From contig CAWCVB010000001.1 in the NCBI GenBank assembly GCA_963798915.1, positions 224,001-288,000 on the forward strand: 64,000 nt of DNA, in the 5' to 3' direction. Below are positions 1 to 64,000 of the stretch, piece after piece. The position numbers were made by a program, and so were the translations under genes. The DNA comes from an uncultured Gemmatimonadales bacterium. Lineage in GTDB: Bacteria > Gemmatimonadota > Gemmatimonadetes > Gemmatimonadales > GWC2-71-9. The notes under the pieces were generated by a model. That model was not told the DNA's origin, did not search any database, and was given only the letters and a program-made list of their open reading frames with translations. Within the stretch, counting starts at the first letter, position 1. The number at the start of each line of letters is the position of its first letter.

Positions 1-1008
1 CCCAGGCGTTCCCGCAAAAGTCGTATCGTGCATGACCTCGCCGTCGGACGCCCGCACGAGCACCACGCGAGCACTATCGCAATTGACACAACGTGTGCCG
101 CCTGCAACAGCAAGCCACTGGCCGTCGGGACTGAAGGCTACCCCTTCGCTCGACTGCACCCCTGGGATGCGATAGGCAATGGTGCCGGTCCCAACATCAA
201 AGACGGGCACGCCAGCCTGGTCCCAGTTAACGCGGATACTTGCCCTGTCATGCGAGGGGGACATGACGGCACCCTGGACTTCCTCCGCCTGCTCACTGTA
301 GGAAGGCCCCGGGCCAGTCACGGTGAATTCATGATTGGTCGCGACGAAGAGTCCGCCTGCTCCAAACTGCATTGCCGCTCGGGCATAGCTTACCGTAGTC
401 GGGGACACCAGCTCGGGAGAGGGCAACAGCTTCCACCGCTGCATCGTCGAATCATGCGGCCAGACCAGGAACTCATCGTTCTGCTCGGTTGGACCTACAC
501 CCCGGAAGTTTGCCGCCGACCAGTCCATCAGGGAATCAAGGCGTACGAGTGTATTTGCCGTTGCGTTGATCTCCAGCAGATTCATGAGGTCCCCGCCCAG
601 CACGACCGCGTCGCCGCCGACGGGCCAAACCATCACGGTCTCGAAGATCAATGTGGAGAAGTCGTGCGCCCCCGTAAATCCGCGCACCGAGACGGGATCG
701 AGCGTGAACGTATCGCCGCTGGCCAGCGCAAGCTTGAGCATCACCTGCCCCGCCGCCCAGGCGGGCAGCGTGACGGTCCACGTAGAGTCATTCACCTGCC
801 GCGCAGCGAGTACGCTGTCTGCCAGACGAAAGACCGGAGCCTGCTCAAGATCCCCGAAGATGCGATTCTGGACCAGCACGTCCGAGCCCGCCCAGATGCG
901 GGTGGGGCTCACATGGAAATCCGCCCCGGTGTCGGGACCACTGTTGTCGGCGCAGGCGGCCAGCAGCGCTACAGCGCCCGCCATGCCGGCGGCAAGGGTG
1001 CAACGCAT
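1..1008 (-). CDS. Lipoprotein with probable beta-propeller (WD40-like) region; 3' end lies outside the window
   Basis: Hand translation of the minus strand from ATG at 1008 gives MRCTLAAGMAGAVALLAAC (lipobox), open to the window edge, containing AFSPDGQWLAVAG. Missing from the ORF track because no stop falls in the window. Confidence 0.75.
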   Translation of the reverse strand, partial: MRCTLAAGMAGAVALLAACADNSGPDTGADFHVSPTRIWAGSDVLVQNRIFGDLEQAPVFRLADSVLAARQVNDSTWTVTLPAWAAGQVMLKLALASGDTFTLDPVSVRGFTGAHDFSTLIFETVMVWPVGGDAVVLGGDLMNLLEINATANTLVRLDSLMDWSAANFRGVGPTEQNDEFLVWPHDSTMQRWKLLPSPELVSPTTVSYARAAMQFGAGGLFVATNHEFTVTGPGPSYSEQAEEVQGAVMSPSHDRASIRVNWDQAGVPVFDVGTGTIAYRIPGVQSSEGVAFSPDGQWLAVAGGTRCVNCDSARVVLVRASDGEVMHDTTFAGTPG

Positions 1009-1084
1009 GGGGTCTCCGAGGAGGGAAGGGATGCAGTCAATATACAGCTCAGGATATAGCTCAGGAGTAGAGCGTCGGCCGTCA

Positions 1085-1147
1085 AGACGTCGAGCGCCAG
1101 ACGCCAGACGCCAGACGCTGAGCCCTCGTCCCTAGTCCCCAGTCCCT
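1085..1147. repeat. Short tandem heptamer arrays (GACGCCA)n and CCCAGTC-like
   Basis: agacgccagacgccagacgc and gtccctagtccccagtccct between divergent genes. Confidence 0.7.
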
Positions 1148-1169
1148 CCACCCCCCATCTTCCTTATAT

Positions 1170-2384
1170 ATGCCTGCCCCCGCTGATGTCGTCTTCCTCT
1201 CCGCCGTTCGCACCGGCTTTGGCGCCTTTGGCGGTGCCCTCAAGGACTTGTCCGCCACCGACTTGGGTGTCATCGCCGGACGCGCCGCACTGCTCCGCGC
1301 CGGCCTCGAATCGGGGGCCGTGGACCATGTGATCTTCGGCAACGTGATCCAGACCTCCGCCGACGCCATTTACCTGGCGCGTCATGTCGCGCTCCGGGCC
1401 GGCTGCCCCGAAGAAACCCCGGCCCTCACCGTCAATCGGCTCTGCGGCTCGGGCTTCGAGGCGCTGACCCAGGCCGCACAGCTGATCACCCTTGGCCATG
1501 CGGACGCGGTGCTCGCAGGCGGCACGGAGTCGATGAGCCAGGCCCCACACGTGATCCGCGGAGCGCGCTGGGGCCTGCGCCTCGGCCCGCCGCCGCCACT
1601 GGAGGACACCCTCTGGGAAGGACTGCGCGACAGCTACTGCGACCTTTCCATGGCCGAGACCGCTGAGCGGCTTGCGGAACAGCATGCGCTCGCGCGAAGT
1701 GACGTGGATGCCGTGGCACTCAGAAGTCAGCAGCGCGCCGAGACCGCATGGAAGAGCGGCGCCTTTACTGACGAGATCGTACCGGTCGAGATCACCAATC
1801 GCAAGACGGGCGAACAGCTGGCGTGGGCCCAGGATGACCATCGCCGGCCCGGCACCACGGCCCAGGCGCTGGCCAAGCTGCCACCCTACTTCCGGAAGGA
1901 TGGCGTGGTCACGGCCGGCAACGCCAGCGGCATCGTGGATGGCGCTGCCGCACTGGTCGTGAGCAGTGCGGCCTGGGCCAGCGATCATGGCGTCGCTCCG
2001 CTCGGACGCCTCGTCGGCTGGGGCGTCGCCGGGGTGGACCCACGCGTCATGGGTTTCGGGCCCGTTCCCGCGTCCCGTATTGCGCTGGCGCGGGCCGGCA
2101 TGAAACTCGACCAGATGAATCTCGTCGAAGTGAACGAAGCGTTCGCAGCCCAGTATCTTGCGGTCGAGCGTGAACTCGACCTGGACCCTGACCGGACCAA
2201 TGTGGATGGCGGCGCGATCGCCATCGGCCATCCACTTGGCGCCACCGGCGCCAGGATCATCGGCCACCTGCTGCATGCATTGCGGCGGCGCGACAGGCGG
2301 TTCGGGCTGGGTGCCGCCTGCATCGGCGGCGGGCAGGGCATGGCGCTGATCATCGAAGCATTTCCGAAAGCGGAGGCATCATGA
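1170..2384 (+). CDS. Acetyl-CoA C-acyltransferase (thiolase)
   Basis: [20 protein letters not shown] and CIGGGQG thiolase motifs. Confidence 0.96.
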
Positions 2385-3220
2385 ACGGACTGCTGACTGT
2401 GCTTGCCATCGTAGTGGCGTACTCGTTCCTGAGTCTCCGGGTACTGCGCCAGTACGAGCGCGGGGTGGCCTTCTTCCTTGGCAAGTACAGCGGGACCAAG
2501 GGGCCAGGACTGGTCTTTCTCCCCGCGTTCTTCGCCACCATGAAGCGGGTCTCGCTTCGCATCATGGCCATGGACGTGCCACCCCAGGACGTGATCACCC
2601 GCGACAATGTCTCGGTCCGCGTGAATGCCGTGCTCTACATGAAAGTCAAGGAACCATCGAGCGTGATCCTGGAGATACAGGACTACCTCTATGCCACCAA
2701 CCAGCTGGCCCAGACCACGCTCCGCTCGGTGCTGGGCGAGGTGGAGCTGGACGAGCTGCTGAGTGACCGTGAGAAGATCAATGCCGTGCTCAAGCGCATC
2801 ATTGACGAACGCACCGAGGCATGGGGTATCCAGGTGGACGCGGTCGAGGTCAAGGATGTGGACCTGCCGGAGATGATGAAGCGCGCCATGGCCCGGCAGG
2901 CTGAAGCCGAACGCGAGCGACGGGCCAAGGTCATCAATGCGCAAGGCGAACTGCAGGCGTCGGAGACGCTGGCACAGGCGGCCCGCATGCTCGCCACCGA
3001 ACCCAGCGCGCTGCAACTGCGATACCTGCAGACGGTGGCCGAGATTGCCACCGAAAACAATTCGACCACGATCTTCCCGATCCCCATCGACATGATCCGG
3101 CCCTTCATCGAGTCGGGCAGGGCGAGCAGGGCGGCCGAGGCGGGCGGGAAGGCGCTGCCGGCGCCCGATCCCACCTTGCCGCAGTTCAAGGTCGCCGAGA
3201 AGGACAAGGAGTCACGCTAG
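2381..3220 (+). CDS. SPFH/band-7 (slipin/stomatin-like) membrane protein
   Basis: N-terminal [44 protein letters not shown]. Confidence 0.95.
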
Positions 3221-3221
3221 C

Positions 3222-4055
3222 ATGACCGGCGGGCTTCCGGCGCGCATTGACCGCGCCGCCCTCGAGCGCATTCTCCAGCGCGCCACCGAACTCCAGGCCG
3301 CTGAGCGCGACCCCGGTCACGACATGACCACCGAGGAACTGCTCGCGCTTGGGAAGGAAGTGGGCCTGCCACAGCGGTACCTGCAGCAGGCGCTGCTGGA
3401 AGAGCGCACCCGCGTCGGTCTCGGTGGCGACGGCGGACTGGTGGCGCGCATCGCAGGTCCCGCCACCACCTCGGCCCAACGCGTCGTGCAGGGCGATGTG
3501 GAGAGCGTCCAGGCGGAACTCATCCGCTACATGGACGACCGTGAAATGCTGCTGGTGCAACGGGAGCAGCCCGGTGCAGTGCTGTGGGAACCGGTCAAGG
3601 GATTTCAGGCTGCGGTGCGGCGATCCACGGCCGCGTTCGGCCGGAGCTCGCGTGGCTACCTGCTCGACCGGGTGCCCACGCTCCGCGGCACTATCGCCCC
3701 GCTCGAGCCGGGCTATGTCCATGTTGCGCTCACGGCCGACATGCACGCGAGGCGCTCGGCTTTCATCGGTGGCGGTGCTGGCACTGCCGCCGCCGGCGTG
3801 GCCGGCACCACCATACTGCTCGCGCTGAGCGCATTTCCGCTGGTTGCCATCGCTCCCGTCGTCGCCGGCGCCGTGCTCGGCGTCATCGTCGTCCGACAGT
3901 ACCCTCCCAAGGTCCAGCGAGTGCAGCTCGGCCTGGAGCGCGCCCTCGACCATCTGCAGCGCAGCGATCTTCGCGGCGGGACCCGGAAGCTTCCGCCGCG
4001 TGGCGGCGGCATTACCTCGCTCATTGCTGACGAAATCAGGAAGGCTCTCAAGTGA
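3222..4055 (+). CDS. Hypothetical membrane protein
   Basis: Operon-coupled ORF with two C-terminal hydrophobic segments. Confidence 0.75.
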   Translation: MTGGLPARIDRAALERILQRATELQAAERDPGHDMTTEELLALGKEVGLPQRYLQQALLEERTRVGLGGDGGLVARIAGPATTSAQRVVQGDVESVQAELIRYMDDREMLLVQREQPGAVLWEPVKGFQAAVRRSTAAFGRSSRGYLLDRVPTLRGTIAPLEPGYVHVALTADMHARRSAFIGGGAGTAAAGVAGTTILLALSAFPLVAIAPVVAGAVLGVIVVRQYPPKVQRVQLGLERALDHLQRSDLRGGTRKLPPRGGGITSLIADEIRKALK

Positions 4056-5113
4056 AGCAGCTGGCGCTGGTCTTCTCGCTTGCCCTGGCCATCGCATGCG
4101 CACGGAATGGCCAGCCGGACTTTGCCCCGATGCCAGAGGCAAGGCATGGTCAGATCGAACTGGACCCGCAGGAAGCCACCAAGAAACTGGCGGACGCGAT
4201 GACGGCAGCTGGACTGCCCGTGACGGAAGTGGCGACGCGGGAAGGATTCGTCAGCACGGCATGGTACGACACCGCGACCAGGAAGCGCGCCGGGTCCCGT
4301 CCGCTGGGCACCGATGACGTTCGGATCCGTGCCTGGGTGATGCCGTGGCGGTACGGCTGGAGCGAGATCACCATGGAAGCGGTGTACCGGCCATTGGCCG
4401 ATCCCTCTCGGCCGGAACGGGAGCTGGAGCGCAGCGTGCCCTACGATCATCCTGCCCGGGTCGCCATCCGTGAGATCATGCAGGGGATGGGTGCGACGAG
4501 CACGCTGGCCGAGTCCGATGCGCCCAAACCCGTGCTCAAGACACCGATCGGCGATCCCGGGCGGCTGGGCAAGCCCGGTGTCACGGTGCCGGAGCCGAGC
4601 GACACGACCCGCGCGGACAGCATCAGCCCCAAGGTCGCGAAGGGCGGCAGGGACAGCATCGCCGTCGCGCCGGCAGACACCGCTCGGCCAGCCGCCGATT
4701 CCCTGCGGCCTCGGCGCGACTCGGCGATCGTCTTTCGTCCTCGGACGCCGGGCGACACCATCCATCAGCGCGCCCGGCCCGACACAACCCGGAACGTCAG
4801 GCCCGACACGATTCGCGCTGCTCCAGTCCCGGCAGTTGATACGACGCGCGCGGCACCACCGGCACCACCGGCACCGCCGGTATCTGCTGCGCCCACCTCG
4901 GGCTACGCCGTTCAGGTGGCCGCGCCGTCAGACGCCTACACCGCCAATGATTTCTCGCGGCGGCTCCAGGCCACGGGGTATCGATCGCGCATCGTGACGG
5001 AGGACGGCAGATACAAGGTGCGGAGCCAGCTCTACGCCAACCACACCGACGCAGCCATTGCGCTGGAGCGGCTGCGGCGAACGTTCAGCGATGCGTTTCT
5101 GGTGGAGGAGTGA
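4052..5113 (+). CDS. SPOR-domain lipoprotein
   Basis: Lipobox LAIAC, Pro/Thr-rich linker, C-terminal YAVQVAA...YKVR...DAFLV SPOR pattern. Confidence 0.8.
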   Translation: MKQLALVFSLALAIACARNGQPDFAPMPEARHGQIELDPQEATKKLADAMTAAGLPVTEVATREGFVSTAWYDTATRKRAGSRPLGTDDVRIRAWVMPWRYGWSEITMEAVYRPLADPSRPERELERSVPYDHPARVAIREIMQGMGATSTLAESDAPKPVLKTPIGDPGRLGKPGVTVPEPSDTTRADSISPKVAKGGRDSIAVAPADTARPAADSLRPRRDSAIVFRPRTPGDTIHQRARPDTTRNVRPDTIRAAPVPAVDTTRAAPPAPPAPPVSAAPTSGYAVQVAAPSDAYTANDFSRRLQATGYRSRIVTEDGRYKVRSQLYANHTDAAIALERLRRTFSDAFLVEE

Positions 5114-5131
5114 GGGCCATCCTTGCACGTC

Positions 5132-6059
5132 TTACGGCCGCCACTCAGGATACTCATCATCGGCAGCGTCGGTGGTCAGGCGGACCAGTCCCGTGCCGTC
5201 CAACTTGATCGAGTAGATGTCCCACTGGCCGCTGCGATCGGAGTCGAACGCCAGCCGGGATCCGTCCCCCAGCCACGACGACGAGAAGTCGTCGGCTGAA
5301 TGCTTCGACACGTTGGTCGGATTCGAGCCATCAGGGTTCATGGTGTAGACTTCGTCGTTACCGTCGCGATCAGTCACAAATGACAGCGTCGAGCCGTTGG
5401 GTGACCAGGCGGGCGAGCAGTCGAACGCGGGATTGGCCGTCAGGTTCAAGGGGTTCTGGCCGTCCTTGTCCATGATCCAGACATCGCCGTTGCCGGAGCG
5501 GTCCGAAAAGAAGGCGATGTGCGACCCATCCGGCGACCAGATCGGCTCGCTGTCGAATCGCCGAGCTGTTGCTGATCCGTTGCGGATTCGAGCCGTCGGC
5601 GTTCATGATGTAGATCTGCGAGTTGCCATCGCGGTCAGTGGCGAAGGCAATCCTGCTTCCGTCGGGCGACCAATACGGATGCCGATCCACCGCGGGGTCG
5701 TCGGTAAGCCGGGTCACATTGCCGCCGTCGACGTCCATCACATACACGTCGGTGCCACCCGTCCGGGTCGACGCGAAGGCAATCCTGGTCCCGTCGGGCG
5801 ACCAGGCGGCGTCGCCGTCAGCGGCACCGTTGTTGGTGATATTGATGAAGTCGGCTCCGTCGGTCGACATCAGGTAGATCTCGCGATTGCCGTCACGCTG
5901 CGTCTCGAAGGCGATCAGGTCGCGATCGAAATCGAATGACGGCTCCGGCGGTGGCGGCGGTCCGGTGGGATCGTCGCCCCCGCAGGCAGCGACAAGCAAC
6001 GCCGCCAGAAATGCCGTCACAAGCGAAGTCGCCTGCCCCGCTGGCCTCGTACCTGGCAT
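5132..6059 (-). CDS. TolB-like (PD40 repeat) beta-propeller lipoprotein, split by a 1-nt frameshift near 5557
   Basis: Lipobox LVAAC; repeated WSPDG.RIAF.T.RDG; ORFs 5370-6206 and 5132-5473 join if one base in gcgattcgac is removed. Confidence 0.85.
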
Positions 6060-6131
6060 CTGCAAACTCCTGTCGTGAGCATGGACCGTGTGGCGACCGC
6101 AGGGGGCGGGCCGCCGACCGGGCGATGACAG

Positions 6132-6161
6132 GAGAACGCAATTGGAGCCTCCAACCGGACA
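6132..6161 (-). promoter_or_regulatory. Putative ECF-sigma promoter TGTCCGGTT-N14-CGTTCTC
   Basis: Same boxes and spacing as at 9863-9892. Confidence 0.65.
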
Positions 6162-6308
6162 TCGGGCCATGCAGGCCGACTGCTGAACGGCGCAGGCGGC
6201 CTGCATGGCGCTGGCGTGTCGCGAGGCGTATATAAGTGAAGGTGGGCCGCAGGCGGCCGCCGTGGGCGGGCGGGGTGGTTTCCTTCATACTCCCGGAGCT
6301 GGGCCAGG

Positions 6309-6881
6309 GTGCCACAGGCACAGACCTTCACCCAAATCCTCAGGGCTTCTCGCGCCGGCAGCGGGCGCGCCGTCGACCGGCTCTTCTCACTGCTCTATGC
6401 TGAACTCCGGCGCGTAGCCCACGCACAGCTCGCCGCCAGCCCACCCGGCGGAACCCTGAATACCACCGCACTCATCAACGAGGCCTACCTGCGCTTGGTG
6501 GACCAGGCGGAGGCCGACTGGGAAGACCGCGCGCATTTCATTGCGTACGCGTCCCGGACGATGCGCACCATCGTGGTCGACTATGCCCGCCGGCGCGGTG
6601 CCACAAAGCGGGGCGGACACTTGGCCCGGGTGACGTTCGAGGAGCGTGACCTCCCGGTGGACACCCAGGCCGAGCTGATGCTTGCGGTGGACGACGCGCT
6701 CACCCGGCTGGCGGAGGTCAGTGAGCGGCTGAGCCGGATCGTCGAGTGCCGATTCTTTGGCGGCATGAGTATCGACGAAACGGCAACCGCCCTCGGCGTC
6801 TCGGACCGCACGGTGCGGCGGGACTGGGTCAAGGCCAAGACGTGGCTCTATATCAGTCTGTACGGCGAGCCGGCCGGCTGA
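6309..6881 (+). CDS. ECF RNA polymerase sigma factor, STK-associated type
   Basis: LYAELRRVAH, TLNTTALINEAYLRL, RFFGGMS...TVRRDW; directly upstream of a Ser/Thr kinase. Confidence 0.93.
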   Translation: MPQAQTFTQILRASRAGSGRAVDRLFSLLYAELRRVAHAQLAASPPGGTLNTTALINEAYLRLVDQAEADWEDRAHFIAYASRTMRTIVVDYARRRGATKRGGHLARVTFEERDLPVDTQAELMLAVDDALTRLAEVSERLSRIVECRFFGGMSIDETATALGVSDRTVRRDWVKAKTWLYISLYGEPAG

Positions 6882-6914
6882 TCGGCCGGAGATCCGGAGG
6901 TACCCCTGTTCGCA

Positions 6915-9821
<2,907 letters not shown>

Positions 9822-9862
9822 CACGTCCGGAGGCCACCCATGCTCTGGCATTCCGCCAACGG

Positions 9863-9892
9863 TGTCCGGTTCCCGAAGCGAAATCCGTTCTC
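9863..9892 (+). promoter_or_regulatory. Putative ECF-sigma promoter TGTCCGGTT-N14-CGTTCTC
   Basis: Matches 6132-6161 on the minus strand; 75 nt upstream of the RCC1 gene. Confidence 0.65.
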
Positions 9893-9967
9893 CCTCTCAC
9901 CTCGATCGCGACGATCGCGTGCCCGCCACCGCCGCGCGAGTCGGATCACCACGACGGGAGGAGAGAG

Positions 9968-11167
9968 ATGGTCAGCACGATTCAGAGGACATGCGCCGGC
10001 AGGATTCCGGCGGTTATCGTCGCGGCGCTCATCGCCGGTGCCTGCAGCCAGGAAGCGCCGACCGGGCCCGAGCAGCCGGCCCTGAGCGCGGCTCAGTTCC
10101 CGATCACCGGCTTCGAGCTCGCTTCCGTAAGCGCCAGCATCTTTCACACCTGCGGTGCCACCAAGAGCGGCCAGGCATTCTGCTGGGGGTCGAATGTCTT
10201 CGGCCAGTTGGGCGACGGGACGACCACGAACAGCAACGTGCCGGTGGCGGTGGCCGGCGATCTTCAGTTCACCTCCGTGAGCGTGGGCGGACATTTCTCC
10301 TGTGGTGTCACCAAGGGCGGCCAGGCGCTCTGCTGGGGAGAGAATGGCCTTGGCCAGTTGGGCGACGGGACGACCACGAACAGCAACGTGCCGGTGGCGG
10401 TGGCCGGCGATCTTCAGTTCACCTCCGTGAGCGCGGCCGGAACTCACTCCTGCGCTGTGACCAAGGGCGGCCAGGCGCTCTGCTGGGGAGGGAATGGCGT
10501 TGGCCAGTTGGGCGACGGGACGACCACGAGCAGCAACGTGCCGGTGACGGTCTCCGGCGGCTTCCAGTTCGCCTCCGTGAGCGCGGGCGATGGGCACTCC
10601 TGCGGCATCACCAAGGGCGGCCAGGCGCTCTGCTGGGGAGGGAATGGCGTTGGCCAGTTGGGCGACGGGACGACCACGGACAGTAACGTGCCGGTGGCCG
10701 TCTCCTCCGCCTTTCAGTTCACCTCCGTGAGCGCGGGCGTTCCCTACACCTGCGGCGTCACCAAGGGCGGCCAGGCGCTCTGCTGGGGGGCCAATATCTC
10801 CGGCCAGCTGGGCGACGGGACGACCACGAGCAGCAACGTGCCGGTGGCGGTCTCCGGCGACTTCCAGTTCGCCTCCGTGAGCGCGAGCAATAATGCGCAC
10901 TCCTGCGGCGTTACCAAGGGCGGCCAGGCGCTCTGCTGGGGATTCAATAGCTCTGGCCAGTCAGGCGACGGGACGACTGCGGACAGCAACGTGCCGGTGG
11001 CGGTCTCCGGCGGCTTCCAGTTCGCCTCCGTGAGCGCGGGCAAACTCTACACCTGCGGCGTCACCAAGCAGCTCGGCACCTGGTGCTGGGGGCAAAACGA
11101 TTTTGGCGAGTTGGGCAACGGCACCAACGTGGGCTCGCTGGGTCCCTCGCCAGTCGCCACGCCCTGA
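9968..11167 (+). CDS. RCC1/BLIP-II repeat lipoprotein (7-blade propeller)
   Basis: Lipobox IAGAC; seven ~50-aa repeats [30 protein letters not shown]. Confidence 0.93.
10110..11130 (+). repeat. Intragenic ~150-bp tandem repeats encoding RCC1 blades
   Basis: Near-identical ccaagggcggccaggcgctctgctgggg and ggcgacgggacgaccacg recur with ~150-nt period. Confidence 0.9.
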
Positions 11168-11181
11168 GGCCCGAGGAGATC

Positions 11182-11394
11182 ATGCTGAGCATGGGGTCAA
11201 TCAACAAGGCGCGATTCATCGTTGGCGGACTTGCGGCGGGCGTGATCATGAATGCCGTGACGCTACTCGCTGCCCGACTCTATCTCTCCGCAATGATGGA
11301 CCTGCTCACGTCCCGAGGGATACACCCTCCCGGCGGGGCGATCCCGAGTTGCCAGTTTGGCCTCCACGGTCGCCGGCGCTTCGATGTAGCGTGA
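11182..11394 (+). pseudogene. Probable truncated membrane-protein gene remnant
   Basis: Good SD (GAGGAG); N-terminus INKARFIVGGLAAGVIMN looks like a TM protein, then the frame ends at 70 aa. Confidence 0.4.
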
Positions 11395-11490
11395 GGCGCA
11401 GGACCAGCCCGTTCATGCACTCGACTCTCCGGCGCGGACAGACGCGCCGGGGAGGGCGCACGAGATCATCCCTCGCTAGAGGAGGCTACC

Positions 11491-12069
11491 ATGAGACCGA
11501 CCCGCCCGCCCGTCTCCGCGTGGCTGCTCGCCGGCGCGCTGCTGCTCCCCGCCGCGCGCCCGGCGGCCGCGCAGCTCGACACCACGAATTTCCCGGCTCG
11601 TCCCGCGGCACGCCTGGCCAGGCTCGAGCGGTTCTTCGGCACCTACGTCTACACGGACAACGAGTACGGGGGACTCGGACCGTGGCGCGGAACGGTTGCC
11701 GTCCGCCCCGCCATCAAGGGCTGGTACGTCCATTTGGTCATCGATACCCGCTTCGGCCCCATCGATCGGCAGCTCGAGGTGCTCATCACCTGGGACGAGG
11801 CTCTCGGCCGCTACCGCACCTGGAGTTTCGACACGAACCCACCGGGGCCCCCGGGCAGGATCGAAGGAGAGGGACGGTTCGAGGGGGACGAGTTCGTGAT
11901 CGAATTGAAGAACGTACCCGGGCCGCACGGGGAGCCGCCCGCGACCCTGCGCGACCGGGTACGGATGGAAAGCCCGGACGAGCTCGTCATTGTGACGGAG
12001 GTCGATCCCCCGGATGCCGAGCCCTTTCGTATCGGCACCTGGAGAAGCATGCGTATCTCGGCCAGGTGA
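11491..12069 (+). CDS. Secreted hypothetical protein
   Basis: SD GAGGAGG; signal peptide ending PAAA-Q; beta-rich mature region. Confidence 0.75.
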   Translation: MRPTRPPVSAWLLAGALLLPAARPAAAQLDTTNFPARPAARLARLERFFGTYVYTDNEYGGLGPWRGTVAVRPAIKGWYVHLVIDTRFGPIDRQLEVLITWDEALGRYRTWSFDTNPPGPPGRIEGEGRFEGDEFVIELKNVPGPHGEPPATLRDRVRMESPDELVIVTEVDPPDAEPFRIGTWRSMRISAR

Positions 12070-12457
12070 CGGAGCAGCGCACCGAGGCCGTTTCCCCCGC
12101 CGATTCCGAATGGGTGAGCTGGGTCCACGACCAGCAACCGTCACGCGCGTGGCGTGCCAGCACCCGGGAGGAGAAGGCACATGATCGCGAGGTCACCGAC
12201 AGTCTGCCGAGCGTTGCTGGCTCTCGCAGCTTGCGCCGGGCTGTCGTGTTCATCATCCGAGCGGGGCCCGATGACCTCGCCCAGGCCGGTCGCGGGATGC
12301 GTGCACGAGCAGATGCGACTGAAATGATTCCAGTCGCATCGTTGACCTCAGGAAGGCAGGTTCCAGAAGGTTTGCCGCCAATTTTCAAGTGGTATTGCGT
12401 TCACGGAGGGAGTAGCGAAGGGTGCTCGGGACACGCCCACGACCCATGACTCACGAC

Positions 12458-13252
12458 TTATGTCACGTAGCTCCGCACCCACTCCTCGAGCCTGGGCAGA
12501 TCCAGCAGTGCGTCCTTGCACGGCCCTGACGGCAGGGTCATCGTGAGCCCCAGCACCGGCACCTTTCCCGCCACGTCATGCAGTCCGCTCACCATGTCCC
12601 GCTCGCACGCTACCGCCACGACCGCGCGCGGGCGGCGTTCGCGGATCACACGCCGAGCAAGCTGACCGCGCGTCGCCACGAACACTGGGACGTCATACTT
12701 GCCGGCGATGCCGAGGACTCCGTCGAGCGTCTGTTTGGACAGGCAGCGTGGGATCAGCACCAGCAGCTCGCCCTGCCCCACTTTCCGCCCCCGCCTGGAC
12801 GCCAGTGCGTTGTAGACCTTGACCGAGGCGTTCTCCACCCAGTCGCGCCAGCCAAAGAGACTCGAGACACGGGACGTGAGACGCATGAGCCTGAGAAACG
12901 GTCCCCGTTCGGCCAGTCGTTCGGGCAGGAGGGGGCGGTGCAGGAGGCAGGAGCCGTAGAGCAGCGCCCACCAGCCGAGCGAGATCAGCGCCGTCAGTGC
13001 GAGCGTCATCCAGAGCCCGGCGGGAATCGCTGGGTGCAACAGCGCGAGACGAGGTGTAAAGAGGTAGATCGCGGCAGCGGCCAGCAGGAATGCCCCCGCC
13101 ATTGCCGCCACCGACCAGGCAAAGAAGAGCCAGGCCGGCGAATCGAAGTTGCCGGCATTGGGCAGGGGCTTGCCGTCCCACTCATCCCATTCGTGACCCA
13201 GCCGGCGGTCGACATCTATGTGAATCAGTTGGGCGCGCGATGTGTCGGGCAT
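12458..13252 (-). CDS. DUF116-family membrane protein
   Basis: Two TMs, IPRCL, AVACERDMVSG, GPCKD; start reassigned to ATG at 13252. Confidence 0.8.
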   Translation of the reverse strand: MPDTSRAQLIHIDVDRRLGHEWDEWDGKPLPNAGNFDSPAWLFFAWSVAAMAGAFLLAAAAIYLFTPRLALLHPAIPAGLWMTLALTALISLGWWALLYGSCLLHRPLLPERLAERGPFLRLMRLTSRVSSLFGWRDWVENASVKVYNALASRRGRKVGQGELLVLIPRCLSKQTLDGVLGIAGKYDVPVFVATRGQLARRVIRERRPRAVVAVACERDMVSGLHDVAGKVPVLGLTMTLPSGPCKDALLDLPRLEEWVRSYVT

Positions 13253-13275
13253 GAATTGAACATAGACGGCTGGAC

Positions 13276-13320
13276 GGCGAGATGTAGGGGCGGGTCCTGG
13301 ACCCACCCCCACATCTCGCC
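13276..13320. repeat. GTAG-type REP-like palindrome
   Basis: GGCGAGATGTAGGGGCGGGTCC-T-GGACCCACCCCCACATCTCGCC imperfect hairpin. Confidence 0.7.
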
Positions 13321-13359
13321 GTCTTGCCGTCTCGCCGTCTCGCCGTCTTCTTTCCCCCC

Positions 13360-14973
13360 ATGCTTCTCCGTCCCGCCATCGCCGGCCCCTTCCGCACCGA
13401 CCAGCGCGCGCGCGCTGCCTACTCGGAGGGCGCGGGCATCTATCGGATCCTTCCGGAAGCGGTCGCGGTGCCTCGGACGACCGCCGACCTCCGGGCGCTG
13501 CTGGCGTGGGCATCGACTCACGGCCTGGCCCTGATTCCCCGGGGGGCCGGCAGTGCCATGGGAGGCGGCAACGTCGGGAGCCATGTGATCGTGGATCTGA
13601 CCGCGCTGGATGATCGCTCGCTCAGCATCGACGCAGGTCGCGCCCGCGCCCGCACCTCTGCGGGCGTCACCTGCGACTCGCTTCGCGCCGCCGCCTCGCA
13701 GCACGGCCTCCGGCTGCCGCCCGATCCCTCCAGCGGCCGCTGGGCAACGCTTGGCGGCATGGTCGCTACCAACGCCTCAGGCGCCCGCTCGGTGCGCTAC
13801 GGCAGTGTTCGTCCCTGGGTTGATGGGCTCACCCTGCTGACCACCGACGGCGAGACGCTGCAGCTTGAGCGCGGCAAGCCGGCGCCGGGAAGCGTGGCCG
13901 CCGTCAAGCGCTTCGAGATGGGCGCGGCACCCGCCATTCGGCAGGCGGAGTCGCTCATCCGCTCCAGCTTTCCTCATACCAGGAAGAATTCCAGCGGGTA
14001 CGCACTCGATGCCTGGCTCAAGTCAGGTGACCTGCTCGATCTCTTCATCGGATCCGAAGGAACGCTGGCGATCGTGACGGACATCGAATGGCGGCTGGAC
14101 CCTGTGCCGTCAACCACGGTGGCGCTGCGCGTCTCGCTGGCGTCGCTCGACATGCTGGCAGATGCGGTGGGCAGCCTGCTGGACCACCGGCCGTCTGCCG
14201 TGGAAATGCTCGACCGCACCTTTCTTGGCCTGGTGGCTTCGCGCTTCCCTGACCTTCCCGATCTCCAGCGACTCGACGCAGTGCTGCTGGTGGAGTTCGA
14301 GGCGGCGAGCGCGGACGAAGCATGCGCCGCGGCGAGCGCGGCTGCGGCCGCGGTGGCGCCCTTTGCCGAGCGGGTGGAGTCCGCGCTGAGCGATGGCGAA
14401 GTGCAACAGCTCTGGGCGCTTCGCCATGCTGCAAGTCCCATCCTCGCCCAGCTTCCCGAGTCACGGCGCTCGCTGCAGGTGATCGAGGATGGCTGTGTCC
14501 CGGTGGCGCGGCTGGGCGAGTATGTGCGCGCGGTGCGAGATGCGGCGGTCAGGCACGACCTCGAGGTGGTGCTGTTCGGGCACGCGGGCGATGGGCACCT
14601 GCACTGCAACCTGCTCCCCGACGTCAACAGCGATGGATGGGAAGCGCGGGTGGCGGCGCTGCTCGACGACGTGACCGATGCCGTGGTGCGGCTCGATGGA
14701 ACCCCGAGTGGCGAGCATGGGGATGGCCGGCTTCGCGCTCCCCTTCTGCCTCAGGTGTTCGGCGGCGAACTGCTGGATCTCTTTGGCAAGGTGAAGCGGG
14801 CATTTGACCCCGATGGTATCTTGAACCCCGGCGTCAAGCTGGGGACGGCGCCACCGGTGGCGGATCTGAAGGTGGGCCGCCACGCCGCACCGATTCCGGA
14901 TGACATTGCCCTCGCACTTCGCGAGATCGAGCGCAACGCGGGGTACGCGGTGAGCCGGCTGGAATTGGTCTAG
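13360..14973 (+). CDS. FAD-binding oxidoreductase (GlcD/D-lactate dehydrogenase-like)
   Basis: PRGAGS, TLGGM, GSEGTL, GHAGDGHLH, GEHGDG, FDPDGILNPG. Confidence 0.9.
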   Translation: MLLRPAIAGPFRTDQRARAAYSEGAGIYRILPEAVAVPRTTADLRALLAWASTHGLALIPRGAGSAMGGGNVGSHVIVDLTALDDRSLSIDAGRARARTSAGVTCDSLRAAASQHGLRLPPDPSSGRWATLGGMVATNASGARSVRYGSVRPWVDGLTLLTTDGETLQLERGKPAPGSVAAVKRFEMGAAPAIRQAESLIRSSFPHTRKNSSGYALDAWLKSGDLLDLFIGSEGTLAIVTDIEWRLDPVPSTTVALRVSLASLDMLADAVGSLLDHRPSAVEMLDRTFLGLVASRFPDLPDLQRLDAVLLVEFEAASADEACAAASAAAAAVAPFAERVESALSDGEVQQLWALRHAASPILAQLPESRRSLQVIEDGCVPVARLGEYVRAVRDAAVRHDLEVVLFGHAGDGHLHCNLLPDVNSDGWEARVAALLDDVTDAVVRLDGTPSGEHGDGRLRAPLLPQVFGGELLDLFGKVKRAFDPDGILNPGVKLGTAPPVADLKVGRHAAPIPDDIALALREIERNAGYAVSRLELV

Positions 14974-15000
14974 CGGCTCGGCGGCCGAAGCGCACCTCGC

Positions 15001-15036
15001 GACCCGCAACCCGCAACCCCTGAACCCTCAACCCCA
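15001..15036. repeat. Heptamer tandem array (ACCCGCA-like)
   Basis: gacccgcaacccgcaacccctgaaccctcaacccc just before thyX. Confidence 0.6.
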
Positions 15037-15042
15037 CGCCCC

Positions 15043-16878
15043 ATGGAAATCTTCCGCTCGCCCCGTGTCACCCTGATCGGCCGCCCGCAGTTCGTCGAGC
15101 CGGCCCACCTTCCGGTCACCTGGCAGGGCGACTCGAGCGATGGCGAGCGACTGGCCGAATTTGCCGGTCGGCTCTGCTACATGAGCCAGCGCAATCCGGC
15201 CAATCGCACCACGGCGGAGTACCTGCAGAACATCCTGAAGCAGGGCCACGGCTCGGTCTTCGAGCACGCTCAGTACGTGCTCCTGGTCGAGGGGATTTCA
15301 CGCAGTTGCAGCCATGAGCTGGTGCGACACAGGGCTGGCTTTGGTTACTGCCTCGCGGGTGATACTGAGATCTACAGTGAGCATCGCTGGGGCAATCGCC
15401 GGAATGGCACCAGGCGGCGGACGATCCGGGACATCTTCGAGATGAGCAAGACTGCGCATGGCAGGTCTCGGCTGAAGCTCTTGCGGCTCCGGTCTCTCGA
15501 TGAGAAGTCCGGCGCTTTTACCGTCGGCAAGGTGAGGGCGGTAGCTCATTCGGGCACCAGGCCGGTATTCCGGGTGGAACTCGAGGACGGCAAGGCCGTT
15601 ACCTGCAGCAAGGATCACCGGTTCCTCACCCCAACGGGCTGGCGACGCCTGGAGGATATCGTAGGTCTCGGAATGACCAACGAGGGGACCGCCACGTGGA
15701 CGCGGCGGGACACCGAGATCATGGTCAACGGGATCCCTGCAGTTCATGACCGGGACTGGCTGTTCCGCCACTACGTCGAGCTGAATCTCTCTCAGAAGGA
15801 GATCGGCGAGATCGCGGGAGTATCCCACCATACAGTACGGAGCTGGGTGCGACGGAACGGCCTGCAAAAGCCACTCGGGTCCTGGACAGTGGGTCGAGAG
15901 CCGTGGAATAAAGACCGCCGATACAGGGCCGGCTGGCACCACTCTACTGAGACGCGCGCGCAACTGAGTGCGAATAAACTGGGGGCACGTAATCCCCAAT
16001 GGCGAGGCGGCACCACCCGGCAAGGTGTTGCAATTCGCAAGATGGCAATGAAGCACCGAACCATCGTGTATCAACGTGACGATTACACCTGTAGGCTTTG
16101 CGAATGCCGCGGCGGCCGGCTGACGCTCCATCATCTGCTACCCATCTGGCTGCGGCCGGACCTGGCCGCAGACATCGACAACCTGACGACACTCTGCCGC
16201 AGTTGCCACCACTCGCTCAATGGACGCGAACTGGAGTACGTCGAGCGGCTCGGAGCGAGGCTGGAGGCGTCCGCATTGGCGACCACACCCCAAAAGGGCC
16301 GTGGCAATCTCATGGTTCCCCGGCCCCGTCGGATCGTGCAGGTCACCTACGCCGGTGAGCAGGAGACTTTCGACCTCGAGACGGAGGGACCAAACCACAA
16401 TTTCGTGGCCAACGGTATCGTCACCCATAACTCCCAGCTTTCCCAGCGCTACGTGGACGAGTCCCATGCCGCCTTCGTCATGCCGCCCGCCATCCAGGGC
16501 GACGCCGAGCTGGAGCGGGATTGGGAGACGCAGGTAACCGACGCCCAGGCCGCCTATGTCAGGGCTGTCGAGCATCTCATGACGCGCTATGAGTGGGTGG
16601 AGAGCAAGGTCCACCGCCGGAAGATGGCGCGCGAGGCGGCGCGCAGTGTGCTGCCCAACGCCACTGAGGTGAAGATCGTGGTCAGCGCCAATGTCCGGGC
16701 TTGGCGCACCATGCTCGAACTCCGGCTTGGCGAGGGAGCGGAACTCGAAATCCGGCGCCTGGCAGTCGAGATCCTGGCGGCACTCAGAACCGAAGCGCCG
16801 CACCTCTTCGGCGACTTCGAGATCTACCGCGCCGACGATGGCGCCGACGCCGGACGGGTCGGATTCCACAAAGTCTGA
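15043..16878 (+). CDS. thyX: FAD-dependent thymidylate synthase ThyX, intein-containing
   Basis: AGRLCY, GHGSVFEH, ISRSCSHELVRHR...SQLSQRY, AREAARSVLPNA; 250-aa extein. Confidence 0.95.
   Translation: MEIFRSPRVTLIGRPQFVEPAHLPVTWQGDSSDGERLAEFAGRLCYMSQRNPANRTTAEYLQNILKQGHGSVFEHAQYVLLVEGISRSCSHELVRHRAGFGYCLAGDTEIYSEHRWGNRRNGTRRRTIRDIFEMSKTAHGRSRLKLLRLRSLDEKSGAFTVGKVRAVAHSGTRPVFRVELEDGKAVTCSKDHRFLTPTGWRRLEDIVGLGMTNEGTATWTRRDTEIMVNGIPAVHDRDWLFRHYVELNLSQKEIGEIAGVSHHTVRSWVRRNGLQKPLGSWTVGREPWNKDRRYRAGWHHSTETRAQLSANKLGARNPQWRGGTTRQGVAIRKMAMKHRTIVYQRDDYTCRLCECRGGRLTLHHLLPIWLRPDLAADIDNLTTLCRSCHHSLNGRELEYVERLGARLEASALATTPQKGRGNLMVPRPRRIVQVTYAGEQETFDLETEGPNHNFVANGIVTHNSQLSQRYVDESHAAFVMPPAIQGDAELERDWETQVTDAQAAYVRAVEHLMTRYEWVESKVHRRKMAREAARSVLPNATEVKIVVSANVRAWRTMLELRLGEGAELEIRRLAVEILAALRTEAPHLFGDFEIYRADDGADAGRVGFHKV
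15349..16431 (+). mobile_element. Intein (361 aa) with HTH, NUMOD3-like motifs and HNH homing endonuclease
   Basis: Begins CLAGDT after RHRAGFGY; block B CSKDHRF; ends FDLETEGPNHNFVANGIVTHN before Ser; internal RDDYTCRLC...HH...NLTTLCRSCH. Confidence 0.93.
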
Positions 16879-16910
16879 GCGCCAGTCGGTCAATTTTTTT
16901 CGAATCCAGC

Positions 16911-16948
16911 GCGCCGGGAGGCAGGTCACCAGCCTCCCGGCGCATTTT
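16911..16948 (+). terminator. Intrinsic terminator after thyX
   Basis: GCGCCGGGAGGC-9 nt loop-GCCTCCCGGCGC followed by ATTTT. Confidence 0.7.
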
Positions 16949-16964
16949 CGTTCGCCGTTTTCTA

Positions 16965-16993
16965 TTGTGTACTGATAAAGGATTTCTTACTTT
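16965..16993 (+). promoter_or_regulatory. Sigma70-like promoter of the ATP-grasp/KamA operon
   Basis: TTGTGT-N17-TACTTT in an AT-rich patch. Confidence 0.6.
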
Positions 16994-17064
16994 AACTGCG
17001 TCGGCGTAGCTCCAGTTCGCGCATGGCCGGATAGTCGCGACGGCCTTCACTGCAGGAGACGCCT

Positions 17065-18171
17065 TTGGCAGTTCGGATCGGACTCGCCTATAACCTGAAA
17101 CCTGATTCTCCGGCTCACGCAGCCGGAGCCGCCTCCGAGTCTCCCTCGTCGGGCGTCGCCACCAACCGCCTCCTTCGTTCCGACCTCTCGCAGCCTGACC
17201 TCTACGCCGAGTGGGATGAGCCCGCCACCATCGACGCGGTGGAGCGTGCGCTCGCCTCCGTCGGCCAGGTCATCCGGCTGGAAGCGACCGACACGTTCCC
17301 GGCCCGGCTCGCTGCCGCGCGGCCCGACTTCGTGTTCAACATCGCGGAGGGGCTGTACGGTCCCAACCGGGAAAGCCACGTCCCCGCCATCTGCGAATTC
17401 TACGGCACGCCGCACCATGCCTCCGACGCACTGACCCTGGCGCTCTGCCTGCACAAGGGCCGGGCAAAGGAAATCATGGTCCAGCATGGCGTGCCCACCG
17501 CGCCCTTCATCCTCGCGCGCTCGCGGACCGATGCCCGCAACTGCACCCTGTCATTTCCGCTCTTTGCCAAGCCAGCGTTCGAAGGGTCCGGCAAGGGCGT
17601 GAGTGTCCGCAGTCTCTGCCACAACCGGGCCGAGCTGGTCGAACGGGTCGAGCAGCTGCTTGCCACCTATCACCAGCCGGTGCTGGTGGAAACCTGGCTA
17701 CCGGGGCTCGAGTTCACCGTCGCCGTCATCGGCAATGGCGCAGAGGCACGCTGCTTGCCCATCGTCGGCATGCGGTTCGACACCTTGCCGCCCGGCGCGC
17801 CGCCGATTTACGGCTACGAGGCCAAGTGGCTCTGGGATACGCTCGACCAGCCGCTCGACATCTACGACTGCCCGGCCGCCATCCCCGAGGAGCTGGCGGT
17901 CCAGGTGCGACGTGCGGCGCTCTCGGCCTACCAGGCGCTGGACTGCCGGGATTGGTGCCGCATCGACGTGCGCTGCGACGCCACCGGCCAGCCGATGGTG
18001 GTCGAGCTCAACCCGCTGCCGGGCATCCTGCCTGACCCGCGGGACAACTCCTGCTTCCCCAAGGCGGCGCGCGTCGCGGGGATGGAGTACGACGACTTGA
18101 TCCGTACCGTGGCTGACATCGCGTGGCGCCGCATCAGCGGCCGCTCGCTCCTGACCGGGGCGGCGGCGTGA
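17065..18171 (+). CDS. D-Ala-D-Ala ligase-like ATP-grasp enzyme 1
   Basis: FNIAEG, KPAFEGSGKG, EFTV, RIDVR, ELNPLPG; TTG start with SD AGGAG. Confidence 0.9.
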   Translation: MAVRIGLAYNLKPDSPAHAAGAASESPSSGVATNRLLRSDLSQPDLYAEWDEPATIDAVERALASVGQVIRLEATDTFPARLAAARPDFVFNIAEGLYGPNRESHVPAICEFYGTPHHASDALTLALCLHKGRAKEIMVQHGVPTAPFILARSRTDARNCTLSFPLFAKPAFEGSGKGVSVRSLCHNRAELVERVEQLLATYHQPVLVETWLPGLEFTVAVIGNGAEARCLPIVGMRFDTLPPGAPPIYGYEAKWLWDTLDQPLDIYDCPAAIPEELAVQVRRAALSAYQALDCRDWCRIDVRCDATGQPMVVELNPLPGILPDPRDNSCFPKAARVAGMEYDDLIRTVADIAWRRISGRSLLTGAAA

Positions 18172-19202
18172 AGGTTGCCATCATCTACGACGCCGGCGGT
18201 GATGACTGGACCGCCCGCGACGTGGCGGCGGTGCGCGGCAACGTGAACGAAGTGCGGGACGTGCTGCGGCTCCGCGGCCACGAGGTGGAGTCCATCGCCG
18301 TCCGGCTCGGCGATTTTCGCTGGCTGTCGCGCGCCCGCCGGGCCGACCTGGTCATGAACCTCTGCGAAGGCGTCGGCGGGCGAGCCCGCTACGAGGATTC
18401 GGTGGTCGCGGCGCTCGAGCTGGCCGACACGCCCTTTACCGGGCCGCGTTCGTGGCCCATCACGCTCTGCCACCGGAAGCACGTAGCCAACACCCTGCTT
18501 CAGTCGGCCGGGCTGCCGGTGCCCCGCTTCTTCCTGGCGGAAGGCAATCGCATCCCAGCCGACGCGCCGCTGCCGGCCATCGTCAAGCCGGCCGCGGAAG
18601 ACGCCAGCGTGGGGATTGACGGCGGTGCCGTGTGTACCACTCGGAAGGCCTTGCGCGAGCGGGCATCGCGCATCCTCGAGCACTTCGACGACGTCATGGT
18701 GCAGGCCTACGTGGCAGGCCGGGAGTTCAACGTCGGCTTCGTCGGGACCGAGATGCTGCCGATCTCTGAGATCGATTTCGCCGGGATGCCCGAGGGCAGC
18801 TGGCCAATCGTCACCTACTCGGCCAAGTGGGATGAAGCGCATCCCGAGTACGACGGCACGACGCCGGTCTGTCCCGCCGCCATTCCCGCCGACCTCGCCC
18901 GCCGGATCGGCAAGGTGGCGCGTCAGGCATGGATGCTGATGTCCGGTGGTGAAGGGTACGGGCGCGTGGACCTCCGGCTGGATGATCAGGGACAGCCATG
19001 GGTCATCGAAGTGAATCCCTGTCCCGACCTGAGCAGCGATGCGGGCCTTGCCCGCATGGGTCGCGCCCACGGCTGGGACTACGGCGAACTGGTCATGCGG
19101 ATCGCGGATGAGGCGCTCACGCGCTCCCGCCACATGCGGGCTGCCACCGCACTGACGGCCGGCAAGAGCGCGGCCGAGGCGGCGTGGCGACCGGAGGCCT
19201 GA
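18168..19202 (+). CDS. D-Ala-D-Ala ligase-like ATP-grasp enzyme 2
   Basis: NLCEG, KPAAEDASVG, REFNV, RVDLR, EVNPCPD; GTGA overlap with the previous stop. Confidence 0.9.
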   Translation: MKVAIIYDAGGDDWTARDVAAVRGNVNEVRDVLRLRGHEVESIAVRLGDFRWLSRARRADLVMNLCEGVGGRARYEDSVVAALELADTPFTGPRSWPITLCHRKHVANTLLQSAGLPVPRFFLAEGNRIPADAPLPAIVKPAAEDASVGIDGGAVCTTRKALRERASRILEHFDDVMVQAYVAGREFNVGFVGTEMLPISEIDFAGMPEGSWPIVTYSAKWDEAHPEYDGTTPVCPAAIPADLARRIGKVARQAWMLMSGGEGYGRVDLRLDDQGQPWVIEVNPCPDLSSDAGLARMGRAHGWDYGELVMRIADEALTRSRHMRAATALTAGKSAAEAAWRPEA

Positions 19203-19690
19203 CCCTGCGGCCTGCCCGCGCCGGTGATCGCGTCGGTGTCGAGGCGTTCATGCGGAACATCGGGCTCTTCCGCCCGGATGAACTACCGGTGGCGCTCGAG
19301 GTGTTTGATGCGGCGGTCGGGGGCGATGCCTCCTATACCGCGATGGTGGCCGAGCAGGATGGACGCCCGGCCGGTTGGGCGTGCTGGGGACCGACCCCTT
19401 GCACGCTGGGGACGTACGATATGTACTGGCTGGCTGTGGATCCCGCCCTGCAAGGGGCCGGGGTCGGCGGCCGGCTCGTGGCAGAGATGGAACGGCGGCT
19501 CGCGGGCTCCGCCCGGCTCATCGTCGTGGAGACGGCCGGGCGTCCCGACTATGCGCCAACTCGTGCCTTCTACGAGGCACGCGGCTACCGCAGGACCGCC
19601 ACGATACCGGGCTTCTATGCCCCGGACGACGACCTCGTCGTGTACGTGAAGAGCCTGACATCGAGCGCCGACTCACAGGAGGACGGGTAG
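19184..19690 (+). CDS. GNAT-family N-acetyltransferase
   Basis: YWLAVDPALQGAGVG acetyl-CoA motif, FYEARGY. Confidence 0.9.
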   Translation: MATGGLTLRPARAGDRVGVEAFMRNIGLFRPDELPVALEVFDAAVGGDASYTAMVAEQDGRPAGWACWGPTPCTLGTYDMYWLAVDPALQGAGVGGRLVAEMERRLAGSARLIVVETAGRPDYAPTRAFYEARGYRRTATIPGFYAPDDDLVVYVKSLTSSADSQEDG

Positions 19691-19694
19691 CATC

Positions 19695-20870
19695 ATGGAG
19701 ACTTGGCAGGAGATACTGCGCAGGAACTCGATCCACAGTCTCGAGCAGCTCGCCGAGCGATTCGGTCCGGAGAACTTCCCGGAACTGGACCGCCTGCGGA
19801 TCGCGGCCGAGAACTTCGAGTTCCGGATCTCGCCGGCCATGGCCGACCTGATCAAGGAGCCGGATGACCCCATCTGGCGCCAGTTCGTGCCGTCCGTCGA
19901 GGAACTCGAGATCGTGGACGGCGTGGCCGATTCGCTCAACGAAGATGCGGACAGCCCGGTGCCCAACATCACGCACCGCTATCCTGATCGGGCCCTGTTC
20001 CTGGTCTCTCCCGTCTGCGCCAGCTATTGCCGGTTCTGCACCCGGCGGCGCAAGGTGGGCGACCCCGAAAAGATCCCCATGTCGCAGTTCGAGAGTGCCT
20101 TCAAGTACCTGGAAGAGCACACTGAAATTCGCGACGTCATCATGTCGGGCGGCGACCCGCTGCTGCTTTCGGACCGCAGGCTCGATCTCATCCTGGCCCG
20201 GCTGCGCGCCATTCCCCATCTGGAGATCATCCGGATCGGAAGCCGCATCCCGTGTCACTTGCCCGAGCGGATCACCCCGGAGCTGTGCGAGGTGCTCAAG
20301 CGGCACCACCCGCTCTGGATCAACACGCATTTCAATCATCCGGACGAGCTCACACCCGCCGCGGTCAAGGCCCTCGGCATGCTGGCGGACGCCGGCATCC
20401 CCCTCGGCTGTCAGACCGTGCTTCTCAAGGGCGTGAACGACGACCCGGCGGTGATGATGCAGCTGATGCACCGGCTGATGCAGGCCCGGGTCCGCCCCTA
20501 CTACATCTACATGGCCGACCAGGTGGCGGGCGCCGAGCACTTCCGCACCACGGTCCAGACCGGCATCCGCATCATGGAAGCATTGCGCGGCTGGACCAGC
20601 GGGCTCGCCAATCCGCAATTCGTCATTGATGCGCCCGGAGGCGGCGGCAAGATTCCGCTGCTGCCGGAATATGTGGTGAGCATGACGGACGAAGAGGTGG
20701 TCCTGCGAAACTTCCGGGGCGACCAGTACGTCTACAAGCAACCGCAGGAAGACCTGGCGACCGTGGGCAACTCGGGACCGGAATACCTGTTCCAGCCCAA
20801 GAAGTCACGCAAACGGGCGGTGAAGAACGTCAAGACCAGCGCGGTCAAATCGAAGCGCAAGACCGCCTGA
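19695..20870 (+). CDS. kamA: KamA-family radical SAM enzyme (lysine 2,3-aminomutase-like)
   Basis: THRYPDR, CASYCRFCTRRR, SGGDPL, NTHFNHP, DAPGGGGK. Confidence 0.9.
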   Translation: METWQEILRRNSIHSLEQLAERFGPENFPELDRLRIAAENFEFRISPAMADLIKEPDDPIWRQFVPSVEELEIVDGVADSLNEDADSPVPNITHRYPDRALFLVSPVCASYCRFCTRRRKVGDPEKIPMSQFESAFKYLEEHTEIRDVIMSGGDPLLLSDRRLDLILARLRAIPHLEIIRIGSRIPCHLPERITPELCEVLKRHHPLWINTHFNHPDELTPAAVKALGMLADAGIPLGCQTVLLKGVNDDPAVMMQLMHRLMQARVRPYYIYMADQVAGAEHFRTTVQTGIRIMEALRGWTSGLANPQFVIDAPGGGGKIPLLPEYVVSMTDEEVVLRNFRGDQYVYKQPQEDLATVGNSGPEYLFQPKKSRKRAVKNVKTSAVKSKRKTA

Positions 20871-20920
20871 TCGGGATGGGCGGGATGGGGCGGGATGGGC
20901 GGGCCGACGCTCGCCCACAC

Positions 20921-21014
20921 GTCATTCCCGCGAAAGCGGGAATCCATGAGGGCTCACCCGGACCAAGTCGCCATGAGCGAGCCTCTCATGGACCCCCGCC
21001 TGCGCGGGGGTGAC
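20921..21014. repeat. 94-bp GTCA...TGAC double-hairpin repeat (CGTC-tagged, dRS3-like)
   Basis: GTCATTCCCGCGAAAGCGGGAATCCAT...ATGGACCCCCGCCTGCGCGGGGGTGAC; inverted homolog at 53039-53132. Confidence 0.85.
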
Positions 21015-21046
21015 GATCGGACGAGCGTCGGCCCTCTCGACCTCCC

Positions 21047-21160
21047 GACCCTCGACCCTCGACCCTCGACCCTCGACCCTCGACCCTCGACCCTCGACCC
21101 TCGACCCTCGACCCTCGACCCTCGACCCTCGACCCCTCGACCCCTCGACCCCTCGACCCC
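21047..21160. repeat. (GACCCTC)12 followed by (GACCCCTC)3
   Basis: Counted directly. Confidence 0.95.
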
Positions 21161-21175
21161 GCCACCCGCCACCGC

Positions 21176-22735
21176 CTACCGCCTCCACTCCGGCAGCGTC
21201 GCCAGCCAGGCATACGGATCAATGGTCACATTGGTAATGTCGCGCCGGAAGGCCGATGCGCTCATCGTGGTATAGAGAAAGATGGCAGGCGCGTCGGCGT
21301 TGAGCGCGGATAGGGCCTCTCGATAGAGCGGCCCAGCCACGGCGGTGTCGCTGGTGCTGCCGGCCAGGGTCAGCAGCGAGTCCACGCCAGGATTGTCATA
21401 GTGCCCGTAGTTCTCGGACTCGAACCCCGAGCGGCCCCACTGTTCCGCCAGTCCGCGCATGGTCGGCTCATCCAGATAGGCGCCGATATAGCTGTCAAAC
21501 TTTCCCTGCGCCAGTCGCTCCTGAAAAACCGGGAAATCCACCACCGTGATCGTCGCCGCTGCGCCGACTCGCCGCCAGGCTTCCTGCAGGGCTTCAGCGA
21601 TGCGCCGGCGGGTGGGGCTGGTGGACGGAACCAGGATGTCGAACTCGTAAGGGCGCACGGCCGTGCGCTGCGCGCCGAGCGCTGAGCGTGCCGCTGCCGT
21701 ATCGAACCGCACCTGATCGATCCCCGTCTCCCCGATCCACGCCAGAGAAGACGTCGGACCCGCGGGCGCATGCGCGTCGGACCCGAACGCGTTCCGCGCA
21801 ATGGCGTTGCGGTCCACCGCCGCCGCCAGCGCCCGCCGCACCTCCCGGCTGCGCAGCGCCCGGTTCGGCGAGGCAAGATTGAAGGCAAGAAATCCATAGA
21901 CCGCGGAGGGATAGCGCTCCACCCGGAAGGCGGTGTCCGTCTCCACCCGCGCAGTCCGGTCCGGCGTCATCAGCACTTCGAGCAGATCGGCTTCGTGGGC
22001 AAGCACCAGGTTGAGCGCGGCATCGGGATCCTGGGTAAACCGGAAGACGACGGTGCCGATGCTGGACGGCTGGGTGGCTGGACGGCTGGATGGCTGGCCG
22101 GTCGCGGCGAGCGTCAGCGCTTCGCCTCGCCGCCAGGAAATGACTCGGTATGGCCCGCTGCCCACCAGGTGCGCCACCGCGGTGTCCGCCCCCCAGTTCT
22201 CGCGGGGGATCCCGGCCCAGACATGCTCGGGGATGACGCGCACGTGGTAAGTCGCGTCATAGAGTTGCTCAGGTGACGCATGCGGAAAGGTGACCCGTAC
22301 CGTGAGCGAGTCTTCCGCCGTGAGTTCGAGCGGCGCCACGGCCGAGCGGCCGACCGCGTCCACCATGCTGTCGCTGTAGACGTCGAACGAGAAGACGACG
22401 TCGCGCGCGGTGACCGGCATGCCGTCCTGCCAGGCCGCACCGGGACGGAGGTGAAAGCGCCAGCTGAGCGAGTCCACTCGCTCCCATCGCTCGGCGAGTG
22501 CAGGGCGATAGGCCGCGGTGTCGATGCTGGCGCTGCCGGGCGCCAGGTCGGCAAGACGCTCCCAGACCAGGTCACCCACGTCCCGCCCCACTGATTCGTA
22601 GGTGAGAGGCGGCAGCACCGAGGGCGGCTCGCCGACCGCCGCGACAACTACGGTCCCGGTGCCGGGCCGTTCACCTGGGGCGCACGCCGCCAGGCAGAGC
22701 AACAGCAGGGCCGCCGTCCGGGCGCCGCCGTGCAT
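21176..22735 (-). CDS. Peptide ABC transporter substrate-binding lipoprotein (family 5)
   Basis: Lipobox CLAAC, PALAERW, WQDGMPVTARDVVFS, VGSGPY; start reassigned to 22735. Confidence 0.9.
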   Translation of the reverse strand: MHGGARTAALLLLCLAACAPGERPGTGTVVVAAVGEPPSVLPPLTYESVGRDVGDLVWERLADLAPGSASIDTAAYRPALAERWERVDSLSWRFHLRPGAAWQDGMPVTARDVVFSFDVYSDSMVDAVGRSAVAPLELTAEDSLTVRVTFPHASPEQLYDATYHVRVIPEHVWAGIPRENWGADTAVAHLVGSGPYRVISWRRGEALTLAATGQPSSRPATQPSSIGTVVFRFTQDPDAALNLVLAHEADLLEVLMTPDRTARVETDTAFRVERYPSAVYGFLAFNLASPNRALRSREVRRALAAAVDRNAIARNAFGSDAHAPAGPTSSLAWIGETGIDQVRFDTAAARSALGAQRTAVRPYEFDILVPSTSPTRRRIAEALQEAWRRVGAAATITVVDFPVFQERLAQGKFDSYIGAYLDEPTMRGLAEQWGRSGFESENYGHYDNPGVDSLLTLAGSTSDTAVAGPLYREALSALNADAPAIFLYTTMSASAFRRDITNVTIDPYAWLATLPEWRR

Positions 22736-23085
22736 CACCGGGAGTCTGGCACTGGCCGCAGGGCCGCCACGATGCGTTCGGCCCGTTCTGCCAACATGCC
22801 AATCTCCTTGTGGCTGGTGCGAAGCTTCCCCGCGAGGATGTCCACGTGGAGCGCGTCGAGGATCTCGATGGCGCGGCGAAGCCGGAAGCGCTCCAGCGTG
22901 CTGACCGGATCGGGATTGTTGGATGCAGACAGAATGGCCCAGAGACGCAGGCGAAGGTCGTCCACGCCTGACTTGAGGTCCTGCACACCCGACATGGGCA
23001 CCGATTTGGCCTGCATGCGCTGCTCGATGGCCTGCAGCGCAGCACGCATCTTCTGGAGCTCCTGGTTCACGTCTCCTGGAGTCAT
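22735..23085 (-). CDS. Hypothetical helical protein, 116 aa
   Basis: Gene-like composition; TGATG stop/start overlap with the SBP gene. Confidence 0.7.
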   Translation of the reverse strand: MTPGDVNQELQKMRAALQAIEQRMQAKSVPMSGVQDLKSGVDDLRLRLWAILSASNNPDPVSTLERFRLRRAIEILDALHVDILAGKLRTSHKEIGMLAERAERIVAALRPVPDSR

Positions 23086-23149
23086 GCGGCCTTCTGTCTG
23101 TGAGGATGCTCGAAGCTAGTCGAGGTACCTCCATCCTCAAGGGGCGATG

Positions 23150-24751
23150 TCAGGCCGCCTGGCGCTGCATGAAGCCGCAGAACGTGTCGAACACGTCCGG
23201 GCGCCACCAGTTCCGCGTTGCTTCCATGCGGGCGAGTGCCTGAGCGCTGCTCATGGCCGGCCGGTAGCTGCGGGTCGTGGTCAGGGCGTCGTACACGTCC
23301 ACGATGCAGATCACCTGTGCCGCCAGGGGAATCTCGTCGCCCGCCAGCCGGTCAGGATAGCCGCTGCCGTCGTATTTCTCGTGATGCCAGCGGATGATCG
23401 GCTTGATGTCCCATGGAAAATCCACCGTCGCCAGCAGCTCGACACCCCAGTCCGGATGCCTGCGGATCACGTCGAACTCGTCGTCAGTGAGCCGGCCTGG
23501 CTTGTTCAGGATCTCGTGCGGCACCCGGACCTTCCCGAGATCATGGAGATAGGCGCCGAGGCGGAGCGCGGTCAGCGCATCGTCATCCATGCCAAGGGCG
23601 GTGCCAAGTCGCACGCCCAGATCGGCCACCCGCTCGCAATGCCCGAAGGTGTAACTGTCCGCCGATTCGATGGACTGACCCCAGTCGCGCACCACCGCCA
23701 GGTAGGTTCCTTCGAGCCGGGTGACCTTGCCGCTGATGTCCACCAGCTCGCGTCGGGCATCGAGCCGGCGAAAGAGACGGTGGGCCGTGTTCAGCGATCG
23801 CAGAGCCTCCTGGTTGCGCCCGGTCGCCTGGTAGAGCATCGCCAGCTCTCGGGTGGTCTCCGCTTCGCTGAGCACCGACCCGGTGGCAATGGCAAGCTCG
23901 ACGGCGGTGCGCAGCCGTGATTCCGCGAGCTGGATCCGCCCGGTCTCGCGATAGATGCGCCCGATGATCTGGTAGGCATCAGCTTTATCAATCCGCGAGT
24001 CCATCTCATTGAAGATGCCCAGCGCCTGCTCGGCACTGGGCATCGCCATGTCGTATCGCTGGCGCGAGGCGAGCACATCGGCACGGTTCAGCAGGACGAG
24101 TCCACGCAGGTGAACGTTACCAAGCTCCTCCGACAGTTGGAGGCTGCGCACGTAATGGGCGTCGGCCTGCTCGTATTCACCACGGTCGGCGTGCAGCATG
24201 CCGAGATTGTGCTCCAGCTGGGCCCGGCCCGGCTTGTTCCCGGCGGCGTCGTAGGCCGCCAGCGCCCGCTCGTAGTGGGCCAGGGCTCCGTCGTGATCGC
24301 CCTGGATGGTGGCCAGGATGCCCAGGTTCTGCTCCACCTTGCCGCGCACCGCGTCGTGCCTTCCACCCAGGACCAGCGCCCGCTGGAAGCGGCGCCGGGC
24401 CGAATCGATCGAGCCCTGCTCAACGTCAAATCCGGCGAGCGCGTTGAGGGCGTTGGCCGCGCGAAGGTCGTCGTTCAGTTCTGTCGCCAGCCCCAGACTG
24501 CGCTGGGCCAGCTCCTGCGCCCGCACCTTTTCATCACGGTGATGGCAGACCACCGCCAGTTGCCGGAGGGCGTCTGCCGTCAGCGAGGGTTGATGGTCCC
24601 GACTTGCGGCGTCGAGCGCCGCTTCGAGCGCGGCGGCCGCTTCAGCCAGCGCGCCGGAGCGCATGTGTGACTCCACGGTCGCCAACAGCTCGGCCGCCCG
24701 CCCCGGAGGCGCGGGACGAACGACCGAATCCGGCGGGCCGCTGGAGATCAC
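23150..24751 (-). CDS. TPR-repeat HD-GYP phosphodiesterase
   Basis: About 300 aa of TPR-like helices then YTFGHCERV, HDLGK, HHEKYDGSGYP, DVYDALT. Confidence 0.92.
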   Translation of the reverse strand: MISSGPPDSVVRPAPPGRAAELLATVESHMRSGALAEAAAALEAALDAASRDHQPSLTADALRQLAVVCHHRDEKVRAQELAQRSLGLATELNDDLRAANALNALAGFDVEQGSIDSARRRFQRALVLGGRHDAVRGKVEQNLGILATIQGDHDGALAHYERALAAYDAAGNKPGRAQLEHNLGMLHADRGEYEQADAHYVRSLQLSEELGNVHLRGLVLLNRADVLASRQRYDMAMPSAEQALGIFNEMDSRIDKADAYQIIGRIYRETGRIQLAESRLRTAVELAIATGSVLSEAETTRELAMLYQATGRNQEALRSLNTAHRLFRRLDARRELVDISGKVTRLEGTYLAVVRDWGQSIESADSYTFGHCERVADLGVRLGTALGMDDDALTALRLGAYLHDLGKVRVPHEILNKPGRLTDDEFDVIRRHPDWGVELLATVDFPWDIKPIIRWHHEKYDGSGYPDRLAGDEIPLAAQVICIVDVYDALTTTRSYRPAMSSAQALARMEATRNWWRPDVFDTFCGFMQRQAA

Positions 24752-24752
24752 G

Positions 24753-25346
24753 CTACCATGCCACCGCGTAACGGGAAAAGTGATTCAGCGGCGCAGAGAC
24801 GGTCTCGCCTCGCACGCTGTCCTTGGACTTGAGGACTTCGATCACGTCCAGGTTTTCGTCAGTGTAGACGATCTGCTTCGGCGCCTTGGCCTGCTCGCAG
24901 TTGGAATAGCCCATGGTGAGCGTGGCGGGCTTGCCAAACTTGAGTCCTTCCGGCGCGAAGCGCACCGAGTTCACATCACCCGAGACCTGCTCGGCGCTGA
25001 TCTGGACCCAGGACGACAGCGCTCCGCGGGGGATGTCGAGCGTGCTGGCGCCAAAGCGAATGGTGCCGCCGCTCGGTCCGACCCATTGGCTGGCCTTGTC
25101 GTCGGGCAGCGCGCTGCAGTTCAGCAGGGTCAGCAACCCGTCTACCGTGTTCACGGTGGTGGTCAGAGTGTTATCCACCAGCGTGACGGTGCCACCCAGG
25201 AGGTTGCCGACCAGCGACTGATCGGGACCGCCGAGAACGGGAGCCGGCGGCAGCACCGAGTTGCTCTCCGGTGCGAGCGGTCCATCCGTCGCACAGGAGA
25301 TGACGGCCAGTGCTGCCAGCGCGGCCATCGTGGATCGAAGCAGCAT
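24753..25346 (-). CDS. Lipoprotein with ZU5-like fold ending in HFSRYAVAW
   Basis: Lipobox VISC; VGPSGGTI, LDIPRGAL, FAPEGLKFGKPATLTMGY, NHFS. Confidence 0.75.
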   Translation of the reverse strand: MLLRSTMAALAALAVISCATDGPLAPESNSVLPPAPVLGGPDQSLVGNLLGGTVTLVDNTLTTTVNTVDGLLTLLNCSALPDDKASQWVGPSGGTIRFGASTLDIPRGALSSWVQISAEQVSGDVNSVRFAPEGLKFGKPATLTMGYSNCEQAKAPKQIVYTDENLDVIEVLKSKDSVRGETVSAPLNHFSRYAVAW

Positions 25347-25467
25347 GCGAGCGGACACGGTAACTCCTGTGGGACGGGTGAACGGCCGGGCACCGGTACC
25401 GCAGCGCCCCATCGGGCGCCACCGGACGCTCCAGATTGGGAGCCGGGTGCAGAACGGCAGCCGAAGA

Positions 25468-25483
25468 AGCAACCCTCATGCCC
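25468..25483 (-). promoter_or_regulatory. Putative sigma54 -24/-12 promoter
   Basis: GGGCATGAGGGTTGCT (GG-N10-GC with TTGC) on the minus strand. Confidence 0.65.
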
Positions 25484-25760
25484 GGCTTCATTAACCCGTA
25501 TACTTTCTCGACATGCAGCTGATGAAAGACTCTGTATACTATTGTTAGGCAGGATATTACGATGTTGGCAATCAGTGGCAGCTGTATAATTATTGCCATT
25601 ACAAATTGCTGAGCCGCCGCGTCATGGAGGCGCGAATCCCTCAGCCGCCAGACCACAGGCCGCCTGCGCGCGGGCTGGATCCAGCTCAATCGTTCTCATG
25701 GTGATACGATATGATACTACTTGGCATATATTGTTACAGGACGCCGATCAGGTATGCCAA

Positions 25761-25798
25761 TCGTATTTTCGCAAGTTGTTTGGTGCCTGCGACTTAGA
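25761..25798. promoter_or_regulatory. Conserved motif TCGTATTTT(C)GCAAGT-N15-ACTTAGA
   Basis: Second copy at 42333-42369. Confidence 0.55.
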
Positions 25799-25812
25799 GC
25801 AGTCGTCCCAGA

Positions 25813-25828
25813 AGGCCTGACCCTTGCT
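25813..25828 (+). promoter_or_regulatory. Putative sigma54 -24/-12 promoter
   Basis: AGGCCTGACCCTTGCT (GG-N10-GC with TTGC), 40 nt before the ATG. Confidence 0.55.
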
Positions 25829-25867
25829 CATGGAGGGGTAGTGAACCACAACCCCTATGGAGGCCAC

Positions 25868-26653
25868 ATGCCTGGACGACTCGCTCTCTCATACGCTGGT
25901 GCCGTCGGCACCCTCATCCTTACCGCCGCCTGCGGCTCCACGGCGGTGGACGCCAACGGCGCCGGCACCCTCAATCTGCAGACTGCGACCAGCGGCCAGC
26001 CCGCTATCGCCGCCGCAGAACGGACGCTGGACCTCAATGGTGATGTCCTGGTGATTTCCAGCGTCGAATTAGTGGCGCGCGAAATCGAACTGGAGGGCAG
26101 TGAGGGCAGCTGTGAAGCGGCCACCAGTGCCTCGAGCGACGACTGCAACGAAGTGGAAGTCGGCCCGGTGCTGCTGAGCCTTCCGCTCACGCCCGGCGCA
26201 GCGCAGAACTTCAGCACCGTCGTCAGCGCGGGCACGTTCAATGAAGTCAAGTTCAGGATCGACACGCCGGATGACGACAACAGTGCCGACCTGGCGTTCC
26301 GTGCCTCGCATCCGGAGTTTGAGCACGCCAGTATCCGTGTGATCGGGACCTTCAATGATGTTCCGTTCACCTTTACGTCGGACGTCGAGGCCGAGCAGGA
26401 GATCCATCTCCCGACGCCGATCGTCACCGGTGACGCGGCCGTAGACCTGACGATCTTCGTGGACGTGGATGGGTGGTTCATGTCGGCCGATGGCACCACC
26501 CTCATCGACCCGGCATTGGCCCTTCCGGGAGAGCCCATGCAGGCTCTGGTCGAGGGCAATATCAAGGCCTCATTTCAGGCATTCGAGGATCATGACCACG
26601 ACGGCAGCGATGACAGTGGCCACAGCGGCACTGACGACAGCAGCAACAACTGA
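25868..26653 (+). CDS. Acidic beta-rich lipoprotein
   Basis: SD GGAGG; lipobox LTAAC; D/H/S-rich tail. Confidence 0.8.
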   Translation: MPGRLALSYAGAVGTLILTAACGSTAVDANGAGTLNLQTATSGQPAIAAAERTLDLNGDVLVISSVELVAREIELEGSEGSCEAATSASSDDCNEVEVGPVLLSLPLTPGAAQNFSTVVSAGTFNEVKFRIDTPDDDNSADLAFRASHPEFEHASIRVIGTFNDVPFTFTSDVEAEQEIHLPTPIVTGDAAVDLTIFVDVDGWFMSADGTTLIDPALALPGEPMQALVEGNIKASFQAFEDHDHDGSDDSGHSGTDDSSNN

Positions 26654-26689
26654 CGCGTCCGTGCGTGAGGCAGTCTGCCAGGTTGCCGC

Positions 26690-28033
<1,344 letters not shown>

Positions 28034-28059
28034 ACCCCTGGCCTGACGAGGATCATCGC

Positions 28060-28674
28060 ATGCAACGTTCCACCGTTCGAACCGGACTCTGCAGCCTGGC
28101 CATCATGGCACTGCTGGCGGCTTGCGGCGACTCCACCAGCCCCGACACCCGTCCCGACTCCGGGCTCAACATCCTGCGCCTGGCGGCGAGCGCGCCGCCG
28201 CTGGAAGCATCTGAACTCAGCTTCTATGCGGTGCAGGGGCAGGGACGGGAGGGAATCCTCTATTTCGAGGATGAGAACGGCCAGCGCGGCGACGAGTATC
28301 TGCGCCTCAAGTTCGATGGCGAATCGCTGGTCACCGACGCGACCGGCGCGCTGGTCGCCCCGGGTGACTCGGTGCTGATTCACATCACGGTGGTCGACCC
28401 TGCACGGATCCAGTTCCAATTCGAGCCCGCAGGTATTGTCTTCAACCCGGTGCACATGCCGGAGCTCCGGATTCGTTACGACAAGTCGGATCACGACTTC
28501 AACGAGGACGGGTCGGAGGATTCCGAGGACGCCGACATCGAAGGCCGCCTCGCGCTCTGGCGCCAGGAGACCCTGGGCGGCATCTACGTCAAGCTTCCCA
28601 CGCAGCTGACGGTCGACGTCGATGAAGCCGAAGGCCTGGTCCCCGGCTTCAGCCGCTTCGCGATTGCCTACTGA
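28060..28674 (+). CDS. Lipoprotein, ZU5-like paralog ending in GFSRFAIAY
   Basis: Lipobox LLAAC; FEPAGIVFNP...LRIRY. Confidence 0.75.
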   Translation: MQRSTVRTGLCSLAIMALLAACGDSTSPDTRPDSGLNILRLAASAPPLEASELSFYAVQGQGREGILYFEDENGQRGDEYLRLKFDGESLVTDATGALVAPGDSVLIHITVVDPARIQFQFEPAGIVFNPVHMPELRIRYDKSDHDFNEDGSEDSEDADIEGRLALWRQETLGGIYVKLPTQLTVDVDEAEGLVPGFSRFAIAY

Positions 28675-28681
28675 GTGTGTG

Positions 28682-29581
28682 ATGAGTCCTGACACTCGGC
28701 CCGATGACCCTGGGACACTGCTCCGCGACGCGACCCACCACACGCGGCGGGGCGAACTGGGGCCGGGCTGGCACGAGGCGCGTTTGGCCATGGAGCTGTT
28801 CCGCCTTCGCGGTGATCGCGATGGTCGAATGCGCGCCGTCAACCTGATGGGCGCCATCGCCTGGGAACGCGGGGAACTGGATGCGGCCGATGGCTTCTTC
28901 AGCGATGCCCTCGACCTGGCACAGGAATTGGGCGACCACGTGCTGGGCGCACGCGCCTCCAATAATCTCGCGTCGGTCGCGACCCTCCGCGGCCACCCCG
29001 AGCGCGCGCTCAGCCTGTACCGGCGCGCGCTGCTGGGCTACCAGCGGCTGGGCGACCGACGGGGCCTCGCCGAAACCTGGCACAACCTGGGGCTGACCTG
29101 GCGGTGGATGGGCGATCTGGAGCAGGCCGACGGCGCGGCACGGGAAGCGGTGCGTCATGCCGAGCGCGAAGACAACGCTGCGTTGCTGGCCCTGGCGATC
29201 TCAGGCCGCGCCGAGATTGAAATGCAGCGAGGTGAGTTGCGGGTCGCCGAGCTGGCATTGGGACGCGCCCGTCACCTCGCCGCTTCAGCCGGCGACATTC
29301 TGGGCGTTGCGGAGGCGGACCGTATTCACGCGACCCTGCTGTTGCGCCAAGGCGAAGCAGCCCGGGCGCTGGCCGCCGCCGCGGCCGCGCGGCAGGTCGC
29401 CGAACAACATGCCAGCGCCCTGCTTTCGGCTGAGTGCGCCGCCGTCGCGGCCGTCGCAGCCCGGAAGCTGGGCCTTGGCGCCGAGGCCGAATCGCATGCG
29501 GCGGCGGCGCGTAGCGGTTTCGTCAGCCTGCATGCAACCTATCTGCTCAATCAATTCGAGGAAGACTGGGCGCGCGGCTGA
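28682..29581 (+). CDS. Stand-alone TPR protein
   Basis: AVNLMG, ASNNLA, TWHNLG helical repeats; no signal peptide. Confidence 0.85.
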   Translation: MSPDTRPDDPGTLLRDATHHTRRGELGPGWHEARLAMELFRLRGDRDGRMRAVNLMGAIAWERGELDAADGFFSDALDLAQELGDHVLGARASNNLASVATLRGHPERALSLYRRALLGYQRLGDRRGLAETWHNLGLTWRWMGDLEQADGAAREAVRHAEREDNAALLALAISGRAEIEMQRGELRVAELALGRARHLAASAGDILGVAEADRIHATLLLRQGEAARALAAAAAARQVAEQHASALLSAECAAVAAVAARKLGLGAEAESHAAAARSGFVSLHATYLLNQFEEDWARG

Positions 29582-29936
29582 GTCGGCGGTGCCAGACGAT
29601 CCAGTAGATCACCAGGTTGAAGAGCACCACGAAGATCCCCAGCAGCAGCTGGACCCCGCGGGTCAGGTCATGAGGATAGAGTACCGGCAGGATGTAGTGC
29701 TCGACAAACCCGCCCTGGTAGCCGGCCAGGCCGCCCTGATGCCTCAGCCATTTCTCCAGCGGCGTCAGCGGGCAGATCCAGCCGGCAAATTCAATGAGCG
29801 CGCCCCACACCGCCGCCGGAAGGTGAAACCAGCCAGCACGGCGCCAGCGCAGGGCGAGCAAACCTCCGAAGATGACGAACAGCACAAAGCCGAAGTGCAG
29901 CAGCACCACGACGTCGGCCAGGATGCCGTAGGGCAT
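29547..29936 (-). CDS. DUF2784-family membrane protein
   Basis: HFGFVLFV, CPLTPLE, GFVEHY. Confidence 0.88.
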   Translation of the reverse strand: MPYGILADVVVLLHFGFVLFVIFGGLLALRWRRAGWFHLPAAVWGALIEFAGWICPLTPLEKWLRHQGGLAGYQGGFVEHYILPVLYPHDLTRGVQLLLGIFVVLFNLVIYWIVWHRRLSRAPSLPRID

Positions 29937-32005
29937 TACGCCGGGACGGCAACCTCCTTCTCATTCTCCTCCGCCACTTTGGCGGTGACATCGGGCGGCG
30001 CCTCAGCGTACCCGTGGAAGGCCTGATGATGCGTGCCCCGGCCATGGGTGATCGAATGCAGTGTCGTTGAGTAGCGATAGAGCTCGGACTCAGGCACGAT
30101 CGCGCGCACCTTGATGAGCCGGCCGTCCTGCTCGGTGCCCAGAATCTGACCCCGGCGCGCCGAGAGATCCCCCATCACGTCGCCCAGTACATCGTCCGGC
30201 GACCACACCGTCAGATCCACCAGCGGCTCGAGCAGCACCGGCCGGCACTGCGGCGCCACGTTCCTGAAGCCGAGGATGCCTGCCATCTTGAACGACATTT
30301 CGTTCGAATCCACGTCGTGATAGGAGCCGTCGAAGCACTCGCAGGAAAAGTCCACCATCGGATACCCCGCCACTACGCCGCGCCGGGCGGATTCCTGGAC
30401 GCCGCGATCCACTGCCGGGATGTAGCGATTGGGAATCACGCCGCCCACGATCTTGTCCACGAATTCATAACCTGCCCCTCTGGGCCTCGGCGCCAGGCGA
30501 ATCCAGCAGTCGCCATACTGGCCCCGGCCGCCACTCTGCTTCTTGTGCTTGCCCTGTCCCTCGCCGCGCGCCTTGATGGTTTCACGGTACGCCACTCTGG
30601 GACGGGCCAGCTCGGCATGGACGCCGTACTTCCGCTCCAGCCGGCCGAGGATGGTCTCGAGGTGCCGCTCGCCCATGCCGTGGATCAGGGTCTGGCCCAA
30701 CTCCGAGCTGTATTCGAAATGGAAAGTCGGATCTTCTTCGTGAAGCTTGTGAAGTCCCGCCGCCAGCTTGTCTTCGTCACCGCGGGTCTTCACGGCCACG
30801 GCCGAGGTGGTGGTGGCTTCGGGGAACGGCGTGGGGGCGAGCCGTACCGGATGATCGCGGTGGCAGAAGGTGTCGTTGGTGTGCGTGTCGCGCAGCTTGG
30901 CCACCGTGCCGATATCACCGGCCGCCAGCTGGTCCACCTCGGTGCGGTCGCGCCCCTGCTGCAGCGACAGGTGGTTCAGCTTCTCGGCCACGTCGTGTTC
31001 GGCGTTCCAGACCTCGTCCCCGTTCTTCACGGTGCCGGTGTACAGGCGGAAGAAGCTGACGTCACCGACATGCGGCTCGGAAACGGTCTTGAACACATGA
31101 CCCAGGAGGGGTGGGCGGTCGGCACCCGCAGCGGCGTCCAGTCCCGGAATCGCCGCCTCAGCCGGCGTGGGGAGGAGTTCCACCATCTCGGTCAGTAGCG
31201 CGCGGGTGCCGTAGGTCAGCTCGCCGCTGCCGCAGAAGAGCGGAACGATCTCACCCGCCATCATGGCGCGCTTCATCACCGCGGTGATTTCCTCGCGCGG
31301 CAGGGTCTCGCCTGAGAGGTAACGCTCGATCAGCGCGTCGTCGGTGGCCGCGACCGCTTCGGTGAGCTGCTCGGTGTAGCGGGCTACCCGTTCGGCCGCC
31401 TCCGCCGGCACCTCCTGCTCATCGTATTCGCCGCTCCGGGTACCCTTCTGGTACTCGTGGCACTTGCCGGTGAAGAGGTTGACGATACCGTGGAAGTCCC
31501 GGCCGTCGCCCACCGGCACTTCCACCGGTACCACCTTGGGCGAGAGATGGTCCCGCACGTCCTCGAAGACGCTTTCGAAGTCGGCATGTTCCTTGTCCAT
31601 GGCCGAGACGAAGATGATCCTCGGCAGGTGCAGGCGATCACAGATCTCCCAGACCTTCTCGGTGCCCACCTCAACGCCGGCGCTGCCGGACAGCACCACC
31701 ACGGCGGCATCCGCGGCATAGAGCCCGCCCACCGCCTCGCCGAAATAGTCGAGGTAGCCGGGCGTATCAATCATGTTGATCTTGGTGTCCATCCACTCGG
31801 CGAAGGCAAGGCCAAGACTGATCGAATGCTGGCGCTCAATCTCGTCGGGGGAATAATCGGTGAGGGTGGTGCCATCCTTGATGGAACCGTGGCGGCGGCT
31901 GGAACCGGAAACGAACGCCAGGGCGTCCACGAGCGTGGTCTTGCCGCTGGCGCCGTGACCCACGAACGCCACGTTCCGGATGGCATCGGTGCCATAGACC
32001 TTCAT
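29936..32005 (-). CDS. Elongation factor G-like protein (EF-G2 type)
   Basis: GHGASGKTT, DTPGY, GMGERHL, VAYRETI, KKQSGGRGQYG, DGSYHDVDS. Confidence 0.93.
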   Translation of the reverse strand: MKVYGTDAIRNVAFVGHGASGKTTLVDALAFVSGSSRRHGSIKDGTTLTDYSPDEIERQHSISLGLAFAEWMDTKINMIDTPGYLDYFGEAVGGLYAADAAVVVLSGSAGVEVGTEKVWEICDRLHLPRIIFVSAMDKEHADFESVFEDVRDHLSPKVVPVEVPVGDGRDFHGIVNLFTGKCHEYQKGTRSGEYDEQEVPAEAAERVARYTEQLTEAVAATDDALIERYLSGETLPREEITAVMKRAMMAGEIVPLFCGSGELTYGTRALLTEMVELLPTPAEAAIPGLDAAAGADRPPLLGHVFKTVSEPHVGDVSFFRLYTGTVKNGDEVWNAEHDVAEKLNHLSLQQGRDRTEVDQLAAGDIGTVAKLRDTHTNDTFCHRDHPVRLAPTPFPEATTTSAVAVKTRGDEDKLAAGLHKLHEEDPTFHFEYSSELGQTLIHGMGERHLETILGRLERKYGVHAELARPRVAYRETIKARGEGQGKHKKQSGGRGQYGDCWIRLAPRPRGAGYEFVDKIVGGVIPNRYIPAVDRGVQESARRGVVAGYPMVDFSCECFDGSYHDVDSNEMSFKMAGILGFRNVAPQCRPVLLEPLVDLTVWSPDDVLGDVMGDLSARRGQILGTEQDGRLIKVRAIVPESELYRYSTTLHSITHGRGTHHQAFHGYAEAPPDVTAKVAEENEKEVAVPA

Positions 32006-32038
32006 GGCCGGTACCTCCTTGGGGTAGTAGGGATTCTG

Positions 32039-32067
32039 ATACTGACGCCGGGAGGGTGGGTTGTCAA
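32039..32067 (-). promoter_or_regulatory. Sigma70 promoter of the EF-G-like gene
   Basis: TTGACA-N17-CAGTAT, then SD AAGGAGGT. Confidence 0.75.
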
Positions 32068-32075
32068 ATGGGGAG

Positions 32076-32290
32076 GGCGGGAAGGCGGGAAGGCGGGAAG
32101 GCGGGAAGGCGGGCTGAAGCTCGCCTCCGCGTCACCCCGGTGCAAACCGGGGTCCATGAGGGGCTCGGGCATGGCTGCTGACAGACGGGCCGTGACTCGC
32201 GACTTTCGTACGGGCAGAGCCATGGCTCTGCCCCGACGCGACCCGCGACTTTCGTACGGGCAGAGCCATGGCTCTGCCCCGACGCGACCC
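32076..32290. repeat. Composite repeat region: (GGCGGGAA)4, half GTCA element at 32131, two tandem 46-bp REP-like units
   Basis: GCGACTTTCGTACGGGCAGAGCCATGGCTCTGCCCCGACGCGACCC at 32199-32244 and 32245-32290. Confidence 0.9.
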
Positions 32291-32296
32291 TGCGAC

Positions 32297-34171
32297 CTAC
32301 CTGTATCCCTGTGCCTGCAACTGAAACAGATCGGCGTAAAGCCCGCCCTGGGCAACCAGCGCCTCGTGCGTACCCTGTTCGGTCAGCCTGCCTTCCTGCA
32401 GCACCAGAATCCGGTCCGCCATCCGGACGGTGGAGAACCGATGCGAAATGAGCACCGCCATCTTGCCGCGGGTGAGTTCCGAGAAGCGGAGGAACACCTC
32501 GTACTCGGCGCGGGCATCGAGCGCCGCGGTGGGTTCGTCCAGCACCAGCAGCTGGGCATCCCGCATGTAGGCGCGGGCCAGCGCCACCTTCTGCCACTCG
32601 CCGCCGGAAAGATCGGCGCCGCCCTCGAAGCGGCGGCCCAGCATCCGTTCATACCCGCCGACCCGGCTCGCCACGCTGTCCGCCAGACTGCGGCGCGCTG
32701 CCTCTTCCACCAGGGCAGCATCGTCCACCCGGCTGATGTCGCCCACCGCCACGTTCTCGCGCAGCAGGAAGTCGTAGCGCACGAAGTCCTGGAAGATGAC
32801 GCCAGCATTCTGCCGGAGGCTTTCGACGTCATACTCCTTGAGGTCCACCCCATCCAGCAGGATGCGCCCTTCGGTCGGGTCGTAGAGCCGGACCAGCAGC
32901 TTGGCCAGGGTGGTCTTCCCCGCACCGTTCTCACCCACCAGTGCCAGTCGCTCTCCGGGTGCAAGACGGAAGGTCAGTCCTTGCACCGCCCAGCGTTCCT
33001 GGCCCGCGTAACGAAAGCCCACGTTCTCGAACGCGAACCCGGTCTGGATCGGCCGGGGCACCGGCACCGGCACTGCGGGAGGCCTCATTCGCGGCTCGAT
33101 TTCGAAAAAGCCGAACAGGTCGTCCAGGTAGAGGCTTTGCTCATAGACCTGGGCCAGCGCCAGCAGCACGCGTTGCAGCAGGTCCCGGCTCTGGCGGAAG
33201 CTCGCGGCCAGGAACGTCAGCGTACCGATGGTGATGAGGCCGGCTGGCGAGCGATACTGGATGACGGCGAGATAGATGATGATTGCGTATGCGGCGTAGT
33301 AGCCCAGCGTGCCCAGCGCGTTCAGCCCAATCGAGACGCCGCTCCGCCTGATGGAAAGCCGGCGGTTGGCCTGGTAGAATTCCCGCGAGAGCCTGTCGTA
33401 TCGACCCACGAAGAAATCCGAAAGCCCGAACAGCTTGAGTTCCTTGGCTGAGATGTCGCTGGCGCCAATGTAGCGGAGGTAATCGAGCTGGCGGCGCTGG
33501 GGTGTCCAGGAAAAAAGCAGCGAGTAACCCAGCGAGGCGTAGTGCGTCTCGCCAAGGAAAGACGGCAACACCGCCACGAGCAGCAGCAGGAGAAGCCAGG
33601 GCACGTAGATGGCGACGGCCGCGGCAATCGAGCCCAACGTGATGAGGTCCTGCGCGGTGCCCAGCAGCAGCGTCACCAGCGCCAGCCGTCCGACGGTCTG
33701 CCGCCGGGCCCGCTCCAGCCGGTCGTAGATGTCGGCGTCTTCCAGCTGCTCGAGGTCGAGCTGGGCGGCATGCCGCATCAGCCGCACGCTGGTCTCGTTG
33801 GCAAACAAGTCGCCCAGCAGGCTCTCGAGCAGCGAGCTGGTCCGGCTTGCCACCGTGGCCAGGAGTGCCAGGCCCAGTTCGCCCGCCAGCAGCAGCGCCA
33901 GGTAGTGCCAGTCGGGCGTCACGCCCCGGGCCCGGCCGGCAACGGCCACCACCACGCCGTCCACGATCAGCTTGCCAATCCAGAGCATCGCGATGGGGAC
34001 GGCGCCGCTCAGGAGCCGGAGCAGGATCACGCCGGTGGCATAGCGCGGCGCGGTCTGCCACACCAGCTTCAGGAGGCGGGGTACGTGCCGCATGGCCCGG
34101 AACCGGCCACGCCACGTCTCTGGCCGGTTGCCGGGCTGAAGCCGGGCGGGCCGGCCGAGCGGAATGCTCAT
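32297..34171 (-). CDS. ABC exporter, fused permease and ATP-binding domains
   Basis: TM region, GENGAGKT, LSGGEWQK, LDEPTA, ISHR. Confidence 0.95.
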   Translation of the reverse strand: MSIPLGRPARLQPGNRPETWRGRFRAMRHVPRLLKLVWQTAPRYATGVILLRLLSGAVPIAMLWIGKLIVDGVVVAVAGRARGVTPDWHYLALLLAGELGLALLATVASRTSSLLESLLGDLFANETSVRLMRHAAQLDLEQLEDADIYDRLERARRQTVGRLALVTLLLGTAQDLITLGSIAAAVAIYVPWLLLLLLVAVLPSFLGETHYASLGYSLLFSWTPQRRQLDYLRYIGASDISAKELKLFGLSDFFVGRYDRLSREFYQANRRLSIRRSGVSIGLNALGTLGYYAAYAIIIYLAVIQYRSPAGLITIGTLTFLAASFRQSRDLLQRVLLALAQVYEQSLYLDDLFGFFEIEPRMRPPAVPVPVPRPIQTGFAFENVGFRYAGQERWAVQGLTFRLAPGERLALVGENGAGKTTLAKLLVRLYDPTEGRILLDGVDLKEYDVESLRQNAGVIFQDFVRYDFLLRENVAVGDISRVDDAALVEEAARRSLADSVASRVGGYERMLGRRFEGGADLSGGEWQKVALARAYMRDAQLLVLDEPTAALDARAEYEVFLRFSELTRGKMAVLISHRFSTVRMADRILVLQEGRLTEQGTHEALVAQGGLYADLFQLQAQGYR

Positions 34172-34206
34172 GCTGGAATGCTAATCATGTCGCTGGAGGA
34201 GTCCGC

Positions 34207-34833
34207 ATGTCCGGGAGCCTGCACGATCTCGTCACCAACCTCCTGCAGTTCGGGACCGGCAGTGACCATGTGTCAGTGGTCGAAAAAATCATCCGGCCGG
34301 TCGTGGTTTACGTCCTGCTGGTGCTCGCGCTCAAGGCGATGGGCAAGCGGGTGCTGGCGCAGCTGAATGCCTTCGATCTTGTGGTACTGCTGGTCATCTC
34401 GAATACGGTGCAGAACGCGATCATCGGCAACGACACCTCGCTCTCCGGGGGAATCATTGGCGGCATGGCCCTTCTGCTGACCAATGCACTGCTGATCCGC
34501 ATAAGCTGGCGCGGTCCCAATGTTCCCCTCCGTGGTGAGGGCAGGGATGTGCCGCTCTGGCAGTTTGGCGAAGCCAACGAAGAAAACCTCAATCGCTATC
34601 ACATTACCGTACCTGAGCTTGCCGCGACGGCGCATGAACGGGGATTCAGCTCGCTCGAGGAAGTGGAAAAGGTAGCGCTGGCGCCCAACGGCACGCTCTC
34701 CTTCGCAGGGCGCGAGAGCAGCTCGGAAGATTTCCGGCACCGTGAACTGATGCAGCGGCTGGAATCGATGGAGCGCGACCTGTCACTGCTGATTCGCCGG
34801 GACCCCGGGGCATCGGCGCCCGTTACGGGCTAA
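34207..34833 (+). CDS. DUF421 (YetF-like) membrane protein
   Basis: MGKRVLAQLNAFDLVVLL, NGTLS; SD GGAGG. Confidence 0.85.
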   Translation: MSGSLHDLVTNLLQFGTGSDHVSVVEKIIRPVVVYVLLVLALKAMGKRVLAQLNAFDLVVLLVISNTVQNAIIGNDTSLSGGIIGGMALLLTNALLIRISWRGPNVPLRGEGRDVPLWQFGEANEENLNRYHITVPELAATAHERGFSSLEEVEKVALAPNGTLSFAGRESSSEDFRHRELMQRLESMERDLSLLIRRDPGASAPVTG

Positions 34834-34842
34834 CTTCAGGGC

Positions 34843-35553
34843 GTGACCACTCATCGAACGGCGCTGATCACGGGCGCCACGGAAGGTATCGGGCGCGCCA
34901 TCGCGGCGGCGCTCGCCGGCGCCGGCTACCAGGTCGGCATCTGCGCCCGTACCGCGGACAGGGTGACCGAGCTGGTGGAGGAACTCCGGGCCGGTGGCGC
35001 ACGCGCTTCCGGGCGTGCGGCCGATGTTGGCCGGCCGGAGGATGTGACGGCGCTGGTTCGCCACGTGGAGCAGGAGCTGGGACCGGTGGACGTCCTGGTC
35101 AACAACGCCGGGATCGCCCGCATCCGTCCCATCGCCGAACTCACGCTCGACGATTGGGACGCCACCATGGCGACGAACCTGCGTGGCCTCTTCCTGATGA
35201 CCCAGGCGGTGCTGCCGGGCATGCGCGCGCGCCGCGCCGGCACCATCGTCAACATTGCCAGCCTCGCCGGCCGAAATGGATTTGCGGGCGGAGCCGCCTA
35301 CGCTGCGTCCAAGCATGCCGTGCTCGGCTTTGCCAAGTCGCTGATGCTGGAAGTCCGCAAGGACGACGTTCGCGTCGTCACGATCTGCCCCGGCAGCGTG
35401 GACACCAGTCTCCTGCGGCAGGAGCCGGCACTCTTCGGCAAGGATCGAAAAATCCTGACGCCCGAAGATGTTGCGGATGTCGTGCTCGCCACGCTCGCGC
35501 TGCCGGCGCGCGCGCTGGTGAGCGAGCTGGATCTTCGCCCCAGCAATCCGTGA
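34843..35553 (+). CDS. SDR-family oxidoreductase
   Basis: TGATEGIG, NNAG, YAASK. Confidence 0.95.
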   Translation: MTTHRTALITGATEGIGRAIAAALAGAGYQVGICARTADRVTELVEELRAGGARASGRAADVGRPEDVTALVRHVEQELGPVDVLVNNAGIARIRPIAELTLDDWDATMATNLRGLFLMTQAVLPGMRARRAGTIVNIASLAGRNGFAGGAAYAASKHAVLGFAKSLMLEVRKDDVRVVTICPGSVDTSLLRQEPALFGKDRKILTPEDVADVVLATLALPARALVSELDLRPSNP

Positions 35554-35764
35554 GCGCTCGCCGCGACATCAGCATCACCCACTGCCTCTGCCGCCGGATG
35601 GCCTTTGCCGACCTGCTGCCGCAAGCCCGCGCGGGCGGCTGGACTCTGGACCAGCTGGTCTCCGAAACCGGCTGCGGTGCGCAGTGCGGGTTGTGCCGGC
35701 CGTACCTCAGGCGCATGCTGCAGAGCGGCGAGACCGTCTTCCACGAACTCCTGACCGAGCAACC

Positions 35765-35768
<4 letters not shown>
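35550..35768 (+). CDS. Bfd-like (2Fe-2S)-binding protein
   Basis: CLC...GCGAQCGLC; 4-nt overlaps with both neighbours. Confidence 0.8.
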
Positions 35769-37319
<1,551 letters not shown>

Positions 37320-37336
<17 letters not shown>

Positions 37337-37362
37337 ACGGCTAGACGGCTAGACGGCTGGAC
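37320..37362. repeat. (GACGGCTR)5 octamer array supplying the kinase stop codon
   Basis: Read directly; TAG at 37334-37336 lies in the array. Confidence 0.85.
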
Positions 37363-37437
37363 GCGCAGCGGTAGCTTGGTGCGCGCTCGACCCTCGACGC
37401 TCGACTTTCAGCCTTCGGCCCTACTAAGTTCTCCCTG

Positions 37438-37782
37438 ATGCGTTCCAGCTGGAGTTCCCGCCTCAACGCTCTCATCCTCACCCTCCTCATCATGGGTGGC
37501 GGGAGCGGGTTGCCGGTGGTGGACGCACTCTTCCATCACCTGCGCGGCCAGGTACTGGTCGCCGGATCGCATCTCCACAATCCCGACGATTCATGCCACG
37601 CCGAACGCTGTACCCTCGGCGCACCCCTGCCCACGCTGGCGCGGACACCTCCTGCCCGACCGTCCGATCTTCTCACACCGCTACCCGGAACTCGGCTGTT
37701 CCTCGTGGAGCCTGCCCTTCCCGGCACGGCTCCAGCGCGCACGCCTGACCAGGCCCGCGCACCTCCGCACCCTCTCGGCTGA
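37438..37782 (+). CDS. DUF2946/CruR-like upstream ORF with His/Cys motif and C-terminal RAPP
   Basis: N-terminal hydrophobic helix, HH, HLH, CHAERC, Pro-rich linker, QARAPPHPLG-stop. Confidence 0.7.
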   Translation: MRSSWSSRLNALILTLLIMGGGSGLPVVDALFHHLRGQVLVAGSHLHNPDDSCHAERCTLGAPLPTLARTPPARPSDLLTPLPGTRLFLVEPALPGTAPARTPDQARAPPHPLG

Positions 37783-37858
37783 TCCAATCTGACACCGGCG
37801 CTGGCGCCGCCCCCCGCGGGGCAGCGCGCGGCGCGCATGCACACCATTCAGAGAGAGA

Positions 37859-40069
37859 GTGCTCTTCATGACATTCCTGCTCTTGGCGCTGGCGCTTGGC
37901 AGCGCCGCGCCCGCTCCGGATGCGCCCGCGGGCATTATCCAAGGCACGGTGACCGGGTCGGATTCCGCCCTTGCCGGCGTGCGGGTCTCGCTGATCGAGA
38001 CCGGCAGAGTCACCACCACCGACGCGCAGGGCCATTACCGATTCTCGAGTATTGCGCGGGGGTCGTACGGCATTTCCTTCGCGATGGTGGGCTACGCACC
38101 CCGGGTGTTCCGGGTTCGAATGGAGAATTCCGATATCACGCTCAACGTTTCCCTGGTACCATCGCTGGTGGAGCTGCCCGACCTGCAGGTGACGGCCTCG
38201 CCGCTTGCGACCACCGCACTCAATTCACCGCAGCCCACGTCGGTGCTGGGCGCCGCCGACCTCGCCGCCACGGGCGCGCCGACCCTGGGCGAGACGGCAA
38301 GCAGTCTGCCCGGCGTCCGCAGCGTGAGCACCGGAGCGGGCATCGGCAAACCGGTGATCCGCGGGCTGACCTCCAACCGCGTGCTGGTGCTGGCGAATGG
38401 CCAGCGCATGGAGACGGCGCAATGGGGCGACGAACATGGCCCCAACATCGAGACGGCCGATGCCCAGCGCATCGAGGTCATTCGTGGTCCGGCCAGCGTC
38501 CTCTATGGTTCGGACGCGCTGGGCGGCGTCATCAACGTGATAGCGCGACCGCTTCCTGACGCACTCGACAAGGCGCCGTTCATGGGCGGACGCGCCGAGG
38601 CCAGCATTGCCAGCAACAACGAGATGCCGGAAGGGACCCTGGCAGTTGAAGGAGCGAGTGGCGGTTTCGGATTTCGGGCCTCCGGCACGGCTCGCCAGGG
38701 AGGCGATGTGCGCACCCCTGATGGAAAGCTGCCCAACAGCGGACTGCGCACCGTGGGCGGAGAAGCGTCGGCCGGTCTGCGCGGGGGCTGGGGATCTGGC
38801 CAGCTCACGTACGCGCACCGTGACGAACGGATAGAGATCCATGAGGACCCCGCCGAGGACCCTGGCGCCACGCCGTTCCAGCGCATCGGCGAGGATCGTG
38901 TTCACCTCGCGGCCACATTGCCGGTCGGGGAGTCGCACCTGGATGTGAACGGCGGGTATGAACGCAACAACCGTCGTGAATTCGAGGAGGATGGCGCCAC
39001 CGACGTCGCACTGGGGCTCCGCACCCAGAGCTGGACCACCGACCTGCGACTGCATCACCCAGCCGTCGGACCATTCGCCGGTATTCTGGGACTCAGTGGC
39101 GAGCGCAGCGCCCTTGGCACCTACGGTGAGGAGGCACTCGTACCGGCCAACCGCGTCGTCAACGGCGCGCTGTACCTGTCGGAGCAGGCGTCGCTTGCCC
39201 GCTGGGAGCTGAGCTTCGGGCTGCGCGGCGACCTGCGCCGCCTGGATGTGGACACGGACGATCGTCTCGGCGTCACCAGCCAGACCCGAAACTTCGGTGC
39301 CGTCAGCGGCAGCTTTGGCGCGCTGCTCCATACCACCGGGCAGACGGCCCTGGTCCTGAACGTGGGTCGAGGATTCCGTGCGCCGAGCGCATTCGAGCTG
39401 TTTGCCAACGGAGTCCATGAGGGCACCGTCCGGTTCGAGCACGGCGACTCACTGCTGGCCAACGAGCATTCGTTGAACACCGATCTCGCCTTCCGGGTCG
39501 CCTCCAACCGGGTCAGTGCCGAAGTGGGCGGGTTCCTGAACCTGGTGGACAACTACATCTACCCGGCGCCCACCAGTGGGACCGACCCAGAAAGCGGATT
39601 CCCCATTTTCCAGTACACTCAGGGCAACGCCCGCCTGACCGGATTCGAGGCGATTGCCGAGTATCATCCGTCAGCATGGCTCCATTTCCGCGGCACCGCT
39701 GATTACGTCAATGGCCAGAACACCGACCTGGCCCAGCCGCTTCCCTTTGTCCCGCCGCTCAGGGCGACATACGCGGTGCGACTCGAGGGCGCGGACATCG
39801 GAGCTGTGAGCGGACCGTATCTCTCAGTACAGGGCGAGACCAACCTCAAGCAGACACGATTGGCACCCGACGACTTTGCCCCTCCGGGCAAGACGCTGGT
39901 GCATCTGGCTGGCGGCCTGAATGCCGTGGTGGGCAGGCGGCCGATATCACTGGATGTTCAGGTGCGGAATCTGTTCGACACGGCTTACACCAGCTTCCTC
40001 AGCCGGTACAAGACGTATGCCCTGGACCCGGGGCGCAACATCATCGTGCGCGTTGGCACGGAGTTCTGA
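37859..40069 (+). CDS. TonB-dependent receptor
   Basis: Signal peptide, carboxypeptidase-regulatory-like domain, KPVIRG, RIEVIRGPASVLYG, NLFD, terminal Phe. Confidence 0.95.
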   Translation: MLFMTFLLLALALGSAAPAPDAPAGIIQGTVTGSDSALAGVRVSLIETGRVTTTDAQGHYRFSSIARGSYGISFAMVGYAPRVFRVRMENSDITLNVSLVPSLVELPDLQVTASPLATTALNSPQPTSVLGAADLAATGAPTLGETASSLPGVRSVSTGAGIGKPVIRGLTSNRVLVLANGQRMETAQWGDEHGPNIETADAQRIEVIRGPASVLYGSDALGGVINVIARPLPDALDKAPFMGGRAEASIASNNEMPEGTLAVEGASGGFGFRASGTARQGGDVRTPDGKLPNSGLRTVGGEASAGLRGGWGSGQLTYAHRDERIEIHEDPAEDPGATPFQRIGEDRVHLAATLPVGESHLDVNGGYERNNRREFEEDGATDVALGLRTQSWTTDLRLHHPAVGPFAGILGLSGERSALGTYGEEALVPANRVVNGALYLSEQASLARWELSFGLRGDLRRLDVDTDDRLGVTSQTRNFGAVSGSFGALLHTTGQTALVLNVGRGFRAPSAFELFANGVHEGTVRFEHGDSLLANEHSLNTDLAFRVASNRVSAEVGGFLNLVDNYIYPAPTSGTDPESGFPIFQYTQGNARLTGFEAIAEYHPSAWLHFRGTADYVNGQNTDLAQPLPFVPPLRATYAVRLEGADIGAVSGPYLSVQGETNLKQTRLAPDDFAPPGKTLVHLAGGLNAVVGRRPISLDVQVRNLFDTAYTSFLSRYKTYALDPGRNIIVRVGTEF

Positions 40070-40076
40070 AAGCGAG

Positions 40077-40103
40077 AGCGGCCCGGACACTGTCCGGGCC
40101 GCT
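40077..40103. terminator. Hairpin between convergent genes (likely bidirectional terminator)
   Basis: AGCGGCCCGGACA-C-TGTCCGGGCCGCT. Confidence 0.7.
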
Positions 40104-40108
40104 TGTTC

Positions 40109-40640
40109 CTAGAGACCGCCGCCGCCGCCACCGCCTGGAGGGGCGGGCGGCATGTAGAGAATCTTGAGCGCGTAGGGACCAAAGCTGGTGGCGCCTTGGG
40201 ACACGTGAAACAGGCTGAAGTAAAGCGTGATCTGCTGGCCGACCTGCAGCCCGGCGATGGTGCCCTCGAAGGGCTTGCTGGGATCCTGCTCAAAGCTGAT
40301 GCCCGGCGGCAGCACCTGCGATGCGGCGCTGGAGGACACCCGCAGTTGCGAAGTCCTGTGGTGAAAGACTTGACTCGCGGGTTCGATTGGGGCGGAAGAA
40401 GGTGGACTGCACCTTGAACAGGCCGACGATAACCGTTGCCGTCGCACCCGCAAATCCGTTGGTGGCGTCGGTGGCGGCGTAATCGTTACCGGCAGTACCG
40501 GGCTGATCGATGACCGTAATGACCATCTTCTCGATATCGGGTTCATTACTGTTGTTGTCGGTCCCGCTGCTGCATGAGAGCAGCAGGCCGGCAACCAGGC
40601 CGGCCGGCATCAGCAGGGCTCGAGCAGTCAGGAGACGCAT
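40109..40640 (-). CDS. Hypothetical lipoprotein, split by a 1-nt frameshift near 40348
   Basis: SD GGAGG and lipobox LLSC; N-half in ORF 40290-40646, C-half in ORF 40109-40594. Confidence 0.65.
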
Positions 40641-40739
40641 CAACAACCTCCGGAAGGGAACGGATGATCACCACAATCTAACGGGGTTCGCCAGCGTGAG
40701 TGGAGACGTCCCGGCCCCGACCCCCTGCACGCCCTCCGA

Positions 40740-42287
40740 TCATCGGTCACCCCCTAGCCGTGGTGGTGAGCGCTTCCAGCCCGGCATGATGGGCGGCGCT
40801 ACCGCTTCCCGCCGAAGGACTTCCAGCCAGGGCGAGAGTGCGTCGGCAAACTGCCGGGCCCAGTCCTCGTCGCCCCCGCCAAACATCCCTTCCTGCGCCA
40901 CCGAAAAGATCAATGCACCAGTAATGCGGCCCTGAAACCGTAGCGCGGCAATGAGTGACGTGGTCCCCGGCTCGTCGGCGATGAGCACGGGTACCTCGCC
41001 TCGAAGCACCCGACCCAATGGCAGCTCGCCAGGCGCCACCTGTGGGAGATCTGCCAGCGGGCGGCGTTCACCCGGTCCGAGGATCGCCACACGCGACTCG
41101 TCGCCCAGGCGGAGCGCCACGGTCATCTCCTCGAAATCCAGCACAGCTGCCGCCTCGCTCTGCGCCCGCCGGAGCGCCTCGGCAGGATCCCGCACCGTGG
41201 CCAGCGACTCCAGCATGCGTGACAAGCGACTCGGGCCGCTGCGTTGCGCCGCCGCGTGGCTCCGGAGAACCTGGAGGTGTCCGGTCAGGACAAACGCATC
41301 AACTCGGGTCGCCACCGCTGGAGCAATGCAGCCGAGCAGTGCGAGATCTTCGTCGGTGTAGCGGTGATCGGCTGACGACCCGAGCAGCAGGACCCCGACC
41401 AGTCGGCCGGCCATCTCAAGCCGGATCCCAGCGACCGAGCGCATGGCCGGGCTGCCGGCCACCGGCGGCATCGCGACCGGATCCCCGGGCACGCCCTCGT
41501 ACAGAATGGACGGTACGCTGGCAAAGAGCCCTGCCAGGTCTACCTGCGAGCGCGGCACGACCAGGTCAGGATCGCCCCAGAGCGGACCACCCGGATGCTG
41601 CCCAAGCCGGTACCACTGTTCACTGGAGGTGCCGGGCACCAGCAGCTCGAGCCGCTCATGCGCGATGACTGGACCCAGCAGCCCGCTCAGTCCTTCAGAC
41701 AGGTCGCGCGGTGATCCTGCATTGGCCGCGAGCTGGGCAATATCCGCCACCAGTTGCATCGTCTCGCGCGCGGTGCGCTCGGGACGGGGCGTTTCGTTGG
41801 CGCGCCAGCGTCGGGCGAGCCGGCCCAGCGTAGCCGCGAGTGAGTCGGCCACCAGCTGCGCAGCGGCGCGCTCCCGCGGCCCGTGGACATCCGGCGCGAG
41901 AGCGGCGAACATCAGGAGGCCGACGTCGAGTCCGGCATCAGTCGCGACCACGCACGTGGTCGAGCGATACCCGGCATCACGTACGATATCTTCCAGCAGG
42001 GTGAGCTGCTCGATGCCCACACTAGGTGGTTCGGGAATGGCGAGCTGGTCGGCAGCGAGCGCTTCCGGTCCCAGGAGAACCGAACCGCCGCCGGCCGGGT
42101 AGAGCCAGAATCCGAAGAGCTCATGGGGAATTTCGCTGGCCAGCGACACCGAGAGTGCCTCGTGCCAGGTCGCGCGAGTTACTTCGTCAGCCGGGTCCTC
42201 GCCGGGCCGAAGCAGCGGCACAAGCGGTCCCTCCCCGAGAAACTGCACGGGAATGTCGGACGCTCGGGACGTTTCGTCGGCGGACAT
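40740..42287 (-). CDS. Multi-GAF-like protein without recognisable output domain
   Basis: Three segments ending in GAF-like patterns (VGLLMF, GRLVGVLLLGS...YTDEDLALL, GRITGALIF). Confidence 0.7.
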   Translation of the reverse strand: MSADETSRASDIPVQFLGEGPLVPLLRPGEDPADEVTRATWHEALSVSLASEIPHELFGFWLYPAGGGSVLLGPEALAADQLAIPEPPSVGIEQLTLLEDIVRDAGYRSTTCVVATDAGLDVGLLMFAALAPDVHGPRERAAAQLVADSLAATLGRLARRWRANETPRPERTARETMQLVADIAQLAANAGSPRDLSEGLSGLLGPVIAHERLELLVPGTSSEQWYRLGQHPGGPLWGDPDLVVPRSQVDLAGLFASVPSILYEGVPGDPVAMPPVAGSPAMRSVAGIRLEMAGRLVGVLLLGSSADHRYTDEDLALLGCIAPAVATRVDAFVLTGHLQVLRSHAAAQRSGPSRLSRMLESLATVRDPAEALRRAQSEAAAVLDFEEMTVALRLGDESRVAILGPGERRPLADLPQVAPGELPLGRVLRGEVPVLIADEPGTTSLIAALRFQGRITGALIFSVAQEGMFGGGDEDWARQFADALSPWLEVLRREAVAPPIMPGWKRSPPRLGGDR

Positions 42288-42301
42288 GATGGCCACGCAA
42301 G

Positions 42302-42317
42302 CGCACGAGCCGTGCCC
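42302..42317 (-). promoter_or_regulatory. Possible sigma54 -24/-12 promoter
   Basis: GGGCACGGCTCGTGCG (GGCACG-N4-GTGC). Confidence 0.45.
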
Positions 42318-42332
42318 CGGTACGGGCCCTCG

Positions 42333-42369
42333 TCGTATTTTGCAAGTGATTGAAATGCCATGACTTAGA
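42333..42369. promoter_or_regulatory. Conserved motif TCGTATTTTGCAAGT-N15-ACTTAGA
   Basis: Matches 25761-25798. Confidence 0.55.
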
Positions 42370-42471
42370 CTGATGACAGGTGGGAGGTGAAGCGGCCGTG
42401 ACCCGCCAGATCCGTATTTCGCAACAACCTACCCGCGTCCGGCGAGCCGGACGCCACCGAGGAGTTGGCCA

Positions 42472-42690
42472 ATGGAGCAGGTAACCCTGACGATCAACGG
42501 CATGTCCTGCGGCCATTGCGTGGCTGCCGTCAAGCAGGCATTGTCCCGTGCCACCGGCGTCCAGCAGGTGACATCGGTCGAAGTCGGACGGGCCCAGGTC
42601 GTGATCGATGAAGCGGCCACTTCACCGGATCAGGTCGCCGAAGTGGTGACCGAAGCCGGCTATGATGCGCATCCGGTCAGTCTGTCCTGA
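42472..42690 (+). CDS. CopZ-like heavy-metal-associated domain protein
   Basis: GMSCGHC, AGY; SD GAGGAG. Confidence 0.92.
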   Translation: MEQVTLTINGMSCGHCVAAVKQALSRATGVQQVTSVEVGRAQVVIDEAATSPDQVAEVVTEAGYDAHPVSLS

Positions 42691-42858
42691 CGCGAGACAC
42701 ACCAGGCCAGGTCGTAGCAGACTGAGACCTTTGAATCTGCCAGCGCCACTCAGGCGAGCATTCCGGGCTCGCTGAAACTGGCCCTCGACGGTACGTAGCT
42801 TGCACTACCTGCAGGTGTCCGTTGGAAATCCCGATTTTGGCAGTGAGGTCATGCGGCA

Positions 42859-43551
42859 GTGGGAAGAAAGTTCTTGAGCGCGGCGGCAGCCGCGGTGGTG
42901 ATTCTGCTGGCTCCTGCCAGCCGAGCGGCGGCCGGGAGTGAGCCGTCCATGCTCACGCGTCACAGCGTGCGCGTGCTGCACTCGTCCCGCTCGGAAGCGT
43001 TGGCCAGCGCGGCCGCCGCCGCGGGGCTCCGCTCCACCGTGCTGGATGCAGCCTTGGCAGCGCGCGAGCGCGTGGTCGCTGATGGCGGCACCTCGAGTGC
43101 ACTCCTCACGGTCATTGACTTCACGCTTCCCTCGCGTGAAAAGCGACTCTGGGTACTGGACATCGACCGGGACAGTGTCCTGGCCCGGGAACTGGTGGCC
43201 CATGGCCGTAACAGCGGCGGCGATCTCGCCACCCATTTTTCCAATGCGCCCGGCAGTAACGCGTCGAGCCTCGGCACCTTCGTCACGGGCCGCACGTACG
43301 TCGGCGCGCACGGATTGTCCCTTCGGCTGCGCGGACTGGATCACGGTCTAAACGACAATGCCTATGCACGCGCCATCGTGATTCACGGCGCCGAGTACGT
43401 CAACCCTGACATCGTGCAATCACTGGGGCGGCTGGGCCGGAGCCTGGGATGCCCGGCCCTCGCCCCGAATGTCGCTCCGCGCATCATCGACCTGATCAAG
43501 GACGGGACGGTGGTGTTTGCCTACGGCGAGATGGCGGGAACTCAAAGCTGA
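42859..43551 (+). CDS. Murein L,D-transpeptidase catalytic-domain protein
   Basis: IDFTLPSREKR, VAHGRNS, SSLG, IVIHGA, GRSLGCPA. Confidence 0.9.
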   Translation: MGRKFLSAAAAAVVILLAPASRAAAGSEPSMLTRHSVRVLHSSRSEALASAAAAAGLRSTVLDAALAARERVVADGGTSSALLTVIDFTLPSREKRLWVLDIDRDSVLARELVAHGRNSGGDLATHFSNAPGSNASSLGTFVTGRTYVGAHGLSLRLRGLDHGLNDNAYARAIVIHGAEYVNPDIVQSLGRLGRSLGCPALAPNVAPRIIDLIKDGTVVFAYGEMAGTQS

Positions 43552-43563
43552 CGAACTAGCCAA

Positions 43564-45456
43564 CTACCCCAGCAGATCCTCGAGGCCCGCCGTGCGCAGC
43601 AGTCTGGCGTAACGTGAATCGCGCGCCAGGCCGTGGTGATCATAGGGGAAATCGGTCAGCACCCGTCGCAGCCGCCCCGGCCGGTTGTAGTAGCTCCGCT
43701 CCACCCAGTCCATTGCCCGGGTCCATTCACCCAATTCCGCGTGAAGAATGATGAGCCGGTCGGCCAGTTGCCGGCTGGTGCGCTCCTCCGCGAAGGGATC
43801 TTCGTGTTTGGCCTGCTCCTCCAGCGCGGCCAGATCGCGCCGCAGGTCCCGCTCGCGGGCCTGCGCCCATCCATGCTCCTGCACTTCCGTGGCCAGCAGC
43901 GCGGCCCGCTGCTGCTCACCGCGCACGCCGAGCAGCATCCGGCGTGCATCGAGCGCTTCCTCGTGGCGACCGGCGCGATGGCAGCTCATTTCCAGTCGTT
44001 CCAGGGCGGCCTCGTAGCCGGGCGCAAGGCGCAAGGCTTCGCGCAGCGGTGAGATGGATTCATTATATCGTCCCAGCGCCATCAGGATGTCACCCAGCCC
44101 GACCCGCTGGAATGCCGCCCGTGGGGCAAGGTCCACCGCCACCCGCATCTGCTCAAGCGCCTCCGTCAGCCGTCCGGCGATCTTGAGCCACACAGCATAG
44201 AAGCGGCGCCCGCCCGGGTCGTTCGGCGCCAGTTCCACGGCCCGGCGCAGTTCCCGCCCGGCCTCCTCGAAGTCATCTTCCCAATAGAGGAAGTGGATAC
44301 CAAGCAGCGTGTGCACTTCCCCAAGGTTGTCGTCCAGCGCCAGCGCCGAGAGACACAATTCCTGCACCCGGCGGAATGCTTCCTCGCGCTCGACGAAACC
44401 GCGGGCACCTTGGGTCATCAGGACGGCCGCCAGGCTGACCAGGGCCAGCGCACTGGTCGGCATCGTGGTGCAGGCCTTCTCCAGGTAGACCCGCGCCATT
44501 TCCAGTCGAGGACGCATGGCGTCGCCACCCTGGATGGCGTTGGTGTTGAGTTCCCGCCCCTTGGCAATCAGCCGCGCTACTTCGGGAGGAAGCTCCGGCT
44601 GTACCGGCGCGACCGGTTGCGATACCCGGATGCTGGCAGTGGGGTGTTCGGCCGATGTATGCAGTTCCCGAAGGGAGCTGAGCACGCTGGCCGCGCTCGC
44701 CGGCCGCTCGTCCGGGCTCTTGGCCATGAGCTGGCGGCAGAGCCGGTCCAGCCGAGGATCCACTTCCGGCCGGGCCGTGCGCAGTGACGGGATGGGCGCG
44801 AGCACATGGGCGGCGAGCAACGCGGCGACGTTCGGACCGCTGAATGGTGGCTGGCCGGTCAGCAACTCGTAGGCGACGCAGCCCATGCTGTAGAGATCGG
44901 CCCGGCCGTCGGGGCGGTCGCCGGTAGCCTGCTCCGGGCTCATGTATGAGGAGGTACCCAGCACCAGTCCGGCCTGGGTCAGCGTCGCCGTGGACGAATC
45001 GGTGTTGAGGGCAATGCCGAAATCCGCGAGGATGGCACGGCCGCCGTACCAGAACACGTTCTCCGGCTTGAGGTCGCGGTGCACCACCCCCATGCCGTGG
45101 GCGTACGCGAGGGCTTCGGCCAGGTCCGAGAGGATCCGGATCACGTCTATCGAGGGTAACGGACCCTCGGCAACCAGCCGCTCCCGCAGCGTGCCGCTGT
45201 TGATGAACGGCATGACGTAGTAGAGCGATCCCTCACTCTCGCCGGAATCGAAGAGCGGGACAATGTTGGGATGGACCAACCGCGCGGTCAGGTGAATTTC
45301 GCGATGGAACCGGTCGGCGCCGATGGCCGACGACACCTCGGCGGACAGCAGCTTGATTGCCACCGGACGATCGAGCAGCTCGTCATGGGCCAGCAGCACC
45401 TGGCCCATACCTCCACGCCCAAGCTCACGCTCGATGTCGAAGCGATCGGACAGCAC
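43564..45456 (-). CDS. Cytoplasmic Ser/Thr kinase with TPR C-terminus
   Basis: GRGGMG, HRDLKPEN, DFG, YMSPEQ. Confidence 0.93.
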   Translation of the reverse strand: MLSDRFDIERELGRGGMGQVLLAHDELLDRPVAIKLLSAEVSSAIGADRFHREIHLTARLVHPNIVPLFDSGESEGSLYYVMPFINSGTLRERLVAEGPLPSIDVIRILSDLAEALAYAHGMGVVHRDLKPENVFWYGGRAILADFGIALNTDSSTATLTQAGLVLGTSSYMSPEQATGDRPDGRADLYSMGCVAYELLTGQPPFSGPNVAALLAAHVLAPIPSLRTARPEVDPRLDRLCRQLMAKSPDERPASAASVLSSLRELHTSAEHPTASIRVSQPVAPVQPELPPEVARLIAKGRELNTNAIQGGDAMRPRLEMARVYLEKACTTMPTSALALVSLAAVLMTQGARGFVEREEAFRRVQELCLSALALDDNLGEVHTLLGIHFLYWEDDFEEAGRELRRAVELAPNDPGGRRFYAVWLKIAGRLTEALEQMRVAVDLAPRAAFQRVGLGDILMALGRYNESISPLREALRLAPGYEAALERLEMSCHRAGRHEEALDARRMLLGVRGEQQRAALLATEVQEHGWAQARERDLRRDLAALEEQAKHEDPFAEERTSRQLADRLIILHAELGEWTRAMDWVERSYYNRPGRLRRVLTDFPYDHHGLARDSRYARLLRTAGLEDLLG

Positions 45457-45608
45457 AGTTGAGTCCCGGAGGCATGTGACGGTCCAGGCGGTGGACCGGC
45501 CGAACTCATGAAGCTATGGAGCAGCGGCTGGTTGGCAAGGAGGGCTGGCCAGGCCTGACGTCCATCGGGATCCAGCCCGTGCGGGCACCATCCAGGTGAG
45601 CCGTGCGC

Positions 45609-46184
45609 TCACCTCATCCGTTTTCCCGTGTCGCGGTCCAGCTCCGCCCGCAATCCGTCCAGCAGCGGGTGGCCGGTCGTGTACATGCGGCCGTACTCGA
45701 GATTGAAGGCGTAGTCGAATCCGTCCGGGTTGTCCCCCTGGGTGTGTTGCAGGATCGTCTCCAGCTTGTCCAGCGCCTTGGCGAGCCGGGCCGCGGGCGT
45801 GCTTGCCGCCTCGTACTCATCCCACAGGGCCACAATTTCATCCCGGCGCGATGCCGGCAGCGGCTCCAGCAGCGTGAGGAGGTCTCGCCGCTCCTCGGCC
45901 GCCTTGCCGTCGGGAAGCTCGGCCTGCTCCGGCGCTGGCACATCGCCGCGAATGACCTCGCCAAGGTCATGGACCAGGCAAATGGAGAGAAGGTGACCCA
46001 GGTCCACCTCGGGAAAGTCGGGATGCACCAGCATGGCAAGCAAGGCGAGACGCCAACTGTGTTCGGCCGCGCTTTCCTGGCGGCCAGCCGACGTCCAGGC
46101 GTTGCGCAAGGTGTGCTTTAATCCCTCGGCACGACGAAGGAAATCAAGCACGGCAGCCGCGAGTGGAATGTGCACCATGCTCAT
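45609..46184 (-). CDS. HD-domain hydrolase (YfbR/HDDC2-like)
   Basis: ESAAEHSWR, VHDLGE, LDKLE. Confidence 0.9.
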   Translation of the reverse strand: MSMVHIPLAAAVLDFLRRAEGLKHTLRNAWTSAGRQESAAEHSWRLALLAMLVHPDFPEVDLGHLLSICLVHDLGEVIRGDVPAPEQAELPDGKAAEERRDLLTLLEPLPASRRDEIVALWDEYEAASTPAARLAKALDKLETILQHTQGDNPDGFDYAFNLEYGRMYTTGHPLLDGLRAELDRDTGKRMR

Positions 46185-46214
46185 GGCTCCTTGGGCATCG
46201 AGACCGGCCTCGTG

Positions 46215-46439
46215 CTAGACTGGCGGCGATTCGGCACCGAGCTCGATTTCGCCGTCGATGTTCATCATCTCGAGATAGCCCGGGATGGTCAACGTGGCGC
46301 GCACCGGCAAGGTCTCGGTGCCGGTCAGCGATCCTTGCTCGAGCCCGGCCGCCACGGCTCGTTCGATCTCGCGCTGGGCCGTGATCCCGAAACGCTTGAG
46401 AAACTTGCGAAGTTCGAGATTGAAATGTTCGTCGTTCAT
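46215..46439 (-). CDS. Small conserved protein (DUF6494-like)
   Basis: FNLELRKFLKRFGITAQREIE pattern. Confidence 0.7.
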   Translation of the reverse strand: MNDEHFNLELRKFLKRFGITAQREIERAVAAGLEQGSLTGTETLPVRATLTIPGYLEMMNIDGEIELGAESPPV

Positions 46440-46446
46440 GGGGATG

Positions 46447-46554
46447 GGGGGTTAGGGGTTGGGGGTTGGGGGTTGGGGGTTGGGGATTAGGGATTAGGGA
46501 CTCCGAATGTTATTCTCGCTCAACCCTGATCCCCAACCCCTGGCCCCAGGCCCC
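46447..46554. repeat. (GGGGTTG)-type array with inverted C-rich counterpart
   Basis: G-rich array 46447-46500; caaccctgatccccaacccctggcccc 46521-46554. Confidence 0.8.
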
Positions 46555-47553
46555 ATGCTCTTCGTAGACAACGACAATGTCACCGATGCGCGACTCAACC
46601 TCGCCCTCGAGGAGTACGTCCTCCGCAACAAGATGACCGAGGAGGATATCCTCCTTTTCTACGTGAACAGCCCTTCCATCATCATCGGGCGGAACCAGAA
46701 CACCATCGAAGAGATCGACTCCGACGTGGTGGCGGCACGGGGCATCCAGGTGGTGCGGCGCATCTCCGGTGGCGGCGCGGTGTACCACGATCTGGGCAAT
46801 CTCAATTTCAGCTTCATGACCCGGGACGTCCACGGCCGCTTCAACCGCTACGATACGTTCAATGGACCGGTGGTCGAGGTGCTCCGGAGCCTGGGCGTGC
46901 CGGCCGAACTGAGCGGCCGGAACGACATTCTGGCCGGCGGGCGAAAGATCTCAGGCAACGCGCAGTTTGCAAGCGCCGGGCGGATGTTCAGCCACGGCAC
47001 TCTGCTGCTCGACGCCAATCTCGACGATGTCACGGCGGCGCTCCGGCCCAAACCGGGCAAACTGGAATCCAAGGCGATGAAGTCGGTCCGCAGCCGGGTG
47101 GCCAACATCAGCGAGTTCCTGACGTCGCCGCTCGATGTGCGTGAGCTCCGCGAGCTGATCATCGAGCGCATCTTCGGCAGCCGTGACCGGCGCCGCATAT
47201 CGCTGGTCACCCTCAGCGAGGAGGACCGCGCCGGTGTGCGCCAGCTTTTCGCCGAGCGGTACGACAGCTGGGACTGGAACTACGGCCAGAGCCCGCCGTC
47301 CAACCTGCAGCGGGCCCAGCGGTTTGGCGGCGGCGAGATCGACATGCGGCTGGACCTGCAGGAGGGCCGGATTGCAGCCATCCGCCTGTTTGGCGATTAC
47401 ATGGGCAGCGGCGACGTGGCCGAGGTGGAGAAACGGCTCATCGGTCTGCCTTACGACCGCGAGGCTATTGCCTCGGCGCTTGCCGACGTCGACCTCGGGA
47501 AGTATTTCGGGAAGATCGAGCGTGGGGAGGTCCTGAGCGTCATCTGTCCGTAA
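46555..47553 (+). CDS. lplA: Lipoate-protein ligase A
   Basis: NLALEE, IGRNQN, RRISGGGAVYHD, GRNDI, KISGNA, HGTLL. Confidence 0.93.
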   Translation: MLFVDNDNVTDARLNLALEEYVLRNKMTEEDILLFYVNSPSIIIGRNQNTIEEIDSDVVAARGIQVVRRISGGGAVYHDLGNLNFSFMTRDVHGRFNRYDTFNGPVVEVLRSLGVPAELSGRNDILAGGRKISGNAQFASAGRMFSHGTLLLDANLDDVTAALRPKPGKLESKAMKSVRSRVANISEFLTSPLDVRELRELIIERIFGSRDRRRISLVTLSEEDRAGVRQLFAERYDSWDWNYGQSPPSNLQRAQRFGGGEIDMRLDLQEGRIAAIRLFGDYMGSGDVAEVEKRLIGLPYDREAIASALADVDLGKYFGKIERGEVLSVICP

Positions 47554-47572
47554 GAGAGACGAGCGTCGAGAG

Positions 47573-48133
47573 TCAAGCGCCTGATGCTCTCGACGCGCGA
47601 CGCTCGACGCTTGACGCGTCCTCCTCGTAGCTCAACTTCCCATTTACGATCTTCGCCGCCGATGTCCACGGGTGCGGCACCGCCTTGCCGGGGCCCATGA
47701 TGTGCAGCACTTCGAACCCCGCCCACTTCAGTGCATCAGCGATCATGCTGCGGTGGCAGCGCCACCAGACCGCCTCGGCGCACATGATCGCGGTCGGGAG
47801 GGCGCAGGCGAAGTCGGCGAGCGCCATCAGCGCCGCGGCAAACGCTTCCGTTTCCATGTAGTCGGCGTAGCCCCGGAAGGCGGCGTTTCGCCAGGCCGAG
47901 TTCACCGACTCGGGCGACGTCTTCCGTCGCCCGCCGAGTTCCGGCATCCAGCAGTAATCGATCCCGGCCAGTTCGACGCTCTGCCGCAGTGCCTCCATCC
48001 CGAACTGCGGCACGCGCCGCGATCCCGGGATGCTGCGCACATCCACCAGCAGCTCGATATCGTGCTCCAGGAGCAGCGCGAGAAATTCCTCGACGCCACG
48101 CGTCGAGTGGCCGATGGTGAATAGGGCGGGCAT
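47573..48133 (-). CDS. DUF488-family protein
   Basis: TIGHS, DVRSIP, LGG, MCAEAVWWRCHR. Confidence 0.9.
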   Translation of the reverse strand: MPALFTIGHSTRGVEEFLALLLEHDIELLVDVRSIPGSRRVPQFGMEALRQSVELAGIDYCWMPELGGRRKTSPESVNSAWRNAAFRGYADYMETEAFAAALMALADFACALPTAIMCAEAVWWRCHRSMIADALKWAGFEVLHIMGPGKAVPHPWTSAAKIVNGKLSYEEDASSVERRASRASGA

Positions 48134-48136
48134 CGT

Positions 48137-48184
48137 GGGTCGAGGGTCGAGGGTCGAGGGTCGAGGGTCGAGGGTCGAGGGTCG
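48137..48184. repeat. (GGGTCGA)6 array in the DUF488 leader
   Basis: Same unit as 21047-21130, opposite strand. Confidence 0.9.
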
Positions 48185-48279
48185 CGAAGATATTCCTCCT
48201 CCTCAGCGCGCCATGTGCGACCTTCGCCCCGCCTTCCCGCCGACCGTGCCCGTCTCGCCCGCCTTGCCCGCCTTGCCCG

Positions 48280-48675
48280 TCATGACAACGAGGCCGCTTT
48301 CGATATGCGGCCCCGGCGCAGCAGCCATCCGACAACTGCGCCAAGAACGGCATAGGGCAGCGCCCGGACGATCCCGAACCCCAACTCCGCAGGCCAGAGG
48401 TTGTGAGCCGACGGATCCTGGATTCCGTCAACGACTACACGCAGCATTATCGCCATCGGAACGGCTCCTGCCGTGACTAGCAGCGCGCGCCAGAAGCGCG
48501 CCTGTCCTGTCGCCACCAGCGCCAGCGCCAGGGCACCAACCGCAACCAGACTCCATGAGGCCAGCGCAGCGGCCAGAGTCAACTTGGAATATGGGATGCT
48601 CCAGTAGGGCAGCCCAACCAGCAGAGTCGCCGTGATGAAGGCGAGCAGGGACCACCAGTGACGTTCGCGTGGCAT
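48280..48675 (-). CDS. Hypothetical membrane protein
   Basis: Four hydrophobic segments, DPSAHNLWPAE; SD GGAG. Confidence 0.75.
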   Translation of the reverse strand: MPRERHWWSLLAFITATLLVGLPYWSIPYSKLTLAAALASWSLVAVGALALALVATGQARFWRALLVTAGAVPMAIMLRVVVDGIQDPSAHNLWPAELGFGIVRALPYAVLGAVVGWLLRRGRISKAASLS

Positions 48676-48831
48676 GGTTGCTCCGGTAGGGCCGGTTGAC
48701 TGGCAGCGGTCGACGGTCAACGGTCGACCCATGACGTGCGGGCGCCCGGCGGCGCGCCCCTTACGCCTTACGCCTTACGCCGTTCCATTATATATACAAT
48801 TCCAGACCCCCGCATACCCCGGACACCGCCC

Positions 48832-50500
48832 ATGCGCACATTGCTGTCGAGCGCGGCTGCCGCCGCACTCCTGCTTCTCGCCCCGCCCCTGTCGGCCCAG
48901 GCATCCTTCACCTCCGACCCGGTGCTGCAACGGATCTGGGCCATCGGCATGGACAGCTCCCAGACCGATGCGCTGGCGCGCACCCTCTTCGATTCGCTCG
49001 GGCCCCGGCTCACTGGCTCGCCCGACCAGCGGCGTGCCAACGACTGGCTGGTCCGGATGTACAAGTCATGGGGCATCGACGCCCGGAATGAGCAGTACGG
49101 CACCTGGCGCGGATGGCGGCGTGGCTACTCGCATATCGACCTGATCTCGCCCCGCGTGCGCACCCTTGAAGGCATGATGCTCGCCTGGAGCCCTGGCACC
49201 GGCAAGCAGGACCTGACCGCCGGCACCATCATCCTGCCGCACTTCAAGGACTCAACCGACTTCGTCGCTGGCTGCCGCAGGCCAAGGGCAAGTTTGTACT
49301 GGTCGCGCCCGGGCGGCAGACCTGCCGGCCGGCGGAGGACTGGCGGGAGAACGCGACGCCGGAATCACTCAAGCGCGCGGCCGACCAGCGGCAAGCGTCG
49401 TTGACGAGTGGCGCGACCGGATCGCGGCCACCGGCTACAGCCTGGCGCTCGGCACCGGTTCCCTGGGCGTCCGCATGGAGCAGGCCGGCGTGGCCGGCTT
49501 CCTCACCTCGCGGCCCAAGGATGGCTGGGGCACCATCGAGATCTTCGAGACGTACGACACCATCGCGCCCGCCGTGGCGCTCTCCTGTGAAGACTACGGG
49601 CTGGTCTATCGTCTCACGGAGGACAACCGGAACCCACAGGTGCGCATGAACCTCGACGCCGACCTGCTGGGCGAGCAGCCGGTGTTCAACACCATCGCCA
49701 CCATCCCGGGCTCGAGCAAGAAGAACGAATACGTGATGCTCTCGGCCCACTTCGATTCGTGGGATGGCTCATCCGGTGCCACGGACAACGGCACCGGCAC
49801 GCTCACCATGATGGAGGCGATGCGGATCCTTCGACTGGTGTATCCCCATCCCAAGCGCACCATCCTGGTGGGCCACTGGAGCAGTGAGGAGGAGGGGCTG
49901 GTCGGTTCGCGCGCCTTTACGGAAGATCATCCCGAAATCGTGAAGGGACTGCAGGTCCTGCTCAACCAGGACAACGGCACCGGGCGGATCGTGCGGGCGG
50001 GCGGCGGTGGGCTGCCGGACGCCGCAGCACACCTGGAACGCTGGATTGGGATGCTGCCGCCGATGTACAAGGAGCAGATCAATTTCGGCGGCGCTGGGCT
50101 GCCCGGTGGCGGCGGCAGCGACCACGCCTCATTCTCCTGCTATGGCGCGCCGGCTGTCGAGCTTGGCGGTCTCAGCTGGGATTACGGCAACTACACCTGG
50201 CACACCAATCGCGATACCTACGACAAGATTGTGTTTGACGATCTCAAGTCCAACGCCACGCTCTTTGCGATGCTCGCATACCTCGCGTCGGAAGATCCCT
50301 CGACCGTGGGACGCGAGCGGGTGGATCTCAAGGCACTCGCCGCGGCGCGGGAAGCACTGGCCGATTCCGCCCGTGCCAATCCTGCTGATTCGACGCTGGC
50401 GCGCCGGGCCGGGCTGGGCCGGGGCCGTTTCTTCCGGGTCCCGACCGAATGGCCGGAATGCCAGAAGGCACCACGCAGCACGAATCCGAGATTGAAGTAG
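48832..50500 (+). CDS. Secreted M28-family metallopeptidase with two apparent 1-nt deletions (~49268, ~49398)
   Basis: Signal peptide, GPRLTGS, SAHFDSWD, GATDNGTG, EEEGL, SDH, HT..D; middle segment WLPQAKGKFVL lies in a third frame. Confidence 0.85.
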
Positions 50501-50506
50501 GGCTTG

Positions 50507-50736
50507 CGGTCAACAGTCGACGGTCGACGGTCGACGGTCGACGTGAAACCGACTAGGCTCCGGTTTGTCATCCTGAGCGAAGCGAAGGATCTGCTCACCC
50601 GTCTCCATGGCCAGGCGAATAGATCCTTCGCCCGCTTCGCGGGCTCAGGATGACAATTCCTCGACTCACCTCCCTCGTCCTCGTCCTCGTCCGCCGAGCC
50701 GCCCAGCCGTTGACTGTTGACCGTCGACCATCGACT
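50507..50736. repeat. TTGTCATCCTGAG...CTCAGGATGACAA element (50565-50656) flanked by oppositely oriented GTCGACG-type arrays
   Basis: Read directly. Confidence 0.85.
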
Positions 50737-52156
50737 CTACCAATGCCCCAAACGCTCCGGCATTTCCGCCAGTTCCCACGCCGTGACCGCCACTGCCGTC
50801 GCGGCCTGGGTGAGCTGCTCCGGCCTCACCCGGTCGAAGGTATCATATTGGCTGTGGTGCGTGACGCTGAAATAGTCGAGCGCGTCCTGGATGGCGAAGA
50901 ATGCCGGCACGCCCGCCTCCGTGAATGACGCATGGTCGGAATCTCCTGATCGCTCGAGCGGCAGCTCGTTCACGCCGAGATCATTGAGCGGTGCGATCGC
51001 ACGGGCCATCAGCGGGCGAGCGTCTTCCCGTCCCTGCAGCGCCCAGCCACGGACTTTGCCGGTGCCGAGATCGAGAACCAGCACTGCCTGGATGCTGTCC
51101 AGCTCCGCCCTGTGCGCTTCGACGTAGGCCTTGGACCCCCAGTGGCCCTCTTCCTCGCCTGAAAAGAGCACCACCCGGATGGTGCGCTTCGGGCCTGAGC
51201 CCTGAGGCCTTGATGGCGCGCAGCGCCTCCATCACCGAGGCCACGCCTGTCCCGTTGTCGGTGGCGCCGGTGCCAAGATCCCACGAGTCAATGTGCCCGC
51301 CGATGATGACGACCTCACCGGGCTTCTCGCTTCCTGGTACTTCGCCGATGGTGTTGTACTGCTGCACCGGCTGCCTGGACGTGGTGCCTGGCAGGTTGAT
51401 CTCAAGTGTCACGCGTTCACCGCGAGCCGCCGAGCGCCGAAGCAGCAGATAGTCATTCCGGGACATGAAGGCATAGGGAATCTGCGGCGCCCAGCGACCG
51501 AGGCGCCAGACCGGGCCGCCGGTCATGGTCATGCCTTCGTTCTTGCCGGCGTTAGTGATGAACGCGAGGGCGCCTTCGTCTTTCATGGCCGTGGCAAGTT
51601 TCACCCGTACCGCATCATACGCGGCGCTGTCGGGTCCGAGGGGCGGCATCTCACCGAAGGTGACGATCTTGCCCTTGAACTGGCCGAAATACCTGTCGAG
51701 CCCTGCTGTGGTCTGCGACTCCACCACCAGCAGGTCGCCGCGCACTGTCCCCTTGGTGGCAGCTGACCAGCCGGCGGCCGCCAGGGTGAGCGCCTTGCCA
51801 TTCTGGGTGAGCAGGCGGGCGCTGGCCTCGCCGCGGGTCCAGGCACGGGGAAAGTCATACCCCTCTTCATGCACGTTGCTGGCACCGAACTTCGTCATGG
51901 TGCTCTCGGCCCATGCATGCGCATGCGCGATCTGCGGCGACGTGGTGAGCCGAGGCCCGATGACGTCGGCCAGGTATTCCGTCCATGCCACCGCCTGCTG
52001 ATGCTCGGCCATTTCACGGATGAGGCGCGCCGTGGCCGTCGTGTCCGACGCGGCGACTGCCGTGGCGCCGGGCCGGGAGGCCGGCGGCGGGGCCTGGGCA
52101 GCGAGGGGAGCGGCGGCGAGCGTGAGGGCGAGCAGGAGTGGGAGCTTGAGGTTCAT
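50737..52156 (-). CDS. Secreted M28-family metallopeptidase with an apparent 1-nt insertion near 51192
   Basis: GPRLT, GGHIDSWD, GATDNGTG, then PKRTIRVVLFSGEEEG, SDH in the shifted frame. Confidence 0.85.
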
Positions 52157-52165
52157 TAGTCCTTG

Positions 52166-52256
52166 GTCGTCAGTCGTCAGTCTTCAGTCGTCAGTCATCA
52201 GTCGTCAGTCATCAGTCGTCAGTCGTCAGTCGTCAGTCATCAGTCATCAGTCTTCA
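52166..52256. repeat. (GTCNTCA)13 heptamer array
   Basis: Counted directly; last unit supplies the upstream gene's stop. Confidence 0.95.
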
Positions 52257-52976
52257 GCTTTCCAGCCTTCTGATCCGAATATTCCTCAGCATCAGCCGGC
52301 CGTTGTGGTCGCCCTGTACCGCGATCACGCCGCGGGGCAGCCTGCCGTAATCGACCCAGTCGGCAAACTTGCTGGCCTTGACCTTGGCCCACCAGTCGTC
52401 GCTGCCGAGCACGTAGGACAGCAGCTTGGTGCCATTGAGCCAGTGCTCCACACTGTCGCCCTTCACGACGATACGCGCTGTGTTCCACTCTCCCAGCGGA
52501 TTGAGGTGGCCCGGCGGGGAGGGATAGAGTCCGTAGGCAGCGCCGGCCGAGGTGAGGCGGCTGGCTCCGTCGGGCGCGTTGGCGTCATCCAGCAACTGAT
52601 ACTCCGGCGCCGTCCAGTAGATGTGCTCGTACCCCTCGTTGCCACGATAGAAGATGCCGGCATTTCCACCCTTGGTCAGCTGCCAGTCCATGACCAGCTC
52701 GAAATCGCGAAATGTGTCGCGGGTGACAATATCTTCGACGCTGGAATCCTTGACGACCATCCCGCTATCCACTCGCCACCCCACCGGCGCCGAGTCGGTC
52801 TGGTACCCGCGCCACTTATCGAGGGTCTTGCCATCGAAGAGCAGGGTCCAGCCGGAATCGCGCTGTGCCTGGGTGAGGGTATTGGGTCCGGTGGCGACGG
52901 CAGCCGCCTCAGGGGCCGGCTTGGAGCAGGCGGCTAGCGCAAATCGCAGTGAGCAGGGCGGGCAGTCGTAGTGCAT
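52254..52976 (-). CDS. DUF1080 (3-keto-disaccharide hydrolase-like) lipoprotein
   Basis: GWTLLFDGK, GNAGIF, EYQLLD, GEWN, QGDH, RNIRI. Confidence 0.9.
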   Translation of the reverse strand: MHYDCPPCSLRFALAACSKPAPEAAAVATGPNTLTQAQRDSGWTLLFDGKTLDKWRGYQTDSAPVGWRVDSGMVVKDSSVEDIVTRDTFRDFELVMDWQLTKGGNAGIFYRGNEGYEHIYWTAPEYQLLDDANAPDGASRLTSAGAAYGLYPSPPGHLNPLGEWNTARIVVKGDSVEHWLNGTKLLSYVLGSDDWWAKVKASKFADWVDYGRLPRGVIAVQGDHNGRLMLRNIRIRRLES

Positions 52977-53038
52977 TGTGTTCCTCGAATGGAGCGTAGG
53001 CAGACGCGGGACACGCGACTCGAAACCTCGCATATCGC

Positions 53039-53132
53039 GTCACCCCGGTGAAAACCGGGGTCCATGAGGGCTTCGGTCATGGCGACTCATACCGGGTGGG
53101 CCCTCATGGATTCCTGCTTCCGCAGGAATGAC
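53039..53132. repeat. 94-bp GTCA...TGAC double-hairpin repeat, inverted relative to 20921-21014
   Basis: Same length and central sequence. Confidence 0.85.
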
Positions 53133-53169
53133 GGAGGGTGCGAACTGGCCCGTCGAGCCGCCGAGCCCG

Positions 53170-55344
53170 CTATTCCCCGGGATGATACACCCGCTCGGTG
53201 TGCCCCTTCAGCTGACCCGGATAAAAGTACACCGGCCTCAGGTTCCCGCTGGCGTAGCGTTCCGTCTCATCATTGAAATGGGGCGAGGTGGGGTGCCCGC
53301 TCTCTCCCCCGGCGGTGACGGCCCGCGCCGTCACGCTGTCGCCAAATTCCACTACGGCGACGAAGCTGTTGCCGCTGGTGCCATACCACTTCTCGGTTCC
53401 GGGATAGGGCCGAGCGCCGAATGACGCCAGCGAACCCCACCGTGACGAAGTGAACGGCACCGGGCTGCTGGGCTTGGCGTCATCGAACTTCTGCACAATG
53501 AGACTGTCGTTGCGTTGGAAGCGGTTGATCTCGCCCCAGGGCGTTTTCCAGGTCCCGAACTGGCGTATGAGAAGGCGGCTGGCCTCGATCAGCGCGTCCA
53601 TCCGTTCCGTCGTGGTGGCGCCATCCACCAGGTAGTCGCTGATCGACTTGCCAGCCTGGTCTGCCGCCGGGCCCACGTGCTGGGCCAGACCGGTGCCCCA
53701 GAAGACGGCCAGCGTGGTCGGCACCGACGTGGCCGACCAGCGATAGTCCCAGGAGCGAAGCGAGTCAATCTGTTCATCGAGGGTCAAGCGTCGTGGGTCA
53801 TGCGCCGGCAGCGAATCATATGACTTGATCAGCGGCGGCAGCAGCCGGGCGAAGCCAGTCAGGTAGCTGTCATACGCCGCATCGATCAGCCCCTGCACCG
53901 TGAAGTCCTTCTTGTTCTGCAGCACCCTGATCGCATGCAGCCCGCGGAAGGATTCCCCGCCCTTCTCCACGTACTTCGGAAAATCTTCCTTCTTCGGGCT
54001 GCTGGGGCCGGCCGCGGACCAGGGCCAGTTGTTGCTGTTGTAGAGCCACCCGCTCGCGGGATTGAAGACATTGGGCGACTGGTCCACCGACAGCAGCCCT
54101 TTCCAGTCGGTCCGCGGATCGCTGCCGTCGACCGGCTTGGTCCAATCAAACGACGTGTCGCGCCGAGGAATGAAGTTGGCGTGGAAGTAGGCGATGTTGC
54201 CGTCGGCGTCCGCATAGACGGTGTTGTTGGAGCTGTTGGTGTGCAGCTCCATGATCCGGCGGAATTCCTTGAAATTCTTTGCCTTGGTCCGGGTGTATGA
54301 CTGGGTCAAAGCCTTGACCGGCGCAAACATCATGGCCACGCTCACCCACTTGTCGCCTTCTTTCCGCACCACTGGCCCGTGCCGGGTGAAGTAGGCGGTG
54401 ATGGTCTTGCTGGCCATTCCGGTGTCGGTCCGGAACGGCACGGTGATCTGCCGGGTGCGGACCGGCAGCTCCTGGTCGCCGTACTGGTAGAACCACTTCC
54501 CGTCCTTCTCGGTGACCGTTTCCAGATATTCGTCGATCGCGTCGGCCCCGGTGCTGGTGTGCATCCAGCCCAGGCGGGGGTTCCAGCCCTGATAGACGAA
54601 GAATTGTCCCCAGGTCACCGCGCCGTAGGCATTGAGCCCTTCGTCGCTGGACACCTGCAATTCAGACCGGAAGAAGAACGAGGTGTGGGGATTGATGAGG
54701 AAGAGGGCGTGATGATCGGCCGTGTTGGACGGCGCGATGGCGATGCCGTTGGAACCGGTGGGCTCCCGGGTCCAGGATTCCAGGCTGGTGCGGCGTGGCG
54801 GCGGGCCCTGGCGCGGCTCCCCGTACATTCGGTCCAGGCCCCGGGTGCTGATCGTCTCGATGTCGCCGCCGATGCTGCCCTCACTGAATGAGAGCGCCAT
54901 CCAGGGCTGGTAGTGGGCGATGACCGGCTTTACGCCGGGATGCTTGTACAGGTAGAAATTGAGCCCGTCAGCCCAGGCGTCCATCAGCTTCCGGAGCCAC
55001 GCGGGGCTCCCCCTATACATCGCCTTGAGCGAGTCGTCCTGGATGTACAGACGGGCCCGGAAATCCTGAAAGAGTGCACTCTCGCCGTCGGCCTGGGCGG
55101 TGCGGCCCAGCGCAAAGAGATAGTTGCGCTCGATCCGGTTGAAGTCATCCTCTGCCTGGGCGTAGATCATCCCGAAGACGGCGTCGGCGTCAGTCTTGCC
55201 GTGGATGTGGGCAATGCCCCAATCATCACGGGTGATGCTGACGGCCTCTGCCTCGCGCTGCCATCGGGCCTGGTCGGCGGAGGATTGCGCGGCGAGTGGC
55301 GCGGCAATCGTGAGGAGAGACGCGACGAAGGCCAGTTTGATCAT
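53170..55344 (-). CDS. Penicillin acylase-family Ntn hydrolase
   Basis: Signal peptide, RDDWGIAHI, YAQAED, G-SNG nucleophile, INPH, GESG. Confidence 0.93.
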   Translation of the reverse strand: MIKLAFVASLLTIAAPLAAQSSADQARWQREAEAVSITRDDWGIAHIHGKTDADAVFGMIYAQAEDDFNRIERNYLFALGRTAQADGESALFQDFRARLYIQDDSLKAMYRGSPAWLRKLMDAWADGLNFYLYKHPGVKPVIAHYQPWMALSFSEGSIGGDIETISTRGLDRMYGEPRQGPPPRRTSLESWTREPTGSNGIAIAPSNTADHHALFLINPHTSFFFRSELQVSSDEGLNAYGAVTWGQFFVYQGWNPRLGWMHTSTGADAIDEYLETVTEKDGKWFYQYGDQELPVRTRQITVPFRTDTGMASKTITAYFTRHGPVVRKEGDKWVSVAMMFAPVKALTQSYTRTKAKNFKEFRRIMELHTNSSNNTVYADADGNIAYFHANFIPRRDTSFDWTKPVDGSDPRTDWKGLLSVDQSPNVFNPASGWLYNSNNWPWSAAGPSSPKKEDFPKYVEKGGESFRGLHAIRVLQNKKDFTVQGLIDAAYDSYLTGFARLLPPLIKSYDSLPAHDPRRLTLDEQIDSLRSWDYRWSATSVPTTLAVFWGTGLAQHVGPAADQAGKSISDYLVDGATTTERMDALIEASRLLIRQFGTWKTPWGEINRFQRNDSLIVQKFDDAKPSSPVPFTSSRWGSLASFGARPYPGTEKWYGTSGNSFVAVVEFGDSVTARAVTAGGESGHPTSPHFNDETERYASGNLRPVYFYPGQLKGHTERVYHPGE

Positions 55345-55360
55345 CGGGATCCCGTCTCGG

Positions 55361-55469
55361 AGGGGCAAAGCCAAGGCTTTGCCCCTCGCTGCGTGATGTT
55401 CGTACATGGGGAATTCAAGGGTGCGGGAATCAGGGCCATAACGCAAGTAGGGGCGACGCGTGCGTCGCC
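55361..55469. repeat. Two GTAG-type REP-like palindromes
   Basis: AGGGGCAAAGCCAAGGCTTTGCCCCT (55361-55386); GTAGGGGCGACGCGTGCGTCGCC (55447-55469). Confidence 0.8.
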
Positions 55470-55474
55470 AGCGT

Positions 55475-56659
55475 TCACACCACAACCAGTTCCCGCTGGT
55501 AATCCGACGGGGTCACGTCCAGCCCGTCGGCCCGGGCATGGGCATTGACTTCGCTTCGGACACCGATCTCACCGGGGAAGTACACACCCGGCTCGACCGA
55601 GAAGCCGGACCCGGGAAGAATGAGCCGGCTGTCGAAGCTCTCGGTATCGTCAATGGTGGGCCCGAAACCGTGGAGCCCCACCCGATCAATCGAGTGTCCG
55701 GTGCGGCAGATGGTTCGATCGGCGAAGCCGGCCCGGGCAATCACCGCCTGGGCCGCCCGATCGGCCTCGGCGCCCGCCACCGGCGTGCCGCTCGTGAGCC
55801 GGTCGCGCAGCAGGTCGAGCGCCGCATCCCGCGCATCGCGTACCACCGTCCAGATTTCGTTCGCCCGGCGCGACGGGTCGCCGATGGAGGCCATCCAGGT
55901 CTGGTCGGCGTAGACGCCACCTGGCTCCCTGGCCCAGAGATCGAGCAGGAGGAGCGCCCCGGGAACGATCGGGAGCGACCCCGATTCCGGTGCTTCGTAA
56001 TGGGCCCGCGCCGCGTTGGCGCCATAGGAGACGCTGGGGCTGGATTCGGTAACCAGTCCCACTTGCTCGAACGCCCGCAACACCCAGATGGTCAGTTCGT
56101 GCTCGGTCATCGGCTCCGCCGACCGGGACCGGTCGCCCGCCAGCCGGAACGCCTCGCGCGCGATCGCGGCCGCATGGCCGGCGGCGCGAAGGTGGCTCGC
56201 CAGGTCATGGGCCGTCCATGCAGAGCAGGTGCGGGTTACCAGGTCGGCCGAGGAGACCACGGTGGCGCCGGCGGAGCGGACCAGCTCGAGCGTGCCAGCC
56301 GGCACGTAATCGCCATAGGGCACGTTCCCCATCGGGGAATATTCCATGGCGACCCGCTTCCCGCGCACCAGCGCGCCAAGATGCCGGCTGAGTTCGTCGC
56401 GACGGATCCAGACGATCTTCTGCCACTCGCCGGGCCAGCCGCGCCAGAGTTCAGCATCAACCGCATGAATCAGCGCGGTCGGCGTTCCGCGGCGCGGGAT
56501 CAGGACGTACTGCCGGCGACTGCCGAGCACTTCCTCACCGATCAGCGCCACAAAGATCGGATTGATGCCGCGGAAATCGAACAGCAGCCAGCCATCAATC
56601 GGGTCCGCGTTGGCGTCAAGTGCGGCGTGGACGTCTGGCAGAGCGGATGGAGTCAGCAT
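55475..56659 (-). CDS. M24-family (Xaa-Pro) peptidase
   Basis: AHY, LDLW, YADQT, TGHSI, SVEPGVY, GVRSE. Confidence 0.9.
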   Translation of the reverse strand: MLTPSALPDVHAALDANADPIDGWLLFDFRGINPIFVALIGEEVLGSRRQYVLIPRRGTPTALIHAVDAELWRGWPGEWQKIVWIRRDELSRHLGALVRGKRVAMEYSPMGNVPYGDYVPAGTLELVRSAGATVVSSADLVTRTCSAWTAHDLASHLRAAGHAAAIAREAFRLAGDRSRSAEPMTEHELTIWVLRAFEQVGLVTESSPSVSYGANAARAHYEAPESGSLPIVPGALLLLDLWAREPGGVYADQTWMASIGDPSRRANEIWTVVRDARDAALDLLRDRLTSGTPVAGAEADRAAQAVIARAGFADRTICRTGHSIDRVGLHGFGPTIDDTESFDSRLILPGSGFSVEPGVYFPGEIGVRSEVNAHARADGLDVTPSDYQRELVVV

Positions 56660-56674
56660 GGGCACGGGAAGAAA

Positions 56675-56874
56675 GACGGGAAGACGGGAAGACGGGAAGA
56701 CGGGAGGAAGGTCGCCATGGCGTCACGAGCGCGCAAGCGCGAGACGGCGAGACGGCGAGACGGCGAGACGGCGAGACGGCGAGACGGCGAGACGGCGAGA
56801 CGGCGAGACGAATGTCGCCCGTGTCGTCACCCCGGTGCAAACCGGGGTCCATGAGGGGCTCGTGCGTGGCGACC
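56675..56874. repeat. (GACGGGAA)3, (GACGGCGA)8 and a half GTCA element at 56826
   Basis: Counted directly. Confidence 0.9.
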
Positions 56875-56880
56875 ACGATG

Positions 56881-58320
56881 TCACTGCGACAGCAGGGCCG
56901 GAAGCAGTACATGCGCCATGACCTCGTTGGCGGGCGATTCCACATTGAAGGCGCCACCGGTAAAGACCGCGATCAGGTCGAGCGACGGCACGAGATACAC
57001 CTTCTGCCCGCCGTTGCCCGAAAGCATGACGGTATCTACCCGCCGGGTGCCATCCGGGGTCGGCACGGCGTACCAGCGATGCCAGATGCCCAAGCCGTAG
57101 TCGCTGTCGTCCACCCGGGACTGGGTGCTGACTGCGGCCGCGATCCACGCCTTGGAGATCACCTGGCGTCCCTGCCACTGGCCGTGCTGCTGTATGAGCA
57201 GGCCAAGCTTCAGCATGTCGCGGGGCCGAAGATGGATCTGTCCAAAGTCATTGCGCTCGCTCTGGTCCAGCACAAAGCGCCAATGCCACTGGTCCGGCGC
57301 GACACCGAGGGGCCCGAAGAGCACCTGTTGGGCAAAGTCGGGCAGCGGCTTGCCGGCGGCGAGCTCGATCATCCGCCCGGCGGTTGCAAAGCCGAACGAA
57401 CAATATTGCCCGACGGTCCCCGGCTCGGCGACGGCCGGCAGATCCATGAAGGCCCTGGGCCAGTCGGGCGTGTCGTACAGTTTCACCTCATTACCAGGCG
57501 ACGCATCATCGTGGTCATCGCACGCGAGGCCGGACTGATTGCTCAGCAGGTTGGTGAGAGTGATACGTGACTTGCGGGAATCAGGATGGGCCACCGTCGA
57601 ATACCCGAGGCGAGCCAGCACCGGCTCGTCGCGCCGCAGCAGGCCTCGATCAATGGCCGCACCGGCGAGCAGGGAAATCACGCTCTTGGTGAGCGAGCGC
57701 ATCTGGTGGGGCCGCTCGCGGTCGTAGCCGTAGAAATACTCCTCCAGTACCAGCGCCCCCTTCCGGTACAGCAGAATCGAGCGGATATCAGGATAGCGCC
57801 CGTCAAGCACGCCACTCACGATCTGCGCAGCGACGCTGCAGCGCACCGTCGTTGGGCCGGGCTGGGCGACCGGAATGCCGTCATGGAGCTTGGCGGGCTG
57901 GACGCAGCGATAGGGAGTGGGCGTTCCATTCGGGCCTGGCGGCCGAGGCGCGAGCAGCGCCCGCGCGGCGTCATCCACGGCGGGGGAGATCCGCGCGAAT
58001 GTATCGCCGTGCTCCATGAATGCCACGACGTGGCCGGCAGGGGCGCGCAGGAACGGAATCGAGTCGCCCCCCGGATTCGTGAACGTGTCTGCGGCGACCG
58101 GGCGGAGTCGGTACTTGGCCTCGTCGATGATCGCCACCAGGTCCGTGCTGTCCGCCACCATGAACAGACTGTCGCCATTGCGATAGTGGTAGAGCCCTTC
58201 GAACTGGGAGAGTGTCTGGCCTGGCGGCGGAGTATGGCCGTCCGTCGGCGATTGTGCCGCCGCGCGAGTCGCCGTGGCCGCCGCAACCAGGGCGGCGGCA
58301 AGCAATCGTGGAAGTGTCAT
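56881..58320 (-). CDS. Serine hydrolase, beta-lactamase family
   Basis: RSLTKS (SxxK), LLSNQSG, YCS, SGNGGQ; signal peptide. Confidence 0.9.
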   Translation of the reverse strand: MTLPRLLAAALVAAATATRAAAQSPTDGHTPPPGQTLSQFEGLYHYRNGDSLFMVADSTDLVAIIDEAKYRLRPVAADTFTNPGGDSIPFLRAPAGHVVAFMEHGDTFARISPAVDDAARALLAPRPPGPNGTPTPYRCVQPAKLHDGIPVAQPGPTTVRCSVAAQIVSGVLDGRYPDIRSILLYRKGALVLEEYFYGYDRERPHQMRSLTKSVISLLAGAAIDRGLLRRDEPVLARLGYSTVAHPDSRKSRITLTNLLSNQSGLACDDHDDASPGNEVKLYDTPDWPRAFMDLPAVAEPGTVGQYCSFGFATAGRMIELAAGKPLPDFAQQVLFGPLGVAPDQWHWRFVLDQSERNDFGQIHLRPRDMLKLGLLIQQHGQWQGRQVISKAWIAAAVSTQSRVDDSDYGLGIWHRWYAVPTPDGTRRVDTVMLSGNGGQKVYLVPSLDLIAVFTGGAFNVESPANEVMAHVLLPALLSQ

Positions 58321-58472
58321 GCGTCTCAGTATAGAGCGGAAGGATGGAAGGCGCACGGGCCAGATGGCGAGACTGGTGTCGCGTTCAGGCGATCTGGCTG
58401 AAGCAGCTCAAGTCGCGTGACTTGCTCCGGAGCGTTGCTCACGAGATCCGTGGCTCTTCTCAGGGTGATCTG

Positions 58473-59315
58473 CTAGTGCACCCCCACCCTCCCCAGAAAC
58501 CCATCCACCGCCCTGGTATACGCCGAGTCGGCGCCGAGCTGGCTGTCTATCTGCGCGTGACTCTTGTCGAGTGGCAGCACCGTGGCTTCGCCGCCCAGCT
58601 CGCTGGCCCGTGCCGCAAGTGCGCTCGCCTGCGCACACGAATTCCGCCGCCGGCTGGAGCAGACCAGCAGCAGCGGCACCGCCGCGTGATCCAACCTGAG
58701 GGTGGGTGAGACACTGCGCCAGTAGGCGGGATCCTTGCCGAAGGCGCGGTCGAACAGGCGGAGGTGCGGCGACTCCATGATGGCGACGATGTTGTACGAA
58801 CCGGCGTCGAGCCCGATGGTCCCGAGCCAGGGCCTCACGCCAGCACGCTGCGCAAGCGCGCTGTCTGCGGTCACGAGCGCCACGAGCTGCCCGCCCGCCG
58901 AGTGGCCCATCAGCACCACTCGGCTGCCATCGCCACCCCAGCGCGCCGCATTCCGCTGTACGTACGCTACCGCCCGGGCCACGTCCTCCGCCTCGGCGCT
59001 GACATTCACCTCCGGCAGCATGCGGTAGTTGACCGAGACGACGATGTACCCCTCAGGCAGCCAGTGGCGCACCTTGTTCCGCACCACGCCGGAGGAGGTC
59101 TTGTCGCCGATAGCCCAGGCGCCGCCATGGACCATGACGATCACCGGCGCGCCATCGGCGTGCGCCGGCAGGTACACGTCCAGCCGCTGCCGGGTGGCTG
59201 GGCCGTAGGCCACGTCCCGCTCCACCCGCGCACCGGGCGGCAGGGTGGAGCGGCGCTGCGCCTGGAGCGGAGGCGCGAAGAGGAGAATGGAGATCGCGAT
59301 GATCACGTGGCGCAC
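58473..59315 (-). CDS. Secreted alpha/beta hydrolase (esterase)
   Basis: HGGAW, GHSAG. Confidence 0.92.
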   Translation of the reverse strand: MRHVIIAISILLFAPPLQAQRRSTLPPGARVERDVAYGPATRQRLDVYLPAHADGAPVIVMVHGGAWAIGDKTSSGVVRNKVRHWLPEGYIVVSVNYRMLPEVNVSAEAEDVARAVAYVQRNAARWGGDGSRVVLMGHSAGGQLVALVTADSALAQRAGVRPWLGTIGLDAGSYNIVAIMESPHLRLFDRAFGKDPAYWRSVSPTLRLDHAAVPLLLVCSSRRRNSCAQASALAARASELGGEATVLPLDKSHAQIDSQLGADSAYTRAVDGFLGRVGVH

Positions 59316-59350
59316 GCTGTGGCTCCCCAGTTCGGCCCGAGAAGGACGGC

Positions 59351-59683
59351 TTACAGATTCTCCTGGATGAACCGGGGACTCAGGTGCACGTCTACCTGCA
59401 CCAATGGCTCATCGCCAATAGCCGTGAACCCGTGCACTTCACCAGCCTTGATGACGAAGATGTCGCCGGCACGACCTTCGAATTCCTGGCCGTTGACCTG
59501 CCACCGCCCGCGCCCCGATCGCACGAACTGGACTTCATCGTACGGATGGCGATGTGGACCCGGCCCCTTGCCCGGCTCGGCGCTCAGCAGGAACACGGAA
59601 ATACCGGTGTCGCCCTGGTCGGCACCGACAAAGTTGTAGGAACTGCCGATGAAGGGAAGGTCCTCCTGCCGGACGTGGTGCAT
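59351..59683 (-). CDS. Cupin-domain protein
   Basis: PHRHPYDE, GEVHGF; SD GAGG. Confidence 0.9.
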   Translation of the reverse strand: MHHVRQEDLPFIGSSYNFVGADQGDTGISVFLLSAEPGKGPGPHRHPYDEVQFVRSGRGRWQVNGQEFEGRAGDIFVIKAGEVHGFTAIGDEPLVQVDVHLSPRFIQENL

Positions 59684-59733
59684 GGTGTACCTCGTGGAGG
59701 GTCGAGGGTCGATGGTCGCAGGTCGCCAGGCGG

Positions 59734-59952
59734 TGTCATTGCGAGGAGGCGCCGTAGGGGGGAGGCTTGCCTCGCCAGGGGGAGGCTTGCCTCGCCCGCA
59801 GGCGCCGACGAAGCAATCCTGCAGTCCATACGTGATCTCTTGGCCGATGTCTACCTGGTCGCCAGCGTCCGACCTCTGGCTGAACTCTGGCGAAGATCAC
59901 GGTCGGGCCGCAAGGTTGCTTTGCACGCCCGATGGGCGTACTCGCAATGACA
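59734..59952. repeat. TGTCATTGCGAG...CTCGCAATGACA element with nested duplicated GTAG-type hairpin
   Basis: 12-bp terminal inverted repeats; GGGGGAGGCTTGCCTCGCC twice inside. Confidence 0.8.
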
Positions 59953-59970
59953 GCGCATGGCTGAGCTCCT

Positions 59971-60010
59971 GCCCGCCCTGCCCGCCCTGCCCGCCCTGCC
60001 CGCCTTGCCC
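59971..60010. repeat. (GCCCGCCYT)n nonamer array
   Basis: Similar array at 48257-48280. Confidence 0.8.
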
Positions 60011-60025
60011 GTCCTGCCGAGCCGC

Positions 60026-61543
60026 CTATCCCGCCACCCGCCGCTCCATGTCCCGCTCCACCGTCCGCATGGCCAGCAGTACCACCAGCCCGCCCACCAT
60101 GGCCACCACCGGCAGGAGCAGCACGGCGCGCTGGATCCCGAACCGGTCGGAAAGGCCGCCCACCAGTGGAAAGGCGATCGCGTCGCCCGCGAGATGAATG
60201 AAGAGGAGATACGCGCCGGCCACCGTGGCGCCAATCCGGGCTGGCACCACGTCAAAGATGGCGGCTGCGATGGGGCCATTGTAGAACGTGAGGAAGAAGA
60301 TGCTCGCGGCAAAGAGCAGCCGGAACCAGGTCATGTCGCGCACCATGAGGAGCACCACCGCCAGCGCGCCGCCCGCCAGCATCCCGAAGGCAATGGTGAT
60401 GATCCGTCCGGCAGGAGTGCGGCTCCGAAGCCAGTCTGCCATGACGCCGCCCGCGAGCGTGCCGAGCACGCCGAACACCAGCAGCCGCCAACCCAGCAGG
60501 TCGGACACATCCGCCGGGCTCATCCCCAGTTCCCGCGTGACGAATGTCGGCGCCCAGCCCACCAGTCCGTTCATGCCGAAACTGATGAGCGCGCCACCGG
60601 CAAAGACATACATCAGCGTGGGTGTGGCCAGCACGCGCTTGAGTGCGACCAGCATTTCGTCGAACGCGGTTCCCACCTCGCCGCCAAAAGGCGTGTCGTC
60701 GATCCGCTGCGAGCGGATCTGCCGCACCCATTGGAAGATGTTGAGCGCAAAACCTGCCCCGGCAATCATCGAGAACGCCGCAATGTCCCAGCGGCTGTCC
60801 GCCCCGAACCGCATGTCGAGCAGCACCGCCACAACCGAGGCGATGGCGAGCCCTATCAGCGTGGGGCCGAACTGGCGCACCAGTGAGTTGCCCCGCTCCT
60901 TGAGTTCCCGGAGGTGGGGTCGGACTCGCACCGGGGCGAGTACCCGCGAGGGGTCCCGAAGTCGCATGGCAAGAACGGCGCAGACGAACCCGGGCGCACC
61001 CACCACCATGAACGCGACCCGCCAGCCATAGGCGTCGGCCAGCTTGCCGCCCAGCCAGATGCCGAGGCCGCCGCCGATCACCAGGCCGGCCGAGAGGATG
61101 CCCATCGCCATGGCCCGCTTCCCGCCCGGGAAGTAGTCGGCGACCAGCGACGCCGCGGCGGCGCCGAAGGCCGCTTCGCCGATCCCGACCGCCGCTCGGC
61201 AGATGAAGAGCTGGTGATAACTGTCCACCAGCCCGCTCAGCACGGTGAACAGGCTCCAGAGCGCCACGCCGAAGGCGATCACCGCTCGGCGGCTCCGCAG
61301 GTCGCTCATGACCCCGAACGGAACCGCCGCGACCGAGAAGACGAGCACGTAGGCCGAACCGAGCCAGCCGAGCTGGGTGTCGGAAATGTGCAGCGCCGCC
61401 TTGATTGGCTCAAAAAGCGCGAAGACAACGTTGCGGTCGAGATAGTTGAGAAGATTGACGAACGAGAGCAGCAGCAGCGCGTACCAGGCATAGGCGCGGC
61501 TGGCGCCGCGGTCGCGGGTCGTCGGCCGCGGGTCGCGGGTCAT
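60026..61543 (-). CDS. MFS transporter, spinster-like
   Basis: NLLNYLDR, SDTQLG, VGIGEA, YGWR. Confidence 0.92.
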   Translation of the reverse strand: MTRDPRPTTRDRGASRAYAWYALLLLSFVNLLNYLDRNVVFALFEPIKAALHISDTQLGWLGSAYVLVFSVAAVPFGVMSDLRSRRAVIAFGVALWSLFTVLSGLVDSYHQLFICRAAVGIGEAAFGAAAASLVADYFPGGKRAMAMGILSAGLVIGGGLGIWLGGKLADAYGWRVAFMVVGAPGFVCAVLAMRLRDPSRVLAPVRVRPHLRELKERGNSLVRQFGPTLIGLAIASVVAVLLDMRFGADSRWDIAAFSMIAGAGFALNIFQWVRQIRSQRIDDTPFGGEVGTAFDEMLVALKRVLATPTLMYVFAGGALISFGMNGLVGWAPTFVTRELGMSPADVSDLLGWRLLVFGVLGTLAGGVMADWLRSRTPAGRIITIAFGMLAGGALAVVLLMVRDMTWFRLLFAASIFFLTFYNGPIAAAIFDVVPARIGATVAGAYLLFIHLAGDAIAFPLVGGLSDRFGIQRAVLLLPVVAMVGGLVVLLAMRTVERDMERRVAG

Positions 61544-61686
61544 GGGTCGCGGGTCATGAGTCGCGGGTCATGGGTCGCGGGTCATGGGTCGTGAGTCATG
61601 GGTCGAGGGTCATGGGTCGCGGGTCAGGCGGCTCACGACTCACGACTCACGACCCGTGACCCGTAGTTCACGACTCACGACTCGCA
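61509..61686. repeat. (GGGTCRY)n array followed by inverted (CACGACT)n array
   Basis: Read directly; overlaps the MFS start and the DHS-like stop. Confidence 0.9.
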
Positions 61687-62813
61687 ACCTGCGATTTCTC
61701 CGCGCGCTGATCCCGGAACTCAACTGCCTTCCGGTATTCATTCAGCAACCGCTCCATCATCTGCTCGCGCCGGTCGTAGAGCCGCCGGAGCGGCCGGAAT
61801 GCGTGCCGCGCACAGGCGTAGGACGTGAGCAGCGGCAGGGCGACGGTGTTGTCCATGTAGCAGACTACCGTACCCGGCAACTGATCGGGATCAATCTTGC
61901 CCCAGCTCACGGCTTCGGCAGGCGTCGCACCGGAGAGGCCCCCCGTGTCCGGACGGGCATCGGTCAGTTGCAGAAAGTAGTCGTGGCCCCGCTCGTCGAT
62001 GCCGAGCACTTCCTGGATCTGCGGCTCAGTCTGGAGCATGAAGTTCTTGGGACTGCCGCCGCCGGCAATGAGCACGCCACTTCGGCCGCCGGTGCGCTTG
62101 GCGTCGAGCACGATGGCGGCCGTCTCGTTGACGTCCGCGCTGACATCGAACCGCAGCTTGCTGCCGGCGAGCGCCTGTTCCGCCACATTCATGCCGATAC
62201 TGCTGTCGCCGGGCGAGCTGGTATAGAGCGGCACACCCAGCTCGTGCGCCGCGCTCAGCACCGATCGCCGCCGAAGCCCCAGTGCCTGTTCCCGCTCCCG
62301 CACGTACCCGCCCAGGAGGTAGTGATATTCCGCCGTGCTCATGGACCGCTGAAATTCCTCGCGCGCCGACACCTCGCGAATGAACGCGTCGGTGGACAGG
62401 AGCACGTCATAATCGAAGAAGATATCGTAGATCCGCACCACACCCTCTTCGCGCAATTCGATGTCATTGGCGTGAGGCGTGCCGCGGCGCATGGCGAGAT
62501 CGAGCCCGAAATGCGCGTCGTGATAGAGGTTGGCGCCGGTGGAGATGATCCAGTCCACGAAGCCCATTTCCATCAGCGGAATGAGGCAGCTCATGCCCAG
62601 CCCGGCCGGCGTCATGGCCCCGGTCAGCGTCATCCCGACCGTCACCTCGGGCTCGAGCATGCGCTGGACAAAGAGCTGGCAGCCCTCGCGGAGACGCCCC
62701 GCGTTGTAGGCCAGGAAGGCATTCTCTATGAGATCGGCCGCGGTCTCCTTGCCGGTGATCGCGGTAGGATTGATGCGCTGGCCGCGCAGGTGGCGGCTGG
62801 GTGTGTTGGGCAT
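61668..62813 (-). CDS. Deoxyhypusine synthase-like protein (probable homospermidine synthase)
   Basis: [34 protein letters not shown] with catalytic Lys. Confidence 0.9.
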
Positions 62814-62845
62814 GCGTGGTATCCCCATATGACGTTGGCGGAATC

Positions 62846-62887
62846 GTAACGGTAGGGGCAAAGCCATGGCTTTGCCCCTACCGTTAC
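62846..62887. repeat. Perfect 42-bp palindrome, GTAG-type REP
   Basis: GTAACGGTAGGGGCAAAGCCA-TGGCTTTGCCCCTACCGTTAC. Confidence 0.92.
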
Positions 62888-63681
62888 ATCTCCGCCATCT
62901 TCCTGTCCCCCGTCGCCGGTTTCCCCGCAATCTCGTGGTCCGGCTTGTTGGCTCGCGCCTTGAGCACAAAATCCGCCGCCTCGCGGGGGCTGTCGGTAAG
63001 GGAGAGAAGCAGCATGTCGGCCTCGCCCACCTTCCCCTCCGCCAGCACCGACTCGCGAAGCCAGTCCATGAGCCCCGCCCAGTACCTGGTGCCGAACAGG
63101 ATCACCGGGAAATGCTTGATCTTTCCCGTCTGGATCAGGGTCAGCGCCTCCATCAGCTCATCCATGGTTCCGAAGCCGCCCGGGAAGACGATGAATGCGG
63201 TGGAATATTTCACGAACATGGTCTTCCGCACGAAGAAGAAGCGGAAGTTGATGCCCCGCCGGACATACGGGTTGGTGCCCTGCTCGAAGGGCAGCTCGAT
63301 ATTGCAGCCAATCGAGAGACCGCCGCCCTCCACCGCGCCGCGGTTGGCCGCCTCCATGATGCCGGGGCCACCCCCCGTGATGATGGGGATGCCCTCCTGC
63401 GCCAGGATTCTCGCGGTCTCCACTGCGGCCTGGTAGGCCGGGTCCGTGGGTGGCGTGCGCGCCGAGCCGAAGATGCTGACGCCGTCGATCACATCGCCCA
63501 GGGCATCGAACCCTTCGACGAATTCTCCCATGATCCGGAAGACCCGCCAGGGATCGGTCTTGAGCATCGCGTCGGGCCGCAGCTTGGGCTGCGGTCCCTC
63601 CAGCAGCATTTCGTCTTCAGTGGGCCGCTTGGGCTCCGCACCGGACGGATAGGGACGGCGGGTGTTGTCGGAATCAGCCAC
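62884..63681 (-). CDS. LOG-family protein (TIGR00730-like)
   Basis: [29 protein letters not shown]. Confidence 0.93.
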
Positions 63682-64000
63682 GGGTCAGCTGCGCAATCAG
63701 GGCCCGGCAATCGTCGGGCACGTTGTAGAAGTACGGCGAGACACGGACGTGTCCCGGCCGAGCGTCGGTCACGATATGGGCCTGGGCCAGCCGGGCCACG
63801 TCGGCATGAGGATCGTCAGCCGGAATCATGATAATGGCGGCCCGCTCCGCTGGCGATGATGCCACCGTCGGCGCAAAGCCTGCGGCCCTGAGCTGCTCCA
63901 GGCAGTCCTCCGTGAGCGCCGAGGTGCGCCGGCGTATGGCTTCAATGCCCAGTTCCTCCCAGATCTCCAGCCCGCCGAGCTGAGCATAGACCGGGAGCAG
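63674..64000 (-). CDS. Class V PLP-dependent aminotransferase-family protein, C-terminal part only
   Basis: GIEAIRRR...VRVSPYFYN; frame open to the window edge. Confidence 0.75.
   Translation of the reverse strand: MLPVYAQLGGLEIWEELGIEAIRRRTSALTEDCLEQLRAAGFAPTVASSPAERAAIIMIPADDPHADVARLAQAHIVTDARPGHVRVSPYFYNVPDDCRALIAQLTRG

Follow-up and report, generated by a model that had tools for sequence, protein, structure and literature searches.

We propose, with about an even chance of being right, that P0001, a lipoprotein encoded in a 64,000-nucleotide stretch of DNA from an uncultured Gemmatimonadales bacterium (hereafter the window), is a cargo-less ZU5 autopeptidase that is cut with its last strand retained and that forms the extracytoplasmic half of a TPR-HD-GYP unit. 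The exported, lipid-anchored protein would consist of a lipobox signal peptide, a disordered tether and one ZU5 sandwich, with a His-Phe-Ser turn placed where PIDD, Nup98, NLRP1/CARD8 and GAIN domains cut themselves. The bond between F190 and S191 would be broken by an N-to-O acyl shift, most likely self-catalysed, with S191 as the nucleophile, F190 as a buried anchor straining the backbone and H189 as a helper. SRYAVAW would then be kept non-covalently as a strand of the sandwich, giving a pre-cut, metastable module. The cytoplasmic half of this two-gene unit would be a TPR-HD-GYP cyclic-dinucleotide phosphodiesterase (P0003). The unit would be transcribed from a sigma-54 promoter, and the neighbouring operon, comprising genes for a lipoprotein, a sigma-54 activator, a second ZU5 lipoprotein and a TPR-only protein, would provide the activator. 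We infer the cleavage, the retention of the strand and the physical link to the TPR proteins from the evidence that follows.

Architecture and fold of the lipoprotein

The P0001 gene lies on the minus strand and runs from an ATG at 25346 to a TAG at 24755..24753 (Table 1); a GTG upstream, at 25358, is an alternative start that would give a 201-residue form (P0007). The motifs from which a ZU5-like domain had originally been predicted (VGPSGGTI, LDIPRGAL and FAPEGLKFGKPATL) were all found in the translation, and the C-terminus reads NHFSRYAVAW, with seven residues after HF, as first noted. The N-terminus is MLLRSTMAALAALAVISC, followed by A. Its lipobox was judged by eye, and Cys18 is invariant (44 of the 44 aligned family sequences); by this lipobox with its invariant cysteine, P0001 is classed as an exported bacterial lipoprotein. 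In the AF2 model, the linker that follows has pLDDT values below 50 at residues 27-30 and 37-69, and it terminates at a conserved cysteine, Cys77. Because Cys77 and Cys150 are both invariant in the 44-sequence alignment, a disulfide between them is plausible.

Table 1. Features of the lipoprotein gene and its surroundings, with positions in the window.
Feature	Coordinates	Strand	Basis or remark
ZU5-type lipoprotein gene (P0001)	24753..25346	-	197 aa; ORF and translation
Signal peptide with lipobox VISC; Cys18, candidate lipidated residue	25293..25346	-	from sequence
Low-complexity linker, about residues 19-77, LLGG/TLxTTV-like repeats	25116..25292	-	predicted disordered
ZU5-like beta-sandwich domain, about residues 78-197	24756..25115	-	AF2 model, Foldseek, VIA
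His189-Phe190-Ser191, putative autoproteolytic triad; candidate scissile bond F190-S191	24774..24782	-	conservation
Tail SRYAVAW, terminal beta-strand; candidate cleavage-freed peptide	24756..24776	-	AF2 model and conservation
TPR and HD-GYP phosphodiesterase (P0003), predicted cytoplasmic	23150..24751	-	Pfam TPR_12 6.4e-41, HD_5 7.3e-37
Solute-binding lipoprotein of family 5 (peptide/nickel type), downstream of the HD-GYP gene	21176..22705	-	SBP_bac_5 6e-60
Sigma-54-type promoter GGGCATGAGGGTTGC, about 110-125 nt upstream of the P0001 start	25469..25483	-	2 mismatches
Weak sigma-54-like site AGGCCTGACCCTTGC, upstream of the second operon	25813..25827	+	7/10
Lipoprotein (P0005), second operon gene 1, probable start ATG 25868, lipobox TAAC	25868..26653	+	without known family
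Sigma-54 enhancer-binding activator (P0006)	26690..28033	+	Sigma54_activat 2e-69, AAA_lid_14, HTH_8
Second ZU5-type lipoprotein (P0002), end GFSRFAIAY	28060..28674	+	AF2 pLDDT 89, VIA, hhalign
TPR-only protein (P0004), likely start ATG 28682, 8 nt past the P0002 stop	28622..29581	+	TPR_12 6e-12

The pLDDT of the P0001 model exceeded 90 across most of residues 80-150, and structure comparison bore out the predicted fold: residues ~78-197 match the ZU5 beta-sandwich. The top Foldseek matches were the ZU5 domains of ankyrin, UNC5b and ZO-1 (best E 1.6e-5, ankyrin), followed by GAIN domains. With VIA, the ankyrin-B ZU5 domain (4d8o) aligned with a Z of 11.8 and an rmsd of 2.6 over 111 residues, and the Z values were 9.7 for ZO-1, 9.0 for UNC5b, 8.2 for the CD97 GAIN domain and 6.0 for the rat NLRP1 FIIND; 19 chains scored a Z of at least 8, with ZU5 entries topmost. 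The GAIN matches of P0001 and P0002 lay at a Z of 7-8 and involved subdomain B only for P0001, whose model contains no helices, so that the helical subdomain A of GAIN is absent. Against NLRP1, CD97 and UNC5b, the VIA alignments reached residue 197. As modelled, P0001 is a member of the ZU5 superfamily by fold.

Searches of Pfam and NCBIfam with P0001 and P0002 returned no family at E≤1 except a chance OmpC match (E 0.14). The Pfam ZU5 model (PF00791) matched 28 of 44 P0001-family members at E≤10, the best at 3.5e-4 and all below its cut-off. When the family profile was searched against PDB sequences, MakB was the sole match (E 1.4) and was taken as chance. The profile recovered only P0001 itself in its own genome, and a Pfam ZU5 search of the source assembly (84.8% complete) gave no match.

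The family profile finds seven large Gemmatimonadota proteins (1e-8 to 1e-11), of which five touch Pfam ZU5 at E≤0.01 and three pass its cut-off. In these proteins the ZU5 domain is N-terminal. In six of the seven, [HSG]FS closes the matched segment and the chain runs on well past it, and in several this further part has Ig-like repeats and either a PQQ propeller, a GDSL lipase or a domain of the beta-lactamase family. Even the longest P0001-family members seen, which reach 408 aa, end with the domain, and none of the 8000 candidates scored was a fused or longer form, which is weak evidence.

The His-Phe-Ser motif and the seven-residue tail

Two homolog sets were drawn up for P0001, one of 484 proteins at E≤1e-3 and one of 1137 representatives at 50% clustering. 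The original prediction hinged on conservation of HFS in homologs, and the motif was present in 264 of 267 family proteins, a count made up of 246 motif-regex matches and 18 variants at the +4 position; the three proteins without it look truncated. The tail extends exactly 7 residues past the F-S bond in 237 of the 246 regex-matched proteins, and 96 of the 97 family genes, drawn from 80 genomic loci, terminate in HFSRYA[VI][AS][YWF]. HFS is invariant in the 44-sequence alignment and holds down to ~35-40% identity. In the 3.3-Mb source assembly, HFSxYA occurs at one site only, that of P0001. Across these sequences, the conservation of HFS exceeds chance.

Strands flank the motif in the AF2 model, residues 182-189 before it and 194-196 after it. 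The FIIND of rat NLRP1 cuts between F968 and S969, according to bioRxiv 10.1101/2020.08.13.250241. The VIA alignment of P0001 with this protein stops at NLRP1 residue 973, 6 residues past S191, and S191 lies within 2 residues of the catalytic S969. The alignment of the paralog P0002 stops at NLRP1 residue 975, which would set the P0002 Ser exactly on S969. In the structural alignment with UNC5b, F197 of P0002 falls on Leu677, stated to be the equivalent of CARD8 Phe296 in PMC3210808. We regard the predicted self-cleavage of P0001 at HF-S as likely.

The tail of P0002 also comprises 7 residues after the Phe. VIA gave P0002 a Z of 9.9 to the ankyrin ZU5 domain and of 6.4 to the NLRP1 FIIND, and an hhalign comparison of the two lipoprotein families (probability 96%, E 4e-9) indicated that they are homologous. 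Nineteen of the 20 P0002 homologs examined terminate in GF[ST]RYA[IL][AS]Y, the 20th being mis-extracted. In this family F-[ST]-R-Y-A-x-A-Y is retained, the His is replaced by an invariant Gly, and no His is invariant at any position; since the tail is kept there without the His, its conservation alone is no proof of catalysis. Constraint on both faces of the tail (Y, V and W; A and A) is what a strand buried for structural reasons would show. Tandem paralogs carry identical tails, the tails of the two families are nearly identical, and such near-uniformity suits a structural role more than that of a specific signal. By analogy with known relatives, the resting state is probably the one in which the heptapeptide stays bound as the terminal strand of the domain. 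In the literature searched, we found no bacterial ZU5 domain with experimentally shown cleavage, and the statements of the Aravind group are predictions.

TPR partners, the second operon and sigma-54 sites

The start of the TPR-HD-GYP gene had been placed 1 nt from the lipoprotein stop. A GTG at 24751 makes this spacing possible, but the GTG is only the longest possible start of P0003; in the closest relative locus (L002), the gap from the lipoprotein stop to the ATG of the TPR gene is 3 nt. As read from the gene layout, P0003 is translationally coupled to the lipoprotein gene. The HD-GYP motif HHExxDGxGYP is present in P0003 as WHHEKYDGSGYP and is invariant in the P0003-family alignment, and the solved relatives closest to this part of the protein are V-cGAP3 (5z7c, 3e-46) and PmGH (4mcw). 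No signal peptide is visible in P0003 or in the TPR-only P0004. The TPR domains resemble the peptide-binding TPRs of LGN/Pins, kinesin light chain and RapF (E 2e-6); at the level of sequence, the similarity to RapF is generic TPR similarity.

The claim that the neighbours are TPR proteins holds across the family. Of the 91 family genes whose downstream sequence extends for 600 nt or more, 73 directly precede a TPR gene, 14 are followed by a tandem paralog and 4 by neither, and the distance to the TPR gene is at most 65 nt in 64 of the 73 pairs. The P0001 family was found in 75 of the 201 Gemmatimonadota genomes sampled and in 39 of 98 genera. In a co-occurrence count over the 201 genomes, 50 had both the lipoprotein and the TPR-HD-GYP protein, 5 the lipoprotein only, 5 the TPR-HD-GYP protein only and 141 neither, with thresholds set after the E-value gap was seen and with related genomes that are not independent. 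Gene adjacency is weaker evidence than the counts suggest, because large parts of the surrounding region are syntenic in the order; genes for EF-G, lysine aminomutase, GNAT, ATP-grasp and ThyX proteins are conserved around the cluster too. PADLOC assigned the lipoproteins to no defence-system family and gave their partners only generic TPR, Cas3-HD and RtcR-like AAA matches.

Homologs of the family-5 binding protein downstream of P0003 occur in 58 of 80 loci. No permease genes stand beside its gene in the window or in four annotated loci. We set this protein aside as evidence of peptide uptake, since the other genes around the cluster are conserved as well. No Peptidase_S8 was found among the window ORFs scanned, and the five S8 genes that the genome has are on other contigs.

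In the second operon, homologs of P0005 adjoin the sigma-54 activator gene in relative loci. The N-terminal region of the activator P0006 has no match to a Pfam receiver domain. A P0004-like gene directly follows the P0002 homolog in 17 of 19 cases.

In 74 of 76 loci, the region upstream of the first family gene has a sigma-54 site that is equivalent to the one upstream of P0001 and scores at least 8 out of 10; the controls gave 7 of 76 (reverse complement) and 6 of 68 (coding sequence). Upstream of P0005 homologs, an equivalent site scoring at least 8 is present in 13 of 14 loci (controls ~10%). The source genome encodes RpoN. Over the whole window, 72 sigma-54-like sites were observed versus 73.8 expected, so the window alone proves nothing about these sites; the case for sigma-54 promoters lies in positional conservation across loci. 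Scans for sigma-70 promoters and terminators between 21000 and 30000 gave nothing above the shuffled expectation.

Alternative readings and comparison with known systems

It is somewhat unlikely, in our judgement, that no cleavage takes place and that HFS and the tail are purely structural, with the Phe anchoring the core and the final strand closing the sheet. P0001 would then be an envelope or surface protein merely co-regulated with the TPR-HD-GYP protein in a sigma-54 regulon, an output of the circuit and not its input, a view that we likewise consider somewhat unlikely. Cleavage is not known for many ZU5 domains, including those of the proteins that gave the best structural matches (ankyrin, UNC5b and ZO-1), and the Gly-Phe-Ser/Thr paralog retains its tail without the His. 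The H-F-S of P0001, however, is identical to the proven sites of PIDD and Nup98 and stays invariant over a wide range of identity, and the P1' residue of the paralog family is only ever Ser or Thr, the two possible nucleophiles. The Gly of that family is no argument against catalysis, since the P2 His is dispensable in Nup98 and CARD8. Large relatives in the same phylum, moreover, have the motif at a junction with a cargo domain, an architecture proposed for processing. The position of the gene can be read in favour of a purely structural role, as operons are often common to regulators and their targets and the region is broadly syntenic.

The cluster encodes exported lipoproteins together with soluble cytoplasmic TPR, activator and HD-GYP proteins, and no membrane transducer is encoded in it; because of this, the best candidate for how the lipoprotein is connected with the TPR proteins is that its strand is released and taken up. 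Export puts P0001 outside the cytoplasm in which the TPR proteins reside, and the heptapeptide could act as their ligand, as had been suggested, only after re-import. We think it unlikely that freed S-R-Y-A-V-A-[WY] is imported, binds the concave TPR face and switches the HD-GYP enzyme, and we also doubt that the heptapeptide is set free when envelope events unfold or degrade the P0001 sandwich. It seems similarly improbable that the P0002 peptide [ST]RYA[IL]AY acts on P0004, which would control the receiver-less sigma-54 activator driving both operons. Nor would we expect, reasoning by analogy, to find here a Gram-negative counterpart of RRNPP/Phr-Rap or PapR-PlcR with a GAIN-like self-cutting precursor. 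Burial in the fold fully accounts for the conservation of the tail, and in every characterised relative the strand remains bound after cleavage. The existence of two paralogous lipoprotein-to-TPR pairs argues for a signal, as does the C-terminus, which both families fix at +7 and end with an aromatic residue, but a tail that hardly differs between the families and not at all between tandem paralogs leaves little specificity. The likeness to LGN/Pins, kinesin light chain and RapF would suit a peptide receptor, but the RapF part of it is generic; the OppA-type binding lipoprotein beside the pair would suit uptake, but it comes without permease genes and may be adjacent through synteny alone. In other systems, TPR domains bind the extreme C-termini of proteins, some of them through 'carboxylate clamps', and as the lipoprotein and TPR genes are tightly coupled in translation and the C-terminus is strictly fixed and aromatic, one could imagine the TPR proteins binding the free tail of the unfolded, pre-export lipoprotein precursor as a dedicated chaperone or export monitor. 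We hold this to be very unlikely. Hardly more credible is a variant in which large ZU5 surface proteins are anchored by their homologous S-x-[YF]-x strand, which would enter the vacated groove of the cleaved lipoprotein, although the phylum does have large ZU5 proteins in which a similar strand follows the motif. No regulated step that a monitor could read is known in general Sec/Lol export, neither mechanism has a precedent in the literature searched, and no observation specifically demands either.

Self-cleavage of ZU5, GAIN and FIIND domains underlies adhesion-GPCR activation, inflammasome triggering and PIDDosome control in animals. As an autopeptidase that retains its cut strand, P0001 would represent this domain at its minimum, with an anchor, a sandwich, a putative cut site and a strand, and so minimal an architecture provides a simple setting in which to study the purpose of the cut. 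The family is hosted by a widespread, poorly studied soil phylum, the Gemmatimonadota, and its pairing with TPR proteins under sigma-54 control, with no membrane sensor, suggests a way of signalling of which the literature searched has no description. If the strand is a signal, tethered-agonist logic would extend to bacteria and cyclic-dinucleotide signalling would gain a new type of input. If the peptide is in fact released, the result would be periplasm-to-cytoplasm signalling without a membrane-spanning sensor, a prokaryotic forerunner of the tethered-agonist principle. Even with a strand that is only structural, the family would still be a compact model for ZU5 autoproteolysis.

In the RRNPP systems of Firmicutes (Phr-Rap, PapR-PlcR, NprX-NprR), a precursor is exported, its C-terminal 5-8 residues are the signal, uptake proceeds via an Opp-type binding protein, and a cytoplasmic TPR receptor is fused to an effector or controls one. 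The likeness of the P0001/TPR pair to these systems lies in adjacency and topology, by analogy only, with RapF as a weak TPR match. Unlike P0001, RRNPP precursors are 40-60 aa long, are cut by external proteases, yield peptides that diversify into types and belong to Gram-positives. Another bacterial parallel is the anti-sigma factor RsgI's extracytoplasmic domain, which cuts itself, keeps the strand non-covalently and signals on dissociation, and which its authors liken to GAIN (PMC10328401, Sci Adv 2023). P0001, too, would be a bacterial extracytoplasmic domain with a predicted self-cut, whereas RsgI has another fold and an Asn-Pro site, is transmembrane, feeds regulated intramembrane proteolysis and is found in Firmicutes.

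For ZU5 domains in bacteria, a role as autopeptidases that process surface proteins and polymorphic toxins has been predicted (Zhang et al. 2012, Biol Direct 7:18; PMC3482391). P0001 is exported and belongs to the same superfamily, and the large Gemmatimonadota relatives match architectures described there. The ZU5 proteins treated in that source have long cargo after the motif, with no TPR, HD-GYP or sigma-54 partners reported, whereas the P0001 family is cargo-less.

In GAIN domains, an H-hydrophobic-S/T triad, cut before the S/T, precedes the last strand, and ~7 hydrophobic residues are buried and become a ligand upon dissociation (PMC11697300). The P0001 sandwich with its triad before the last strand resembles subdomain B of adhesion-GPCR GAIN domains with their tethered agonist (Stachel), in keeping with the VIA scores. 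P0001 differs in having no helical subdomain A, no 7TM receptor or 11TM region in cis and a Phe instead of a Leu at P1, and the candidate receptors of its tail are cytoplasmic TPR proteins in another compartment.

PIDD is cleaved at HF/S directly after each ZU5 domain, with the Phe as a buried anchor, and the P2 His is nearly dispensable in Nup98 and not needed in CARD8 (PMC3210808). As in PIDD and the C-terminal domain of Nup98, the H-F-S of P0001 stands at the C-terminal end of a ZU5-type sandwich and immediately precedes a long strand, with the Ser as presumed nucleophile and the Phe as putative buried anchor. PIDD and Nup98 are, however, eukaryotic and cytoplasmic or nuclear, and their cleavage separates large functional fragments, whereas P0001 is a bacterial lipoprotein with only 7 residues past the site and a predicted cleavage.

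The fragments of cleaved NLRP1 stay joined because the first post-cleavage strand pairs with the ZU5 domain (bioRxiv 10.1101/2020.08.13.250241). The FIIND of NLRP1 and CARD8 (ZU5-UPA, cut at SF-S) resembles the two lipoproteins with a Z of 6.0-6.4, the alignments ending 4-6 residues after the F968-S969 bond, and its P2 residue need not be His. Its C-terminal fragment is a UPA-CARD effector, whereas that of P0001 would be a bare strand. The FIIND also has a distant catalytic His (rat H942) and a Glu, to which no equivalent is assigned in P0001. As a guess from spacing alone, E164 in P0001 and E170 in P0002 could be counterparts of that His, as they stand 27-28 residues before the Ser, much as H942 stands before S969 in rat NLRP1.

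Conservation and predicted fold of the P0001 lipoprotein

The P0001 protein begins with a signal peptide and lipobox, MLLRSTMAALAALAVISC/ATDG, and ends in APLNHFSRYAVAW. Every motif that the original prediction quoted from it was found in the translation, and the adjoining gene was also as described: the P0001 stop codon (TAG, 24755..24753) lies 1 nt from a GTG at 24751 that opens an ORF of 533 codons with matches to TPR_12 (6e-41) and HD_5 (7e-37). Pfam and NCBIfam recognized no family in P0001. A search among proteins of similar length gave 484 relatives at E<=1e-3, those with a named source all being from Gemmatimonadales, and 1137 matched when representatives at 50% identity were searched exhaustively. 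When 44 members of this family (family 1) were aligned, the invariant columns included C18 of the lipobox, C77, C150 and H189-F190-S191-R192-Y193-A194. The pattern [x]F[ST]x[YFW]A was present in 246 of the 267 family-1 proteins fetched, with HFS in all 246, and 237 of these ended exactly seven residues past the F/S bond. Another 18 carried HFS with a different residue at +4, and the three without the motif appear truncated. At 80 genomic loci, 96 of 97 family-1 genes ended in HFSRYA[VI][AS][YWF]. HFS is therefore nearly universal in family 1 (264/267), and the prospect that it would not be conserved in homologs, named with the original prediction as counting against it, was not borne out.

Features of the window referred to in the text
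Feature	Position	Strand	Remarks
Ser/Thr protein kinase with TPR array, then RCC1-repeat protein	6882..11167	+	kinase-TPR protein of 979 aa, long TPR_12/TPR_10 array
ThyX gene	15043..16878	+	611 codons
CTCGACC tandem repeat	21036..21159		7 bp, 17 copies, 95% matches
P0003, TPR + HD-GYP protein	23150..24751	-
P0001, ZU5-type lipoprotein	24753..25346	-	197 codons
Sigma-54-type site	25483..25469	-	GGGCATGAGGGTTGC, 5' of the P0001 operon
Divergent intergenic region	25490..25760
P0005, lipoprotein without known family	25868..26653	+
P0006, sigma-54 activator	26690..28033	+
P0002, second ZU5-type lipoprotein	28060..28674	+	C-terminus GFSRFAIAY
P0004, TPR-only protein	28622..29581	+
DUF2784 small membrane protein	29547..29936	-	8e-41
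ABC-transporter ATPase protein	32297..34180	-	627 aa

An alignment-based AlphaFold2 model of P0001 had a mean pLDDT of 73, rising above 90 over most of residues 80-150 and falling below 50 in the linker residues 27-30 and 37-69. The model consists of eleven strands and no helices, and H-F-S forms the turn between the last two strands (182-189 and 194-196). In a Foldseek search against the PDB the ankyrin ZU5 domain came out on top (E 1.6e-5), followed by the ZU5 domains of UNC5b and ZO-1 and then by GAIN domains. VIA-align gave Z 11.8 to ankyrin-B ZU5 (4d8o; rmsd 2.6 over 111 residues, model 82-197), 9.7 to ZO-1 ZU5, 9.0 to UNC5b, 8.2 to CD97 GAIN, 6.0 to rat NLRP1 FIIND (chain 850-973) and 5.7 to CARD8. 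At the level of a predicted model, these matches agree with the ZU5-like fold supposed from the motifs. The Pfam ZU5 model was reached below threshold by 28 of the 44 aligned members (best 3.5e-4). The tail, i.e., the seven residues from S191, was the sole part that BLAST found in common between P0001 and P0002; a profile-profile comparison of family 1 with the P0002 homologs (family 2) gave a probability of 96% (E 4e-9). The model of P0002 (pLDDT 89) is likewise ZU5-like, matching ankyrin (Z 9.9), UNC5b (8.4), BAI3 GAIN (7.2) and NLRP1 (6.4).

The family-1 profile also matched (1e-8 to 1e-11) N-terminal ZU5 domains in seven large proteins (636-1082 aa) of other Gemmatimonadota (loci L083-L089, in genomes G167, G067, G052, G038, G179, G147 and G049), three of which passed the Pfam ZU5 cut-off. 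HFS, SFS or GFS closes the ZU5 match in six of the seven, and the chain extends far beyond the motif. By Pfam, two of them have Ig-like (Big_1/Big_2) repeats, accompanied in one case by a GDSL lipase and in the other by a beta-lactamase-family hydrolase domain; a third has a PQQ propeller, and two more match DUF7743 or, weakly, PKD. It was for such architectures that Zhang et al. 2012 (PMC3482391), who also united ZU5 with GPS and the Nup98 domain, proposed ZU5 as a processing autopeptidase of bacterial surface proteins. The seven are candidates for surface enzymes that release themselves. By predicted fold and motif, P0001 belongs to the ZU5 superfamily.

Putative self-cleavage at the HFS motif

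According to the relevant sections of D'Osualdo et al. 2011 (PMC3210808), each ZU5 domain of PIDD is followed directly by a cut at HF/S; the Phe acts as a buried anchor and corresponds to Leu677 of UNC5b, the motif lies just ahead of a long strand required for fold stability, and the P2 His of Nup98 is almost dispensable. Rat NLRP1 is cut between F968 and S969, and its post-cut strand pairs with ZU5, keeping the fragments joined (bioRxiv 10.1101/2020.08.13.250241). Our NLRP1 alignments reach the last model residue, at chain end 973 for P0001 and 975 for P0002, and counting back six residues places the Ser at 967 and 969; on UNC5b, the Phe falls at 675 for family 1 and 677 for family 2. The alignments are reported as ranges only, so all four positions carry an uncertainty of about 2 residues. 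The ZU5 domains of ankyrin and UNC5b are not known to self-cleave.

In family 2, 19 of the 20 P0002 homolog hits examined in the loci end in G-F-[ST]-R-Y-A-[IL]-[AS]-Y, exactly seven residues past the Phe; the remaining one is a mis-extracted sequence. P1' is exclusively Ser or Thr, an alternation that, judged from sequence, is what a nucleophile position would show. P2 is invariably Gly, and no His is conserved throughout family 2. Since family 2 keeps the tail without the His, conservation of the tail alone is no proof of catalysis. The plain alternative is an uncleaved structural lipoprotein that is simply co-regulated, which we consider possible but unlikely. Because of the modelled fold, the identical triad and the position of that triad, self-cleavage at F190/S191 is probably the chemistry of P0001.

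In the accounts of characterized relatives (bioRxiv 10.1101/2020.08.13.250241, PMC11697300, PMC3210808) the post-cut strand always remains in the sandwich, and our models place the tail as a strand (pLDDT ~78 in P0001, 96-97 in P0002), so a self-cleaving P0001 would be expected at rest to be already cut with its sandwich still whole. Set against the large ZU5 surface proteins of its phylum, family 1 is "cargo-less", and the sole thing that cleavage could alter would be the separability of the last strand. No membrane transducer is encoded in the cluster, and the partner proteins carry repeats of the peptide-binding type (nearest solved TPR relatives LGN/Pins and kinesin light chains and, weakly, RapF), so the simplest complete circuit would be one in which the strand is released, taken up and bound by the TPR proteins. 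However, the tails of tandem paralogs are identical, those of families 1 and 2 are nearly the same, both faces of the strand appear packed, and the family-5 binding protein found nearby in 58 of 80 loci has no permease partner in the window or in the four loci annotated and lies in a region that is syntenic regardless. For these reasons we regard such a release circuit as improbable.

P0001 would work most like PIDD and Nup98 at their HFS sites, and it may also operate like the GAIN tethered agonist, or like the pre-cut sensor RsgI as outlined in PMC10328401. It is not itself a GAIN domain, having neither a helical subdomain nor a membrane receptor in cis. We found no description of a minimal ZU5 lipoprotein, or of its pairing with TPR, HD-GYP or sigma-54 proteins, in the literature searched.

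Pairing with TPR proteins and sigma-54-type sites

The six cluster proteins were compared with the 80 loci by tblastn. Of the 91 family-1 genes for which 600 nt or more of downstream sequence was available, 73 had a TPR gene as their nearest downstream neighbour on that strand and 14 had another family-1 gene, leaving 4 with neither. The 14 belong to tandem arrays, two or three copies long, that run on into TPR genes. The 73 TPR genes comprised 66 P0003-like (HD-GYP part visible in 47) and 7 P0004-like genes, and in 64 the first aligned TPR residue lay within 65 nt. A P0004-like TPR-only gene followed family 2 in 17/19 cases. Both lipoprotein-TPR pairs stay intact, even though the placement and orientation of the two modules relative to each other differ from locus to locus. 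No signal peptide was seen in the TPR-HD-GYP and TPR-only proteins (window copies and 58 homologs), which makes them cytoplasmic. The ZU5 lipoproteins are exported, a difference in compartment absent from the original prediction. The DUF2784 protein, encoded between the TPR-only gene and EF-G, is the sole membrane protein adjoining the cluster. The CTCGACC repeat, flanked by lysine-2,3-aminomutase and family-5 binding-protein genes, shows up as PSTLDPR-type repeats in the spurious ORFs of either strand.

The family-1 profile matched in 75 of 201 Gemmatimonadota genomes (39/98 genera), commonly in multiple copies. We scored the lipoprotein as present at E<=1e-18 and a full-length TPR-HD-GYP ortholog at E<1e-200, a cut-off set after seeing a gap from ~1e-206 to 1e-147. 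Both were present in 50 genomes (48 without the unpublished genomes G057 and G182), the lipoprotein only in 5, TPR-HD-GYP only in 5 and neither in 141, related genomes not being independent. Inside genera, the presence and absence of the two vary in step.

A sigma-54-type site (xGGCA[CT]-N5-TTGC) scoring at least 8 of 10 preceded the first family-1 gene in 74 of 76 loci, and scores this high were reached in 7/76 reverse-complement and 6/68 coding-sequence controls. In the second module, ordered P0005, P0006, P0002, P0004, such a site lay upstream of the P0005 homologs in 13 of 14 loci, and three loci without P0005 had it before the activator gene instead; the window's own site upstream of P0005 is weaker (7 of 10). 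RpoN is encoded in this genome. From these conserved sites before both operons, together with RpoN, the two operons look like one sigma-54 circuit, in which P0006 would be the activator. Pfam matched no receiver domain over the ~130 N-terminal residues of P0006 and the cluster has no histidine kinase, so P0006 is probably controlled through protein partners, the adjacent TPR-only protein being the obvious candidate. Between the two divergent operons, the intergenic region stands out as AT-rich against the high GC content of this genome, and it may be home to activator binding sites.

Elsewhere in the window, the kinase-TPR protein is, as far as seen, a further TPR signalling protein unrelated to the cluster. 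The ABC-transporter ATPase adjoins an EF-G paralog and is kept in another locus (L012:1-3042) with an HlyD-type adaptor gene beside it; it could represent an exporter encoded close to the cluster. The ThyX gene is split by an intein that carries an HNH endonuclease: Pfam matches Thy1 in two separate stretches, Intein_splicing at 3e-10 and HNH at 1.6e-5. The homolog at locus L031 is an insert-free protein of 250 aa.
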